Shown: piece after piece, positions 1 to 64,000 of the stretch
Position numbering within the stretch: the first letter of the stretch is position 1
Layout of the letters: each line of letters starts with the position of its first letter
Source of the DNA: an uncultured delta proteobacterium
Lineage (GTDB): Bacteria > Myxococcota > UBA727 > VGSZ01
DNA length: 64,000 bases
Direction of reading: 5' to 3'
NCBI GenBank assembly: GCA_963775425.1
Contig: CAVZJB010000007.1
Coordinates: forward strand, 1 to 64,000
Position numbers and translations under genes: made by a program
Notes under the pieces: model-generated
What the model was told of the DNA's origin: nothing
The model's input: the letters and a program-made list of their open reading frames with translations, nothing else
Databases searched by the model: none

Positions 1-64
1 GCCCGCGCGTGTAACCGCGGCGTCGCTCAGCTCCGCGCGATGACGATCTCGCCGCCGGTGTGGC

Positions 65-1420
65 TCACGTGTCGCCCCCGGCGTGCACGCGCTGGCCCGG
101 GCGGAACAGCTGCAGCTCGACGTCGCCGGGGAGCGTGAGCCGCCGCAGGACCACGCGGCCGCCGCCGGCGTTCACGAGCGCGAGCGCCCCGCCGAGCGAG
201 AGGGACTGACCGCGCCACAGCGGAAAGCGGCGATGGCCGTCGACCACCGCCACCTCGTCGCGCTCGTCGACCCCCGTGAGCGCCGCCGCCGCGTCGCTCC
301 TCGACGCCAGCGCGGAGACGCACTGCGGGAGCACCACCTCGCTGTCGCAGTCGGGACACCAACGCAGCACGGCGGCGCCGCCGAGCTCGGTGACGACGTC
401 GGCGCGCGCGATCGGGTGCGGACACATGCGCAACAGCCCGTGGCCGTCGACGCGCAGCCCGAACGGCGACGGCCATGACGACAGCAGCTCGAGCGCCACC
501 CGCGGCAACCACGCGAGCGGCTCGTTCAAAGAGGCGACGAGCGCAGCGGCGACCGCGCCCTCGCCGGCGCGGCCTTCGCAGCCCGGGGCGCGCGAGACCG
601 CGAGCGCCGCCTGGACGCGCAAGAGCTCGTCGACGTCGGGGTCGCGCAAGGCGCCGAGGAAGCGGCGCGCGTCCGCGGGCGCGAGCGCGCCGGTGCGCGC
701 GGGGAGCGCGGGGGCCGCGATGCGGCGGAGGGCGTCGAACGCGGGGCGGCCCTCGAGCCCCGCGTGCGCGGCGGCGAAGCCCCAAGCGTCGACGAGCGCG
801 AGCACCTCCTGCGCCGCGCCCTCCGCGGCGCGCGCTCCCCCGCGCGGCGGCGGCGAGGGCCACGCGGGGATGCCCGCGTCGCGCACCAGCACGCGCGCGG
901 CGGGCTCGGCGTCACCCGCGCCAAGGGCCGCGGCCGCCACGTCGACGCCTTCGCGCGTGAGCGGGCGGCGGTGCACGCCGTCGAACGCGGCGGCGACGGC
1001 GGCGGCGGCGAGCGCGAGGTGCGCCGCCTCGGGCGCGCTGCGCGGCGCCGCGAGCCAGCGCGGCAGGACACGCGGGGCCTCGAGCACGAGACAGAGGCGC
1101 TCCTCGTCGTCGACGCCGGCGTCGACGAGGGTGGCGACGCCGGGCGGTGTCGCGACCAGCGCGGGCACGGCGTCGGAGAGGGCGCGGCGCCAGCGCGCGT
1201 CACCGGCGACGCGGCCGTGGATGCGCTTCATCACGCGCCGCACGGGCGGGTCCTCCTCGACGACGAACAGGTCCTCGCTGACGTCGGTCTCGCCCACGCG
1301 GCCGACGACGACGAAGCGCGACAGCGACGACGCGCCGCCGCAGCGGCGCGCCGGCCCGAGGGCGGCCCGCGCGGCGGCGGCGAGCTGGGCGGCGGCGAGC
1401 TGCTGGGCGACGCCGTTCAC
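65..1420 (-). CDS. Hypothetical protein: degenerate Ser/Thr-kinase-like N-terminus, Cys cluster (CPH...WCPDC...C), possible FHA-like C-terminus
   Basis: In-frame GTG at 1420 within ORF 65..2065. RFVVVGRVGE..VMKRIH..LVDAGVD..LVLE resembles a kinase N-lobe, but no HRD/DFG motifs are visible. Confidence 0.5.
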   Translation of the reverse strand: MNGVAQQLAAAQLAAAARAALGPARRCGGASSLSRFVVVGRVGETDVSEDLFVVEEDPPVRRVMKRIHGRVAGDARWRRALSDAVPALVATPPGVATLVDAGVDDEERLCLVLEAPRVLPRWLAAPRSAPEAAHLALAAAAVAAAFDGVHRRPLTREGVDVAAAALGAGDAEPAARVLVRDAGIPAWPSPPPRGGARAAEGAAQEVLALVDAWGFAAAHAGLEGRPAFDALRRIAAPALPARTGALAPADARRFLGALRDPDVDELLRVQAALAVSRAPGCEGRAGEGAVAAALVASLNEPLAWLPRVALELLSSWPSPFGLRVDGHGLLRMCPHPIARADVVTELGGAAVLRWCPDCDSEVVLPQCVSALASRSDAAAALTGVDERDEVAVVDGHRRFPLWRGQSLSLGGALALVNAGGGRVVLRRLTLPGDVELQLFRPGQRVHAGGDT

Positions 1421-1451
1421 GGCGCCCCCGTCGGCCGGGCGCGCCGCGCGC

Positions 1452-1997
1452 TCACGCGAGCGGCACCTTTCGCAGCGTGGTCTGCAGCGCCTCGCCGTCG
1501 GCGGCGACGTACAGCTCGCCGTCGCTGACGGTGACCTCGAGCGCGCAGCCGCGGTCGCCGATGTGGCGCGCGACGCCGTCGAGGAAGGCGGGGTCGAGGG
1601 CGACGACCTCGATCTCCTCGACGCGGTGCACGCGCTTGTCCGCCACCTCGTCGACGAGCAGCTTGGGGTCGTGGTGCGTGACGACGACGACGCGGGGGGC
1701 GGCCTTGGCCGCCTTGTGCAAGCGCTCGGCGGACGGGGTGCCGATCTCCACCCAGGTGCGCAGGCGCCCGTCGAGCGTTCGCACCGAGAGCGCCGGCTCC
1801 TCCGGCGACGACAAGCCGCCCTTGCTGAACGCGAGCCCCTCCTCGACGAGGAGGCACCACGCGACCAAACGCGCGAGGAGGTACCGCTCGGTCTCCGACG
1901 GGTGGCGCGCCATGCGCACGTCGAGCGCTTCGTAGACCCCGCGGTCCACGTGGGAGAGCTGGACCGGGAAGCGGTACACCGTCGCTTGCAGCGCCAT
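1452..1997 (-). CDS. yaeQ: YaeQ family protein
   Basis: MALQATVYRF..VDRGVYEALD..ARHPSETERYLLARL..GLSSPEEPAL..WVEIGTPSAERLHKA is typical of YaeQ. ATG at 1997. Confidence 0.9.
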   Translation of the reverse strand: MALQATVYRFPVQLSHVDRGVYEALDVRMARHPSETERYLLARLVAWCLLVEEGLAFSKGGLSSPEEPALSVRTLDGRLRTWVEIGTPSAERLHKAAKAAPRVVVVTHHDPKLLVDEVADKRVHRVEEIEVVALDPAFLDGVARHIGDRGCALEVTVSDGELYVAADGEALQTTLRKVPLA

Positions 1998-2166
1998 GCG
2001 GGAAGGTACAGACGCACCGGGCCTTCGGCCAAGCGCACGACCGTCGGCGACGTGTGGCGCATCACCGCCGCGGGCGGCCCGCGCTCCGTCCGCGACGCTT
2101 GCCACGACCGCCCGGAACGACCCGGAGGACAGTGACGATCGGCGCGCGTTGTCGTACGCAGGGGGC

Positions 2167-2982
2167 GTGCTCGCCGCGCTCCCGCTGCTCCTCGCCGTCG
2201 CCGCCCCCGCCCCCGCCCCTGGCGTCGGCGGCGGCGAAGCGTGCAAGGCCGCGGTGCTCGACCTGCAGGCCGGCGAGGGCGTCACCAAAGAGCGGGCGCG
2301 CGCGCTGTCCGAGGCGGTGATCGGCGAGGTCGGGCAGCACCTGCCGTGCACGGTGCTGTCGCGCGCCGAGATCCAGGCGATGGTGTCGTTCGAGGTGCAG
2401 CGCCAGATGGCGGGGTGCGACGCCCAGAGCTGCCTGTCGGAGATCGGCGAGGCGCTCGGCGTCGACCGCCTGGTGCTCGGCACCATCTCGCGCATCAACG
2501 GCCGCACGCTGGTGTCGCTGCGCCTCGTCGACATGTCGTCGGCGGTGGTCCTGCGCCGGGTGACCGACAGCTTCGCCGGCGCGGACGACGACGCCATCCT
2601 GTGGATCGGCTGGCTCGCCCGCCGGCTCGCGATGGCCAAGGAGGCCGACGCGGGCCCCCGCCCCGTCGTCGAGATCACCGAGCGACATGCCAGCATCTGG
2701 CGCACGCTCGCGTGGACCGGCGTCGGCACGGGCGCGGGCGTGCTCCTCGTCGCCGGCGGGCTCGGCGCGGGGGCGCTGGGGCTGTCGGCGGCCCTGCCCT
2801 CTTTGAAGTCTGCGCGCGGCGCGGATCGACGGCAGATCAGCGGCCTCGAGGAGACCGGCCCCTGGCTCGCCGGCGGCGCCAACCTCGGCCTGTACGTCGG
2901 CGCCGCCCTCGCCGTCGCCGGCGGCGCCCTGTTCTTCGCGCCCGCCGACGAGGTCGTCACGACCGCGGAGACCCCGGGATGA
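2167..2982 (+). CDS. Secreted protein with TolB_N/CsgG-like domain and C-terminal Gly-rich hydrophobic hairpin
   Basis: GTG at 2167, signal peptide, AAVLDLQ..GCDAQSCLSEIGEALGVDRLVLGTI..SLRLVD, and two hydrophobic C-terminal segments. Confidence 0.65.
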   Translation: MLAALPLLLAVAAPAPAPGVGGGEACKAAVLDLQAGEGVTKERARALSEAVIGEVGQHLPCTVLSRAEIQAMVSFEVQRQMAGCDAQSCLSEIGEALGVDRLVLGTISRINGRTLVSLRLVDMSSAVVLRRVTDSFAGADDDAILWIGWLARRLAMAKEADAGPRPVVEITERHASIWRTLAWTGVGTGAGVLLVAGGLGAGALGLSAALPSLKSARGADRRQISGLEETGPWLAGGANLGLYVGAALAVAGGALFFAPADEVVTTAETPG

Positions 2983-3599
2983 CCCCGCTGTCTCTGTGGC
3001 AGCTCGTGGGCGCCCTGGCCGTGTGCGGCGCCTTCATCCCCGGCCCGTGCACCTTCGACCCCCACCGGGAGTTCGACTGCTCGCTCGGCGATCCCTGCGG
3101 ACGGAACTTCGCCTGCGCCGACGACGGCTACTGCAAGAGCGCCGACGTCGCCTGCCTCGACGGCGAGACCCGCTGCGAATACCCGGATCGTCCCCGCGTC
3201 GGCATCTGCGTGAAGGACGAGGACTTCCAGAGCTCCAAGACCCATTGCGGCACCTGCTTCACCATCTGCCGCGGCGCCGGCACCTGCGTCGACGGGTTGT
3301 GCCAGGGCGAGCCCGCGGACGGCCGCTGCGTGCTGTCCCGCGGCAACACCGACTGCGCCGCGGGCCAGCACTGCGCGGACGACGGCGACGGCGACGACGA
3401 GGGCGACTGCAAGAGCGGCGCCGGCGCCGGCGGCGTCTTCGACGGCTGCGACACCGGCGCCGACTGCGCCTCCGGCCTGTGCGCCGGCGGCGCGTGCACC
3501 AACACCTGCGACTTCGGCTGCGCCCTCGGCGCCACCTGCGACGACGCCGCCGTCCCCGGCGGCCTGTGCGTGCCCGACGACGCCGAGGTCTGCCGATGA
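2979..3599 (+). CDS. Small Cys-rich secreted protein
   Basis: ATGA overlap with the upstream stop, signal peptide, many Cys in short disulfide-type repeats. Confidence 0.75.
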   Translation: MTPLSLWQLVGALAVCGAFIPGPCTFDPHREFDCSLGDPCGRNFACADDGYCKSADVACLDGETRCEYPDRPRVGICVKDEDFQSSKTHCGTCFTICRGAGTCVDGLCQGEPADGRCVLSRGNTDCAAGQHCADDGDGDDEGDCKSGAGAGGVFDGCDTGADCASGLCAGGACTNTCDFGCALGATCDDAAVPGGLCVPDDAEVCR

Positions 3600-3681
3600 T
3601 CTTCCCCGTGGCGCGCGCGATCGAGCGCGGCCGCTCCCTCCGGTCGCCGATCGTCGAGCGCGTGTCGGCGCGAGGCCCGCG

Positions 3682-4302
3682 GTGAGCCCCACCCGGGCCG
3701 TCGCCGCGTGCGCCGCCGCCAGCGTCGCGTGGCTCGCGGCGTTCGCGCTCGGCGCGCGGGCGCACGCGTTCCTCCCGGTCATCGGCGTCGTCGCCGCGGC
3801 CGTCTGCGCCACCGTGCTCGCGCTCTCTCCCGAGGTGCGCCGGATGTTGCGCCCGCGCTTCCGCGACGTGCTGTGGGGCATCGCCGGTGGCGGCGTCTCG
3901 CTGTCGGCGACGTACTTGCTGTACCCGTTGGTGCGCGCTCTCGCACCCGCCGTCCAGGGCGACGTGCGCTTCCTGTACGCGCTCGTCCCCGTCAGCGCGG
4001 CCACGCTGCCCGTGATCCTCGTCGTCGTCGTCGCCGAGGAGCTCCTGTGGCGCGGCGCGCTCCAGTCGGCGCTCGCTGTGCATCATCCCACAGCGAGCGC
4101 GGTGGTCCTGTCGTCGGCGCTGTACGCCGCGGCGCAGCTCGGCCTTGGTGCGCCCATCCTCGGCGCCGTCGCGCTCGGCCTCGGGCTTTTGTGGGCCGTC
4201 GAGGCCTCCCTCACGGGGAGGCTCGTTGCCCCTCTGGTGAGCCACGCCATGTGGACCCTCACGGTCTTCGGCGTAGTTCCCCTCGAGCATTCAGCGAGCT
4301 AG
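3682..4302 (+). CDS. CPBP (CAAX protease-like, Abi) intramembrane metalloprotease
   Basis: Multi-TM protein with EELLWRG and SHAMW motifs. Confidence 0.85.
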   Translation: MSPTRAVAACAAASVAWLAAFALGARAHAFLPVIGVVAAAVCATVLALSPEVRRMLRPRFRDVLWGIAGGGVSLSATYLLYPLVRALAPAVQGDVRFLYALVPVSAATLPVILVVVVAEELLWRGALQSALAVHHPTASAVVLSSALYAAAQLGLGAPILGAVALGLGLLWAVEASLTGRLVAPLVSHAMWTLTVFGVVPLEHSAS

Positions 4303-4311
4303 ACGAGACGA

Positions 4312-6690
4312 ATGACGTCGTGGGCGCGCCGCTTCGCGGTCGGCCTTTTCTTCTGGATCGCCGGGGCCGGGCTGCTCGCCAAGCTGTTCCGCGCCGTGCA
4401 GCTCGAGGAGGAGGCGGGCGCCGACGACGGCCTCGTGTGGCTCCCGCTGGGCGTCTGCTCCGAGGTGCTCCTGGCCGCGCTCCTCGTCGCCGTGGCCTAC
4501 GCGGCCTCGCGCGTCCTGCCCCGCGCCGCCGCCGTCGCCGTCGGCGTCGTGCTCGGCCTCGCCGACATCGCGTGGCTGGCTGTGAACCTCACGAGCTTCG
4601 CCATCACCCAGGCGCCCGTGACCTTCCAGCGCCTGCGCGGCGACGAGGGCGTCACCTTCGCCGACAAGAGCCTGCTCACGTTCCACGAGGTGGCGCCGTC
4701 GGTGGCGTTCGCGGTGCTCGCCGTCGCGCTGCTGCCGGCGGCGCTGTGGGCGGCGCGCAAGATCGGCGACCGCGTGGCCCCGCTGCCGGCGGGCGCCGTG
4801 CTCTCCGTGGCTGTGCTCGGCTACAGCTTCGACGCGTTCGTGACCAGAGACGAAAACTTCGGCGTCGCCGACACGCCGGTGTTCACGCTCGCCAGCAGCT
4901 TCGTGCACGGCTACGTCGACGAGCACGAGCGCCCGCCGCGCGCAGACGGGTCCCGCGAGGGCTTGGGGGAGCTGCTGCGCGCGCGCACGCCGGTGAAGGA
5001 GACGCCGCCGCCGCCGCGCGGGCGCGCCGAGATGAGGAACGTCATCGTCATCTTCTCCGAGGGCATCGCACGCAAGCACACGAGCCTCGACGGCACCGAC
5101 GCCACGCCCAACCTTCTGCGCCGCTTCCACCAAAGCGGCCTCGAGCTCACCCGCTACTACTCGCCGTACCACAAGAGCATCGCGGCCATCTACTCGTTCT
5201 TCTGCTCGGACTTCCCGCCGCCCAACGCGCAGAACATCGTCGAGATCAACCCGCGCATCGACTGCGGCGAATTCTCCGACGTGTTGAGCGCGCACGGCGT
5301 GCACACCGCCCTCTTCCACGGCGGGCAATTCGGCTTCTACGACAAGCTCCTGCTCCTCGGCATGCGCGGCTACGAGGTGATGGAGGACTCGCGCAGCATG
5401 TCGGACCCGCTCACCTACGACGAAAACGAGTGGGGCATCGACGACCGCGCCATGGTCGACCACCTCTTTCAGTGGGTAGACGACATGCCGCCGGGCGACC
5501 GCTTCGCGGCCACGCTCATCCCCATCACCGCGCACTGGCCCTACTGGTTCCCCGGCGACGTCGACCGCCCCTACCCGCGCACGTCCTCCAAGGACGACTA
5601 CCTGAGCGCGGTGCACTTCCTCGACGAGGTCTTCGAGAAGCTGATGCGCGGCCTCGAGGCGCGCGGCATCGCCAAGGACACCGCGGTCATCTTCCTCGCC
5701 GACCACGGCGAGACCGTCGGCGAGCGGCCGCGGGCGTCGGCGGGGCGGCGGCTCGCGTACGAGCCGAGCCTGCACGTCCCGTTCGTCATCCTCGCGCCCG
5801 GCATGTGGCCCGGCGGCTCGCAGTCGGACGAGCTCGGGTCGCACGTCGACCTGCTGCCCACCATCCTCGACCTCATGGGGTTCCCGCCCGATCCCCGCCA
5901 CCACGGCCGCTCGCTCCTGATGCCCGATCGCGAGCCGCAGCGGCTCTTCATCGGCGCGTCCAACGGGCCCAAGTGGGTGGGCTTCATCGACGGTCACGAG
6001 AAATTCATCGTCAACCGCACCACGGGCAAGCGCGAGGACTACGACCTCGCGGCGGATCCCGACGAGCGCGACAACCGCATCGATCGCCTGCCCAAGGCGC
6101 ACGTCGAAGAGCTCACGCAGGACGCGCTGGCGTACGCCGACGGCCACCTCCAGGAGATCAGACACGCCAAGAGCCGCGGCGACGAGATCGACATCGAGGG
6201 CCACTTCGCCGACAGCGTCGACGTCCACGTGCGCATGCCCGACGGCACCCTGGTGGCGCCTCCGCCCGGCGCCTACAAGGGGCGCGAGGTGGTGAAGGCG
6301 GCGCGCGGCCACCGCGACTGCATCGTGGTGTCGCCGCCGTCGAAGGGGACGCTCGAGCTGACGGTGAGCGGGCAGGCGTGGCTGCCGTTCCTCACGCGGC
6401 TGCGCGTGGCGGAGACGTCTTTGCGGCGCCCGACCGGCGTCGACCTCGTCCCTGTCCGCATCGAGGTCGACGGCGAGCCGCAGGGCCGGCGCAACGCCAC
6501 GCCCAAGCACCACATCCGCATGCCGTTCGCGTCCCCCGAGGAGAGCCTGTTCATCCAGGTCGGCGGCAACGGCGCCGCCAAGCGCGACATCTGCATCTCC
6601 GTCACCGAGCGCGGCTGGCGTTACAGCCGCGTCCCGCACCCCGCCCGCGACGACGACGACGACGACAATCACAACGCGCCCCCGCCGTGA
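4312..6690 (+). CDS. LTA synthase/sulfatase-family membrane-anchored phospho- or sulfo-transferase
   Basis: About 5 N-terminal TM helices, then NVIVIFSEG, AHWPY, LADHGE, LHVPFVI, SHVDLLPTILDL and YDLAADPDE. Confidence 0.8.
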   Translation: MTSWARRFAVGLFFWIAGAGLLAKLFRAVQLEEEAGADDGLVWLPLGVCSEVLLAALLVAVAYAASRVLPRAAAVAVGVVLGLADIAWLAVNLTSFAITQAPVTFQRLRGDEGVTFADKSLLTFHEVAPSVAFAVLAVALLPAALWAARKIGDRVAPLPAGAVLSVAVLGYSFDAFVTRDENFGVADTPVFTLASSFVHGYVDEHERPPRADGSREGLGELLRARTPVKETPPPPRGRAEMRNVIVIFSEGIARKHTSLDGTDATPNLLRRFHQSGLELTRYYSPYHKSIAAIYSFFCSDFPPPNAQNIVEINPRIDCGEFSDVLSAHGVHTALFHGGQFGFYDKLLLLGMRGYEVMEDSRSMSDPLTYDENEWGIDDRAMVDHLFQWVDDMPPGDRFAATLIPITAHWPYWFPGDVDRPYPRTSSKDDYLSAVHFLDEVFEKLMRGLEARGIAKDTAVIFLADHGETVGERPRASAGRRLAYEPSLHVPFVILAPGMWPGGSQSDELGSHVDLLPTILDLMGFPPDPRHHGRSLLMPDREPQRLFIGASNGPKWVGFIDGHEKFIVNRTTGKREDYDLAADPDERDNRIDRLPKAHVEELTQDALAYADGHLQEIRHAKSRGDEIDIEGHFADSVDVHVRMPDGTLVAPPPGAYKGREVVKAARGHRDCIVVSPPSKGTLELTVSGQAWLPFLTRLRVAETSLRRPTGVDLVPVRIEVDGEPQGRRNATPKHHIRMPFASPEESLFIQVGGNGAAKRDICISVTERGWRYSRVPHPARDDDDDDNHNAPPP

Positions 6691-6705
6691 GCGCGGGCGG
6701 CGCCG

Positions 6706-8565
6706 TCAGCGCCAGGCGGCGGCGAGCGCGTGGGCGTCGACGACGACCGTCGGGCCGTCCCGATACACGACCGCGGCGTCGGGCGGCGCCGCGAGGACGA
6801 AGCCCTCCGGCTTGCGGGCGTCCCAGATGGCGGTGACGAAGGAGCGGATGGGGAAGAACAGGCCGCTGTCGTCGAGGGCGTCGAACTGGCGTGTGTCGAG
6901 GACGAAGTAGTCGATCTTTTCTTCGTCGACGAACGCGAGCACGCGGGCGCGATCGGCGGAGAACATCGCGTCGTGCATACGCAGGAGGCGCCGCTCCATC
7001 TCGTGCCAGTACCCGAGGCGGAACGGGTGGGCCATGGTCCAGTTCACGTAGACCTGGCGCGCCGCGAAGTAGGGGATCTTGTCGACGTCGTCGAGGTCGC
7101 CGGCGAATTGCGCCGTCACCGGCGTGTGCTCGCGCAGGAAGCGCATCAGCGGCCGGGGGTCGTCGTCCCGGTTCCAGCTCGGCACGAGGACGCCGTCGGC
7201 GCCGAGCGTGAACATCGGCACGAGCACCACGGCGACGGCCGCGGCGACGGCGCGCTTCGGGAGGAGCGCGCGGCACGCCTGGAACGCGAGGGCGCCGAGC
7301 GCCACCAACGTGCAGTACGGCAGCACGTGCTGGATCACCCGATGCGGCAGGTACATGCGGAACGCGAAGACGCGCGCGGCCCAATACGACAGCGCGGCGG
7401 CGACGCCGAGCAGCAGCAGCTCCCAGGGAAAGCGGCGCCTGTTGACGAGGACGACGGCGGCGAGCGCGCCGAGGAGCGCGGCGCCGGCGGCCTCGCTGAC
7501 GCGCGCGCCCCAGGGGAGGAGGTCGAAGTACGCGAGCGCGCCCGACGGGTCGAAGGGCTGCAGCGCCCACTTGGCGATGTGGCCCCAGTACGTGCCGAGC
7601 GGCAGCCAGCGCATGCGCCCACCCGCCTGCAGCGCCGGCAGCGACTGCGCCTGGGCGAGCGTGATCACGGGGCCCCACCACGGCAGCGCGCGCAGGTTCT
7701 GCACGAGCGCCAGCGCCGACGCCGCGACGCCCGCGCCGGCGACCGAAGCGACGCGCCCGAGCCAGCCGAGGCCCGGCCGCAGCGCGCGCGCGCCGACGGG
7801 CGCCGGGAGCCAAGGCTCGACGACGACGAAGATGCCGTACGCGAGGCCGCATGGCGGCAGCGTGCTCGGGTACATGCCGCCCATGGCCACGAGCCACACG
7901 AGCACCAGGCGGTGGCGGCGCGCGAGCCACGCGTCGATGAACAAGAGCACGAAGGTGGGGCCGAACGAGCGCGGGTAACCGCCCATGGTCTGGTGGAAGA
8001 AGCTGAAGTTGTGCGCGAGCGCCACCGCGCACGCGAGGCCCACCGCCCAGTGCGACAGCCTCGTGGTCGCGCGGTACACGCCGGTCAACGCGCCACCGTA
8101 GGCGAGCCATGAGAGCATGCGCGCGGCCACGCCGGGGTGCACCACGTGGCTGAGCGCCGCCATGACGACGTAGTACAGCGGCGGCTGCACGCGGAATTGG
8201 TAGTCGGTGATGACGTGGCCCGGGGGAAAGGCGCCCGCGGTGTAGTAGCGGTGGTACTCCCAGATCCACTGCTTCCAGTCGCCGTCGGCGGCCCACGGCA
8301 GGAAGGACCAGAAGAAGCGCATCCCGGTGATCACCGCGATGTACACGAGGGCGCCGACGACGACGGCGTCGACCGCCGTCAGCCGCCGCGCGCGCAGCCG
8401 CTCACGCGCGGCCCGGGCCCACGGGAGGAGCCCCGCGGCGTCCCACGGGCCGTCGCTGCGATGCGCGTGGTGCGGCGGCTGCTCCGCCGCCGAGTCGCTC
8501 GACTCCCCGTGGCGCGGCGGCTTGTCCGCCGCCGGTTCGCTCGACTCCGTCGCGGACGACTGCAC
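6706..8565 (-). CDS. GT-C-like integral membrane protein, paralog 1
   Basis: Multi-TM; WAADGDWKQWIW..FPPGH..DYQF..QPP, GGYPRSFGP, AHPFRLGY and EKIDYFV are shared with three other genes in the window. Confidence 0.65.
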   Translation of the reverse strand: MQSSATESSEPAADKPPRHGESSDSAAEQPPHHAHRSDGPWDAAGLLPWARAARERLRARRLTAVDAVVVGALVYIAVITGMRFFWSFLPWAADGDWKQWIWEYHRYYTAGAFPPGHVITDYQFRVQPPLYYVVMAALSHVVHPGVAARMLSWLAYGGALTGVYRATTRLSHWAVGLACAVALAHNFSFFHQTMGGYPRSFGPTFVLLFIDAWLARRHRLVLVWLVAMGGMYPSTLPPCGLAYGIFVVVEPWLPAPVGARALRPGLGWLGRVASVAGAGVAASALALVQNLRALPWWGPVITLAQAQSLPALQAGGRMRWLPLGTYWGHIAKWALQPFDPSGALAYFDLLPWGARVSEAAGAALLGALAAVVLVNRRRFPWELLLLGVAAALSYWAARVFAFRMYLPHRVIQHVLPYCTLVALGALAFQACRALLPKRAVAAAVAVVLVPMFTLGADGVLVPSWNRDDDPRPLMRFLREHTPVTAQFAGDLDDVDKIPYFAARQVYVNWTMAHPFRLGYWHEMERRLLRMHDAMFSADRARVLAFVDEEKIDYFVLDTRQFDALDDSGLFFPIRSFVTAIWDARKPEGFVLAAPPDAAVVYRDGPTVVVDAHALAAAWR

Positions 8566-8571
8566 GTCGCC

Positions 8572-8581
8572 ATGCTACATC
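8572..8581. promoter_or_regulatory. Overlapping divergent -10-like hexamers (TAGCAT on -, TACATC on +) for putative leaderless transcripts
   Basis: Only 23 bp separate the divergent starts at 8565 and 8589. The shared TA at 8576-8577 lies 12 and 13 nt from them. Confidence 0.5.
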
Positions 8582-8588
8582 GGGCGCG

Positions 8589-9836
8589 ATGTCCGACGTC
8601 GAGCTGACCGTGGTCATGCCTTGCCTGAACGAGGCCAAGACCCTCGCCGTGTGCATCGAGCGCGCGCGGAGGACGCTCGAGGAGCACGGCATCAAGGGCG
8701 AGATCGTCGTCGGCGACAACGGCAGCACCGACGGCAGCCAGGAGATCGCGCGCGGCCTCGGCGCGCGGGTCGTGGACGTCACCGAGCGCGGCTACGGCGC
8801 GGCGCTGCTCGGCGCGTTCGCCGCCGCCCGCGGCGACTTCATCCTCATGGGCGACAGCGACGCCAGCTACGACTTCGCCGAGATCCCTCGCTTCCTCGAG
8901 AAGCTCCGCGCCGGCTTCGACCTCGTCATGGGCAACCGCTTCCAGGGCGGCATCAAGCCCGGGGCCATGCCCTGGAAGAACCGCTACCTCGGAAACCCCG
9001 TGCTCTCCGGGCTCGGCCGCCTCTTCTTCCGCATCCCGGTCGGCGACTTCCACTGCGGCATCCGCGCCTTCAAGCGCTCCGCGCTCGACAAGCTCGACCT
9101 GCGCTCGACGGGGATGGAGCTCGCGAGCGAGATGGTGGTCAAGGCGGCCCTGTACGGGCTGCGCATGGCCGAGGTCCCCGCCACGCTGTCACCCGACGGC
9201 CGGGACCGCCCCCCGCACCTGCGCCCGTGGCGGGACGGCTGGCGGCACCTGCGCTTCCTGCTCCTGTACTCGCCGCGCTGGCTGTTCCTCTATCCCGGCC
9301 TCGCCCTCATGCTCGTCGGCGCCGCGGTGCACGCGCTCCTGTTGCCCGGCCCCTTCAAGCTCGGCGGCGTCACCCTCGACGTGCACACGCTGTTGTACGG
9401 CGGCGCCATGATCCTCGTCGGCGCGCAGGCGCTCTTCTTCGCGGTGCTCTCCAAGGTCTACGCCGTCACGCACGGGCTCCTGCCGCCCGACAAGGCGTCG
9501 CGGAGCTGGCTGTACGCCATCAAGCTCGAGCACGGCGTCGTCGCCGGCGCCGTCCTCGTCGCCGCCGGGCTCGCGACGTCGGCCTTCGCGGTGTCGGCGT
9601 GGGCGCACCGCGCCTTCGGCCCCTACGATCCTCAGCTCGCCATGCGCCTCGTGGTGCCGAGCGTCGTGCTCCTCGCGCTCGGCGCGCAGACGGTGTTTTC
9701 GAGCTTCTTCTTGAGCCTTTTGGGGATGGGCATCCACGGCGACACGCCGCAGGTGTTCTCACACGCCGCGCAGGTCACCACCCAGGCGCGCACGGGCCCG
9801 CACGACGACGATCACTCCGGCCAGTCGGCGCCCTGA
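8589..9836 (+). CDS. GT2 glycosyltransferase (polyprenol-phosphate sugar synthase-like) with C-terminal TM helices
   Basis: VVMPCLNE, DNGSTDGS, GYGAAL, MGDSDASY, DFHCGIRAF, LRPWRDGWRHL. Confidence 0.9.
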   Translation: MSDVELTVVMPCLNEAKTLAVCIERARRTLEEHGIKGEIVVGDNGSTDGSQEIARGLGARVVDVTERGYGAALLGAFAAARGDFILMGDSDASYDFAEIPRFLEKLRAGFDLVMGNRFQGGIKPGAMPWKNRYLGNPVLSGLGRLFFRIPVGDFHCGIRAFKRSALDKLDLRSTGMELASEMVVKAALYGLRMAEVPATLSPDGRDRPPHLRPWRDGWRHLRFLLLYSPRWLFLYPGLALMLVGAAVHALLLPGPFKLGGVTLDVHTLLYGGAMILVGAQALFFAVLSKVYAVTHGLLPPDKASRSWLYAIKLEHGVVAGAVLVAAGLATSAFAVSAWAHRAFGPYDPQLAMRLVVPSVVLLALGAQTVFSSFFLSLLGMGIHGDTPQVFSHAAQVTTQARTGPHDDDHSGQSAP

Positions 9837-10651
9837 TCCACCCAGCGCTTGAGCGTCTCGATCTCCGACTGCGCGAGCAGCTTGCCCTTGCTCGGCATCA
9901 CGTCGTCGTCGTCGTCGTCGAGCTGGACGTACTTGCACAGCAGGCTCTTGCCGACGTCGCCGGGGACGATGGCGGGGCCGTCCTTGCCGCCCTTGAGCGC
10001 GTAGCTCTTCTCGTCCAGGCGCAGGCCGCCCTTCTTCTTCTCGGGGCCGTGGCACTTGATGCAACTGCGCTCGAAGATGGGCTTGATGTCCTTCGCGAAA
10101 TCGGGGTGCTCGGGGGCCTTCCCCTCGGCATAGCGGAGGCGCTGGTCGTCGGGGTCGTCGCCGTCGGAGGCGACCACCGGCCCGTCGTCGTCGTCGCCGT
10201 CGTGGCCGCCGCTGTCGCCGTGGAGGGCCTTGGTGATGTAGCCCTCGCCGTAGACCATCTCGCCGCCGCGGTGGCCCGTGAACGTCACCGCGAGCGCCGC
10301 GGCGCCCAGCGCCGGACGAAAGCCACGGCGCAACTCGGGGCGCACGTGGGCGACGAACGCGACCACGGCGAGCACCGCCGTCACGATCCCTGCGATCTTG
10401 TGCTGCGAGAGGAGCTCGAGCGTGTGCCCGCTCCAGTCCCCGCTCGCGTCGAACAACAGCCCGGTGACGACGGCGACGACGGCGCCGACGGCGCTCACCG
10501 CCAGCAGCAGGCGAATGAGCGCATCGCTGCGCTCGCTCGCGGGGCGCCGGAGCCACAACAGGTCGAGCAGCACCACCGCGAACAGCGTGGCGATGGGGAA
10601 GTGAAGCACCAGCAGGTGCGTCCGGCCGAGGAGGGCGAGGGCGGGGGGCAT
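9812..10651 (-). CDS. DUF2231-like membrane domain fused to planctomycete-type monoheme cytochrome c
   Basis: HLLVLHFPI and TGHRGGEMVYG, followed by DIKPIFERSCIKCHG..GGLRLD..MP..EIETLKRWVDQGA. Confidence 0.85.
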   Translation of the reverse strand: MPPALALLGRTHLLVLHFPIATLFAVVLLDLLWLRRPASERSDALIRLLLAVSAVGAVVAVVTGLLFDASGDWSGHTLELLSQHKIAGIVTAVLAVVAFVAHVRPELRRGFRPALGAAALAVTFTGHRGGEMVYGEGYITKALHGDSGGHDGDDDDGPVVASDGDDPDDQRLRYAEGKAPEHPDFAKDIKPIFERSCIKCHGPEKKKGGLRLDEKSYALKGGKDGPAIVPGDVGKSLLCKYVQLDDDDDDVMPSKGKLLAQSEIETLKRWVDQGADWPE

Positions 10652-10658
10652 GACGTCG

Positions 10659-11954
10659 TCAACCGAGCAGCGGCGTCACCGGCTCGTACGGCCCGAAGTG
10701 CGGGAACGGGTCGATGCCCGCCAGCGTGAGGACCGTCGCCAGGCCGTGCTGCATCTCGATGAGCTCCGTCCCGCGCTTGAAGCTGCCGTTTTCCGGATTC
10801 ATCTTCTGCGGGTTGACGCCGTCGTCGCACTCACCCGCGATGGTGGGCCCGCCCTTTTGGGCCTTGATGCCCTTGCCGATGAAGATCATCGAGTTGGCGG
10901 ACCAGTGATGCTTGCCGCCGAGCTCGTTCTTGCTGGGCGCGCGCGAGAACTCCGACGACACCACGATGGTGGTGTGGTCGAGGAGCGTCTTGCCGCCGGG
11001 CATGGGCGTGTCGTCGAGACCCTGGGCGATGGCCGCCACCGTCTTGACGCCGCGCAGGACAGAGGCCGGGTGCCCGGCGTACTGCGCGGCGGTGTGCGAG
11101 TCGAACTCGCCGGAGCCGACGGTGATGACGGGGGCAAGGTCGTTGCGGATGGCTTCCACGGCGAGCTGCGCGTTGGCCTCGGTGCGGTTGCGTGTGCTGC
11201 CGACGCTCAAGTTGGAGACGCGGCGCGCGTAGTCGCTGTCGAGGGTGCCGCGGGCGAGCTCGGCGTAGGTGTCGAACTCCTTGGCGAGCTCGTCGTGCGC
11301 GTGCGCCTCACGCAGCAGCGCGTCCTTCCTGCGCAGGGTCTCCTCGATGTCCTTGCGGTGCTTCCCGGCCGGACCGCGCCAGTGCATGAGGCCCTTGAGC
11401 TGGTTCACCGACGCCACGCGCATGGGCTCGAGGCGCTCGGGCTGGCCCTCGCCCCGGAAGGTGGCGGGCCGCAGCGAGTCGCTCGAGATGTTGGGGATCT
11501 CGTAATCGAGCCCGATCTTCTCGGCGATGATGGACTGCACCGACGGCGCCGTCGGCCGCGGCCCGGGCGGCTTGAAGGTGCCGGTGCACATGCGGATGCG
11601 CGCCTGCGGGTGGTTGAGCGCGTCGACGTAGATGCCGCGCAGGATCGCCATGCGATCGACGAACGGCAGCAGCGGCTCGAACGCGGGCCCGAACTTGTGC
11701 CCGCCGGTCTCGACGACGTCGTCTTCCTTGTAGGGGATCCAGATGGTGTCGCCCTTGGCGGGCACCGGGTCCGTGGTGAGCACCAGATCCCAACCGCCCA
11801 TCATGTAATAGAAGACGAAGTAGTGGTCGGTGCGGCGCGTGAGGCCGCGCGGCAGACACCCCACCGACGTCAACAGCCCGCTCGTCGGCAACACCAACGC
11901 GCCGCCCGCCAGCGCCGCCCGTGTCAAAAAGCCCCGTCGCGAGAACGTCCGCAT
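10659..11954 (-). CDS. DUF1501-family Tat-exported protein (copy A)
   Basis: SRRGFL Tat motif, MMGGWD, EFDSH, VVSSEFSRAP, GKHHW. ATG at 11954. Confidence 0.8.
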   Translation of the reverse strand: MRTFSRRGFLTRAALAGGALVLPTSGLLTSVGCLPRGLTRRTDHYFVFYYMMGGWDLVLTTDPVPAKGDTIWIPYKEDDVVETGGHKFGPAFEPLLPFVDRMAILRGIYVDALNHPQARIRMCTGTFKPPGPRPTAPSVQSIIAEKIGLDYEIPNISSDSLRPATFRGEGQPERLEPMRVASVNQLKGLMHWRGPAGKHRKDIEETLRRKDALLREAHAHDELAKEFDTYAELARGTLDSDYARRVSNLSVGSTRNRTEANAQLAVEAIRNDLAPVITVGSGEFDSHTAAQYAGHPASVLRGVKTVAAIAQGLDDTPMPGGKTLLDHTTIVVSSEFSRAPSKNELGGKHHWSANSMIFIGKGIKAQKGGPTIAGECDDGVNPQKMNPENGSFKRGTELIEMQHGLATVLTLAGIDPFPHFGPYEPVTPLLG

Positions 11955-12019
11955 GACGTCATATGTAGCGCGCCGGCAAGACGTCGACAACGTCCCACGC
12001 GCGGCGCTCGGCGCGGACG

Positions 12020-14101
12020 TCAGAAGACCGCGAAGTCCTCCGAGCCGAAGACGGCGGTGCACACCGCCTGGTAGCCGGCCTGGACGGAGTCCTTCTTCGC
12101 CACGCTCTTGAACAGGTCGCGCATGAGCTTCTTCTCGTCGTCAGGGACGTCGCCCCACGGGCGTGCGAAAGCGCGCAGGTAGAGGTTCTTCAGGTTGCGA
12201 TCGAGCTGATCCGCGCTCGGCATCGCGTCGAGCTCGCCGGCGATCACCAGCAGGCGGCGCTGCGGATCCTTCTTCTGGTCGCGCTCGACCATCTCCTGGC
12301 AGCTCTCGGCCGCGCCTTTCATCTGGGCGAGGCTGTGGCCCTGGCCCGGGCGTTTGTCGCGCCGCTCGATCTTCCGGTAGTCCATGCCGCCGAGCTTGTC
12401 GTAGTAGACGTCCCACCCCGACTTGTGCCCGAGCCGCCAGAACACGTCGGTGGCCCGACCCATGGCGCGCTTGTAGAGCTCGCGCGTCATGATCTTGAGC
12501 GAGTCCTTGGAGCGGTACTCCGGGGTCTTCGTGATCATGCGGATGGCGTCTTTGAACTTCAGCCCGGAGCCCTTCCACTGCTCGAGGAGCTTCATGCGCG
12601 TGGCGTGCTCGTCGGGCTGGAAGCGGTGGCCGAGCATGTGCTCCCAGAGCTGGTTCAGCGTGCAGTCGGCGAAGGTGTCGCTGGCGGCGAGCGCCTTGCC
12701 GAGGCCGTCGACGCCGTCGATCTCCTGGCCCATGAACATCGCCGACTGCGGGATCTCGAGGCCGCGCGGGCTCTTTTCGTAGTAGCGGCCGAAGTAGTCC
12801 CAGCGGTCCTTCACGCGCGACAGCCCGTCGAGCTGCATGTGGCACGCGGCGCAGGCGCGCGACTCCGTCACCGTCAACGAAGGCGGGAGCTGCGGTGAGT
12901 CACGGTAGGGGACGGCCACCGTCTGGCCGGAGTCGGCGGTGTCGTCGAGCAGGTCGAAGTCGGGCGTGACCTCGTGGCAGAAGAACGCCTCGAAGGTGCG
13001 CTGCGCCCAACGGCGCCCGTTGTAGAAGAAGTTGAGCATCTCCGGCGTGGTCAGGATCCCCGAGTGGCGCTCGGGGCGCATCACGCGATGCCACGGCTTC
13101 TTGATGTCCGGGTCTTTGACGTCGGCGAGCTTGTCCTCGAGCTTGGCGTAGAAGACCTCGAGCGCGCCGTCTTGCATGGTCCAGTCGGAGGTGAGGATGG
13201 TCGGGTACGGCTCGCCCTTGTCCACCACCTCCATGGCGATGCGCGCGGCCTCCTCCTTCATCGACTTGATGATCTCGTGCTTCACGCCGTCGGGGTAACA
13301 GAACAGCATGTACGGGCCGCATCCGCACTTGCCGCTCTTTTGACCCGCGAGGTTGTCGCAGCGCGTGCCGTCGACGGAGAGCGCGTCGTTGCCGGAGTCC
13401 TTGCAGGCCCAGTGCGTGCCCTGCCGATCCCACCACGGCGACACGCGCACGCGCTCGCTGCGCCCGCACTTGCCGCTGCCGGCCTCGCCGCGGATGCGCT
13501 GCGAGGTGTAGACCTTCTCGCCGTCGATGACGACCTGGCGCACCTTGGAGTAGCTGGCGTCGGTGTTGTGGTCGCCGGTGCGCGGGCGGATGAGATCCTC
13601 GTGGTAGAGCATGAAGGTGCTCTCGAAGTCCTTGGAGTCCAGCATCTCCTCGACGGCCTGATCGAGCGTGAGCGATCCGCGCTGCAGGCGCGACAGCTCG
13701 CTGGGCGTGGGGACGGTGCCGCGCAGATCGAGCGAGAGCCGGCGCAGCACCGCCTCGTCGCTGGCGGGCGTGTACTGCGGGGCCGGCTCCTGCGGCAGTT
13801 GGTCGAGCGGCTTGTGCGTCCAGCGAATCACCGGCGGCGTCTTCAACACCGTCTGCATCCAGCGGTCGACGGTGTCGCGGACGAGCTTCATGCCCTCGGG
13901 GGACCGATCGAGGGGCAGCTCCTTCTTGGCCTGGTAGTACTGGCCGATGAGGTTGCGCGGCCCGCCGCCCTCGGGGTTTTCGTGGCACTCCTTGCACTGC
14001 ACCCCCTCCTTGAGGGAGTAGCGCTTGTGCGCCTGCGCCGGCGGCGCCAACAGCGCCACCGCGGGCACGAGGACGAGCGACGCGGCGAGAGCGATGCGCA
14101 T
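12020..14101 (-). CDS. PSD1/DUF1549-DUF1585/1588-like secreted diheme c protein (copy A)
   Basis: Signal peptide, N-terminal CKECH, LRRLSLDLRGTVPT, CGCGPY, HSGILTTP, CAACH. Confidence 0.7.
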   Translation of the reverse strand: MRIALAASLVLVPAVALLAPPAQAHKRYSLKEGVQCKECHENPEGGGPRNLIGQYYQAKKELPLDRSPEGMKLVRDTVDRWMQTVLKTPPVIRWTHKPLDQLPQEPAPQYTPASDEAVLRRLSLDLRGTVPTPSELSRLQRGSLTLDQAVEEMLDSKDFESTFMLYHEDLIRPRTGDHNTDASYSKVRQVVIDGEKVYTSQRIRGEAGSGKCGRSERVRVSPWWDRQGTHWACKDSGNDALSVDGTRCDNLAGQKSGKCGCGPYMLFCYPDGVKHEIIKSMKEEAARIAMEVVDKGEPYPTILTSDWTMQDGALEVFYAKLEDKLADVKDPDIKKPWHRVMRPERHSGILTTPEMLNFFYNGRRWAQRTFEAFFCHEVTPDFDLLDDTADSGQTVAVPYRDSPQLPPSLTVTESRACAACHMQLDGLSRVKDRWDYFGRYYEKSPRGLEIPQSAMFMGQEIDGVDGLGKALAASDTFADCTLNQLWEHMLGHRFQPDEHATRMKLLEQWKGSGLKFKDAIRMITKTPEYRSKDSLKIMTRELYKRAMGRATDVFWRLGHKSGWDVYYDKLGGMDYRKIERRDKRPGQGHSLAQMKGAAESCQEMVERDQKKDPQRRLLVIAGELDAMPSADQLDRNLKNLYLRAFARPWGDVPDDEKKLMRDLFKSVAKKDSVQAGYQAVCTAVFGSEDFAVF

Positions 14102-14205
14102 GCGGGTGTTCTAGCGCGGCGAAGCAAGCTCGCAAATGCGTCGGCGACGTTCCGCCGACCCGCGGTGCGATTGACGCTCCGCAGGCCCGCTGTTAACCGC
14201 CTCGC

Positions 14206-16097
<1,892 letters not shown>

Positions 16098-16101
<4 letters not shown>

Positions 16102-16904
16102 CGCCTTCCGCCGACAAAACCATGCGCAGCACCGTCGCCGACTTCTCGGAGCAGTGGACGGCGTACGACGACAACAGCGGCTGGTTCGGCTCCGAAGAGC
16201 TGCTCGCCGACGTCCTGCGTCCGCTGCTCTCCCTCGAGGAGCTGCGCGGGCAGAAGGTGGCGGAGATCGGCTGCGGCAACGGGCGCTTCCTGCCCACGCT
16301 CGCGCGTTACGCGGAGCGCGTGTACGGCATCGAGCCCGGGGACGGCGTCGACAACGCGCGCCGCCACTGCGCCGGCGTCGACAACATCGAGGTCATGCGC
16401 GCCGACGTGTACTCCCTCCCCCGGTTGCCGCCGCTCGATCACGTCTTTTCCATCGGCGTCGTGCACCACCTGCCCGACCCGCGCCGCGCGCTCGAGAACA
16501 TGCGCGGGCTCCTGAAGCCCGGCGGCCGCTGCACCATCTGGGTCTACGGCAAGGAGGGCAACGAGCTGTACCTCCTCACCTTCGGCGCGCTGCGCAAGCT
16601 CACCACGCGCATCCCGCACGTGGCGCTGCACGGCGTGTCCACGGCGCTCGTTCCTCCGCTGCGCACGTACATCCACGCGTGTCGCGTGCTGCCGCTGCCG
16701 ATGCGCGAGTACATGCGCACCGTGCTCAAGCCGCTCAGCAACGATGCGCTGCGCATGAACATCTACGACCAGCTCAACCCCACCATCGCCGAGTACTGGA
16801 GCCGCGACGAGGTGGAGGAGCTCATGCGCTCGGCGGGCTTCCTCGACGTCACCTTGCATCACCGCCACGGCTACTCGTGGACGGCCACGGGCCGCGCCCG
16901 TTGA
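16098..16904 (+). CDS. Class I SAM-dependent methyltransferase
   Basis: ATGA overlap, VAEIGCGNGRF, FSIGVVHHLPDP, LKPGG. Confidence 0.9.
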
Positions 16905-19900
16905 CGGCTCCGTCGCCGGCGCCGTCCCCCGGGCCGGGAGCACCGCCCCGGCTGCTGCCGATCCTGCGCGCGGTGCTCGGCCACCGCGCGCTGCACGTGG
17001 GCCTGGTGCTCCTGCTGTTCATGGCGGGGCGCCGCAGCTTGTGGGGGAGCCTCACCCGCGTCGACCACCGCGTGTTCGACGCGTCTTCGCCGCTGTGGGC
17101 CTCGCTGCACCAGCCGGGCATCGGCGTCCGCTGGCTCATCATCGCCGCGGTCGTCGCGCTCGCGTCGTCCGTGCGTTGGCGCGAGCTCGACTCCGGCAAG
17201 GCGTTGCGCGTCGCCGTCTGCTTCGTCGCGTTCATCCAGATGTGGCTCATCGCGGGCGAGCCCTACAACCTCGACACCGACCGCGCCTACGGCATCGAGC
17301 GCTTGCTGGCGGTGGCGTTGTTCGGGCTCACCGTGTGGCGCCCGGCGTTCCTGCCGCTCCTCACCGCGCTCGGCCTGCAGCTCGCGGAGCAGTCGAACGC
17401 GCTGCCACGCGGGTTGAGCTGGACGGAGCGGCGGCTGCTGCTCGACTTCCAGATCGCGTTCGCGGCCTGGTTGCCGCTTCGCCGCGTGCTCAAGGCGGAG
17501 GCGGCGGCGCTCGTGTTCTCGCTCCTCGTCATCTTCGCCGGCGCGTACATGTATCCGTGCATCAACAAGATGCAGCTCGGCGCACACTTCTTCTCGTGGG
17601 CGATCGAGGACCCGCTCGGAAACCTGTTCATCTCGTCGTGGGCCGCGGGTTGGACCCCGCTGTCGCAGCACCTCGCGGAGGCCATCGCGCGCACCGTCAA
17701 CGCGGTGTCGCCAGCGCTCGGCATCGGCACGCTCCTCATCGAGGCCGGCGCCTGCGCGGCGCTCCTCCATCGACGCGCGGCGCTCGTGGCCATCCCCGCG
17801 TGCATCCTCTTGCACACGGGCATCTACCTCGCTTCGGGCATCGCGTTTTGGAAGTGGGCGGCCGTCGACGCGGCGCTGTTGTTCCTCGTCTGGCGCGCGG
17901 GCAAGGATTTGTTCACGCGGTGGCCCTGGTGGCTGCGCGCGGGCGGCGTGGTGGCCGTCCTGTTGTGCCAGTGGACGCTGCAGCCGATGCGGCTCGGCTG
18001 GTGGGACACCAAGCTCAGCCAGTTCTACGACATCGAGGTCGTCGACGCCGGCGGCAAGGTCTACGAGATCGAGCCGGAGGTCTTCTCCCCGTTCGACGTG
18101 CCCATCGTCCAGGGCAGGCTGCAATACCTCGTCGATGAGCCCACCGCCGTCGGCGCGCTCGGCGCCGCCACCAGCCAGCGGCAGTGGGCGCGCATCGAGC
18201 ACACGAGCCCCACCGGCGCGCTCGGCGTCGTCCGCGGGAGCTCGGCGCTCGACGAGAAGGCCGCCGCCAACTTCGACACCGTCGTGAGCCGTACACTGCG
18301 CAACTTCGCGGCGCACCACGGGCGCCCGACCTATTGGCTCACCTATCCCTCGCACATCCACCACGGCGCGCGCGGCGTGCCCACGTGGCGCGGCGAGCCC
18401 GTGGTCTCCGCGCGCATTCGCTATCGAATCGTCTTCTTCGACGGCGCGCGCCTGCACACGCTCGTGAACCGCACCGACCGTGTCATCGACATCGCCAGCG
18501 GCCGCGGCCGGGTAGAGCCGCGCGTCGACGTCACGCCGCACCCGCACACGCCCGCGGAGCCGGGCGCCGACCTCGACTTCCACGACCCCTGCGACGTCGA
18601 CGAGACGGCGACGCTGGCCATCCTCGGCGACATCGCGCTGCACACCCCGCTGTCACGGCAAGTCCTCGCCGAAGGGTACGAGGGTCTGCTCGGCGGCCTC
18701 CGCGCGCCGCTCGCCCAGGCGGACGCCTCGTGGGTGAACCTCGAGGGCACGGCCGCCTGCTGCGCCGACGGAGACGGCGACGAGCACCCCGATCCCGGTC
18801 GCGTCTTCGACAGCGTCGTGTACACGGCGGACAACCGGAGCGGGCTGAACTTCCACCCGTCGCTCATCCCGGCCTTGCGGGACGTCGGCGTCGACGTCCT
18901 CGGCACCGTCAACAACCACTCCTTCGACCGCGGCGTCGTCGGCATCGGGCGCACCCTCGACAACATCGACGCGGCGAAGCTCCCGCACTTCGGCACCCGC
19001 CGCGGCAGCCAGGAGCCGTGGGGGCTCGTGACCTCGGTGGGCGGGCTCAAGGTGGGTTGGCTCGGCTGCACGTTCTGGACGAACCACAGCCCCGACCTCA
19101 AGCAGCCGGGCCACCTGTTGAATTGCAGGACGCAGCGCGAAGAGACGCTCGCGGCGCTGCGGGAGCTGGTGGCTCGCCCCGACGTGGACGCGGTGCTCTT
19201 CTTCGTCCACGGCGGCGGCGATCGCACGGTGTGGCCCGATGACACCACCCGCGGGCTCGTCGTCGATGGGGCCGACGCAGGCGCCGCCGCCGTCTTCACC
19301 TATCACACGCACGTGATGCAGAGCTGGGAGAAGCACGTCACGCCTGACGGTCGTGAGGTGCCGCTCGTGTACGCGCACGGAAACTTCCTCACGCCGACGC
19401 CCCAGTTCGAGTTCCGCACGTCCACCATCGTCTATCTGACGCTCGGCAAGCGCGCGGGGGATGCCCACGCGCGCGCGGTCGAGATCACCCATCGCCCGCT
19501 GCTCCTGCAGGTCAAGAGCGCCGAGGAGCGCCACCTGCTCGTCCTCGACGACAAAGACCGCTCCGCCGACGCACGGCGCGCGTTGCGCCTCGCGTGGTCA
19601 CGCTTCGGGCGCAGCCGCTCGCTTCACCCGGGAGAGGCGCCGCGGCGCGCGTGCTCGGACCGGCCGGCGCCCGCTGCGTTCTTCGGCGGCGCCGGCGACA
19701 CCTGCCACGACGACGCGTGGTGCGCGGCGGATCTCTCCTGCGCGCCCAACGGCGACGTCGGCATCTGTACGAAGAGCTGCCGGCGCGATCAGGACTGCAA
19801 GGCGTCCATCGATCGCGGCGTGTGCGTCCACGGCGCGTGCCTGCGCTCCTGCACGGCGTGGACGGCGTGCGACATCGGCACGCACTGCGAGCGCAGGCTC

Positions 19901-19915
19901 TGCCTCCCCGACTGA
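16901..19915 (+). CDS. Fusion of HTTM-like multi-TM domain, CapA (PGA_cap) metallophosphoesterase and Cys-rich tail
   Basis: TTG at 16901 overlaps the upstream stop and is in frame with ORF 16154..19915. CapA motifs LGDI, NLEG, NNHSFDRG, FVHGG, YHTHV, AHGNF. Confidence 0.7.
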   Translation: MTAPSPAPSPGPGAPPRLLPILRAVLGHRALHVGLVLLLFMAGRRSLWGSLTRVDHRVFDASSPLWASLHQPGIGVRWLIIAAVVALASSVRWRELDSGKALRVAVCFVAFIQMWLIAGEPYNLDTDRAYGIERLLAVALFGLTVWRPAFLPLLTALGLQLAEQSNALPRGLSWTERRLLLDFQIAFAAWLPLRRVLKAEAAALVFSLLVIFAGAYMYPCINKMQLGAHFFSWAIEDPLGNLFISSWAAGWTPLSQHLAEAIARTVNAVSPALGIGTLLIEAGACAALLHRRAALVAIPACILLHTGIYLASGIAFWKWAAVDAALLFLVWRAGKDLFTRWPWWLRAGGVVAVLLCQWTLQPMRLGWWDTKLSQFYDIEVVDAGGKVYEIEPEVFSPFDVPIVQGRLQYLVDEPTAVGALGAATSQRQWARIEHTSPTGALGVVRGSSALDEKAAANFDTVVSRTLRNFAAHHGRPTYWLTYPSHIHHGARGVPTWRGEPVVSARIRYRIVFFDGARLHTLVNRTDRVIDIASGRGRVEPRVDVTPHPHTPAEPGADLDFHDPCDVDETATLAILGDIALHTPLSRQVLAEGYEGLLGGLRAPLAQADASWVNLEGTAACCADGDGDEHPDPGRVFDSVVYTADNRSGLNFHPSLIPALRDVGVDVLGTVNNHSFDRGVVGIGRTLDNIDAAKLPHFGTRRGSQEPWGLVTSVGGLKVGWLGCTFWTNHSPDLKQPGHLLNCRTQREETLAALRELVARPDVDAVLFFVHGGGDRTVWPDDTTRGLVVDGADAGAAAVFTYHTHVMQSWEKHVTPDGREVPLVYAHGNFLTPTPQFEFRTSTIVYLTLGKRAGDAHARAVEITHRPLLLQVKSAEERHLLVLDDKDRSADARRALRLAWSRFGRSRSLHPGEAPRRACSDRPAPAAFFGGAGDTCHDDAWCAADLSCAPNGDVGICTKSCRRDQDCKASIDRGVCVHGACLRSCTAWTACDIGTHCERRLCLPD

Positions 19916-19921
19916 GCGGCG

Positions 19922-22001
19922 CTATCCGCCGCCGTGGGCGAAGCTGCCGGCGATGATGGTCGCGGGGGCGGTGCCGCCGTCGAGGCACTTCTGCAGGTCG
20001 TCGCCGGTGAGGCCCGCGCTCTTGCACGAGCGGAGCGCGGACACCGCAGCGGCGACGCCGATGCTCGGCGAGTAGCTCAAGAGCGACTCGGCCACCGCGG
20101 ACTCGAGCGCGCTCGGCCTGAACGCCTTCACCGCCTTGATCTGCTTCGGGTGGTCGTCGCCGTCGTTGTCCTCGTCGTCATCGTCGTCCTGCTCTTTCTC
20201 CTTCTTGGCGATGAGACGAGCGTTGGCGGTGATGTTGTTGATGGCGGAGGAGTAGCGGTGCACCGGCAGCCCCTTCAGGCCGTCGGCGAAGTAGGACGTG
20301 GCCGTCGTCTCGCTCCTGCGGCGAGGTGAACAGGTGGCGCGACAGCTCCGTGACGAACGCGCGCCGCTCGGCGTCGTCGATGCCCTGGGTGTCCTTGGGC
20401 ATGGCGCCGAAGCCGACGCGATCGAGCATGAGGGCGAGCGTCTTTCTGTCGAGCGCGGGGACCATGAGGTTCAATTTCTCGTCCTCGTCGTGGCACTCCT
20501 TGCAGTCCTTCTTGATCATCTTGCGCAGCGCGGGCGACAGCGCGACCTTGCCGTCGGGCGCCGTCGGCGGCGGGGGCGCCTCCTCCGGTGGGCGCGCCGG
20601 CGCGTCCTTGCGCGACGCGAAGCGCAGCATGGCGGTGCGCATCATCTCCTTGATCTTGTGCGTCTTGTCGAACGTGTCGTGGACGGCCTCGAAGTCCCTC
20701 GACGACGCCGTGCCGCTGAAGACGTGGTCGACCACGCGCCGTGTCATGCAGTCGCCGAACTCGGGCTGCGCGACGGCGAGCTTGGCGAAGCCGGCCGGTG
20801 TCAGGTCCGCCGTGCCGCGCACGTCCTTGATGCTGCGGCCATAGAGGATGCCCTGGCCCTTCTTGACCATCGACGGCCGGAAGTCGACGCCGGCCGTCGA
20901 CGACGGGTAGCCCCAGAAGAACTGCATGCCGTAGTCGAGGCGCGCGTGGCACTCGGTGCAGATGTTCATGGCGGCGAGCTTCTTCCACCCGTCGCCGACG
21001 CGCAGATCGACGACGTCGAGCCCAAGCACCGCGGCGGTGGTCACCTGCGAGCTCTGCACGCCCGCGCACCACATGTAGTCGTAGAAGTTGCGCAATACGC
21101 CGCGCAGGGCATCCGAGGAGTACGTGAGCGCGGGCGTGGTGAGCACGCCGGCCTGCTGCCCGGGCACCTGCTCGACGCGCGGCTTGAGCTTGCCCCGGTA
21201 GTCGCCGTAGCCCTGGACGGGGAAGAGCTTGTCGGGGTCCTCGCCCGCGATGAGGCGCGCCCGTCGGTACAAGAGCTCGGCGTCGTTGTTGCGCACCGTC
21301 TCGTTCATCGTGAAGAGCTTCTCGATGGGCAGGTTCTCGTCGACGACGTAGCCGGTGGTGGCCAGGACCTCGTTCTGGACACGGTCCACGGTCTTCTTCC
21401 ACTGCTTCTGGTTCTCGGTGCAGAACACCAGGTACGGCCCGCAGCCGCAGGTGTCGTTCTCCCGGGGGGCGAGCATCTCGGCGCCGCAGGTGTGGCCGTC
21501 CTTGTCGCCGCGGACGTCGGGGCGATACGCGGAGGGGCACACGCGCACCTTCTCCGAGCCCCACCACGGCTGCACCTCGACGGCGTCCTTGGCCGCGCAC
21601 TTGTGGCGCAGGTAGTAGACCTTCCCGCCGTCGTCCTTGAACGAGCGCAGCACCGCCTGCACCGGCACCGGGTGCCGATTCTTCTCCGGGCTCGCCGGAC
21701 CCAGGACGATGTCACGGGCGAGGCGGCCCCCCATGGGCTTGGCGAGCAGATGATCGACGTACTCGGCCACCGTCAGCTTGCCGCCCGTGACGTCGCGCGC
21801 CGACGCCGCCAGGTCCGCCGGCGCCGGCGGGTGGCCGAGCGCGAAGATCGACAGGTCGCGCAGCATGGTGGCGGTGCCTGCGTCGACCGGCGCCTCGGAC
21901 TTCTTGTGGCAGCCCGACAGCGCCAGCGTCGCGGCCGCCGCCACGACGGCGATGAGCGAGCGGGGCGAGCAGCCGCGCTCGATGGTGCCGCTCCCGCTCA
22001 C
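19922..22001 (-). CDS. PSD1/DUF1585/1588-like diheme c lipoprotein (copy B), frameshifted near 20310
   Basis: GTGA overlap with DUF1501-B, lipobox LSGC, CGCGPY, AGVLTTP, CTECH, CKECH. Adding one base near 20310 joins it to ORF 19922..20263. Confidence 0.65.
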
Positions 22002-23236
22002 GCCTGCACCAGGAAGCCGAGGCGGCGCCCGTTGTAGCCGTACAGCTCCGGGTTGAGCCCGGCCAGGTGCAGGAGCGTGGCGCCGAGGTCGTCGAGGATC
22101 AGGTGGTCGCCGGCGTCGTCGGGCTTGCCGGTCTTGAAGTCGACCTTCACGCCCTCCATGCGCTTGCCGGTGGGGACGAAGGTCTGCCCCGTCACCACGC
22201 CCGGCCCCATCACGAGGTAGTGCGCCTCGGGGAAGTGGTCCTTGCCGAGGTTGCCGTTGATGACCGGGAAGCGCCCGAGCTCGCTGCCGACGACGACGAC
22301 GGTCTGCTCCGCAAGCGTCCCGTGCTCGTTCCTGCGGGTGTGCAGGCCGTCGAGGAAGCGGGAGAAGATGTTGACGAAGTCGCCGGTGGCACGGGTCTGC
22401 TTCTTCTCGTTGCGGTAGTGGCTGTCCCAGTCGAACTGGATCTTGCACATCACGCCGCGACACAGGTCGTGCTCCAGGAACCACAGCGTGCGCTGCAGAT
22501 CCTCGCCGCCGCGACGGGCGTCGCCGCCGTGGGTCTCCCAGCTCTCGGGCTTGAAGCGCGGCAGCCCCACGAGCCGCTGGAAGAACGCCTGCACCTGCTC
22601 GACGTGATCGCGCGTGATCTCCTCGCGCCCTGACAGGTGCGACGGGAGCTCCTTGAGGTGCTTGGCGTACGACTTGGCCAGCATGGCCGCTTCCTCGTCG
22701 CTGAGCTCGTCGACGACGTCGAGGGACGTGGTCTTGTCGCCGACGCCCGTGGGCGCGATGAGAGAGCCGGGGGACGCGTCGAAGCTGGCGAGCTTGCCGA
22801 GCGTAACGCTCGACAGCGGCTGCCCGTCCCGGCGCTGCCCGATGATGTCGTGCAGCGACGGCATCGACGGCTCCACCGACGTGCGCATGCGCGCGACCTG
22901 GTAGGCGCCGGTCTGGTGGTTGGCCGTGGACACCTGCACGCCTCGCACGATCGCCATCTGCTCCGCGAAGCGAGCCAGCGGGCGGAAGTGGGGGCCCAAT
23001 TGCATTTTGCCGGTGTCGACGATGGCGTCCGGCCCGTAGGGGACGTCGACGTCTTTGTCGACGTCGGCGCGGGTCCTGGGGTTCGTGGTGTAGACGGCGT
23101 CGATCCCTCCGCGCAGGAAAATCGTGACGAAGTAGCGCGGCGTCTTGGGGCTCGGCGGCGTGGCGCGAAGGCGGGGCAGCCCACCGAGGAGGTAGGCGGC
23201 GACGGCGGTCTTGAGCAAATCGCGGCGAGCGAGCAT
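21998..23236 (-). CDS. DUF1501-family Tat-exported protein (copy B)
   Basis: MLARRDLLK Tat motif, FLRGGID, DWDSH, VGSELGRFP, GKDHF. ATG at 23236. Confidence 0.8.
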   Translation of the reverse strand: MLARRDLLKTAVAAYLLGGLPRLRATPPSPKTPRYFVTIFLRGGIDAVYTTNPRTRADVDKDVDVPYGPDAIVDTGKMQLGPHFRPLARFAEQMAIVRGVQVSTANHQTGAYQVARMRTSVEPSMPSLHDIIGQRRDGQPLSSVTLGKLASFDASPGSLIAPTGVGDKTTSLDVVDELSDEEAAMLAKSYAKHLKELPSHLSGREEITRDHVEQVQAFFQRLVGLPRFKPESWETHGGDARRGGEDLQRTLWFLEHDLCRGVMCKIQFDWDSHYRNEKKQTRATGDFVNIFSRFLDGLHTRRNEHGTLAEQTVVVVGSELGRFPVINGNLGKDHFPEAHYLVMGPGVVTGQTFVPTGKRMEGVKVDFKTGKPDDAGDHLILDDLGATLLHLAGLNPELYGYNGRRLGFLVQA

Positions 23237-23399
23237 TCCTGCGGTGTACCGCAAGGAGACGACGTCGACAAACGCCGATCGGGTCGGGCGCCACCGCGAC
23301 TTTTCGCCTCGCTTCCTCGTGCCCGCAGTGGCGGGCGGCCCGACGCCGCAGTAAGCACCACAAACGCGGCAGGGACGCGATGACAGGGAGTCGAGGCGC

Positions 23400-24162
23400 A
23401 TGCTCGAAGGGCACAAGATCTGCGTGGTGATGCCGGCGTACAATGCCGCGCTGACGCTGGAACGCACCGTCTCGGAGATCCCGGCGGAGATCGTCGATGA
23501 CATCATCGTCGTCGACGATTGCTCCACGGATGACACGGCCGCCGTCGCGCGCCGCATCGGCGTGCACACAATCGAGCACGATCAGAACCGCGGCTACGGC
23601 GGCAATCAAAAGACCTGTTATGCGGCGGCCCTGCAGCGCGGCGCCGACATCGTGGTGATGGTCCACCCCGACTACCAATACACGCCGCAGGCTGATCCCG
23701 GCGTTGGCGAGCTGCATCACCTCGGGCCTGTACGACGTCGCGCTCGGGAGCCGCATCCTGGGAGGGCGCTCGCTGTCGGGCGGCATGCCGCTGTACAAGT
23801 ACGTCGCCAACCGCTTCCTCACGCTCGCCGAGAACGTGCTCCTGCAGGAGAAGCTCGCCGAGTACCACACAGGCTATCGGGCGTTCTCCCGGCGGCTGTT
23901 GGAGACCCTCCCGCTCGAGGAGAACGAGGACGACTTCGTGTTCGACAACCAGATGCTGGTGCAGGCCGTGGCATTCGGCTTCACCATTGCCGAGGTCACC
24001 TGTCCGACCAAATATTTCGAAGAGGCGTCGTCGATCAATTTCCGCCGCAGCGTCAAGTACGGCTTCGGCGTGTTGTCGACGGCGGCGCAGTTTCGCTTGA
24101 AGAAGCTCGGCCTCGCGGACCCCGCGTTTCTGCGCTCCGGCGGCCGGCGCCTGCTCAAGTGA
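23400..24162 (+). CDS. GT2 DPM1-like glycosyltransferase, frameshifted near 23688
   Basis: [31 protein letters not shown], then [17 protein letters not shown] in a different frame. Confidence 0.85.
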
Positions 24163-24163
24163 G

Positions 24164-25087
24164 TCAGCGCGGCTTCTCCGCCACCACGAGCTGGGAGATG
24201 CCGACGAACGGCACGCGATACGGGACGTGCCGCAGGAACTGGAACAACGCCTGGGGCGTCTTGTTCGGGAAGATGAGCCCGCAGCGCTCGTAGTGGTCCG
24301 TCTGCAGGCCGGCGCGCCGGACCTGATCGAGGACGTAGCGGCGGTTGAAGCGAAGCACCCAGCGGTGCTCGGGGTCGTAGATCGAAAAGAGGAACTGCGC
24401 GAGGTTGAACGGGTTTGGCTCGAAGAACAGGACGTAGCGGCGGCTGACGCGCGCCATCTCCTTGAGGGCCCGCCACGGCTCCGGCACGTGATGCAGGAGC
24501 TCCCAGCAAAAGACGAGATCGAAAGAGCCGCTTTCGAAGGGCAGCGCCATGGCGTCGGCGATCACGCGCGCGTCGCCGGGGTGGCGCGAGAGCATGCGCC
24601 AGCTCCCGTCGGTGGCGACCATGTCGATGCCCGGCGGGGCGTACAGCGTCGAAAAGCCGTTGCCGGCGCCGACGTCGAGCGCGCTGTGCACCGTGGAGAG
24701 GTCGAGGTGCTTCGCCAGGTGTCGCCAGCGCTGGCGGGAGAAGCCCTCGACGACGGGGTGGCCGGCGTCGCGGTGCGCCGTGTCCGCCTCCCAATAGTCG
24801 CGCTGGCGATGCGCGTCGGTGCCGAACGCCGCCGCGCGCGGCGCCGCCTGCGCGTCGCGCTCGGCGTGCAGCGGGCTCGTGGGCGTGACGACGACGGGGA
24901 TGCCGTCTTTGACGGGATAATGCTCGCCGCACGCCCCGCAGCGGAGCTCGTCGCCGGCGGACACCAGCGGGCGCTCGTCGCCGCGCTCGATGCACGCCGG
25001 GCAGCGCAGGCGCTCCACGAGGCGATCGTGGCGCGCGCCGGCGTCGGCGGATTCACGCGAGGGCGTTGGTTGGCCGGCGCTCAGCAT
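24164..25087 (-). CDS. Trm112-like Zn-finger fused to class I SAM methyltransferase
   Basis: LRCPAC..LRCGACGEHYPVKDGIP, LDVGAGNG, LPFESGSFDLV, LLHHV. Confidence 0.85.
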   Translation of the reverse strand: MLSAGQPTPSRESADAGARHDRLVERLRCPACIERGDERPLVSAGDELRCGACGEHYPVKDGIPVVVTPTSPLHAERDAQAAPRAAAFGTDAHRQRDYWEADTAHRDAGHPVVEGFSRQRWRHLAKHLDLSTVHSALDVGAGNGFSTLYAPPGIDMVATDGSWRMLSRHPGDARVIADAMALPFESGSFDLVFCWELLHHVPEPWRALKEMARVSRRYVLFFEPNPFNLAQFLFSIYDPEHRWVLRFNRRYVLDQVRRAGLQTDHYERCGLIFPNKTPQALFQFLRHVPYRVPFVGISQLVVAEKPR

Positions 25088-25088
25088 G

Positions 25089-27122
25089 TCATTCCCCTGC
25101 CGAAGGTGGTCGGCGCCCGATCAGGTGTGGGAGCAGCGCGCGCGAGCGCTGGAGCGGCGTCGCGCGCACCGGTCCTCCGGCGGGCTCAGGGCTCGGTTTC
25201 GGCTCCGGCATCGGACCGATGAACGGCGGCGGCGGCGGCGGCGCCTCCGGCGTCACCTCGCCCTTCGCCAGCGCCTGCGCGAGCTTCTCGATGGACAGGA
25301 CGCGATCGTTGCCCACCGCGTACACGATGGCGCTCTTGGGCGCGCGCGGGATGGCGAAGCCCTTCTTCTTGTTCTGCAGGAAGATGCGCGCGAGGTCTCT
25401 CTTCATCGGCGCGAACAGCTTGGTGTCGACGCGCGTGGTCAGGTTGGCGTTGTAGACGAGGTAGTCGATCTTCTCCTGGCGCGCGCGCGCGACGATATCG
25501 GCGAGGTTGGTGCCGTAGAGGAGGTCGCCGTAGACGAGGCGGATGCGCCGCTCGTTCTCCTTGAAGTAGCCGGGCCGGAACGGGTGGGCGAGGTTCTTGG
25601 TGACGTAGACGCGGTGGTACGCGAACAGCGGAATGCGGTCGGCGTAATAGAACTGGCCCGCGAGCTGCGAGGTCAGCGGCAACGTGCGCACGAACGCATA
25701 GAGCCGCGCCTCGCCGCGCGTGGTGAAATATGTGGCGGGCTGCCGCGACAGGCCGTCGCCGTACATGGCGAACATCGGCACCACGGCGAGCACCAGCGCC
25801 GCGCACGAGGCCACCAGGCGCCAGCGCACCACGTTTCTGAGCACCGCCCACCACAAAAGCGGCATGGCGGCGCACGTGACGTACGAGGTGACGTGCTGCA
25901 GCGGCCGGTACGGCAGGTAGAACTTGAACGCGAAGACTCTCGCGAAGAAGTAGGCGACGACGGCGCTGGCGAACAGCAGGAGCAGCTCCCACGGCACCAT
26001 GTCCTCGAAGCGCTGGCCCCGCCGCCGTTTGTAGGCGGCGATGGCGGCGCACGCCGCGAGGCCGAGCGCGAAGAACGTGAGCCAACCCGCGCCGTGGTGG
26101 GCCAGCATGCGCGCGCCCAGCCTCGGCGCCAGGACGTGTCCGCCCCTGATGAAGGCGCGCTTGCAGTGACGGTCCAGCTCGCCCGGCCACGGGCGCAGCG
26201 GAGCCTCGTGGATGCGCCCGCCGGGTCCCCACGACGGCATCTTGAGCGCCTGCTCGAGCGTGACCACGCTGCCCCACCACGCGGGGGCCTGGATGTCCTG
26301 GTACTTGCCGAAGCCGATGATGAGCAGCCCGGCGACGAACATGCCCGCCATGCGCCGCAGCCGCACGCGCATGGGCCCGGCGACGCAGACAAAGATGCCG
26401 TACGCGAAGCCGCACGGCATGACGACGCTCGGATAAAACGCCGCCTGCAAGACCAGGATGCCGAGCGTGAGCTTGTGGCGCCGGCGCAAAAACGCGCCGA
26501 GGAACAGCAACACGAGCAGCGGGCCGAAGGAGCGCGCGTAGCCGCCGGCGATGATGCCGTGGAAGTCCGGCGTGCGCACGAGCAGCGCGCAGGCGGCGAT
26601 GCCGACGAAGTGGTTGGAGCGCGGCGTGACGGCGACGTACATCGCGACGCACGTGACGACGTAGGCGACGAGGTTGAGCGTCTTGGCCGCCCACAAGGGG
26701 CCGATCATCGACGACAGCGTGGCCATCAGCGCCCACCACACCGGCGGCGCGTGCATGACGAAGGCGTAGTCGGTGAGGAGGTCGCCCGGCGGGAACGCCC
26801 CGCTCACCTTGTAGCGCCAGTACTGCCACACGGCCTGGGCCTGGTCCCCGTCGAGCGCCCACGGGTCGAAGATGCCGTGGAAGCGGATGCGCATCCCGTC
26901 GACGAGGAACACGATGAACGCGAGCGTGGTGACGACGACGAGGATGCGGCCGACGAGCGAGTCCGGCCAGTAACGCCACGGCGCAGGTGACGGCGCGGGC
27001 GGCGCAGGCGGCGCAGGCGGCGGCGCGTGCTCCGTCGGCGGCGTCGGCGCGGCCTCCGCAGCAGGCCCACCGGCCGGCGGAACGTCGGCGGGGGGCGGGT
27101 CCGGCGTCGTCGAGTCGCTCAC
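25089..27122 (-). CDS. GT-C-like integral membrane protein, paralog 3
   Basis: LDGDQAQAVWQYWRY..DYAFVMHAPPVWW, GGYARSFGP, LAHPFRPGY. Closest to paralog 2. Confidence 0.7.
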   Translation of the reverse strand: MSDSTTPDPPPADVPPAGGPAAEAAPTPPTEHAPPPAPPAPPAPSPAPWRYWPDSLVGRILVVVTTLAFIVFLVDGMRIRFHGIFDPWALDGDQAQAVWQYWRYKVSGAFPPGDLLTDYAFVMHAPPVWWALMATLSSMIGPLWAAKTLNLVAYVVTCVAMYVAVTPRSNHFVGIAACALLVRTPDFHGIIAGGYARSFGPLLVLLFLGAFLRRRHKLTLGILVLQAAFYPSVVMPCGFAYGIFVCVAGPMRVRLRRMAGMFVAGLLIIGFGKYQDIQAPAWWGSVVTLEQALKMPSWGPGGRIHEAPLRPWPGELDRHCKRAFIRGGHVLAPRLGARMLAHHGAGWLTFFALGLAACAAIAAYKRRRGQRFEDMVPWELLLLFASAVVAYFFARVFAFKFYLPYRPLQHVTSYVTCAAMPLLWWAVLRNVVRWRLVASCAALVLAVVPMFAMYGDGLSRQPATYFTTRGEARLYAFVRTLPLTSQLAGQFYYADRIPLFAYHRVYVTKNLAHPFRPGYFKENERRIRLVYGDLLYGTNLADIVARARQEKIDYLVYNANLTTRVDTKLFAPMKRDLARIFLQNKKKGFAIPRAPKSAIVYAVGNDRVLSIEKLAQALAKGEVTPEAPPPPPPFIGPMPEPKPSPEPAGGPVRATPLQRSRALLPHLIGRRPPSAGE

Positions 27123-27201
27123 CGCGCCCGGCTAGCATGCCCGACGTGGCAGCGGAAGGAACGGCGCAGGGCGAGCGCAGCGTCGGTGTCCAGGGCGGCG
27201 G

Positions 27202-29001
27202 TCATCGGGCCGTCGCGGCGCCCTGGGGCGGGGCGCCCTGGGCGCTGCCGGCGCCGACGGGGGCTTCCGGGCCCTGTGCGCGTACCCACGCGCTCAGCTT
27301 CTTCATGTCGAGGATCCGGTAGTCCTTCCATGAATAGATGACGGCGGCCGCAGGCGGATGCTCGAGCACCATGCGGCCCTTGGCCGCGGCGAAGATCCGC
27401 TCGATCTTGGTCTTCGCCGGCTGGAACATCCAGTGCTCCGTCGAGCGGAGCTTCTGCAGGTTGTAGACGAAGTAGTCGATCTTCTCCCGCTCGCCGAACG
27501 CCGCGAGCTCCGTGAACGATGTCGCGTACAGCGCACGTGACTGTTCGACGAGGCGGCGCTCCTGCTCCGCGTACAGGCCCGGGCGGAACGGGTGCGTCAT
27601 GGTGCGGTTCGACCACGCCGCGTGGTAGGTGAACGCGCCCATGACGTCGGCGACGTAGTTGTCGGACGCGATGGTGGCGTCGAAGGGGAGCTTGCGCATG
27701 CGCTCGAACAGCGGCGCCGTGTTCTTGTGGTCCTTGTAGAAGCTCCCCGGGGCGAGGGCGTCGCCGCGGATGAGGAAGGCCGGCAGCACCGTCAAGACGA
27801 CGGCGACGGCGACGGCGACGGCACGCCGCGGTCCCACCACCGCGCGCGCGCCGCACCACGCGAGCAGCGGAAGCCCGGTCTGCACGAGAAACGGGATCAC
27901 GTACGTGAGCTGCCGCTGGGGCAGGAAGAACTTGAACGCGAAGAAGCGCGCGATGAAGTAGCCGACCAGAGAGCCGCCGAGGACCGCCCAGAATTGCCAC
28001 GGGAAGCGCGCGTCTTTGTCGACGTGGACCCCGCGACGGAAGCGCCGCCACCGGTCGACGGCGATGGCGATGCCCGCGAGCGCCGCCGGCACGACGACGA
28101 GCAGGGCGTCATGGCGGCGGACGAACGCCCTGATGCTGGCGGGCGCGAGCGTGTCGCCGTTTTCCTTGTAGGAGCGCGCGAACTGCGCGGTGATGCTCGG
28201 CAGCCACGGGCGCAGCGGCACCTCGCCGAAGCGGCCGCCCTTGTGCCACGCCGGCATCTTGTCCGCCTGCTCGACGGTGACGAGCGGGCCCCACCAGTCC
28301 GGCGACTTGAGGTCCTGGTACTTGCCGAGCGCGATGATGAGCAGCCCGGCCACGAGCATGCCCGCCATGCGCCGCCGGCGGTCGCGCATCGTCGGGCCCG
28401 CGAGCACCGTATAGGCGCCGTAGGTGAGGCCGCATGCCATGGCGATCACCGGATACAGACCGGCGGAAAGAACCAGCACGAACAGGCAGAGCAGGTGGCG
28501 CTTCTCGAGGAACGCCGCCAGGAACGCCACGCACAACACGGGCCCCCAACTGCGCGCGATGCCCGTGCCGAACACGATCCACATCTCGGGGTTGCGCGCG
28601 ACGATGAAGCCCGCGGCGATGCCGAGGAGCCACTCGCCGGAGTGCTTCCCGACGACGTAGACGACGCCGACCATGAGCAGCGCCCACGCGAGGATGTGCG
28701 TGATCTTTGCCCCCGTGAGCGGGAGCAGGAACGTGGACAGCAGCGCCATCCACGCCCGCTGAAACGGCGGCGAGTGATAGGCGAACGCGTAGTCCGTGAG
28801 GAGCTGGCCGGGCGGCAGCGCGCCATGCACGTGGTAGCGCCAGTATTGCCAGGCGCCCTGGATCTGATCGCCGTCGACGGCGTACTCGCCCCACGCCCCG
28901 GCAAAGCGCAGCGAGAGCATCTTGAGGAAGTACGCCGCGAGGAGCATCGCGCCGACCACACGCGCAATCCGCCAACGACACTCGCTCGCGCTCACGTCCA
29001 T
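27202..29001 (-). CDS. GT-C-like integral membrane protein, paralog 4
   Basis: VDGDQIQGAWQYWRY..LPPGQLLTDYAFAYHSPP, GIARSWGP, THPFRPGLY, EKIDYFV. ATG at 29001. Confidence 0.65.
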   Translation of the reverse strand: MDVSASECRWRIARVVGAMLLAAYFLKMLSLRFAGAWGEYAVDGDQIQGAWQYWRYHVHGALPPGQLLTDYAFAYHSPPFQRAWMALLSTFLLPLTGAKITHILAWALLMVGVVYVVGKHSGEWLLGIAAGFIVARNPEMWIVFGTGIARSWGPVLCVAFLAAFLEKRHLLCLFVLVLSAGLYPVIAMACGLTYGAYTVLAGPTMRDRRRRMAGMLVAGLLIIALGKYQDLKSPDWWGPLVTVEQADKMPAWHKGGRFGEVPLRPWLPSITAQFARSYKENGDTLAPASIRAFVRRHDALLVVVPAALAGIAIAVDRWRRFRRGVHVDKDARFPWQFWAVLGGSLVGYFIARFFAFKFFLPQRQLTYVIPFLVQTGLPLLAWCGARAVVGPRRAVAVAVAVVLTVLPAFLIRGDALAPGSFYKDHKNTAPLFERMRKLPFDATIASDNYVADVMGAFTYHAAWSNRTMTHPFRPGLYAEQERRLVEQSRALYATSFTELAAFGEREKIDYFVYNLQKLRSTEHWMFQPAKTKIERIFAAAKGRMVLEHPPAAAVIYSWKDYRILDMKKLSAWVRAQGPEAPVGAGSAQGAPPQGAATAR

Positions 29002-29095
29002 GACGCCGGCGTTGTGACACAACCCGCGCCCCGCGTCAGCCGACCTGTCACGGGCGGGCATTGTCGAGGGCCGCCGCCTTGCGTAGCTCGGGGCC

Positions 29096-30153
<1,058 letters not shown>

Positions 30154-30157
<4 letters not shown>

Positions 30158-31026
30158 CGTCGCCGCCTGCGACGGACAAGGCGCCGCGCCACGAAGCGGG
30201 GCGTGCAGCGGGCTCGACGGTGGTGGTCAAGGTCGGCGGCGACGTCCTCCTCGACGACGCGCAACGCCGGGGCCTCGGCGACAACGTGCGCGAGCTCGTC
30301 CACGGCGGGGCCCGCGTGGTGATCGTCCACGGCGGCGGGCCGCAGGCGACGGCGCTTCAGGAGCGCGTCGGCCTCAAGGCCGAAAAGGTCGCCGGGCGCC
30401 GGATCACGTCGCCGGCGGATCTGGTGGTCGTCGAGCAGGCCATCTGCGGCGAGGTCAACGTCGGCATGGTCTCCGCGCTCCTCGCCGCCGGCGTGCGCGC
30501 CTTCGGCTGCCACGGCGCCTCCGGCGGCATGGTGCGCGCCGTCAAGCGACCGCCGGCGAAGGTCGCCGGCGCCGAAGCCCCCGTGGACTTCGGCGAGGTC
30601 GGCGACGTCACGCGCGTCGACACGGCCCCGCTCGAGGCGCTCCTCGCCTGCGGCCTCGTCCCGGTGGTGGCCACCCTCGGCGTCGACGACAGCGGCCGCA
30701 TCTTCAACATCAACGCCGACACGGTCGCCGCCGCCGTGGCCGGGGCGCTCTCCGCCGACGCGCTCCTGCTCGTCACCGCCGTGGGCGGCGTCTTTCGCGA
30801 CCTCGCCGATGCGTCGACGCGCCTTCGCACGCTCACGCCCGCAGACGCGCGCGCCCTCATCGCCGACGGCACCGTCCAGGGCGGCATGATCCCCAAGGTG
30901 GAGGAGGCGCTCGGCATCCTCGATCAAGGCGTCGGCGCCGTCGCCATCGTCGGTGCCCAGGACCAAGGCGCCTTCCGCTCGGCCCTGGCCGGCGACGGCG
31001 CGCGCGGCACGCGCTTCGCTCGCTGA
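30154..31026 (+). CDS. argB: Acetylglutamate kinase
   Basis: VVKVGG, VHGGGPQ, GRRIT, NINADTVA, GGMIPKV. ATGA overlap with argC. Confidence 0.9.
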
Positions 31027-31038
31027 CACGCCACGCGA

Positions 31039-31965
31039 TCAGTCGGCGTGCATCACGGCGCCGCACAGCGAGTTGTGCAGGGCGTCGGCCACGCCGAGGC
31101 AGAGCACCGCGAGCGGCTTGCCGTCGAGGTAGGTGATGCCCGCGACGGCGCGCGGATGCACCTCGCACTGCGCGGGCTCGCCGGCGATTGTGCAGCGCAC
31201 GGGCCGGCCCTCGCTGCCGTCGCCGAGCGCGTCGAGCGTGGCCGCCACCGCGTTCGTGGCGTCCTCCATTCGTCCGTAGCGTCGCCAGGACATCGTGACG
31301 CCGTCCTTGCAGCTCGCGTCGCCCCCGCCGGGGACGAGCTTGGCCTTGCACGTCGTCGGCACCGACAGCGAGCGGCCGAAGACCGTCACCGGGACCTTCT
31401 CCTCGTGCGGCGCCGCGGCGCCCTCCGACGACGCGCTCGCCTCGGCGGCGGGCGGCTCGAGCCCGGTCGACAGGAACGCCCCCACCAGGGCCTTGCAGCG
31501 CTCGTAGCCGGCCTCGGGCGACGCGCACCACACCTCCTGCACGTCGTCGTTGGACACGCTGCGCACCGTGCCGATCACGGCGCCCTCGGGCGCGGCCGTG
31601 GCAGGGTCGAGGATGCGCGCGCGATCCAGGAGGCCGCTCGGGCCCTCGGTGGCGACGACGATTCGATCCCACTCGAGCTTCCCGCCGAGCGTCTGCGCCA
31701 TGCCGTAGGCCTCGGCGCGATAGCGCGGCTCCGCCGCCGTCGCCTTGCGCGACTTGACCGCGAAGGTCACCTCGCCACCGCAGCGCATGCGCACTACGCC
31801 GTCGCTGCCGCCGGGGTCACACCCGTCCAGGAGCCTGCCGAGCGGCGCCAGGCCCACCGGCAAGTCGCGCGTGGTGCCGGCCGTGCTCGTCGCGCACGCC
31901 GCCGCGGCCACGGTCACGCAAAGAGCCACGACCTCTCGAAGGGCGCGGCGACGGTTGAGTCCCAT
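31039..31965 (-). CDS. Hypothetical Cys-containing lipoprotein
   Basis: ATG at 31965, lipobox-like VAAAAC, two Cys-bearing halves separated by a linker. Confidence 0.6.
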   Translation of the reverse strand: MGLNRRRALREVVALCVTVAAAACATSTAGTTRDLPVGLAPLGRLLDGCDPGGSDGVVRMRCGGEVTFAVKSRKATAAEPRYRAEAYGMAQTLGGKLEWDRIVVATEGPSGLLDRARILDPATAAPEGAVIGTVRSVSNDDVQEVWCASPEAGYERCKALVGAFLSTGLEPPAAEASASSEGAAAPHEEKVPVTVFGRSLSVPTTCKAKLVPGGGDASCKDGVTMSWRRYGRMEDATNAVAATLDALGDGSEGRPVRCTIAGEPAQCEVHPRAVAGITYLDGKPLAVLCLGVADALHNSLCGAVMHAD

Positions 31966-31989
31966 CGCTGTGGACGCTAGCACGCGCCC

Positions 31990-32862
31990 ATGAACACTGC
32001 GGGCCCCCCGGGCGACGACGACGGCGCCACACCGGACGAGCTCTTGCTCGAGCTCATGGACCTCGTCGCGCTCGCGTTTCCGGCACCGTTGTTCGAGATG
32101 ACCGTGAGCTTCGTCCCCAACGAGGATGGCCGGCGCCCGGCGCTCGCGAACCTCGACGGCAAGGGGCGCCCCGACAGCCCCAAGCGTCCCGACCTCGGGC
32201 ACAACGACAACAAGGTCCTCGACGCCATCAACGCGCTCCTGCGCGACTTCGTCGACGCCACGTACCTCGGCGGCGGCGTCCGCCCGCTGGAGGGACGCAT
32301 CGACATCAAGGCCGGCGACGACGGCGACCGCTTCGTCGAGCTCAAGGACGAGACCGGCGCCGTGCTCATGACCCGCCGCTTCGACAAGAGTGAGCTGCGC
32401 TGGCTGTTCTGGACCGCCCCGCTGTTCGCGGCGCTCGAAGCGACCGAGGCGCAAGAGCGCGCGCAGCGCGAGGCGCTCGACGCGGCGCTGAAGGCGTACG
32501 CGTCGTTTCGCATCGACATGCAGCAGGGAACGATCGAGTTCACGGGCGCCGCCGGGGGCAAGCAGTTCGCGTTCGAGCTCGTGGGGTCCTGGGCCGACGA
32601 GAGCAAGCGCTTCTTGTGGGGCTGGGCCAACGAGCAGGCGCCGGCGTCGGTGCGCAAGCGGGTCGACGCGCTGCGGGCGGCGTCGACGGGCGAGGGGCTG
32701 CGGGCGCTCACCGAGGAGAGCTTCGGCTGCCCCGAGGGCACCGCCGACCGCCTCGCGCGCCACGCCGCCGTGAAGATCGGCGCGACGGGCCTCTACCGCG
32801 CGCCGTTTTCGTCTTCCCAGGGGAAGGGGTTCATGTACCTGGCGCTGTTCGATGCCGCTTAG
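31990..32862 (+). CDS. DUF6882-domain protein
   Basis: C-terminal IDMQQGTIEF..ELVGSW..FLWGWAN..GATGLYRAP. Confidence 0.7.
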   Translation: MNTAGPPGDDDGATPDELLLELMDLVALAFPAPLFEMTVSFVPNEDGRRPALANLDGKGRPDSPKRPDLGHNDNKVLDAINALLRDFVDATYLGGGVRPLEGRIDIKAGDDGDRFVELKDETGAVLMTRRFDKSELRWLFWTAPLFAALEATEAQERAQREALDAALKAYASFRIDMQQGTIEFTGAAGGKQFAFELVGSWADESKRFLWGWANEQAPASVRKRVDALRAASTGEGLRALTEESFGCPEGTADRLARHAAVKIGATGLYRAPFSSSQGKGFMYLALFDAA

Positions 32863-34607
32863 AGCGAGAAGATCAGGTAGCGCAGGACGAGGTCCTCGGG
32901 GCCGTCGAGGTCGGCGGTGCAGGCGCCGTCGAGGCACGAGAAGCCCGAGTCGCAGTCGGTCTGCTGGGAGCACAGCCGGGAGGCGTCCTGCTCCTGGTGG
33001 AACGACGTGAAGATCACGTGGCCGAGGCCGTCACTGAAGCCGACGGTCATCGGCGTGTTCGGGATGATCTCGCCGGCGTTCACGTGCACCCGCTCGTCCG
33101 CTTGCAAGAACGTCGTCACACCGGGGGCCACCTGGGTCACCACGGCGAAGTTGTCGAACTTGAAGTCGACGTCGACGTTGTCGGCCCCCAGGTACTGCTC
33201 GAGCCCGGGCTCGAGGACGCGCGCGTTGTAGATCTGCTCCCCGGCGCCGTGCTCCGCGGACGAGTTCTCCGTGTCGTCACCGAGGAAGTTGATCTTCTCG
33301 GGCCACACCTGCTCGACGAGGTCGTAGGCCCAGTCGCTCACGTAGAGCGAGCCGCCGCCCTCGACGTATTCGCGCAGGTTCTGCTTCACGTTGGCCGCGA
33401 GGCCGAACTGGAAGTTGCTCTCGTCGGCGCCGCAGTTCACGAACACCGCGTCGTAGGTCTCGAGCGTCTCCTTCACGCCGAACGCGTCCTGCGTCCAGTC
33501 GTCGCTGAAGTCGATGGGGTTGCCCTCCACGAGGTCGGGCTGGATCCCCATGCGATCGAGCACGTGCTCGATGCGGTCGAAGATGCCCTTGACCACGAGG
33601 TATTTGCGGCCGTCGTCGGGGTGCAGCGGCTGGCAGCCGACGCTGGCGGTGAGGTCGACGCCGTCGGGGTTCTGCCCGATCGTCGGCACCTGCACGTTGT
33701 CCCAGACGAACGAGAAGCCGCCCTTCTCCGCGCGCACAGACACGGTGCGGGTGCCGTCGGTGGGGATGCCGGCGATGACGAAGCTGCCGTCGTCGATGGT
33801 CTCGTCCTCGTAGGTGATGCCGTCGATGGCCTGCGTGACGAAGACGTGGGCGCCGGCGAGCGGGCCGCCGGGGTCGCCGGGGTTGTCCGTGCCGCAGAGG
33901 GTGCCGACGATCATGCCCGTGGTGAGCGGATCGTAGGGCTCGCAGGTGATGTCCTGATCCTCGAGGAGCGTCGGCTCGCCGTGGTCGGGGGTGACCTCCT
34001 GCACATCGACGCGAAAGGTCTTCTGAAAGCCCGCGGCGCGCACGTAGACGATCTGCGGGCCGGCGGGGACGCCGTCGAGCTCGAAGGTGCCGTCGTCGGG
34101 GTTGGTGTCGGTCTCGAGCGTGGTGCCGTCCGACAGCAGCACCGTGACGGTGCCGTCGGTGACGTAGTCGCCGGTGTGGCGGTTGCAGATCTGCCCGACG
34201 ATGACGCCCTTGCCCGGCTCCTCCGGCAGGTCGCGGCAGGCGGGGTCGGTGAGCTGAGAGTCCTCGAGCGCCACGACCTCGACGTCGGAGATGTCGTTTT
34301 CGAAGACGTCGGGGACCTTCACGTGCACGTTCACGGTGGTCACGGGGAGGCCGCCCACCTTGAAGAAGCCGTTTTCGTCGGCGCTGACGGTCTTTTCGCC
34401 GTCCTTCTTGGTCTTCGGGTTGGTGAACGACGCCGTGATCTCCGCGCCCGCCGCAGGGATGCCCGTCACCGGGTTACAGACCTGACCCGTGACGCCGCCC
34501 GAAAGGCCGACGACGGTGTCGTCGCGGCAGCCGCTCAGCGCGACCAGGGCCGCGACCATCACGAGCGGGGGACAAGCCCCCGCGCCACGTCCAAGTCCGG
34601 TGAGCAT
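32859..34607 (-). CDS. Lipoprotein with carboxypeptidase-regulatory-like beta-sandwich repeats and GATase-like C-terminal domain
   Basis: Lipobox LSGC, three repeats starting G-x-x-C, AVFVNCG..YVEGGGSLYVSDWAY..VIFTSFH. Confidence 0.65.
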   Translation of the reverse strand: MLTGLGRGAGACPPLVMVAALVALSGCRDDTVVGLSGGVTGQVCNPVTGIPAAGAEITASFTNPKTKKDGEKTVSADENGFFKVGGLPVTTVNVHVKVPDVFENDISDVEVVALEDSQLTDPACRDLPEEPGKGVIVGQICNRHTGDYVTDGTVTVLLSDGTTLETDTNPDDGTFELDGVPAGPQIVYVRAAGFQKTFRVDVQEVTPDHGEPTLLEDQDITCEPYDPLTTGMIVGTLCGTDNPGDPGGPLAGAHVFVTQAIDGITYEDETIDDGSFVIAGIPTDGTRTVSVRAEKGGFSFVWDNVQVPTIGQNPDGVDLTASVGCQPLHPDDGRKYLVVKGIFDRIEHVLDRMGIQPDLVEGNPIDFSDDWTQDAFGVKETLETYDAVFVNCGADESNFQFGLAANVKQNLREYVEGGGSLYVSDWAYDLVEQVWPEKINFLGDDTENSSAEHGAGEQIYNARVLEPGLEQYLGADNVDVDFKFDNFAVVTQVAPGVTTFLQADERVHVNAGEIIPNTPMTVGFSDGLGHVIFTSFHQEQDASRLCSQQTDCDSGFSCLDGACTADLDGPEDLVLRYLIFSL

Positions 34608-34711
34608 CCCGTACCTCCGCACTCTTGAAGTATCCGCGGGATCGACGGCCGCGTGTGTACGCGGTTCGTCCGTGGGTCCCTGTGGGTCGGGGGCGCACGA
34701 TGTGGGCGCGC

Positions 34712-35434
34712 TCAGGGCGCGCACGTCGACACGTCGCCGGCGCCGTTGCCGAAGAACTCGTTGCCGGCGGCCGCGAAGTCCGGGATGGGCGCGCCGGGCT
34801 CGTCGCACGACACGACGATCCCGAAGTTCTCGTTGTCGCGCAGGGTGTTGTTCTCCACCACCGGCGGCGTCGCCGTCGACGAGAGGCCGAACACCCCGAG
34901 GCCCTGGATGCCCCGCTCGATGATCGTGTGCTGCACCTGGGACGGCTGCCCCGACTCCACCGCGAAGACGTTGAGCCCGCCCTCGCCGGCGGCGCCGAAG
35001 CCCGCCGCGAGGCCCGTCTTGGACGTGAACAGGATGGGGGCCTCGGCCGTGCCGAGGGCGTCGACGCGCCCGGCGCGATCGGTGTCGATGCGCGACGCGG
35101 GGTTCAGCCGCACGAGCGCCCCGGCCTCGATGGTGAGCGTGGCGCCGGCGGAGACGGTGATGGTGGCGGGGACGAAGTGCGGCCCGTCGATGCACTGCCA
35201 GGTCTCGTCGGCGTCGATGGTGGCCTTGTCGTGGCTGACCTCGGGCAGCTTCTCGATGCATTGCTCGGCGCAGTCGGCGAGCAGCAGGAAGAACTTGCCG
35301 TCACAGCGCAGGAGCTTCTCGTCCTCACAGACCTCGTTGCCCGCGTCCGCGCAGGGCTGCCCGATGAGCGAGTCGGGTGGGCACGCGCTCATGACGAGCA
35401 CAACCAGGGGAAGCGAGAGCGCGAGGAGCCTCAT
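34712..35434 (-). CDS. Lipoprotein with Cys-rich N-terminus and short right-handed beta-helix
   Basis: Lipobox MSAC, ITVSAGATLTIEAGA..GTAEAPILFTS. Confidence 0.7.
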   Translation of the reverse strand: MRLLALSLPLVVLVMSACPPDSLIGQPCADAGNEVCEDEKLLRCDGKFFLLLADCAEQCIEKLPEVSHDKATIDADETWQCIDGPHFVPATITVSAGATLTIEAGALVRLNPASRIDTDRAGRVDALGTAEAPILFTSKTGLAAGFGAAGEGGLNVFAVESGQPSQVQHTIIERGIQGLGVFGLSSTATPPVVENNTLRDNENFGIVVSCDEPGAPIPDFAAAGNEFFGNGAGDVSTCAP

Positions 35435-35440
35435 GGCGCG

Positions 35441-35446
35441 AGCATA
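35441..35446 (-). promoter_or_regulatory. -10 hexamer TATGCT 6 nt upstream of ATG (putative leaderless)
   Basis: TATGCT-cgcgcc-ATG with no Shine-Dalgarno sequence. Confidence 0.5.
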
Positions 35447-35468
35447 CGAGAGTCGCGGGCGCCGGGTC

Positions 35469-37568
35469 TCACGGGGCGACGCAGGTCTGGACCGTGACGT
35501 TCTGGGCGCCGGGGGCGCTGGCGACGTCGCAGGCGCTGCCGAACAGATCGATGCTGCTCGGGCCGGTGATGTCCCAGCCGTTCTGGCGGCTCGGGTCGCG
35601 GGTGAGGGCCTGCGCGCCGACGCGCACGGTCACCGTGTGGACGGCGTTGAGGTCCACGCCGGGGACCTCGACGTGGCACGCGAGCACCTGCTGCGTGATG
35701 GCGTCGAGGGCGCTCTCGAGCGCCGCCTGGTTGTTGGCGGCGTAGTAGTGCTGCGGGCCGGACAGCGCGGTGCCGCCGCTGTCCGCCATGGCCGAAAGCA
35801 CGCTGTCGAAGGCGGCCACGCCAAGGACGCCGATGACGAACGTCTTCACGCCGAGGTCGCGGATCTGCTGGACCTGCGTGAGCGTGTTGAGGTCGTCGAG
35901 GCAGTTGACGTTCTCGCAGGAGCCGTCGGCGGCGTCGTCGGGGTTGGTGCAGGTGCAGAACTGGCCGTCGAGCGAGGTGTTGCAGTTGGGGCCGCCGTCG
36001 GTGGCGAGCAGCACCGCGAGCGGCCGCGGGTGCGTCGGGTCGTCGCCGTTGAGCGTGTTCTGCACGATGTTGCGCGCGCGCGCCAACGTCACCGCCGTGG
36101 GCGTGCCGCCGCTCGGCGTGGTGTTGTCGAGCTGCGAGCCGATCGACGACGCGTTGTTGGTCCCGAGCCCGAGCACCTGACTGCCCTCGTCACAGACGTC
36201 GACGCCGACGTTGGCGCCGGGGTACAGCATCAGCCCGAACTGCACGCGGCTCTGCAACTGCGTGGTGACGCTCTCGAGCGCGAAGCGCATCGAGTCCCAC
36301 TTCCGGGTGCCGCCGTCGTCGTTCTCCTGCATCGAGCCGGAGCGATCGACGACCAGAAGGATGCGGCCGTCGGACGCGACGTCGGGCTGGTTCTGCACCT
36401 CGTTGCACACGTCCTGCGGCTGCGGGCAGTTGAGCTCCTGGATGAACGCGGTCTGGAACGGCTCGACCACGACGCCCGGGAACGTGCGCTCGAAGCCCGT
36501 CCGGTGCGCGCGCACGCTGTACGTGCCGGGCACGACCTGGTTGAAGTCGAAGCGCCCCTGATCGTCGCTCTGCGTCGTCGACAGCGTCGTGCCCGACGCG
36601 ATGAGGTCGACGGTGCCGACGAAGCGGCCGCCGGCGTCGGTGTCGCAGATCTCGCCCTCGATGCGGCCGACCTCGGGGCGATCGGCGCAGTTGCTCGGGT
36701 CCGTGACCTGCGCGAGCTGACCGGCGACGACGCCGACGTTGATTTGCGAGTAGTGGAACGTGTCCTTGACGACGTCGACCTTGTAGTCGTCCGGCTGCAG
36801 GCCGTTGATCTCGAACTGACCCGAGGTGTCGGTGACATCGGTGAAGACCTCGCCGCCGCTCATCTTCTGGACGCTCACCTGGGCGCCGACGAGGTTGCCG
36901 TTGCCCGAGGCGTCCTCGGGGTCGCAGAAGGAGCCGACGATGCCGCCCTCGGTGGCGCTCACGGGGTTGCAGTCGGCGGCGAGGTCCAGGGTGAAGGTCT
37001 CCCCGGCGACGATGTCGACGGCGAACGCGCGCTGGTAGCCGGCGCCGCGGATCTGCACGACCTGCGGGCCCTCGGGCACACCGTCGAGCTCGAAGTTCCC
37101 GTCCGCATCGGTGGTGGCGACCATCGGGCCGTCGGGGAGCTCGACGATGACCTGCGCGTCGGAGACATAGTCACCCGTGTGGCGGTTGCAGACCTGACCG
37201 ACGAGGTTGCCTCCGCTGCCCGGGGGCGGGCGATCGCGGCAGGCGGTGTCGGTGTTGGTGAAGTTGGTGTCGTCCGGGTTCACGAGCGCGTCAACGGTGC
37301 GCACGACGCCGTCGAGGGTGGCGGTGACCGTGTACGTCCCCTCGGGCACGCGGGTGAAGATGTAGCCGCCGGCGCCGTCGGTGACGGAGTCGCGCGTGAC
37401 CGGCCCGTCGATGTGCACGGCCGCGTTCACGAGGCCGATGCCGCTGTCGGGATCGCAGACGGTCCCCTTGAGATCGCCGGGGATGCCGCCGAGGTTCTCA
37501 CCGCAGTTGCAGCCGTTCACGACGACCGCGGCGAAGGGGGCGAGGAGCAGCGCGCGACGAAGGGACAT
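35469..37568 (-). CDS. Lipoprotein with four carboxypeptidase-regulatory-like repeats and a CglB-like VWA domain
   Basis: Lipobox VNGC, MIDAS DRSGSM, GGTPT, LLATDGGPNC, NCLD. Confidence 0.75.
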   Translation of the reverse strand: MSLRRALLLAPFAAVVVNGCNCGENLGGIPGDLKGTVCDPDSGIGLVNAAVHIDGPVTRDSVTDGAGGYIFTRVPEGTYTVTATLDGVVRTVDALVNPDDTNFTNTDTACRDRPPPGSGGNLVGQVCNRHTGDYVSDAQVIVELPDGPMVATTDADGNFELDGVPEGPQVVQIRGAGYQRAFAVDIVAGETFTLDLAADCNPVSATEGGIVGSFCDPEDASGNGNLVGAQVSVQKMSGGEVFTDVTDTSGQFEINGLQPDDYKVDVVKDTFHYSQINVGVVAGQLAQVTDPSNCADRPEVGRIEGEICDTDAGGRFVGTVDLIASGTTLSTTQSDDQGRFDFNQVVPGTYSVRAHRTGFERTFPGVVVEPFQTAFIQELNCPQPQDVCNEVQNQPDVASDGRILLVVDRSGSMQENDDGGTRKWDSMRFALESVTTQLQSRVQFGLMLYPGANVGVDVCDEGSQVLGLGTNNASSIGSQLDNTTPSGGTPTAVTLARARNIVQNTLNGDDPTHPRPLAVLLATDGGPNCNTSLDGQFCTCTNPDDAADGSCENVNCLDDLNTLTQVQQIRDLGVKTFVIGVLGVAAFDSVLSAMADSGGTALSGPQHYYAANNQAALESALDAITQQVLACHVEVPGVDLNAVHTVTVRVGAQALTRDPSRQNGWDITGPSSIDLFGSACDVASAPGAQNVTVQTCVAP

Positions 37569-37665
37569 GGGGACGCTCCGTGGGCGGCACCCGGACGGGC
37601 CCGCCCCCCGAGTATCGCCGGTCTCGCGGGCGAAACGGCGGCTTCTCCCCCCCCTGACGGATGAC

Positions 37666-38700
37666 TCACCCGACGTAGCGTGCTTGAGGCCGGATCAGGC
37701 GCCCCACCTGGCGCTGTTCTCGCACATGGGCGCACCAGCCAACGATCCGAGAGCACGCGAACACCGACGAGAAGAGCGCTCGATCGATGCCCACCGCCTC
37801 CAGCAGCACCGCTGTGAAAAATTCCACATTCGCCTTCAGCGGCCGCTCGGGGTGCCTGCGCGCGAGCGCCGCTTCGGCCTCGCGCTCGACGGCGCGCGCG
37901 AGCGCCAGCCGCGCCGAGGGATCGCCGGCGAAGCGCTCGAGGGCCTGCTCGAGGACGAACGCGCGCGGATCGCGCACGCGATAGACGCGGTGGCCCATGC
38001 CCATGATGCGGCGGCCGGCGTCGAGCTCGCCCTCGATCCACGCGCGCGCGTTGTCGGGCGTGCCGACGGCGTCGAGCATATCGAGCACGGGCCCCGGCGC
38101 GCCGCCGTGCAGCGGCCCCTTGAGGGCGCCGACGCCGGCGACGAGCGCCGAGCGGAGGTCACTGCCCGTGGACGCCACCACGCGCGCCGCGAACGTCGAC
38201 GCGTTCATCCCGTGATCGACGACGGTGACGAGGTACGTGTCGAGCGCACGCACCGCAGCCGCCGACGGCTCGCGGCCGGTGAGCATCCGCAGCAGATCGT
38301 GCGCGTGGCTCGCCGACGGGTCCGGCGCCGCGCCGCCGGGGTGCGCCCACGCGCCGGCCGTGACGGCGACGAGCCCGACGGCGTCCCACGCGCCGTCGGG
38401 ATCGTCGCGGCCGGGCTGTGCGAGCGCGGCCCGCAAGGCCTCCATGGGCTGGCCGCGCCCCTCGCCGGCGGCGCCGAGGCGGGCGGCATCCCCGCGGGCG
38501 GCGCCCAGGCGGGCGCGGGCTTCGGCGGGGGTGACGTCGAGGAAGAGGGCGCAGACGTCCTCGAAGCTCGACGAAGGAGCGAGGTCCTCGACGGAGCGCC
38601 CGCGCAGAATCAAGCGACCGGCGGCGCCGTCGACGTCGGAGAGCGCGGTCTCGGCGACGACGACGCCTTCGAGACCGCTGCTGGTGGGGATGCCTGCCAT
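37666..38700 (-). CDS. Citrate synthase / methylcitrate synthase family
   Basis: SGLEGVV, DHGMNASTF, GPLHGGA, GMGHRVY, DPRA, NVEFF. GGAGG SD upstream. Confidence 0.88.
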   Translation of the reverse strand: MAGIPTSSGLEGVVVAETALSDVDGAAGRLILRGRSVEDLAPSSSFEDVCALFLDVTPAEARARLGAARGDAARLGAAGEGRGQPMEALRAALAQPGRDDPDGAWDAVGLVAVTAGAWAHPGGAAPDPSASHAHDLLRMLTGREPSAAAVRALDTYLVTVVDHGMNASTFAARVVASTGSDLRSALVAGVGALKGPLHGGAPGPVLDMLDAVGTPDNARAWIEGELDAGRRIMGMGHRVYRVRDPRAFVLEQALERFAGDPSARLALARAVEREAEAALARRHPERPLKANVEFFTAVLLEAVGIDRALFSSVFACSRIVGWCAHVREQRQVGRLIRPQARYVG

Positions 38701-38738
38701 GAAATCCTCCCGGGCGATTTTGAGAGAGCATCACAAGC

Positions 38739-38772
38739 TTTACATGACTATGCAATGTTGATAGATAGTAAA
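38739..38772. promoter_or_regulatory. AT-rich imperfect dyad between the divergent citrate synthase genes, candidate operator
   Basis: TTTAC..CTAT.CAA / TTG ATAG..GTAAA inverted symmetry in a conspicuously AT-rich stretch. Confidence 0.4.
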
Positions 38773-38850
38773 TGTTTAAGGGAACGCGCGTAAGCTGATC
38801 TCGGGCCCTTGACGCCCGTGCTGTCGAACGCGCTCGAGGAGGGTCACGGG

Positions 38851-40245
38851 ATGGGCGACCAGCAGGGCAGCAAGGGCAGCAAGGCCAGTAGGAGCAGCAA
38901 GGCGTTGGCGGGGCTCGTCGCGGATGACCTCGCGGCGCGCGTGCTCCTCCAGCCCGGCGCGACGCTCGAGGCCGCCCTGCGCGCGGCAGGGGAGGAGGTG
39001 GAGCCCGCCCTCGCCGCGCTGTCGCCGCGGTGGAGCGCGCTCCTCACGGCGCGCGGCAAGCTCCGAGACCGTCCGCCCGAGCTGGTCCCGGTCCGGACCG
39101 GGGGCGAGGAGCGCGCGGCGTTCGGGGAGACGCTGAGCGCGGGCGAGGCCGCGGCGCTCCTCGGCATCAAGAAGCAGACGCTCTACGTGTACGTGAGTCG
39201 GGGGCTGCTGCGGTCGGCGCGCGTGCGCGGCGGCACCGCGCGCCGCTACCTGCGCGACGACGTGATGCGCTTGAAGGCGCGCAGCGACGTGCGCGCGGGG
39301 CGCCCGCTCTCCGCAGTCGGGGCGCTCCACTACGGCGCGCCGGTGATCGACTCGACGATCACGCTCATCGACACCGAGCGCGGCCCCGTGTACCGCGGAC
39401 ACGAGGCCACGGCGCTGGCGCGGCGAGGCGTGAGCGCCGAGCAGGTCGCGCGCCTGTTGTGGACCGGCGCGCTCCCCCCGGAGCCCGTGCGCTTTCGCTC
39501 ACTCCACCCGCGCGTGCCGAGGATGAAGCTCGTCGAAGACGCGCCCACGCCGCTGGCGCGCATCGAGGCGGCCCTGTTCTTCCTCGGGCGCTCCCTGCCC
39601 CGCTACGCGGTGCCGGACGAGACCAAGATCGCGGAGGACGTCCTGCAGACCGTGCGCGACGTCGTCGGCGTCGGGCACCCGGCGGCGGACGCGGTGCTCG
39701 CCGACCACGAGCTCAACCCGTCGACGTTCGCCGCGCGCGTGGCCGCGTCGACGGGGGCGAGCCTCATCGCGTGCCTGCAGGCGGCTGTGGCCACCTTCAG
39801 CGGGCCGCGCCATGGCGGCGCCTGCGATCGCATCGAGGCGCTGCTCGACGAGATCGGGCGCCCGGGGCGCGCGCGCGACGTGGTGAAGGGGCGGCTCGCG
39901 CGCGGCGACGACGTGCCGGGCTTCTTCGCCGGCATCTACACCACCACCGATCCCCGTTCGGCGGTGCTGCTCGAGCAGGCCGAGGCGAAACGTCCGGGAG
40001 CGCACGCGGCGCACGCGCTCATCGCGGCCATGAAGGAGATCGGCGGGCCGCAGGCGCCGGGGCCGTCGGTGGACCTGGCGCTCGTCGCGCTCGCGCGCGG
40101 CGCCGGTTGGCCCCGCGGCGTGGCCACGGCGGTGTTCGCGGCGGCGCGGATGAGCGGGTGGATCGCCCACGTGCTCGAGCAGCGCGGCAGCGCCGACGTG
40201 CTGCGCCCGCGCGCGCGCTTCACCGGGAGCCGTGACGGCGCTTGA
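38851..40245 (+). CDS. HTH (MerR/excisionase-type)-citrate synthase-like fusion, probable regulator
   Basis: LSAGEAAALLGIKKQTLYVYVSRGLL, then DHELNPSTF, GPRHGGA, SVDLAL. Start position uncertain. Confidence 0.8.
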   Translation: MGDQQGSKGSKASRSSKALAGLVADDLAARVLLQPGATLEAALRAAGEEVEPALAALSPRWSALLTARGKLRDRPPELVPVRTGGEERAAFGETLSAGEAAALLGIKKQTLYVYVSRGLLRSARVRGGTARRYLRDDVMRLKARSDVRAGRPLSAVGALHYGAPVIDSTITLIDTERGPVYRGHEATALARRGVSAEQVARLLWTGALPPEPVRFRSLHPRVPRMKLVEDAPTPLARIEAALFFLGRSLPRYAVPDETKIAEDVLQTVRDVVGVGHPAADAVLADHELNPSTFAARVAASTGASLIACLQAAVATFSGPRHGGACDRIEALLDEIGRPGRARDVVKGRLARGDDVPGFFAGIYTTTDPRSAVLLEQAEAKRPGAHAAHALIAAMKEIGGPQAPGPSVDLALVALARGAGWPRGVATAVFAAARMSGWIAHVLEQRGSADVLRPRARFTGSRDGA

Positions 40246-41152
40246 GGGCCTCGAGCTCGTCGAGGGTCTTCGGCCAGTCCCGCTTCATCAGGCGTGACAG
40301 CGCGCGGTCGGCGAGCAGCTTCCCGCCCGTCTGGCACGTCGCGCAGTAGTTCGTCTCGTTGTCCGCGTAGGCGATGCGCTGGACCGGCGCGCCGCACACC
40401 GGGCACGGCTTGCCTGCCCTGCCGTGCACCGCCATCTCGGGCCGAAACGCGGTGACCTTCTCCGGCAGCGGCTTGCCCGGGTCGTCCCGGCGCAGCCTGT
40501 CGGTCCACTCGATGAGGACCGCGCGCACGGCGTCGAAGAGGCTGCGCAGCGCGGCCTCTTCGAGGGACGTGCTCATCGCCACCGGCGACAGACGCGCGCG
40601 GTGGAGGATCTCGTCCGAGTACGCGTTGCCGATGCCGGAGAAGGTGCGCGGGTCGGTGAGCGACCGCTTGAGGGTGTGGCGCTCGGCCACGAGCGCGTCG
40701 CGGAATTCCTCGAACGAGCAGGTGAGCACCTCGACGCCACCGGGGTCGTGCTCGGCGAGCGCCTCCTCCCCGCGAACCAGGTACAGCGACGCGCGCTTCT
40801 TCTGGCTCGCCTCGGTGAGCGTGAGCGTGCCGGCGGCCCGGTCGTCGTCGTCGGCAAAATCGAACGCGGCGACGCCGATCTTGCCGGGGATCCTCGCGCC
40901 CGGCTCCCGCCACTGCAGGCGGCCGGCGATCATCAAGTGGAGGACGACGAAGAGCTCGCCTTCGAGCGCAAAGACGATCCGCTTGCCGAGCCGGCGCACC
41001 CCCAACACCCGCCGCCCGACCACCTCTGCGATCGGTGGGTCCACGCTGCGGAGCAGGAACGGCGAGGCGAGCCGGATACCCGACACGACCAAGCCGCCCG
41101 CGAGCCTCTCCAGGCGTTCCACGTACACCGTGATGTCCGGTAGCTCCGGCAT
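40220..41152 (-). CDS. Fpg/Nei family DNA glycosylase
   Basis: MPELPD, HLMIAG, GIGNAYSDEIL, CPVCG..YCATCQ zinc finger. Confidence 0.9.
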   Translation of the reverse strand: MPELPDITVYVERLERLAGGLVVSGIRLASPFLLRSVDPPIAEVVGRRVLGVRRLGKRIVFALEGELFVVLHLMIAGRLQWREPGARIPGKIGVAAFDFADDDDRAAGTLTLTEASQKKRASLYLVRGEEALAEHDPGGVEVLTCSFEEFRDALVAERHTLKRSLTDPRTFSGIGNAYSDEILHRARLSPVAMSTSLEEAALRSLFDAVRAVLIEWTDRLRRDDPGKPLPEKVTAFRPEMAVHGRAGKPCPVCGAPVQRIAYADNETNYCATCQTGGKLLADRALSRLMKRDWPKTLDELEALKRRHGSR

Positions 41153-41219
41153 GCCCCTCCTCACCCCCGGCCACCGTGTTTCTTGCATAAGCGCCGTTCG
41201 CAGACGACCATGGCCGCGC

Positions 41220-42042
41220 ATGCCCCCTGCCCGCGCCAACAAGCGGAGATACGTCCGCACCCGGGCGCAGAACCTTGTCGCCCACCTGCGCGTGGGTGAT
41301 CGCCTGATCCAGGCGCCCGTCGATGACATCTCGATGGGCGGGATGCTCGCCCGCACGCAGGAGTCCATCGCCATCGGCACCGCCGTGATGTTCGACCTCG
41401 CGCGGCCGGGCCTGAAGAAGCCGCTGCGGCTTTTGGGCGTCGTGGTCGACACCCGCGTCGGCCGCGGCCTCGGCATCCGCTTCGACGGGCTCGATCGCGA
41501 CGCCGGCGATCGCCTCGGCGAGCTCATCAAGGACCTCGGCGGCATGACGTCGTCGCTGCTCGTCGACCGGCCTGACAATCCTCCGCACGCCCCCGCCGTG
41601 GCAAAGGCGCCGACGCCGATGCCCACGCCGGCCGCGACGCCGCCAGCGTCTCCGGCGCCGGCGGCCTTCAACCGCACGGGGCTCACCGGCACCTTCTCGG
41701 CTCCTCCCGGCGCGGGCTCGACGGAGCTCGAGCTCAAGCTCCAGGCGCAGATGCGCTCGATGGTGATGGAGCTCGGCCGCCTCCAGGAGCTGGTGCAGCA
41801 GCGGGAGAAGGAGCTTCACGACGCGCGCTCCGAGATTCGAACGGCTGCGGGCGGAGACCGCCTCCGGCGACGCGGCGCAACGCGTCGTGGGCAAGCTCGA
41901 GATCGAGAAGAACAAGCTCGAGGCGCAGGTGGCAGACGTGCGCTCGCGCATCAAGGTCGACGCCGACATCGTCCAACGCGAGGCCGAGCAAGCAGTCGCC
42001 GCGATGGGGCGCATGCTCGAAGCCGTCAAGCGCCTCAAGTGA
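41220..42042 (+). CDS. PilZ-domain protein with C-terminal coiled coil, frameshifted near 41836
   Basis: KRRYVR and DISMGG c-di-GMP motifs. Removing one T near 41836 extends the coiled coil to TGA at 42042. Confidence 0.75.
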
Positions 42043-42074
42043 GGGGTTGACACCCCGGACGTCGACGGGAGACT
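42043..42074 (+). promoter_or_regulatory. Candidate sigma70 promoter for mmsA (TTGACA-16 nt-GAGACT) inside a GGGGT-TGAC-ACCCC inverted repeat
   Basis: Perfect -35 at 42047-42052. GGAGG SD before ATG 42092. Confidence 0.4.
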
Positions 42075-42091
42075 CGCGGGTGGAGGTCTCC

Positions 42092-43549
42092 ATGAACGGC
42101 GAGCGGCTCAAGAATTTCGTGGACGGTGCGTGGGTGGAGTCGTCGGGCACGGCGACGGTGGACGTGAAGAACCCGGCCACCGGGAAGACGCTCGCGCAGA
42201 CGCCGATGTCGACGGCGGCGGACGTCGATCGTGCCGTGAAGGCCGCGCAGGCCGCGTTCCCGGCGTGGCGGGCGACGCCCCCGGTCCAGCGCGCGCGCTA
42301 CCTGTTCAAGCTGAAGACCCTCCTCGACGAGCACAAGGAGGAGATTGGCCGCATCTGCACCACCGAGCACGGAAAGACGCTCGCCGAAGCCCAAAGCGAC
42401 GTCGGCCGCGGCGTCGAGAACGTCGAGCACGCCTGCGGGATGCCGACGCTGATGATGGGGCAGGCGCTCGAGGACGTCGCCGGCGGCATCGACTGCGCGT
42501 CCTGGCGTCAACCCCTCGGCGTGTTCGCGGCCATCACGCCGTTCAACTTCCCGCCGATGGTCCCGCTCTGGTTCCTCCCGTACGCGGTGGCCTCGGGCAA
42601 CTGCTTCGTCCTGAAGCCGAGCGAGCAGGTGCCGCTCAGCCAGCGGCGCATCTTCGAGCTCATCGAAAAGGCGGGCTTCCCCAAGGGCGTGGTGAACCTC
42701 GTGAACGGCGGCAAGGACGTCGTCGAGGGCTTCTGCTCGCACGAAGGCATCGCCGGCGTCTCGTTCGTCGGCTCCACCAAGATCGCGCGGCTCGTGTACG
42801 AGACCGCGTCCAGGAACGGCAAGCGCGTCCAGGCCCTGGGCGGCGCCAAGAACTTCCTCCTCATCGACGACACCGCCGTGATGGAGCAGGCCGTGCAGAA
42901 CGCCTGCGACTCCGGCTACGGCTGCGCGGGCCAGCGCTGCCTGGCCGGCTCCACCGTCGTCGCCATCGGCTCCGCCTACGACAAGGTGCGGGAGCTCCTG
43001 ACGAAGCTCACCAACAACGTCGTCGTCGGTGACGGGCTCGATCCCAAGTCCACCATGGGCCCGGTGATCTCGCAGGCGGCCCGCGACCGCATCGCCGGCA
43101 TGATCCAGAAGGGCGTCGACGAGGGCGCCGAGCTCCTCGTCGACGGCCGCACCTTCAAGCCCGCCGCGGGCTACGAGGGCGGCTTCTGGCTCGGGCCCAC
43201 GCTGTTCGACAAGGTCAACCCCAAGATGACCATCGCGCAGCAGGAGATCTTCGGGCCGGTGATCAACCTGATGCGCGCCGACAACGTCGACGACGCCATC
43301 GGCCTCATGAACTCGGTGCCGTACGCGAACGCCGGCTCCATCTACACGTCGTCGGGCAAGAACGCGCGCACCTTCAAGCAGAAGGCGCATCCGGCCATGC
43401 TCGGCGTGAACATCGGCGTGGCGGCGCCCATGGCCTTCTTCCCCTTCGGCGGCGCCAAGCAGTCCATGTTCGGCGACGTGAAGGCCCACGGGCCCGACGC
43501 CGTGCAGTTCTACACGGATCGCAAGGTCGTCATCTCGCGCTGGTTCTGA
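42092..43549 (+). CDS. mmsA: CoA-acylating (methyl)malonate-semialdehyde dehydrogenase
   Basis: ITPFNFPPM, LKPSEQVP, SFVGST, GGAKN, GCAGQRCLA, EIFGPV, GVNIGVAAP. Confidence 0.92.
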   Translation: MNGERLKNFVDGAWVESSGTATVDVKNPATGKTLAQTPMSTAADVDRAVKAAQAAFPAWRATPPVQRARYLFKLKTLLDEHKEEIGRICTTEHGKTLAEAQSDVGRGVENVEHACGMPTLMMGQALEDVAGGIDCASWRQPLGVFAAITPFNFPPMVPLWFLPYAVASGNCFVLKPSEQVPLSQRRIFELIEKAGFPKGVVNLVNGGKDVVEGFCSHEGIAGVSFVGSTKIARLVYETASRNGKRVQALGGAKNFLLIDDTAVMEQAVQNACDSGYGCAGQRCLAGSTVVAIGSAYDKVRELLTKLTNNVVVGDGLDPKSTMGPVISQAARDRIAGMIQKGVDEGAELLVDGRTFKPAAGYEGGFWLGPTLFDKVNPKMTIAQQEIFGPVINLMRADNVDDAIGLMNSVPYANAGSIYTSSGKNARTFKQKAHPAMLGVNIGVAAPMAFFPFGGAKQSMFGDVKAHGPDAVQFYTDRKVVISRWF

Positions 43550-43553
43550 CGTG

Positions 43554-44480
43554 ATGGTCGCGTGGGCTCTGGTGGCCGCGTTGAGCGCCCAGAGCCCCGA
43601 CCCGTCCGACGTCGATCCGGCGCGGGGGCCGCCGGACGCGGCGCTTGTCCCGGGCGCTTCCACGCTCCGCGTGGTGGTCCTCCCGATTGAGAGCGAAGAG
43701 CTCTCCGACGAGGACACCGGGCTGCTGCGCCGCCTGATCGGCATCGAGGTGCAAAAGGCGGGGCTCACCCTCGTCGACAGCGCCGCCGCCGACATCTCCG
43801 TCACCGTGACGCACACCGTGTTCGCGGACGCCGACGTCGTCACCGTCGAAGCCGTGGACGTCGCGCAGCGCGCGCGCTTTTCGAACGCGGTGTCCACGCG
43901 CGAGCGCGGCGAGCTGCCGGAGAAGCTCGGCCCCGTCGTCGCCGAGGTGCTCAAGCGCGCCGTCGCGGCGCTGCCGCCGCTGTTGCGCCCCGACCTGAAG
44001 GCCCAATTCGCCGACGCGCACCTGGGCATCTGTCACGGCGCCGGCGGCTGGTTCTTCTGTGACGACGTGCATCGCGCGGTCACCGAGAACGAATTCGTGC
44101 GCCGCTACCGCGCGGAGACCCAGCGCCACGACCTCGACACGGCGGAGGTCGATCGGGACCCGAGCTACGAGCCCTGGATCTTCATCATCGGCGGCGGCGC
44201 CACGGCCGTCGCCACCGTGGGCGCCACCGTCGCCATCGGCAGCACCACCGAGGGCCAGGCCTTCGCGCGCCAGTCCGACGACACCTGGGTCGTCCTGCCG
44301 GTGCTCGGCCTCAGCGCCTCCCTGAGCCTGCTCGTCTATGGCGCCCTCGAGCTCGACGACGCCGGCTCCATCCACGACGGCACCGAGCTCGACCACGTCC
44401 TCGACGAGCCCACCGCCCAGACCGCCGTGCGCGCCTACGATGACGCCCTGCGCCGCCGCCTCATCCACGACGCGCGCTGA
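43554..44480 (+). CDS. Hypothetical secreted/membrane protein with C-terminal hydrophobic hairpin
   Basis: Signal peptide, RVVVLPIE beta-strand, two C-terminal hydrophobic segments. Confidence 0.6.
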   Translation: MVAWALVAALSAQSPDPSDVDPARGPPDAALVPGASTLRVVVLPIESEELSDEDTGLLRRLIGIEVQKAGLTLVDSAAADISVTVTHTVFADADVVTVEAVDVAQRARFSNAVSTRERGELPEKLGPVVAEVLKRAVAALPPLLRPDLKAQFADAHLGICHGAGGWFFCDDVHRAVTENEFVRRYRAETQRHDLDTAEVDRDPSYEPWIFIIGGGATAVATVGATVAIGSTTEGQAFARQSDDTWVVLPVLGLSASLSLLVYGALELDDAGSIHDGTELDHVLDEPTAQTAVRAYDDALRRRLIHDAR

Positions 44481-44545
44481 CGGTTCCCGCCGGGGCTGGA
44501 TCGGAGCCGTCACCGTGCTACGACGCGGCGTCTCAGGAGGAAGTC

Positions 44546-45421
44546 ATGGCGCGCAAGGTCATCGGTGGTCTCATCCAGTGCAGCAACCCGCTCAACGACC
44601 CCTCGGCGTCGGTGGACGCGGTGAAGAAGGCGATGCACGAGAAGCATCTCGCCTTCGTCCACGAGGCCGGCAAGAAGGGCGTGCAGATCCTCTGCCTCCA
44701 GGAGATCTACAACGGTCCGTACTTCTGCCCGTCCAAGGACCCCAAGTGGTGTGACCAGGCCGAGTCCATCCCCGGCCCCACCGTCGAGGAATTCCAGAAG
44801 CTCGCCAAGCAGTACGGGATGGTCATCATCGTGCCCATCTACGAGCGCGAGATGGCCGGCGTCTACTACAACTCCGCCGCCGTCATCGACGCCGACGGCA
44901 GCTACCTCGGCAAGTACCGCAAGAACCACATCCCGGACGTGAACCCGGGCTTCTTCGAGAAGATGTTCTTCAAGCCGGGCAACCTCGGCTACCCGACGTT
45001 CCAGACCAAGTTCGCCAAGGTCGGCGTGTACATCTGCTACGACCGTCACTTCCCCGAGGGCGCACGCCTGCTCGGCCTGCACGGCGCGGAGATCGTGTTC
45101 AACCCGTCGGCGACGGTGGCCGGGCTCTCCGAGTACCTGTGGAAGCTCGAGCAGCCCGCCCACGCGGTCGCCAACGGCTACTTCATCGCCGCCTCCAACC
45201 GCGTCGGCACGGAAGCGCCGTGGAACATCGGTGAGTTCTACGGCCAGAGCTACTTCTGCGACCCGCGCGGCCAGATGCTCAAGGTCGGCTCGCGCGACAA
45301 GGACGAGCTCGTGGTCGCCGAGATGAACCTCGACCTGATCGAGGAGGTCCGCCGCACGTGGCAGTTCTTCCGCGACCGCCGCCCCGAGACCTACGACGAC
45401 CTCGTGAAGCAGCTCCCCTGA
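44546..45421 (+). CDS. Nitrilase-superfamily beta-ureidopropionase-like hydrolase
   Basis: CLQEIYNGPYFC, GKYRKNHIP, ICYDRHFPEG, FRDRRPETY. AGGAGG SD. Confidence 0.88.
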   Translation: MARKVIGGLIQCSNPLNDPSASVDAVKKAMHEKHLAFVHEAGKKGVQILCLQEIYNGPYFCPSKDPKWCDQAESIPGPTVEEFQKLAKQYGMVIIVPIYEREMAGVYYNSAAVIDADGSYLGKYRKNHIPDVNPGFFEKMFFKPGNLGYPTFQTKFAKVGVYICYDRHFPEGARLLGLHGAEIVFNPSATVAGLSEYLWKLEQPAHAVANGYFIAASNRVGTEAPWNIGEFYGQSYFCDPRGQMLKVGSRDKDELVVAEMNLDLIEEVRRTWQFFRDRRPETYDDLVKQLP

Positions 45422-45437
45422 GCCGTTAGACAAGAAG

Positions 45438-46527
45438 ATGACGACAATCCGCACCCTCGAGCTTCGCGGCACCGACCCCGCCCGCTGGGGCGAGCAGCAC
45501 GGCGAGAGCTTCAAGAGCGACATCCGCGCCCTCTACGACATCCGCCTCGCGCTCACCCTCGGGCGCACGGACTTGAAGACGGCCGACAACGTCCTCGCGC
45601 TCGCGCGCCATCACCTGCCCGTCCTCGAACGGTTCGATCGCCCGCTCTACGACGAGCTGTGCGGCATCGCGGCGGGGCTCGGGGCTCACGCCGGAGCAGA
45701 TCGTCGTCCTCAACCACTACACCGATCTGCGCGACCTCTCGCTCGCCGACCTCAAGGCGCTCGACGCGCGAGAGCCCGAGGGCTGCTCGGCCGTCTTCTG
45801 GCAGGGCGGCGGCCGGCGCATCCTCGCGCAGACCTGGGATATGCACGGCTCCGCCGAGCCCTTCGCGCTGATGCTCAAGGTGCCGGCGGTGCCGCCGTCG
45901 CCCAAGGTGAACGCCGCGGGCATCCCCGAGCAGGGCTCCATCCTGAGCTTCACCATCACCGGCTGCCTCGGGATGACCGGGATGTCGTCGTGGGGGACGG
46001 CGCTCACCATCAACAACCTCAACTCCGTCGACGCCACCGTCGGCGTGGTGTGGCCGGCCACTGTGCGCGCGGCGCTCCGCGAGCACTCGGCCAAGGCGAT
46101 GCGTGACCTCTTGCTGCGCGTTCCCGTCGGCAGCGGGCGTCACTACATCGTCGCCGACGACGTCGACATGTTCGGCATCGAGATGAGCGGCAAGAAGAAG
46201 AAGATCATCCGTGAAGACGGCAAGGAGCCGTACTTCCACACCAACCACTGCGTCGACGCCGAGATGAAGCCCACCGCGCGCATCATGCCGGGGTCCACCA
46301 CGCTCAAGCGCTACGACCAGCTCGGCGTCATCACCCAGCGAGAGCCCGCGGACCTCAAGGCCGCCTTCGACGCGCTCGAGCCGGTCGGCCTGCCGCACAA
46401 CCCGAACAACCCCGACGACGTCGCCACCTGCGGCGCCCTCGCCATGGACATCACCGCGAGGAACGCCATGGCCTGCGTCGGCATCCCCGGGCCGGACGCG
46501 GACGCCATCGTCGTCGAGGTCCGTTGA
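45438..46527 (+). CDS. C45 family autoproteolytic Ntn acyltransferase/hydrolase, frameshifted near 45675
   Basis: WGEQHGE, ELCGIA, then in the shifted frame LNHYTD..EGCSA (cleavage Cys), AQTWD, INNL, HTNH. Confidence 0.8.
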
Positions 46528-47243
46528 TGGCGGGCAAGCTCTTCGCCTCCGCCGAGGAGGCGCTGTTCGACGTCACGGACGGCGCGTCCTTGATGTTCGG
46601 CGGCTTCGGCCTCTCCGGGAACGCCGAGAACTGCATCGCTGCGGTGGCCAAGAAGGGCGTGAAGGGCCTCACCATCATCTCCAACAACTGCGGCAACCAA
46701 CGCCAGGGGCTCGCGCTGCTCCTGCAGCAAAAGCAGGTGCAAAAATTCATCGGCTCCTACGTCGGCGGCAACCCCGACCTCGAGGAGCTCATGCTCAAGG
46801 GCGCGGTGGACGTCGAGCTGTCGCCGCAAGGCACGTTCGCCGAGCGCATCCGCGCGGGCGGCGCCGGCATCGGCGGCTTCTATACGCCCACGGGCGTCGG
46901 CACCGTCATCGCCGACGGCAAGGACGAGCGCACCTTCGTCGACAAGGAGGGGCGCGAGCGCCGCATGATCCTCGAGACGGGGCTGTTCGCGGACTTCGCC
47001 TGCATCCGCGCCAGGACCGCCGACACCTACGGCAACCTCCGCTTCTATCGGACCAGCCGCAACTTCTCGCCGATGATGGCGATGGCGGCGCGCGTCTGCA
47101 TCGTCGAGGCCGAAGAGATCGTCGAGCGCGGCGCCATCGACCCCGACGACGTCCACCTGCCCGGCCTCTTCGTGAAGCGCATCTTCCAGGGCACCGCACA
47201 CAAAGACGTCATCGAGCAGCGCACCATCCGCGCGCGCGTGTGA
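46527..47243 (+). CDS. CoA transferase subunit A (ScoA/AtoD-like)
   Basis: MFGGFGLSG, ISNNCG, SYVG, PQGTFAERIRAGGAGI, DDVHLPG. Confidence 0.9.
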   Translation: MAGKLFASAEEALFDVTDGASLMFGGFGLSGNAENCIAAVAKKGVKGLTIISNNCGNQRQGLALLLQQKQVQKFIGSYVGGNPDLEELMLKGAVDVELSPQGTFAERIRAGGAGIGGFYTPTGVGTVIADGKDERTFVDKEGRERRMILETGLFADFACIRARTADTYGNLRFYRTSRNFSPMMAMAARVCIVEAEEIVERGAIDPDDVHLPGLFVKRIFQGTAHKDVIEQRTIRARV

Positions 47244-47249
47244 GCTCCG

Positions 47250-48071
47250 CTACTGACACTCGTCGACGCCGTCGGTGACGTCGGCGACGCAGAAGACGTC
47301 GGGCGCCGTCACGTGCACGATGGCGAGGTCGGCCCAGGTCCCCTCATCGACGAGGGACGCGCTGATCGACTTGATCACGCTGCCGTGGGCGCGCACCTCC
47401 AGCGTCGCGGCGGTGTCCGTGGGCGTGATGGCGTGGTTCGAATAGTAGGCTGCGCCGACGAGGTAGTCGCCGACGACGGGGACGGAGACGTCGATGAGCT
47501 CGATCGCAGGCGCGGCGGCGCTGCCGCCGTCGACGTCGTCCTGCTCGAGGAGCGGATCGCCGGCGGTGGTGGCGGCGCCGTCCCAGTCGACGCTCGAGAA
47601 GCCCGGGACGCAGTCGCCGTAATAGCACTCGAGCGGCGCTTGACCGCCGCACGTGTCGGAGAACGGGCCGACGGCGACCGTGGTGGTGGCGGCGGTGCTC
47701 GGCGTGACGCAGAAGGGCGCGCCCTTGGTGGCGTGGATGTCGATGTCGGCGGCGGTGGTCCACGACAGGGTGAACGAGAGCACCGCGGGCTCGCCTTCGC
47801 CTTCGCCTTCGCCCTCGCCTTCGCCCTCGCCTTCGCCCTCGCCTTCCCCCTCTCCTTCGCCCTCGCCCTCGCCCTCGCCTTCGCCTTCACCGGGCTCGCC
47901 TTCGCCTTCGCCGGGCTCGCAGGTGCCGCCGGCGGCGCACAGCTCGCCGGAGTCACAGTCCGAGTCGACGACGCACTCGGCGCTCAAGCACGAAGAGGCG
48001 AACGCCGCGAACAGCGGCGCCAGCAGGAGCGCGGGGGAGGCGGGGACGAGCCGCAGGGAGATCAGCCGCAT
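47250..48071 (-). CDS. Lipoprotein with Cys-rich module, (GE)n linker and YfaP/DUF2135-like domain
   Basis: Lipobox ASSC, ECVVDSDC, GE run, LSWTTAADIDIH..DPLLEQDD..GDYLVG. Confidence 0.7.
   Translation of the reverse strand: MRLISLRLVPASPALLLAPLFAAFASSCLSAECVVDSDCDSGELCAAGGTCEPGEGEGEPGEGEGEGEGEGEGEGEGEGEGEGEGEGEGEGEGEPAVLSFTLSWTTAADIDIHATKGAPFCVTPSTAATTTVAVGPFSDTCGGQAPLECYYGDCVPGFSSVDWDGAATTAGDPLLEQDDVDGGSAAAPAIELIDVSVPVVGDYLVGAAYYSNHAITPTDTAATLEVRAHGSVIKSISASLVDEGTWADLAIVHVTAPDVFCVADVTDGVDECQ
47791..47918. repeat. Hexanucleotide tandem repeat encoding poly(Gly-Glu)
   Basis: About 20 degenerate copies of tcgccy. Confidence 0.9.
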
Positions 48072-48955
48072 TGGTCGGTGGCGGAGCCGTCGGTGAGGTC
48101 CTCGATGCAGACGGCGCCTCCGCTCTTGTGGACGACGGCGAGGTCCACCCAGAAGATGGTCGTTCCGTCGAGGGGCACGGTGCGCGTGAACACCACGGAC
48201 TGGCTCGTGCCCTGGAGGATCTCGCCGGTGACGGTCGTGTTCGGCGACGTCCCGCTGTTGCTGTAGAAGCCCGCGCCGAGGAGGTAGTCGCCGTCGGCGA
48301 GCGCCTGCACCGAGACGACCTCCGGCCCGGGCCCCGTGAGGGCGTCGAGCTCGAGCACGGGGTCGCCCGCGCTGTTGCCCGCGACGGCGTCCCACGAGGG
48401 GTGCGTGCCCGAGCTCCTGCAGTCGGAGAAGTTGCAGTCGAGCGGGGCCGCGCTCGGGCACAGCGACGAGGTCGGCCCCACGGACGCCACGTCCACGCCG
48501 ACGAGGTCGATGCAGAATTGACCGTTGGCGTCCTTCTTCGTGAAGTGGATGTCGAGGTCCGCGCTGGTGGAGTCCCACTGGATGCGCGCCACGACCGTCT
48601 GCGGGCCCGGCGGCTCGCCCACCTCGCCTTCGCCCTCGCCCTCGCCTTCGCCTTCTCCTTCACCCTCGCCGGGCTCGCCTTCACCCTCGCCTTCGCCCTC
48701 GCCCTCGCCGGGCTCCCCCTCGCCCTCGCCCTCGCCGACGCCGCGCTCGCAGACGTTGTCGATGCAGGTCTCCCGGGAGTCGCAGTCCCCGTCGCCCTCG
48801 CACTCGACGCAGAGGCCGTCGCTCGAGCAGATCTTGGAGCCGTGGCAGTCGTCGTCGACGGCGCACTCGGCGCCGCCGAACAGCCCGCAGCCCGCCCCCA
48901 GCGCCGGAAGCGTGGCGACGAGGAGGCCGCGGGCGATCAGGGGATGGAGGCGCAT
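48062..48955 (-). CDS. Lipoprotein paralog with Cys-rich modules, (GE)n linker and YfaP/DUF2135-like domain
   Basis: Lipobox GAGC, ECAVDDDC, GE run, IQWDSTSADLDIH..DPVLELDALTGPGPE..GDYLLG. Confidence 0.75.
   Translation of the reverse strand: MRLHPLIARGLLVATLPALGAGCGLFGGAECAVDDDCHGSKICSSDGLCVECEGDGDCDSRETCIDNVCERGVGEGEGEGEPGEGEGEGEGEGEPGEGEGEGEGEGEGEGEVGEPPGPQTVVARIQWDSTSADLDIHFTKKDANGQFCIDLVGVDVASVGPTSSLCPSAAPLDCNFSDCRSSGTHPSWDAVAGNSAGDPVLELDALTGPGPEVVSVQALADGDYLLGAGFYSNSGTSPNTTVTGEILQGTSQSVVFTRTVPLDGTTIFWVDLAVVHKSGGAVCIEDLTDGSATDQCG
48615..48736. repeat. Hexanucleotide tandem repeat encoding poly(Gly-Glu)
   Basis: tcgccy repeats interrupted by Pro codons. Confidence 0.9.
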
Positions 48956-49024
48956 GTGGCCGCTTTGTCGTCGACGGAACGCCTTTCGCCAAGGCGGATC
49001 CGGGTGAGCGACGTCACGCGCCGC

Positions 49025-49393
49025 TCACTGACAGGTGGTGTTGTCGTTGGCCTTGGGGTTTTGCCCCTGCGGGCACTGGTTGCCGTCGTTGGCGCACGAC
49101 GACGCGAGCAGGTCCGGACAGTCGATGTCCTGGAGCTCGCAGCCGCAGTCGCAGGCGCCGTCCCCGAAGAACTTGCCCTTGCACTGCCAGTCCCCGGGCG
49201 GCGGCAGGCACACCCGCGTGCCCGCGGGGTTGGTGTCGTCGGTGGCGACGCAGCCGAGGTCGGGGTCGTCGCATTCGCCGGAGTCCGTACACTCGAGGCC
49301 CACGTTGCCCCGTGAGGCCGCGAGCTGACAGCCGCCGAGCGCCGCGAGGGTGCCTGCCGTGAGCACGGCGAGGAGCAGGGTGAGCGTCTTCAT
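49025..49393 (-). CDS. Small Cys-rich lipoprotein
   Basis: MKTLTLLLAVL..LGGC, CDCGC motif. ATGA overlap with the upstream gene. Confidence 0.75.
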   Translation of the reverse strand: MKTLTLLLAVLTAGTLAALGGCQLAASRGNVGLECTDSGECDDPDLGCVATDDTNPAGTRVCLPPPGDWQCKGKFFGDGACDCGCELQDIDCPDLLASSCANDGNQCPQGQNPKANDNTTCQ

Positions 49394-50919
49394 CGCGCGT
49401 CCTCCCCGTCTTGTTCCGTGGGCTCCGCGGACGCGCCCCCGGCGATGCCCCAGATCAGGCCGGTGACCACGAGCGCCACACCGAGGCCGGCGACGCCGGC
49501 GCCGGTGCCGAACACCACGCGCCCCGTGGGGATGCCGGTGCCGTTGCCGCCGGTGCCGTCCCAGGCGTCCGACGCGTTGTTCACCTTGAGGCGAAGATCG
49601 CGCGCGTCGTCGGCGACCTTGGCGCGGTCGACGTCGCTGCTCTTCTTCACGTAGTCGCTCGCGAGCTTGCCGTCGTTGGCGAGCTCGGGGCAGTCCGTGG
49701 AGCCGAACGACCCGCGGCACAGCCTCACGTAGTCGAAGTACGGCAGCGCCCCCCACACGCCCGCGGCCGCGCCGCCCGCCGTGAGAGCGGCGCCGATGCC
49801 GAGCGTGATCCAGCCGCCGACGCCCCCGCCGCCCTTTTGCTGCGGCGCCTCCGCCGCGGGCTGGTGCTCGCGCTCGAGCGGCTCGATGCGGGTGTCCGTG
49901 TGCGCGGGCTCCGGCGTCGTCGCCGGTCCCGTCGTCGTCGTCGCCGGACCGGTCTCCGCCGGACCGGTCTCCGCCGGGCCCGTCGTCGCAGGGCCCGTCG
50001 TCTCTGGGCCCGTCGTCTCTGGGCCCGTCGTCTCCGGGCCCGGCGTCTCCGGGCCCGTCGTCTCCGGGCCCGTCGTCGCCGGGCCCGTCGTCTCCGGGCC
50101 CGGCGGCAGCGACTCCTTGCTGCACGCGTTGGCCATGGCGCTCGACGCGATCTTGCCGTCGCCGTGGGGGGACTCCACCAGCGTCCACTGCGGGCCGCGC
50201 GACTTGATGTTGATGGTGGCGCCGAACTCCAGCGTCTTCCACTGCCCCTTCGAGAACATCTTCACGGGCTTCTGCAGCGTGCACAGCTCCGACGTCCCCG
50301 TCTCCTCGGGGGGCGGCGGCGGTGGCGCCACCACCACAGGCGGCGGAGGCGGCGGCGGCGGAGGCGGAGGCGGAGGCGGCGGCGGCGGAGGACGCGTCAC
50401 CACCGGCGGCGGCGGCGTGACCACCGGCGGCGGCGGCGGGCGCGACGACGGGCGGCCACCGGTGCACGTGGCCGGGCAACTGTCGCCGCTTTGGACGTTT
50501 CCGTCGTCGCAGGTCTCGCCGCGCTCGATGAGGCCGTTGCCGCACTCGGCCCGCGGCACCCCGCACGCGCTCCCGCCCCCGCCGCGTTGGATGAGCTTCT
50601 CGAGGGCGGTGATCGACGTCTGCACCTCGCGCGCGCGCCGGTGGTGCGGCGCCCGCGAGAGCACGGTCTTGTACAGGCTGAGCGCGCGCACGCGGTCGTC
50701 CGCGAACTGCGCCGCGTCCGCGGCCTGCAGCGCCCACTCGGGGTTCGGATCGACCTTGTCGAGCTCGGTGTACAAAAAGACCGCCTCGCACCAGCGCTCC
50801 TTGAGGAGCGCGCGCTCGGCTGCCGCCTTGTGCGCCTTCAGGTTCTGCCCGAAGGCCGGCAAGGAGAGCGCGGCGGCGACGACGACGATCAGAGCGGGGA
50901 GGGACCGGCGAAAGAACAT
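49390..50919 (-). CDS. Secreted protein: TPR-like helices, myxobacterial Cys-rich repeat, poly-Pro, SH3-like domain, (ETTGP)n stalk, C-terminal hairpin
   Basis: ATG at 50919, CGNGLIERGETCDDGN..GDSCPATC, long Pro run, GPETT repeats, two Gly-rich hydrophobic segments. Confidence 0.7.
   Translation of the reverse strand: MFFRRSLPALIVVVAAALSLPAFGQNLKAHKAAAERALLKERWCEAVFLYTELDKVDPNPEWALQAADAAQFADDRVRALSLYKTVLSRAPHHRRAREVQTSITALEKLIQRGGGGSACGVPRAECGNGLIERGETCDDGNVQSGDSCPATCTGGRPSSRPPPPPVVTPPPPVVTRPPPPPPPPPPPPPPPPPPVVVAPPPPPPEETGTSELCTLQKPVKMFSKGQWKTLEFGATINIKSRGPQWTLVESPHGDGKIASSAMANACSKESLPPGPETTGPATTGPETTGPETPGPETTGPETTGPETTGPATTGPAETGPAETGPATTTTGPATTPEPAHTDTRIEPLEREHQPAAEAPQQKGGGGVGGWITLGIGAALTAGGAAAGVWGALPYFDYVRLCRGSFGSTDCPELANDGKLASDYVKKSSDVDRAKVADDARDLRLKVNNASDAWDGTGGNGTGIPTGRVVFGTGAGVAGLGVALVVTGLIWGIAGGASAEPTEQDGEDAR
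49922..50105. repeat. 15-nt tandem repeat encoding GPETT/GPATT
   Basis: About 12 degenerate copies of gggcccgtcgtctcc with no spacers. Confidence 0.9.
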
Positions 50920-50992
50920 GCGGGGGCCATTATCACCCGAAGCCTTGCCGCGATGCGACAAATGCACGTCGGCCGGGATCGCGTGAGAGGTG

Positions 50993-52441
50993 TCACGGCT
51001 GCGGCCACGTCCTCGCCATCACGTCGATGCTGTGCTCGTGCGCCCACGCGGGCTCGTCGTCGAGCAGGCGGTTGGCCTCGTCATGCGCCTCGTCGAAGCG
51101 GCCGAGCTCGGACCACGCCCGCATGGTGAGGAAGCGGGAGAGCTTGACGAGGCCGTCGCCGTCGTCGGCGGCCTTGTAGTCCTTGGCGAACTGCTTGCAG
51201 ACGTCGATGGCGTCGGCCCAGCGCTCGGCGGAGACGAGCACGGAGCAGTGGCGGAAGGCATACGTGCGCTGGAGCACCGCCGACAGGGGGTGCTTGGCGT
51301 TCCTCTCATCGAGCTCCAAGGACGCCATCTCGCGCTCGCCGTCCTTGAGCGCCTGCTCGTGGCGATGCGCCTGGTCGATCATCGCCCGCATCTGCAGGTC
51401 GATGGACTGCGCGTACATCCCGGCGGGGAACTGCGCGAGGTAGCGCTCGCCCGCCTGGAGCGCGAGGTCGCCGCGCTTGAGGATGTTGAGCGCCTGGAAG
51501 ATGTAGAACGCGGCGAGCTCCCGCGCGTTGATCACGGGCATCCCGGGCGCCGCCGGCGGCGGCACCGGCAGCTTCATCTCGTACACGCGCGAAGCGACGT
51601 CGAGGAGCGCCTGGTAGCGGAACTGCGACATCAGGCCGTTCATGGCGCTCATGGCCTGCATGTTGCGCTCCTGCGCCGGCCTCGTGACGTCGTCGACGCC
51701 GGCGAGCATGGTCTTGGTGCGCTCGTCGAGGATGGCCTTGCCCTTGCGCGCGTACCGGTCGAGGCGGCTCTCGAGGGCGCGCAGGTCGTAGAGCGCGTAG
51801 TGGAAGTCGGGGTCGAGGTCGAGGGCGCGCCTGAGGTGCTCCATCTTCTCGGTGTCCGACGCGGGCTGCAGGCTCAAGGCGTAGGCCTTGTACGCGTCCA
51901 GCGTGCGCTGCTTGTTCCTGGGCTTCCGCTTGTGGACCGGCGGGAGCTTGAGGAGGCGTCCGACGACGCTGTCCTGGAGCGTGAAGATCTCCGTGAGCGG
52001 CCCGGTGACCTTGGCGGTGGTGTCGACGACGCCGGTCTCGACGACGACGAGCCGGGCGGTGATGCGCACCTGATTGCCGGCCTTCTGGAAGCCCCCGACG
52101 ACCACGTGCGTGGCGCCCACGAGCTTGCCTGCGGCGGCGGCGGTGCTCTCGTCGGTGCCGGCCTTCTTCTGGAGCGCGATCTCGGCCAGCGCCTCATCGA
52201 TCTGGTCGCGCTCGACGACGGAGCGGTGCGCGGTCTTCAGGTCGCTGATCATGGTCTCGGCGATGCCGAGACGCAGCCAGTCGAGCGAAGGCTCCGCGTT
52301 CAGGTTCTTGAACGGCAGCACCGCCAACCGCGCCGCCCCCGCCTCCGCCAGCTCCTCGGGGTGCCCTCCCTCGAGATCCGGCGCGCGCTCTCCCGGCGCG
52401 GTCGTCATCGCGAGCAGGCCCACGACGGCAAAGGCGATCAC
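50993..52441 (-). CDS. Secreted CsgG/TolB_N-like domain plus TPR protein
   Basis: GTGA overlap with the upstream gene, signal-like N-terminus, LAVLPFKNL..GIAETMISDL..VVERDQI..GKLVGA..RITARLV, helical TPR-like C-terminus. Confidence 0.75.
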   Translation of the reverse strand: MIAFAVVGLLAMTTAPGERAPDLEGGHPEELAEAGAARLAVLPFKNLNAEPSLDWLRLGIAETMISDLKTAHRSVVERDQIDEALAEIALQKKAGTDESTAAAAGKLVGATHVVVGGFQKAGNQVRITARLVVVETGVVDTTAKVTGPLTEIFTLQDSVVGRLLKLPPVHKRKPRNKQRTLDAYKAYALSLQPASDTEKMEHLRRALDLDPDFHYALYDLRALESRLDRYARKGKAILDERTKTMLAGVDDVTRPAQERNMQAMSAMNGLMSQFRYQALLDVASRVYEMKLPVPPPAAPGMPVINARELAAFYIFQALNILKRGDLALQAGERYLAQFPAGMYAQSIDLQMRAMIDQAHRHEQALKDGEREMASLELDERNAKHPLSAVLQRTYAFRHCSVLVSAERWADAIDVCKQFAKDYKAADDGDGLVKLSRFLTMRAWSELGRFDEAHDEANRLLDDEPAWAHEHSIDVMARTWPQP

Positions 52442-54882
52442 GGCCGGACCCGCGCCTTCACGTCGAGCATGGTCTTGTTCACCGCCGCCGCGAGCTTGTC
52501 CTGCAGGGCGAAGACGTCGTCCTTCTTGCCGTCGGCCTTGGCCGCCGCGAGCACCTCGCCGCTGTCGACGTCGACGAAGCGCGCGGTGAAGCGCATGTCG
52601 CCGCCGGCGACCTGGTAGCTGCCGAGGATGGCGATCTCGGCGCCGGCAATCTTGCCGAGCTGCGCCCGCGTGGCCGGGTCGACGTACTTGGTCTGCGCGA
52701 ACTCGAGCTCGCCGATGTCGACGTCGATCTGCCCGCGCTCGATGAGCTTCACGCCGTCCGCCTGCGCGAGCTCCGTGACCACCACCTCGGCGAGCCCTTG
52801 CTTGAGGTAATCGAGCGACGCGTCGGCGCCGCTGGCCTTGAAGGGGAACACGCTCACGCGCACCGGCCCCTCGTGCCGCGCCTCGCCGCCCGGCTTCGGG
52901 GGTGGAGCGGGGGCCGGCTCCCCGCGGCTCGCGAGCATTTGTGACGGCGCAGCGGCGACGCCCGCGTCGCCGGCGGCGTGTGCTTCGTCCCAGGGGTGCA
53001 AGAGCAACGCGGCGACGACGACGACGCCCGCGAGCAGACCGCCCGCCGCCCCGAGGGCGAGCGCGCTCCGGCCGCCGCCCGCCGCGCGCACCGGCGGGGG
53101 CGGCGGGGGCGCCCGCGGCATCGACACCGTCGGCACGGTCTGGGTTGGCTCGGGCGCGGGACGAGCCGGGAATTCCCCCGAGCGCGTGCGCCCCGACGAC
53201 GGCAGCGTCGCGTCGTCGGGCGGCAGGGTCGCGCGCGGGTCGCCGTAGAGCACGTACCCGGCGAACGACAGCGACGAGGCGTGCACCTGCGCCAGCGCCC
53301 GCCGCGCCCGCCGCGCGCACTCGCCGAAGGGCACGCCCGACAGCGCCGCCTCGTAGAAGCGCAGCGCGAACGACAGCGCGTCGGCGTCGGGGACGCCCCA
53401 CATCGGCGCGAGCGTATGGCGCACGCCCGAGAGCAGGAGCGCCTGCGCCAGCGACGACGCCGCCGGCGCGTCGCCGACCTGGGGATCGCCCGGGCCGAGC
53501 GCGTGCCAGCGCTCCGACGTCGACGCGTGGCAGCCGTTGGCGAACACCAGGAGCGGCGCGCTCTCGCGCATCGCCGCCGTCACGTCCCGCGCCGTCACCA
53601 CGCCGTCGGCGACGACGAAGCCGCCCTCGCCCGCGGCGCCGCCGCGCACCACGTGCCCCGCGAAGTGCAGCACCCGCGCGCGCGCCGCCAGCGCCAGGAA
53701 CTGCGCGCGATCGATGGCGCCGCTGTGGTGCACCACGCGCCCCGGCGCCGCCGACGAAAACAGCTTCTCGACGACGCGCCCCTCCTCCTCGGCGTGCGGC
53801 AGGTCCCCCGACGGGTTCGCCACGACCACGATCTCGCGCGCCGACGTCGACGGCGGCGGCACCGCGGCGTCCGCCCGCGCCGTCACCATCCGCCCCACGG
53901 AGAACCGGCAGCCGAGGAAGTCGGTGCCGTCGTGCAACAGCTCCCACGGCACGTGCACCAGCGTGTCCTCGACGTGCAGCCGCACCGTGTGCCGCCCCGT
54001 TTCGCGGATGCGCTTCTGCACGCGCTCGGGCAGCGCGCGGTCGAACAGCGCGCGGCCGCGCTCGACGAGCGCCTCGACGTACGCGCCCTGCCCGCCGTCG
54101 TGCGCGAGCACCGCGAACGGCTCCGGCAGCGCGTCGATCTCCTCGAGCGACAGCGGCACGTCCGCGTACGCCTTCACCGTGCCGCGCTCGGCCTCGCCGT
54201 CCATGGCGGCGACGCGCAGCCCGGTGGGGCCGCGATCGATCTCGATGATGAACAGCTCCTGCGCCGCCGGCGACAGCGCCGCCGCGTTCGCCTTGTCCTC
54301 GGGGCGCCAGGCGACCGCCACCACCGGCACCGGCGCGCTCTTGCCCTTGGCCGCGAGCGGGCGGCGCGGCGCGACCACCGGCCGCCCCGCGGCAGGCAGC
54401 GCGTCGAGGAGCGCCTGCGACACGAGCACCTCGTCGCCGTCGGCGGCGCTCGCGACCCGGGCGGCCGTGTTGACGGTGTCGCCGAAGACGTCGTCGCCGT
54501 CCTTGAGCACCCGGCCGAAGTGAACGCCGACGCGGATGCGGATGCGCTCCACCGCCGCCGTCCCCGTCTCCTGCGCGAGCTTGTCCTGCAGCGCCACCGC
54601 GCAGGCGACGCCGTCGGCGGCCTTCTCGAAGACCGCCATGATGGAGTCGCCGATGGTCTTCACCACCCGGCCGGCGTGCTGCTTCACCACCGGGAACAGC
54701 AGGTCGTTGTGGCGATGGACGAGCGCGAGGCCCTCGATGTCGCCGCGCTGCTCGAAGTACGCCGTGGAGCCGACGATGTCCGTGAACAGCACCGCCATCT
54801 CCACGGCGTGCCGCTCGAGGAGCGCGCGATCGATCTCGCGCCGTTTCTCGATGAGCTCCTGCAGGTCGTCTTCGAGCGCCAC
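52438..54882 (-). CDS. Class III adenylate cyclase - CHAT (caspase-like) protease - TM - CsgG/TolB_N-like fusion
   Basis: LFTDIVGST, VKTIGDS, DVFGDTVNTAARV; VPWELL, NPSGDLPHAEEE, LHFAGH, FANGC, YVLYGDP; one TM helix; VSVFPFK..LIERGQID..GKIAGA. Confidence 0.85.
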   Translation of the reverse strand: MALEDDLQELIEKRREIDRALLERHAVEMAVLFTDIVGSTAYFEQRGDIEGLALVHRHNDLLFPVVKQHAGRVVKTIGDSIMAVFEKAADGVACAVALQDKLAQETGTAAVERIRIRVGVHFGRVLKDGDDVFGDTVNTAARVASAADGDEVLVSQALLDALPAAGRPVVAPRRPLAAKGKSAPVPVVAVAWRPEDKANAAALSPAAQELFIIEIDRGPTGLRVAAMDGEAERGTVKAYADVPLSLEEIDALPEPFAVLAHDGGQGAYVEALVERGRALFDRALPERVQKRIRETGRHTVRLHVEDTLVHVPWELLHDGTDFLGCRFSVGRMVTARADAAVPPPSTSAREIVVVANPSGDLPHAEEEGRVVEKLFSSAAPGRVVHHSGAIDRAQFLALAARARVLHFAGHVVRGGAAGEGGFVVADGVVTARDVTAAMRESAPLLVFANGCHASTSERWHALGPGDPQVGDAPAASSLAQALLLSGVRHTLAPMWGVPDADALSFALRFYEAALSGVPFGECARRARRALAQVHASSLSFAGYVLYGDPRATLPPDDATLPSSGRTRSGEFPARPAPEPTQTVPTVSMPRAPPPPPPVRAAGGGRSALALGAAGGLLAGVVVVAALLLHPWDEAHAAGDAGVAAAPSQMLASRGEPAPAPPPKPGGEARHEGPVRVSVFPFKASGADASLDYLKQGLAEVVVTELAQADGVKLIERGQIDVDIGELEFAQTKYVDPATRAQLGKIAGAEIAILGSYQVAGGDMRFTARFVDVDSGEVLAAAKADGKKDDVFALQDKLAAAVNKTMLDVKARVRP

Positions 54883-54888
54883 GCGGGC

Positions 54889-54894
54889 AGCCTA
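54889..54894 (-). promoter_or_regulatory. -10 hexamer TAGGCT 6 nt upstream of the cyclase-CHAT GTG start (putative leaderless)
   Basis: TAGGCT-gcccgc-GTG with no SD. Confidence 0.5.
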
Positions 54895-54967
54895 GCGTGC
54901 CCCACCGCGCCGTTGTCGGTGTCCGCGCGCACGTCGGCCCGGCCGCGGAGCGCCGGGGGCGCGGGGC

Positions 54968-55759
54968 CTACGGCTTGCGCGCGCTCAGGAAGATGCGCTT
55001 GAGCGTGTAGAAGTAGGGGCGATCGTCGTCGAGCCGCGCCAGCAGCCGCTCGCTGTAGCGGGCGACGAAGTCGGCGTAGAGCGCCTCGCTCAAGCGCGCC
55101 TTGACGTCGGTGAGCATGGCGCCCTTGACCCACTCGATGACGCCGTCGCGCGAGGGCATCTCGTGCACGTAGACGCGCAGGAAGACGTCGACGTCCAAGA
55201 GCCCGAGCTTCGACAGGAGCACCGCGTAACGCTCGGGCGCGAGTATGTGTTGCCGCGGCCCCTCCCCGCCGAGCGGCGCCGCAAACGGCGCCTCGCGGGC
55301 GAGCTCGGCGGCGACGACGTGGTCGGGGTGGTCCTGGTTGGCCGGCATCTGCACCGCGAGCTGCCCGCCCGGCGCCAGCAGCCCCACGAGCCGCGCGAAC
55401 AGCGCCTCGTGATCGGGCACCCATTGCAGCGCGGCGTTCGACAAGACCACGTCGAAGTCCACGACGCCCTCCGCGCCGTCGGGGAAGCGCGCGATGTCCG
55501 CGTGCGCGAACGCGAGGCCGTCGACGACGAGCGCGCCGGCGCGAGCGAGCATGGCCTCGCTGTTGTCCAGGCCGAGGGTGGAGCGCGCCTTCAATTCGTC
55601 ATGGGCGAAGCGCGTGTTTTCGCCGGTGCCGCAGCCAAGGTCGACGACGCGCATGCCGGGCTTGGCCGCGACCGTGGCGAGCAGATCGAAGAAGGGCTTC
55701 TTGCGCTGCTCGCGGAAGCGCTCGTACTGCGCGGGGTCCCAGGCGTCGCCGGTGCTCAT
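54968..55759 (-). CDS. tam: Trans-aconitate 2-methyltransferase-like
   Basis: WDPAQYERF, VVDLGCGTG, SNAALQWVPDH, LAVQMP. Confidence 0.85.
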   Translation of the reverse strand: MSTGDAWDPAQYERFREQRKKPFFDLLATVAAKPGMRVVDLGCGTGENTRFAHDELKARSTLGLDNSEAMLARAGALVVDGLAFAHADIARFPDGAEGVVDFDVVLSNAALQWVPDHEALFARLVGLLAPGGQLAVQMPANQDHPDHVVAAELAREAPFAAPLGGEGPRQHILAPERYAVLLSKLGLLDVDVFLRVYVHEMPSRDGVIEWVKGAMLTDVKARLSEALYADFVARYSERLLARLDDDRPYFYTLKRIFLSARKP

Positions 55760-56196
55760 GAGATGATCGTCTGGAGGGCCGTGTGCACGTCCTTGTTCTC
55801 GAGGCACACGGCGCGGATGGCGGGGAGCATCTGCTCGATGCTGGCGATGTTGGCGTAGACGCAGTTGGCGACGAGGCCTTCCGTGGGCTCCTCGCCCTCG
55901 ATGTCCAGGCTGGTCTTGAAGCGGATGAGCCCGGTGTCGACGTCGAGCTCGAGGTTGCCGAGCACGTGGCCGTAGTTGAGGCGCGCCATCAATTCCAACG
56001 CGGGCGCCATCCGCTCTCGTGGGACCTCGACGGGGCACAGCGCGTAGAACGCGAGCACCCCCGTGTCCTCGTCGACGCGGACCAGCCCTTGAAAGCGTCC
56101 GCTCTCTCCGCTGAAGGCCACGTGCAGGTGCTCGTGGTCTTCGCTCTCGATGTCGATGTGCTCACTCGCGAGGAAGGACAGGACGACGTCGCGCAT
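55756..56196 (-). CDS. YbjN-domain protein
   Basis: ELMARLNYGHVLGNLELDVDTGLIRFK. Confidence 0.8.
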   Translation of the reverse strand: MRDVVLSFLASEHIDIESEDHEHLHVAFSGESGRFQGLVRVDEDTGVLAFYALCPVEVPRERMAPALELMARLNYGHVLGNLELDVDTGLIRFKTSLDIEGEEPTEGLVANCVYANIASIEQMLPAIRAVCLENKDVHTALQTIIS

Positions 56197-56227
56197 GAAC
56201 TATGCTTACGGTCCACGCGCCTGAACG

Positions 56228-57241
56228 TCATCCCCCTTGCGTGAGCACGAGGTCGACTTGCCCCACGCTGTTGGGCGGCAGGTCCACCGGCACGCTCGCT
56301 GCGTAGTCCGTGCCGACGGCGCGGGCGCGCACGGTGTAGGTCCCGGGGACGAACGTTCGCCGCACGACGTTGGCGGCGCCGCAGTCGACGTCGAGGGAGT
56401 CCTCGGGGGAGGTGAAGCCGTCGCGCTGGAACGAGAGCGACACGGTGTCGACGCCGGCGCTCGCGCACGTCTGGTCGGCGAACGTCCACGCCACGTCGAA
56501 GTCGGAGAAGTTGTCCGCCACGCGCGGCATGGCGATGTCGCCGACATCGGTGGTCTGGTCGGCGAGCACGTCGACGACGATGTCGCCGCTGTCGTACAGG
56601 AGCACATCGGCGCCGTTGTAGCTGCCGTAGGCCTGCAGGCGCAGCGTGTACCGGCCCTCGTTCAGGTTGTTGATGTCGAGGCCCTGGTGCTGCGGATCGC
56701 AGATCGACGTCTGGTCGAACTCCTCGCCGTTCGCGCCGTCGGGCGTCACGAACACGTCGACGAGGTCGACGCCGGCGAGCGCGCAGTCCGTGACGTCGTC
56801 GTTGTCGGTGGGGTAGAGGAAGGACCAGAAGAAGCCGAGCGTCCCCTCGCCGGTGGAGCTGTTGGTCGGGTCGAGCTCGATGACGCCGGCGTAGTTCTCC
56901 TGGCCGCCGAAGACGTGGATGGTAAAGGCGCCGTGGTAGATGATGACGCCGTTGTGGTCGACGGCGCTGACGTCGACGCCGTAGACGCCCGCGCGGAGGT
57001 CCGTGAATGTGAGCCCGCCGCCGACGCAGGACTCCTCGTCCTGGATCACGACCTCGCCGAAGTCGTCGGTGATGACGACGTCGACGAAGTCGACGTTCGC
57101 GTTGGCGCAGTCGCTCTCGCCGCCGAAGCTCCAGTCGAACGCCAGGTCGCCGAAGGGGCTCGGCGGCGGCGGGCTCTCATGGACGATGCAGCCGGTGGAG
57201 ACGACGACGAGCGCGAGGGAGGCCAGCAGGGCGAAGCGCAT
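56228..57241 (-). CDS. Lipoprotein with three Cys-containing beta-sandwich repeats
   Basis: Lipobox STGC, three W-x-F...C..A(G/N)VD repeats. Confidence 0.7.
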   Translation of the reverse strand: MRFALLASLALVVVSTGCIVHESPPPPSPFGDLAFDWSFGGESDCANANVDFVDVVITDDFGEVVIQDEESCVGGGLTFTDLRAGVYGVDVSAVDHNGVIIYHGAFTIHVFGGQENYAGVIELDPTNSSTGEGTLGFFWSFLYPTDNDDVTDCALAGVDLVDVFVTPDGANGEEFDQTSICDPQHQGLDINNLNEGRYTLRLQAYGSYNGADVLLYDSGDIVVDVLADQTTDVGDIAMPRVADNFSDFDVAWTFADQTCASAGVDTVSLSFQRDGFTSPEDSLDVDCGAANVVRRTFVPGTYTVRARAVGTDYAASVPVDLPPNSVGQVDLVLTQGG

Positions 57242-57336
57242 GGGGGTCACCATGTGGGCATGGACGCCCGGATCGGGGTTCCCATTCAGCCGAGCACGCT
57301 TTGTGCCGACGATCACAAGCCCGCGCCGGACGCCCC

Positions 57337-58794
57337 TCAGGCGCGAAAGACCACGACGCCCGCGTCCTTCTCGGTCTCGCTGGCCTCGGAGCGCTCCTTC
57401 TTGAGCGCCTCGACCTCGGCCTCGAGGTCGCGGAAGCGGTACTGTGCCCGCTCGCCCTTCTCCACGGCGTCGAGGTCGATGTCGCCGCCGAGGGCGACCA
57501 CCTCCTGGCGGATCTTCTTTTCGTCCGGCTCGATGCCCGTGGCGTCGCGCCAGGCCTTCTTCAGCTCGCCGTCGGTGACGCCCTGGTCGCGCTGGGTGGC
57601 GTCGAGCACGGTCTTGAGCACGGCGCGGCGGGCGTTTTCGTTCTGGGCCTTCTTCTGCCGCCTGCCCTTGGTGGCCCACCGCAGCAGCGGGAGCGCGAAC
57701 AGGGCCGTGGAGAACACGAGCGGGATGATGCCCAGCACGATGGGGGTGCCGTCGTAGGGGATGGGGATCCACGGCACGTGCGAGCCCCAGTGGTCGATGA
57801 TCTGCGCGATGCGGGCGACCGTGAGGTTGGAGCCGAACGCGACGAGGCTCATGAACAGGTTGAAGGCGTTGAGGCCGCCGATGAGCAGGTTGCTCCCGGA
57901 GTCGTTGCCGGTGACGGGCGGCGCGTCGACGCGCTCGGTCCACACCGGTGACGGCGGGCGGTCGAACGCCGTCTGCTGCGCGGTGCGGCGCAGCGCGGGG
58001 AACTTGTAGAAGATGCCGCCGTCCTCGCTGACCTCGACCTCGCCCTCGTAGTCGAGCATCAGGCGCGCCATCAACGGATCGGCCTCTTCGCGCGGGAGCC
58101 CGGTGACGCGCATGACGTCGCCGATGCCCACGCGCCCCGAGCTCGCGCGGATCTGCGTGAGGATGCGCCGCTCCATCTCGCGCGCGTCGGGCTTTTTGTC
58201 CTCGGGACCGAACACGAAGCGGTTCACGCGCTCGTAGAACGGGGCCTTGGCCGAGCGCCGCGAGCGCTGCCGCGACCGCGCGTAGTAGTCACCCGCGTAA
58301 AACGGCGAGAAGGGATGGAACGTCCAGAAGAACGCCTCGCTCAACACGCGCACCAGCGCGAACACGATGCCGCCGGCGTTGCCGCCGCCGCGGCGGTTGT
58401 CGTTCCCGCCGAACATCAACGCGAGCGCGATGCCGATGAACACGGCCACGTACGCCACGAGCACGATGGAGATCCACGCGCGGACGACGAGCTTGGCCGC
58501 GCCCATGACGCCGCGCTTGAGCTTTTCGAAGAAGCGCACCACGCCGGGCCGCTTGGTGAGCGGCAGCGAGAAGCCGTAGGGGAAGCGGAAGAGGAGCTCG
58601 CCCTTGTCGGTGGCCGACAGGGTCCCGCGGTACTTGCTCGACAGGTGGTGCAGCCCGAGCTCCGCCTCGCGCAAGGCGACGCCGCCCTTGGCGGCGGCGT
58701 CCGCGACGGTCAAATCCCCTTTGTGGCCGCGCAGGGCGGCCTCGAGGATCTCCGCGGCCTTTTCGGCCTCGAGCGTGCGGACCTTTTCGGCCAT
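57337..58794 (-). CDS. Uncharacterised membrane protein (resembles the At5g03900/cyanobacterial family)
   Basis: LTVADAAAKGG, GELLFRFP, FYERVNRFVFG, RLMLDYEGEVEVSEDGGIFYKFPAL, GGLNAFNL. Confidence 0.6.
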   Translation of the reverse strand: MAEKVRTLEAEKAAEILEAALRGHKGDLTVADAAAKGGVALREAELGLHHLSSKYRGTLSATDKGELLFRFPYGFSLPLTKRPGVVRFFEKLKRGVMGAAKLVVRAWISIVLVAYVAVFIGIALALMFGGNDNRRGGGNAGGIVFALVRVLSEAFFWTFHPFSPFYAGDYYARSRQRSRRSAKAPFYERVNRFVFGPEDKKPDAREMERRILTQIRASSGRVGIGDVMRVTGLPREEADPLMARLMLDYEGEVEVSEDGGIFYKFPALRRTAQQTAFDRPPSPVWTERVDAPPVTGNDSGSNLLIGGLNAFNLFMSLVAFGSNLTVARIAQIIDHWGSHVPWIPIPYDGTPIVLGIIPLVFSTALFALPLLRWATKGRRQKKAQNENARRAVLKTVLDATQRDQGVTDGELKKAWRDATGIEPDEKKIRQEVVALGGDIDLDAVEKGERAQYRFRDLEAEVEALKKERSEASETEKDAGVVVFRA

Positions 58795-58961
58795 GAGGCA
58801 GTCATAGTCTCACGGCCGACATAAACAAGGACGGTCCAAACGCCCCCGCCCTTCTTGTCGCTCTCGACGTAGACGCCGGGCGCGGAGATGTCGACGGCGT
58901 GGTGTCGAGGTCGAGCATCGCGCAAGCAGTGAGCGCGGCGGCGGGCGCGTACGGACGAGGC

Positions 58962-59049
58962 TGGTGCCGGGGGCGGGACTCGAACCCGCACGGAGCTCGC
59001 GCTCCCGTCGATTTTAAGTCGACTGCGTCTGCCGTTTCGCCACCCCGGC
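58962..59049 (-). tRNA. tRNA-Leu(TAA)
   Basis: GCCGGGG/CCCCGGC acceptor stem, anticodon arm GTCGA-CTTAAAA-TCGAC, long variable arm, GGTTCGAGTCC T-loop, encoded CCA. Confidence 0.97.
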
Positions 59050-59116
59050 CCGCCGACGCCGTCGACGAGGAACGGCGATGTTACAGCGACAGCAGGGGCG
59101 CGAAAGGAGGTCGCTC

Positions 59117-59357
59117 ATGATTCGCAAAGCCAACGCCCTGTGGCGCGGCGGGCTCAAAGACGGCGGGGGCACCGTGTCGACGGAGTCCGGCGCCGTCGAC
59201 GCCACGCTCAAGGCCGCCTCCCGCTTCGGCGGCGAGCCCGGCACCAACCCGAGGAGCTCGTCGCCGCCGCCCACGCGCCCGGCGTCGACGCCGCCGAATT
59301 GTCCGAATCTCGCGCCTGCTGCACGCGAAGGTGACCATGGAGGCGCGCTTGGTGTGA
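59117..59357 (+). pseudogene. osmC: Decayed OsmC peroxiredoxin
   Basis: AGGAGG SD, MIRKANALWRGGLKDGGGTVSTESG..GTNP, shifted EELVAAAHA, then PGVDAA and NCP(I)SRLLHAKVTMEARLV-stop. The middle of the gene is missing. Confidence 0.75.
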
Positions 59358-59370
59358 GGCGCGGCCGAGA

Positions 59371-60429
59371 CTACGGGCAGCCGGGGGCGGGGTCGTTGTC
59401 GTTGATCCCCGGGCACTGCTGGTCCTTGGGCTGGCCGACGATGAAGTCGGCGTCGCACTCGCACAGGCAGTCCTCGAGGTTCGACGGCTCGGCGCACTGG
59501 AGCGTCACCGTCGCCGTCATCTCGTGGGTGCGCCCGCAATCCTCGCCCGCGCGCGGCAGCTCCGTGGCGCGCAACTGGAGCTGGTAGGGCTGCCCCTCGG
59601 CGTCGCGGCTCGAGGTGATGCTCGGGCAGACGTCGAGGTTCGCGAAGTTCGACAGCGTGTCCGGCGCCACCGGCACGCCGAAGCCGTCGGGGCCCTGCTC
59701 GAGGAGCACGGGCCTGCCCTCGCTCGAGATGATGCGGGGCGGGTCCTCGCATTGATCGAACAGCGCCGCCGAGAGCTGCAGGTTGCACGTCACGTTCTTC
59801 GCGCGCACGCCGACGAGCGTGGCCTTGCCGCCCTGCGGCGGCAGGATGAGCGGGATGGTGCCGTTGTCGATGTCGACGTCGGCGAAGGTGCCGTCGGGCT
59901 CCCGCTCGATGAGCACCAGCACCGCGTCCGCCGCCGGCGGCGTGGCGCATGTGGGCGCGGCGGGAGCGGCGGCGGTCTGGTCGCCGCCGAAGCAGACGTC
60001 GCCGGCGGCGCAGTCGGCGTCGACGCTGCAGGCGTCGCCGTGCACGTCGAAGTCGCCGACCACGCAGCGCGCGCACGCGCCGACCTCCTCGAGCGGCACG
60101 CACGGGTCGGTGTTCTTCGGGTCGGCCTCGTCGGGGACGCCGTCGCCGTCGGCGTCGCTCTTGTCGGACTCGAGGGCGTCGATGACGCCGTCGCCGTCGC
60201 TGTCCTTCGGGGCTTCGGCGTCGCCCACCTCGGCGCCGTCGCTCTTGCCGTCGCCGTCGGTGTCCTTGGCGTGGGGGTTTGTGCCGAGCGTCTCCTCGAC
60301 GGCGTTGCTCAGGCCGTCGCCGTCGTCGTCGGGCTCGCAGCCGACGAGCGCGACGACCGCGGCGAGCGCGGCGAGCAGGAATTGCGACCGGGGGGAGCGG
60401 CCGCGCGGGGTTCGGTGTCGGTCGGGCAC
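59371..60429 (-). CDS. Lipoprotein with thrombospondin type-3-like Ca-binding repeats and Cys-rich domain
   Basis: Lipobox LVGC, DGDGLSNAVE..DTDGDGKSDGAE..DSDGDG. Start uncertain. Confidence 0.7.
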   Translation of the reverse strand: MPDRHRTPRGRSPRSQFLLAALAAVVALVGCEPDDDGDGLSNAVEETLGTNPHAKDTDGDGKSDGAEVGDAEAPKDSDGDGVIDALESDKSDADGDGVPDEADPKNTDPCVPLEEVGACARCVVGDFDVHGDACSVDADCAAGDVCFGGDQTAAAPAAPTCATPPAADAVLVLIEREPDGTFADVDIDNGTIPLILPPQGGKATLVGVRAKNVTCNLQLSAALFDQCEDPPRIISSEGRPVLLEQGPDGFGVPVAPDTLSNFANLDVCPSITSSRDAEGQPYQLQLRATELPRAGEDCGRTHEMTATVTLQCAEPSNLEDCLCECDADFIVGQPKDQQCPGINDNDPAPGCP

Positions 60430-60434
60430 GAGGG

Positions 60435-61481
60435 TCAGTTGCAGAAGACGTCGGTGTCGATCTTCGGCCAGTAGTACACGAACGCGTTGCAGTGCTCCGC
60501 CGTCTCCACCGTGCCGCCGAACGTGTAGCAGCAGTCGTTGGCGCCCTCCGGGTCGCAATCGTTGACGGCGTCGCAGCCCGCCGACGGCTCGCGCCACTGG
60601 TACGCGCAGGTCCACCACACGCCGCCGCCCGACGGCGACACCGCGTCGAGGCCGGTGGCCATGGGCGGATCGTCCCACTGCAGGCTCTCGTAGAACATAT
60701 CGTCGTCGCCGGGGTGCTCGAGCGAGAGGCCGTCCCACGTGTACATGCGCATGCTCGCGAGGCGGCTGTGGCCGTGGCCGTTGGCGGCGGCGATGTGGAT
60801 GTCGGCGCCCGGCGGGAAGCTGCAGGTGCCGTCGAAGCTGGGGTTCGGGTGCGACTGGCAGATGCGAATGCTCTGCTGGGTGGCGAAGAGCGTCCCCATC
60901 TCGATCGGGTCGGGGTCGGGGGACTTGTAGAAGTTCACCTTGGCCTCGCCGCCGTTGGGCGTCTTTTGCGTGCTGGCGTTCACGTAGTGCGCCTGGAGCA
61001 TCAACAGCTCGCCGGGGTGGAAGCGCTGCGCGACGCCCTCGGGCAGGTGCCAGTCGACGCCGACGTCCTGCGAGTTGGCGACCAGCGGCCAGTCCGCCCA
61101 GTTGGTGGAGATCCGGCACTCGCCGCCGTGGACGACGTCGCCGGGGGCGCCGGAGAGGTTGATGATGCTGTTCACGCGAAACACGGTCATGTGGTGCGTG
61201 CCGTCGCGCTCGCCGATGCGGATGCGGTTGATGAAGACGTCGTCGCCGTGGTTGATGTCGGGGACGGCGAAGAAGTAGCAGTCCTGCACCTCGGTGCCCG
61301 CGGGCACGTCGAACACCGGCGTCCGCAACTGGAAGCCCTGATCCGGCGTGAGGTCCTCGACGCCGTCGATGCTCGGATCGCTCGTGTCCGGCGGCGGAGG
61401 CGCCATCAGGCAGCCTCCCGCCAGAAGGCCGCCCGTCAGAAAACCGACACCTGCGACGACGACGCAGATCCGCAGAACCAT
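60435..61481 (-). CDS. PHM/DBH-like copper type II monooxygenase-fold lipoprotein
   Basis: PAGTEVQDCYF, THH, QAHY, GHGH, EHCNAFVYYWP, lipobox AGGC. Confidence 0.75.
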   Translation of the reverse strand: MVLRICVVVAGVGFLTGGLLAGGCLMAPPPPDTSDPSIDGVEDLTPDQGFQLRTPVFDVPAGTEVQDCYFFAVPDINHGDDVFINRIRIGERDGTHHMTVFRVNSIINLSGAPGDVVHGGECRISTNWADWPLVANSQDVGVDWHLPEGVAQRFHPGELLMLQAHYVNASTQKTPNGGEAKVNFYKSPDPDPIEMGTLFATQQSIRICQSHPNPSFDGTCSFPPGADIHIAAANGHGHSRLASMRMYTWDGLSLEHPGDDDMFYESLQWDDPPMATGLDAVSPSGGGVWWTCAYQWREPSAGCDAVNDCDPEGANDCCYTFGGTVETAEHCNAFVYYWPKIDTDVFCN

Positions 61482-61587
61482 CACGCCTCCAGCGAGCAGC
61501 GTAACACGTCGTTGCCGCCATGCAGGACGCGGACCATCGGTCAGCGTGCGGTCCCGCACGCCCGGTGCGCGCGGGGGGCCGGCGGCG

Positions 61588-62103
61588 CTAGAGGGCTTCG
61601 ATGGCGCCGATGACGTCGTCGACGTGGCCGGCGACCTTCACCTTGGGCCACGCGCGGGCGATCTTGCCGCTTTTGTCGACGAGGAAGGTGGAGCGGATCA
61701 CCCCGAGGACCTTCTTGCCGTACATGACCTTTTCGCCCCAGGCGCCCCAGGCGCTGTGCACGGCGAGATCGGGATCGGACAGGAGCGTAAACGGCAGCTT
61801 GTACTTGGCCTTGAACTTGTCGTGGCTGGCCATGCTGTCCCTGGACACGCCGTAGACGACGGCGCCGGTCTTCGCGATGCGCGCCATGTTGTCGCGAAAG
61901 TCGCAGGCCTCGGTGGTGCAGCCGGGCGTGTCATCGCGCGGATAGAAGTAGACGACCGTGGGCTTGCCTTTGACGAGGCCGTGCGTCGCGCCGTCGGTGC
62001 CGGCCAGCGTGAACGACGGCGCCTTGTCGCCGACGTCGAGCTTCACCTTGGACGCGGGCGGGGGCTTCTTCTTCGCGGGGGCGGCCTTCTTCTTGGCGGG
62101 CAT
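61588..62103 (-). CDS. bcp: Thioredoxin-dependent peroxiredoxin BCP
   Basis: YFYPRDDTPGCTTEACDFRD, IRSTFLVD. Confidence 0.93.
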   Translation of the reverse strand: MPAKKKAAPAKKKPPPASKVKLDVGDKAPSFTLAGTDGATHGLVKGKPTVVYFYPRDDTPGCTTEACDFRDNMARIAKTGAVVYGVSRDSMASHDKFKAKYKLPFTLLSDPDLAVHSAWGAWGEKVMYGKKVLGVIRSTFLVDKSGKIARAWPKVKVAGHVDDVIGAIEAL

Positions 62104-62106
62104 GCG

Positions 62107-63036
62107 TCACTCCTGGTTCTTGCGCGCGAGCTCGCGGCGGCGCTTCATGTCGTCGGTGGCGTAGAGCATCAAGGGGGGCGCGCGATCCTGCAGCAGGAGC
62201 CGCGCGCCCGTGGGGAGATCGAAGGCCTCGTGCGGCCCGTCGAGGTACACGCGCCCCTCGCGCATCTTGGAAGTCACCGCGACGGCGTCCCCCCGCTCGA
62301 GCCAGAACGAGGCGAGCGCGAGCGGGGGGCCGTCGGCGAGGAAGGGCTCGCGGACGCGCACCTGGCAGCGCTCGTCGTCGAGCTCCACCACGGTGCCTCC
62401 CGCCGACGCCACCGCCGCCGTGGACCCCGCGGCGGTGCTCACCCAGACGCCGGAGGAGCGGTGATCCTCGACGGAGCCCCACTTCTGACGGGCGCGGTGC
62501 TCGATGAAGTAGCGCGACGTGGCCGCCGGGTTCTTGTGTGCCACCAGCACGTCGTTCAGCACCGGAAACGGCAAGGGCTCGTCGTCGATGGTGCCCGACA
62601 GGCGGCGCACCGGCGTCGGCCGCCAGGCGTCCGACAGCAGGTCGGCGAGGAGCGCGGCGAAGTTCCCGCGGTGGCCGGCGCACAGGAAGCCCACGGAGTG
62701 ACCGGGGTCCGAATTCACGCCGAGGACCGATTGGTCGACGACCTTGTGGCTCGCGTCGAGCAGCGTGCCGTCGCCGCCGACGCTGACGACGAGCTTGCCG
62801 TCGATCATCTCGGGCTTGAGGCGGGCCCGGTACACCTTCTTGTGCTCGACGCGCTCCGCCTTCAGCGCGCGCTCCACCTCGACGAGCGTGGCGTCGTGCG
62901 CCTCGTGCGACGCCTGCATCGGCGCGACGCTCGGGTCACGCTTGTGGAGGAGGCGCTGGATGCGCGTGTTGTGCTTCTCGGCGGCAAGCTGGAGCAGCGA
63001 CTTCTTGTAGACGATGAGGACGTCGGGGCGTCTCAT
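62107..63036 (-). CDS. nadK: NAD(+)/NADH kinase
   Basis: VGGDGTLL, LNDV, SSGVWVSTAAGSTA. Confidence 0.88.
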   Translation of the reverse strand: MRRPDVLIVYKKSLLQLAAEKHNTRIQRLLHKRDPSVAPMQASHEAHDATLVEVERALKAERVEHKKVYRARLKPEMIDGKLVVSVGGDGTLLDASHKVVDQSVLGVNSDPGHSVGFLCAGHRGNFAALLADLLSDAWRPTPVRRLSGTIDDEPLPFPVLNDVLVAHKNPAATSRYFIEHRARQKWGSVEDHRSSGVWVSTAAGSTAAVASAGGTVVELDDERCQVRVREPFLADGPPLALASFWLERGDAVAVTSKMREGRVYLDGPHEAFDLPTGARLLLQDRAPPLMLYATDDMKRRRELARKNQE

Positions 63037-63112
63037 ACCGGGCTCCTCGCCGTACGTTCCCTTGACCGTCGATCGCCCCGGGTCCTAGCGTGACCGCGGC
63101 GGGACCAAAACA

Positions 63113-63850
63113 GTGGATGATCAACACAAGACTGCGCTGGTCAACTCGTTCACCAACATCGTGCGCCAGTCCGGGGTGGCGGGCATCGATGCCCAGCGGC
63201 TCGGCATGGCCTTCCGCATGAGCCTCGAGGGCGACCAGACCGTCATCGAGCTCCAGCCGCTGTTCGACTACCTCACCAAGGACCAGGGGGTCCCCGAGCA
63301 GTCCGTGCTCGAGCTCTGCGTGATCCTGAAGGCCCGCGAGGAGAAGCTCAGCGTCACATTCGCGCCGGCGGAGAAGCAGGCCGAGCTGCCCGACGCGGCG
63401 GTGCAGAAGATCATGACGGCCTTCCATGGCCGCGTGGGCACGTGGGACAAGACCGGCGAGGTCGTGCTGCCGCCCAAGCCCGGCGCGGCGGCCGAGCCGG
63501 GGTGGGCGCCCAAGAAGGACAACAAGCGCGGGGACAAGCGGCCGCGCACCAACACCCGCGTCCTCGCGGCCGCGCTCGGCGTCTGCGTCCTCGCCGGGAT
63601 CTTCTTCTTCGGGTGGCGCGCCAAGACCCTCAAGCCGCCGATGCGGGAGATCCCGATCCCCGCGGGGGTCAAGTGCGCGCACGTCCAATCCGACGGCACC
63701 ACCGCGATCTGCGACGTCACGCGGGCGATGGTGAAGAGCATGGATCGCCCTACGCTCGAGGCCCTCGCGCTCAACAACAAGCGGGCGCTCCGGACGCGGA
63801 TGATCGTCGTGCGAACCCTCGAGGATCAGAAGATCATCATTCTGAAATAG
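63113..63850 (+). CDS. Hypothetical single-pass membrane protein
   Basis: Coding-like GC3 bias, one TM (VLAAALGVCVLAGIFFFGW), short C-terminal domain with two Cys. Confidence 0.7.
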   Translation: MDDQHKTALVNSFTNIVRQSGVAGIDAQRLGMAFRMSLEGDQTVIELQPLFDYLTKDQGVPEQSVLELCVILKAREEKLSVTFAPAEKQAELPDAAVQKIMTAFHGRVGTWDKTGEVVLPPKPGAAAEPGWAPKKDNKRGDKRPRTNTRVLAAALGVCVLAGIFFFGWRAKTLKPPMREIPIPAGVKCAHVQSDGTTAICDVTRAMVKSMDRPTLEALALNNKRALRTRMIVVRTLEDQKIIILK

Positions 63851-64000
63851 GTCCGTACCCAGGTTGCCAGGGGCGCTCGAGCCGGTCATAAGAATCCCGG
63901 TTCTATTCCCGTCCCGGCCGGAGCGTGCGTGACCACGGCGTTGTCTTCCCTCGAATGGGTCCGGGCCCCCCAGCAAGCGCGCAGCCAGGACACCCTGGCC

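Follow-up and report, generated by a model that had tools for sequence, protein, structure and literature searches.

A two-gene locus predicted to join a membrane-tethered adenylate cyclase and CHAT protease to an exported TolB-N-like partner

What might a bacterial membrane receptor that carries both a nucleotide cyclase and a caspase-like protease sense, and through what would it act? The question is raised by two genes, here called A and B, on the reverse strand of the window (the whole 64,000-nucleotide stretch of DNA that was analysed). ORF calls and translations confirmed both reading frames where the preliminary description had placed them; each starts with GTG, and they encode 814 and 482 amino acids respectively. 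The GTGA overlap reported between them was read directly, the GTG of B lying on the TGA of A. The features of the locus are collected in Table 1.

Table 1. Features of genes A and B, with positions in the window
Feature	Position	Strand	Basis
Gene A (cyclase, CHAT protease, membrane helix, TolB-N-like receptor)	52438..54882	-	ORF and translation, Pfam
N-terminal helix of A, residues 2-25, ahead of cyclase	54808-54879	-	
Class III adenylate cyclase domain (predicted), residues 26-193	54304..54807	-	Pfam, PDB profile, structure comparison
Separase/CHAT-type clan CD protease region (predicted), residues 205-557	53212..54270	-	Pfam CHAT, structure comparison
His410 codon; Cys451 codon (gene A)	53653-53655; 53530-53532	-	
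Linker motif T566-R567-S568, possible Arg-specific cut site or pseudosubstrate	53179..53187	-	conservation
Single transmembrane helix of A, residues 610-628	52999..53055	-	hydropathy
Periplasmic (predicted) TolB-N/CsgG/LpoB-like domain of A, residues 668-812	52447..52881	-	Pfam CsgG, model
GTGA overlap, stop of A and start of B	52438..52441	-	read directly
Gene B (exported (predicted) TolB-N-like and TPR-like partner)	50993..52441	-	translation
Signal-peptide-like N-terminus of B, about residues 1-17	52391..52441	-	hydrophobicity
TolB-N-like domain of B, residues 36-170	51932..52336	-	Pfam FlgO, structure comparison
All-helical TPR-like domain of B, residues 177-477	51011..51913	-	model, structure comparison

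The N-terminal part of A matches the Pfam Guanylate_cyc model (residues 28-163, 71.5 bits against a cut-off of 21.9), and a PDB profile match was found with Ma1120 (8.7e-45). Using the predicted structure of A (pLDDT 84.7, pTM 0.71), VIA structure comparison of the cyclase with 5d15 gave Z 25.5 and rmsd 1.6 over 161 aligned residues at 38% identity. K75, D79, D131, N138 and R142 were invariant in all 76 family members and D35 was present in at least 90% of them. Furthermore, K75, D131 and A141 fall at the positions of the K/D/A triad that is altered in the KDA-to-EGY mutant of Ma1120, the wild-type triad being identical to that of A. The earlier claim of an intact class III cyclase with the ATP-type Lys/Asp pair is thus upheld and, as judged by these residues, the domain is a catalytically complete ATP-type class III adenylate cyclase. 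It has its fold and sequence in common with the cyclase domains of the class III adenylyl cyclases Ma1120 (Mycobacterium avium) and Rv1900c/LipJ; unlike these, it lies at the very N-terminal end of a membrane receptor with a protease after it, which reverses the usual order of sensor upstream of cyclase. N138 and R142 are spaced canonically (N-x-x-x-R), while the Asn of Ma1120 aligns two residues earlier. Both PF00211 and PF12770 are present in 100 of the 120 database clusters listed for A.

The protease region follows. Residues 274-548 match Pfam CHAT with 97.1 bits (cut-off 24), and H406, H410, N449 and C451 were invariant in 76/76 relatives and are also retained in relatives that lack the cyclase. 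The His410 and Cys451 codons agree with the positions given in the preliminary description, which had proposed a CHAT domain with both catalytic residues. VIA comparisons matched the region to the separase protease domain (5fby, Z 25.7, 302 aligned, rmsd 3.6), to Csx29 (8d9g, Z 21.9) and to gingipain R (1cvr, 'Arg specific', Z 21.5), and the best structural matches included the separase-securin complexes 5u1s (Z 24.9) and 7nj1 (Z 23.6). The sole CHAT match in a PDB sequence search with A was 8rot_B, a 'CHAT domain-containing protein' (2.4e-5). Fold and residues together identify the region as a separase/CHAT-type cysteine protease with a complete predicted dyad. A is the only CHAT match in the host genome, which also has 45 cNMP_binding matches.

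In the disordered, predicted cytoplasmic linker of A, between the protease and the membrane helix, we found a new, invariant [TV]-R-[SGA] motif. R567 was present in all 76 relatives, followed by S in 58, G in 9, A in 8 and T in 1, and preceded by T in 53, V in 14, M in 4 and other residues in the remainder; the motif also persists in long-form relatives. A similar motif occurred in 54 of 115 wider-family linkers, against 24.1 +/- 4.3 (maximum 37) in 1000 shuffles. R567 falls within a stretch of the model with pLDDT below 50, so the model does not place it in the active site. Separases cleave after Arg (extract of PMC11506125), and the motif may be an Arg-specific cleavage site or a pseudosubstrate; alternatively, the invariant Arg could serve in binding or in recognition by another protease.

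Only residues 610-628 of A exceeded the hydropathy threshold (Kyte-Doolittle 19-mer score 2.47), in agreement with the single transmembrane helix claimed previously. The helix is flanked by Arg on its N-terminal side and by acidic residues on its C-terminal side. On the basis of hydropathy and the charge rule, A is predicted to have cytoplasmic enzymes, a single helix and a periplasmic C-terminal domain. This last domain is modelled as an alpha/beta fold with pLDDT above 90, and matches Pfam CsgG at residues 671-755 (26.5 bits, cut-off 20.8) over profile positions 7-97 of 210 only. Residues 635-801 align to the N-terminal domain of B with 36% identity and E 2.8e-23 (36-38% across comparisons), and the two are paralogous as proposed. 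In the tree the domain of A forms its own clade (support 99); the two domains fall in separate clades, as ancient paralogues and not as products of a recent duplication.

The corresponding domain of B matches Pfam FlgO (residues 38-146, 24.9 bits, cut-off 22.6), while B stayed under the cut-offs of the Pfam CsgG, LpoB and TPR models. In VIA comparisons, residues 36-170 matched TolB 1c5k best of those listed here (Z 13.8, rmsd 2.2, 118 aligned), followed by PelC 5t10 (Z 11.4), LpoB 2mii (Z 11.2) and CsgG 6lqh (Z 9.9). The name CsgG-like given previously therefore holds in so far as CsgG and FlgO score above cut-off in A and B respectively, but TolB-N-terminal-like is the better name given the Z scores for B. 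A CsgG channel was rejected, as the match spans no more than profile positions 7-97 of 210 and B lacks a lipoprotein Cys. The TolB N-terminal domain, LpoB, PelC, the N-terminal part of CsgG and FlgO all have a fold like that shared by A and B. Each known case has a different binding partner, and hence the fold does not reveal a ligand or ring formation.

The remainder of B (residues 177-477; whole model pLDDT 92.7, pTM 0.82) is predicted to contain helices only and resembles the YbgF TPR (2xev, Z 13.1) and BamD (3qky, Z 12.3) in VIA comparisons. The TPRs described earlier are thus recovered at the level of the fold, although Pfam TPR thresholds were not reached. C399 and C415 of this domain were invariant (76/76) and would fit an oxidising compartment. 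The N-terminus of B is hydrophobic (10-mer score 3.07), a signal-peptide-like stretch precedes the first strand in 72 of 76 relatives (the other four being short gene calls), and B orthologues in the loci have signal-like N-termini with typical AxA-type ends. B is accordingly predicted to be exported. The preliminary expectation that both CsgG-like domains lie on one side of the membrane agrees with hydropathy, the charge rule and these N-termini, which predict both to be periplasmic.

In 14 of 18 related loci the gene immediately downstream of A is B; in three B does not adjoin A, and in one B-like genes are found at a distance of 5.7 kb on the opposite strand. A four-nucleotide ATGA or GTGA stop/start overlap is found in 12 of 15 adjacent pairs, and no third conserved gene was found in the related loci, A and B alone being common across them. 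These counts agree with the conserved two-gene unit suggested beforehand, and the GTGA overlap points to translational coupling. The A and B families are of similar size in database listings, with members on contigs of equal reported size, and the B family comprises 85 clusters at E of 1.4e-51 or better, the next being at 1.5e-9.

A is one of a wider family of CHAT-membrane receptors, some of which have a cyclase while others do not. The cyclase was present in 44 and absent in 77 of 123 representatives, which argues that the CHAT domain and membrane helix are the conserved core and the cyclase an optional addition. In sister clades the genes immediately ahead of the receptor encode an ECF sigma factor and a soluble anti-sigma-like protein with a zinc finger (Pfam examples). 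The anti-sigma-like gene was directly upstream in 58 of 70 sister loci with at least 750 nt of upstream sequence, and both sigma and anti-sigma were present in 48 of 62 with at least 1500 nt. The anti-sigma-like protein carries a P-[IV]-R-[GS] motif with Arg in 60/60 and G (38) or S (15) as the next residue, and none of 12 sequences examined had a membrane helix. Of 80 sister loci, 33 also encode a second protein that looks exported and has a CsgG-like domain.

We give about an even chance to the reading that A and B form a translationally coupled envelope signalling module of two genes, with A as receptor, B as exported partner and activation as follows. B and the ectodomain of A would jointly read a periplasmic cue, which would change the oligomeric state or conformation of A. 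The preliminary description had proposed, more specifically, that B would cluster A by CsgG-CsgG contacts and thereby switch on both enzymes. The dimer-dependent cyclase would then make cAMP for the many cNMP-binding proteins of the host genome, and the CHAT protease would turn active on Arg-containing sites, its first candidate target being the linker motif of A itself. A cut at this motif would release the two enzymes, cyclase and protease, from the membrane, or else the motif may be a built-in pseudosubstrate. We infer A-B binding, the activation mechanism, R567 cleavage and the physiological signal. From the sister-clade order of ECF sigma factor, anti-sigma-like protein with P-[IV]-R-[GS] and receptor, the logic of the whole family is probably that an envelope signal leads to a cytoplasmic caspase-like cut and release of a regulator, the cyclase being a second or replacement output in the branch of A. 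There is a precedent in the CHAT protease Csx29, which cuts the ECF-like sigma factor inhibitor Csx30 (extract of PMC10028731). With sister-clade queries, sigma/anti-sigma genes were found near A in 0/19 loci, and the host genome gave no clear homologue of the anti-sigma-like protein (best E 1.9e-5, zinc-finger part only), so this logic may not transfer.

The same observations bear on whether the main target of the protease is a separate regulator encoded elsewhere, for example an anti-sigma-like protein cut in trans, with R567 as inhibitory pseudosubstrate and the cyclase as parallel output. The sister-clade gene order and invariant P-[IV]-R-[GS] favour this, as does securin, a pseudosubstrate-like separase inhibitor (described as an inhibitor in the available part of PMC11506125) whose complexes are among the best structural matches; given the A loci, where no sigma or anti-sigma gene was found, and a host genome with nothing beyond the weak zinc-finger match, we consider it unlikely. 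A plain receptor adenylate cyclase, in which CHAT is a non-proteolytic structural or dimerising spacer and B an unrelated co-transcribed envelope protein, seems to us hardly probable at all. Class III cyclases that combine a membrane helix with outer TolB-like or TPR parts are common, the listed A clusters include source names of the type 'class 3 adenylate cyclase/TolB-like protein', and the incomplete active site of the DdvA CHAT domain (extract of PMC11506125) indicates that inactive CHAT modules exist. However, the four invariant CHAT residues, kept in cyclase-less relatives too, the many close CHAT relatives without a cyclase and the frequent overlap with B all argue against it.

An anti-phage or programmed-death module, in which the cyclase raises a nucleotide alarm (as in Pycsar or CBASS) and CHAT is the killing or alarm effector, is also quite improbable. 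It is true that the cyclase weakly matches Pycsar cyclase models (best 29.9 bits, E 7.5e-8) and that, in the portions available of the respective papers, CHAT proteases occur in CRISPR-linked defence (PMC10028731), DdvA, a Myxococcus membrane anti-sigma factor with a CHAT domain, governs a defence island (PMC11506125) and a Gemmata nucleotide cyclase-TRADD-N-caspase fusion is classed with conflict systems (PMC8195603). Yet PADLOC models match neither B nor the CHAT part, and the region is no defence island, since A and B have a CoA transferase, a methyltransferase, a YbjN-like protein and secreted proteins for neighbours. Moreover, the related loci have no conserved adjoining effector that carries a nucleotide-binding domain, the K/D pair of the cyclase is of the ATP type, and a predicted periplasmic sensor with an exported partner is unlike a cytoplasmic phage sensor.

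The literature searches gave no description of a characterised system with this architecture, and the preliminary description knew of none; A/B is best regarded as a real but uncharacterised variation on receptor cyclases and CHAT signalling proteases, and the envelope signalling module would be an apparently undescribed bacterial route from envelope to cell. The separase domain and Csx29 (Craspase) share with A the two-lobed caspase-like fold with a His-Cys dyad and a regulated cut in a disordered segment, the latter only proposed for A. In contrast to these, A has neither a TPR arm nor an RNA-guided partner, its protease is membrane-tethered and fused to a cyclase, and the activating signal would be periplasmic. 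DdvA of Myxococcus xanthus, a TPR-CHAT transmembrane anti-sigma factor, is like A a single-pass membrane signalling protein with CHAT; as far as the extract of PMC11506125 goes, it forms dimers, autoproteolysis in trans has been proposed for it, and it has a periplasmic CHAT domain with an incomplete active site and a cytoplasmic zinc-binding anti-sigma domain. In A, on the other hand, the CHAT domain is predicted to be cytoplasmic with a complete dyad, the outer part is TolB-N-like and a cyclase is present. HetF, an Anabaena CHAT protease (extract of PMC8406250), shares the CHAT domain with A; membership of A in HetF was rejected, the NCBIfam match being weak and confined to the CHAT part (residues 400-537, 14.8 bits against a cut-off of 1200). 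The host genome is myxobacterium-like and contains at least four further copies of the TolB-N-like domain shared by A and B.

Two overlapping genes on the minus strand of the window (G+C ~70%) encode A, a predicted transmembrane receptor, and B, its putatively exported partner. In A, Pfam searches placed Guanylate_cyc (PF00211) at residues 28-163 with 71.5 bits (curated cut-off 21.9) and CHAT (PF12770) at residues 274-548 with 97.1 bits (cut-off 24), as a preliminary description of this DNA had anticipated, and the start of B resembles the C-terminal domain of A at 36% identity (E 2.8e-23). The reading frames, the domains and the paralogous domain common to A and B that were reported there were all recovered, each at its place and with scores far beyond chance. 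None of the NCBIfam models reached its cut-off on A or B; TIGR04510, a putative peptide modification system cyclase, was rejected for A with 43.4 bits against 400 and a match confined to the cyclase part.

Positions of A, B and the genes downstream of them in the window
Feature	Position	Strand	Description
A	52438-54882	minus	814-aa ORF, GTG start
B	50993-52441	minus	482-aa ORF; its GTG shares GTGA with the TGA of A
525-aa protein	49390-50967	minus	directly downstream of B
Tandem paralogous gene pair	47250-48955	minus	secreted Cys-rich proteins with long (Gly-Glu)n linkers

Both enzymes of A look active, and their two catalytic centres appear intact in sequence, as had been claimed. Conservation was followed in alignments of 32 and later 76 members of the A family, the cyclase-CHAT relatives of A. 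All 76 sequences share the cyclase residues K75, D79, D131, N138 and R142, and at least 90% of them have D35; presumably, as in Rv1625c-type cyclases, D35 and D79 serve the metal, K75 and D131 the substrate, and N138 and R142 the transition state. The metal Asp pair, the substrate-specifying pair and the transition-state Asn and Arg thus named all lie in one A chain, as in the homodimer type, and the active sites of class III cyclases form only in the dimer. The nearest solved relative is the Ma1120 adenylyl cyclase (profile E 8.7e-45; VIA Z 25.5, rmsd 1.6, 38% identity). Between wild-type Ma1120 and the 'KDA to EGY' mutant, HMMER alignments show differences exactly at the positions aligning with K75, D131 and A141 of A and, because these align with the K, D and A of the wild type, A has the ATP-type triad.

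On the protease side H406, H410, N449 and C451 are invariant in 76/76 members. The AlphaFold model of A (pLDDT 84.7, pTM 0.71; cytoplasmic part mostly >90) places H410 and C451 each after a predicted strand, namely 402-408 followed by G-H and 445-449 followed by G-C. Residues 205-557 of this model resemble the separase protease domain (5fby; Z 25.7, 302 aligned, rmsd 3.6), the TPR-CHAT protein Csx29 (8d9g; Z 21.9) and gingipain R (1cvr, titled 'Arg specific'; Z 21.5). Together with conserved Arg motifs described below, these Arg-specific structural relatives suggest that the A protease may itself be specific for Arg.

The sole hydrophobic segment of A spans residues 610-628 and is preceded by arginines and followed by acidic residues. 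As the cyclase depends on ATP from the cytoplasm, the C-terminal domain of A should be periplasmic. From its GTG start B has a short, hydrophobic N-terminus; orthologues in related loci carry ordinary signal peptides, and a signal-like hydrophobic stretch was found in 72/76 members of the B family, the other four being short gene calls. Hydropathy, the charge rule and these N-termini predict that the related domains of A and B are both periplasmic, on one side of the membrane as had been supposed.

The preliminary description had called these domains CsgG-like and had assigned TPRs to the rest of B. CsgG (PF03783) does score above its cut-off in A (residues 671-755, 26.5 bits), as does FlgO in B (residues 38-146, 24.9 bits), whereas the CsgG, LpoB and TPR models on B all fall under theirs. 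In the model of B (pLDDT 92.7, pTM 0.82) residues 36-170 have the fold of the TolB N-terminal domain (TolB 1c5k, Z 13.8, rmsd 2.2, 118 aligned), with further matches to PelC (Z 11.4), LpoB (Z 11.2) and CsgG (Z 9.9). The A ectodomain is probably also TolB-N/LpoB/PelC-like, judging from its 36-38% identity to B and a like order of secondary-structure elements. We rejected membership in the CsgG curli channel family, since only positions 7-97 of the 210 in the profile align in A and 42-97 in B, for a domain of ~140 residues. The paralogy of the two domains stands but, because the fold is nearer to TolB-N than to CsgG, they are better read as TolB-N-like. Proteins known to have this fold differ widely in what they bind, and so ring formation cannot be assumed. 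The remainder of B (residues 177-477) is all-helical and TPR-like, with YbgF TPR at Z 13.1 and BamD at Z 12.3, at the edge of meaning for helical repeats, where Z below ~13 may reflect a mere common arrangement. The TPR assignment is borderline by fold and is not borne out by sequence profiles, with TPR_2 at 15.5 bits against 27 and TPR_14 at 10.9 against 23.5. Two Cys in this helical domain are invariant in the B family.

The pair is conserved beyond the source genome. PF00211 and PF12770 occur together in 100 of the best 120 database clusters for A, and the named clusters are from Myxococcota or 'Deltaproteobacteria' metagenome bins; the B family comprises 85 clusters at E <=1.4e-51, followed by a gap to 1.5e-9. 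Matches to A at E <=1e-40 were found in 35/401 sampled genomes of the phylum. By query coverage 20 genomes besides the window's own hold A orthologues, some of them fragmentary, and the rest match the cyclase only; the counts of 35 and 20, and no others given here, include the unpublished genome G195. Among 18 related loci that we fetched, B immediately follows A in 14 and is missing from that place in three (L113, L116 and L119), while L120 has two B-like genes 5.7 kb away on the opposite strand; weaker or unlinked B-like genes are found elsewhere in the genomes of all four. The 4-nt ATGA/GTGA stop/start overlap is kept in 12 of the 15 adjacent pairs (window included), and we take the two genes to be translationally coupled. 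Across the loci we found no third gene in common, and wider synteny extends only to L110 and L111, from the same family. This survey agrees with the earlier view of a two-gene unit. B had been thought to cluster A through CsgG-CsgG contacts; adjacency and overlap are good evidence for co-expression and functional coupling, but not for physical contact.

Further copies of the TolB-N-like domain occur in the source genome. They include a second full-length B paralogue on contig C8 (G000:C8:101263-102540; L124:8228-9583) with 38% identity to B and no adjoining A-like gene; upstream of this paralogue is the gene for a Ser/Thr kinase that has a membrane helix (L124:5655-7586), and its neighbours include secreted (Gly-Glu)n proteins. 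In a quick maximum-likelihood tree of 73 domains (two rows duplicating the A and B domains of the window removed) the A domains form one clade (support 99) and the B domains another (support 82). The A clade groups with domains of kinase and OmpR-type proteins that also bear TPRs (support 87), and the domains of longer cyclase-CHAT relatives ('long forms') make up a separate clade (support 99). As the tree puts them in separate clades, the A and B domains are old paralogues rather than a recent duplicate within the operon. In the long forms TPR precedes the TolB-N-like domain. We rejected a reading of them as Rosetta-stone fusions of A and B, given their own clade in the tree and an hhalign comparison of the long form P0095 with the B family, in which the TolB-N-like domain alone aligned (94.8% probability, 100 columns). 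A genome scan with generic cyclase motifs returned 79 loci of generic cyclases, only one of them long-form-like (L028, broken into ~300-aa frames); at the scan match in L041 there was no ORF of at least 300 aa. Nine loci of family f8 (L101-L109) hold frames of 1081-1272 aa with an N-terminal cyclase 42-52% identical to that of A and without CHAT, a type present in 14/18 f8 genomes.

A search of 1.84 billion representatives with residues 195-560 of A gave 6710 matches at E <=0.001, 303 of them at <=1e-30. The architectures of 123 listed proteins were scored with our own cyclase, CHAT and TolB-N profiles.

Domain architectures among the 123 listed proteins
Architecture	Proteins
Cyclase-CHAT-TM-TolB-N	29 of 123
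Cyclase-CHAT-TM	10 of 123
Cyclase-CHAT	4 of 123
Cyclase-CHAT-TolB-N	1 of 123
With cyclase, total	44 of 123
CHAT-TM	39 of 123
CHAT-TM-TolB-N	23 of 123
CHAT only	12 of 123
CHAT-TolB-N	3 of 123
Without cyclase, total	77 of 123
N-terminal extension not assigned to a profile	2 of 123

In two of the 44 proteins with a cyclase (P0272 and P0328) CHAT comes before it, followed by the membrane helix and the TolB-N-like domain. Everything in A from residue 195 onwards aligns with the cyclase-less P0228 (E 4e-54), the His, the Cys and D499 included, and other outside modules in the wider family include TPR with TolB-N-like and DUF4384. The many relatives without a cyclase, the alignment of P0228 and the varied outside modules argue that CHAT plus membrane helix is the conserved core and the cyclase an add-on.

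Between the end of CHAT (GDPR, 547-550) and the membrane helix, A has a disordered linker, with pLDDT <50 at residues 565-619. Within it R567 is invariant in 76/76 A-family members although its flanks vary; only small residues follow it (S 58, G 9, A 8, T 1) and the preceding one is mostly T (53) or V (14). The long forms have a similar hydrophobic-R-small motif ~30 residues past YGDP. Among linkers of 50%-identity representatives [TVIML]R[SGT] occurs in 54/115, against 24.1 +/- 4.3 and a maximum of 37 in 1000 composition-preserving shuffles. Separases are described as cutting behind an Arg within an unstructured motif (PMC11506125). By analogy the R567 motif may be an autoprocessing site or a pseudosubstrate.

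A comparable motif stands beside the receptors of sister clades within the wider set of CHAT membrane receptors. A metagenome scan with 13 cyclase-less members gave 80 loci (L125-L204), in 42 of which the receptor has a cyclase. A gene for a 226-aa zf-HC2 anti-sigma zinc-finger protein lies directly upstream of the receptor in 58/70 loci with at least 750 nt upstream, and an ECF sigma gene accompanies the anti-sigma-like gene in 48/62 with at least 1500 nt upstream. A gene for a protein with Glucodextran_B and CsgG-like domains is found in 33/80, upstream or downstream. Example operons, running from ECF sigma through the 226-aa anti-sigma-like protein to a CHAT receptor with or without cyclase, are L138:65-6463 and L128:1916-9311; in L128 the anti-sigma-like stop overlaps the receptor start (3263 vs 3266). 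The 12 anti-sigma-like sequences examined have no hydrophobic helix. Between the zinc finger and the C-terminal part, the Arg of P-[IV]-R-[GS] is present in 60/60, the next residue being G in 38 and S in 15. With sister-clade queries, sigma/anti-sigma genes were found near the A family in 0/19 loci (window included), and the source genome gave no clear homologue of the sister anti-sigma-like protein, its matches being partial and weak (E 1.9e-5 at best). For the helical domain of B our own profile gave only three domain matches in 2/80 sister loci (L148 and L157), which at E 0.049-0.2 we count as none. Csx29/Csx30 offers a precedent for CHAT-mediated cutting of a sigma-factor inhibitor (PMC10028731), and DdvA is described as a membrane anti-sigma protein with a CHAT domain (PMC11506125).

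In the mechanism that we propose, a periplasmic cue would be read by B and the A ectodomain together, which would change the association of A protomers; the dimer-dependent cyclase would then make cAMP, and the protease might be unlocked, its target being the tether, at R567, or else an unlinked substrate. In the source genome 45 cNMP_binding matches were found, and no CHAT match other than A. We hold the general picture, from the cue through association to cAMP and protease unlocking, to be roughly an even bet, and the self-cleavage of A taken alone to fall short of that. A live alternative is that the protease acts mainly in trans and that the R567 motif is a pseudosubstrate. That A is a plain receptor cyclase with a dead protease is unlikely in view of the invariant His-Cys dyad and the many cyclase-less relatives. 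A role of the pair in defence is also improbable, and we rejected A/B as a known defence system: PADLOC gives only weak matches to PycC, a generic-cyclase model (best 29.9 bits), the neighbours are ordinary metabolic and secreted-protein genes, and no conserved effector gene of the Pycsar/CBASS type lies beside the cyclase.

Broader, and distinctly more doubtful than our picture of A/B, is the reading that membrane-tethered cytoplasmic CHAT proteases are the transducers of an undescribed class of transmembrane signalling. A TolB-N-like or other module outside, often with a second exported TolB-N-like protein, would trigger an Arg-specific, caspase-like cut at a conserved hydrophobic-Arg-small motif, located either on the tether of the receptor itself or on a soluble zinc-finger anti-sigma protein, whose cleavage would free the ECF sigma factor. 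For A/B the cut would release or unlock the fused cyclase, and one envelope cue would give irreversible proteolysis plus a cAMP pulse. The sister gene order suggests that, in ECF sigma activation, a cytoplasmic caspase-like protease might do what site-1/site-2 membrane proteases usually do.

Receptor-type adenylate cyclases and CHAT/caspase-like proteases are each known, and a receptor with both is undescribed in the full-text literature searched. In that literature neither a cyclase-CHAT receptor nor CHAT receptors beside ECF sigma/anti-sigma genes were the subject of any paper we found, and the earlier statement that no system of the A/B architecture had been characterised holds within it. 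The nearest mention is of a protein from Gemmata that combines nucleotide cyclase, FGS, TRADD-N and caspase domains (PMC8195603). If the model is true, A would show in compact form how a single sensor can control a second messenger, which is reversible, together with proteolysis, which is not, and the pair would offer a way to learn how bacterial CHAT proteins, numerous and for the most part unstudied, connect to the cell surface. The outside module of TolB-N-like domain and TPR also occurs on Ser/Thr kinases and OmpR-type regulators. We know of no ligand for this module, and an assayable output of A/B would help to find one.

Some sequences related to the pair are disrupted. Two A orthologues, G161:C219:23713-26124 (TAG) and G277:C3:59280-61688 (TGA), have one in-frame stop each and may be pseudogenes or sequencing errors; G161 is among the genomes without B beside A. 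P0107, a 518-aa protein on a 2649-base metagenome contig, resembles A at its cyclase start (84% over 18% of A) and B over most of its length (58% over 75% of B), through either a gene-fusing deletion or an artefact of assembly or gene calling. The 525-aa protein downstream of B, conserved only in the same-family loci L110 and L111, has a membrane/signal segment at its N-terminus and a hydrophobic region at its C-terminus, besides poly-Pro tracts, a run of T-T-G-P-E-like repeats and a weak match to the Cys-rich repeat DUF4215. Pfam gave no match on window positions 48062-48955, within the tandem pair beyond it. Proteins similar to this pair flank the B paralogue on C8 (L124:4693-5598 and 9697-10575).
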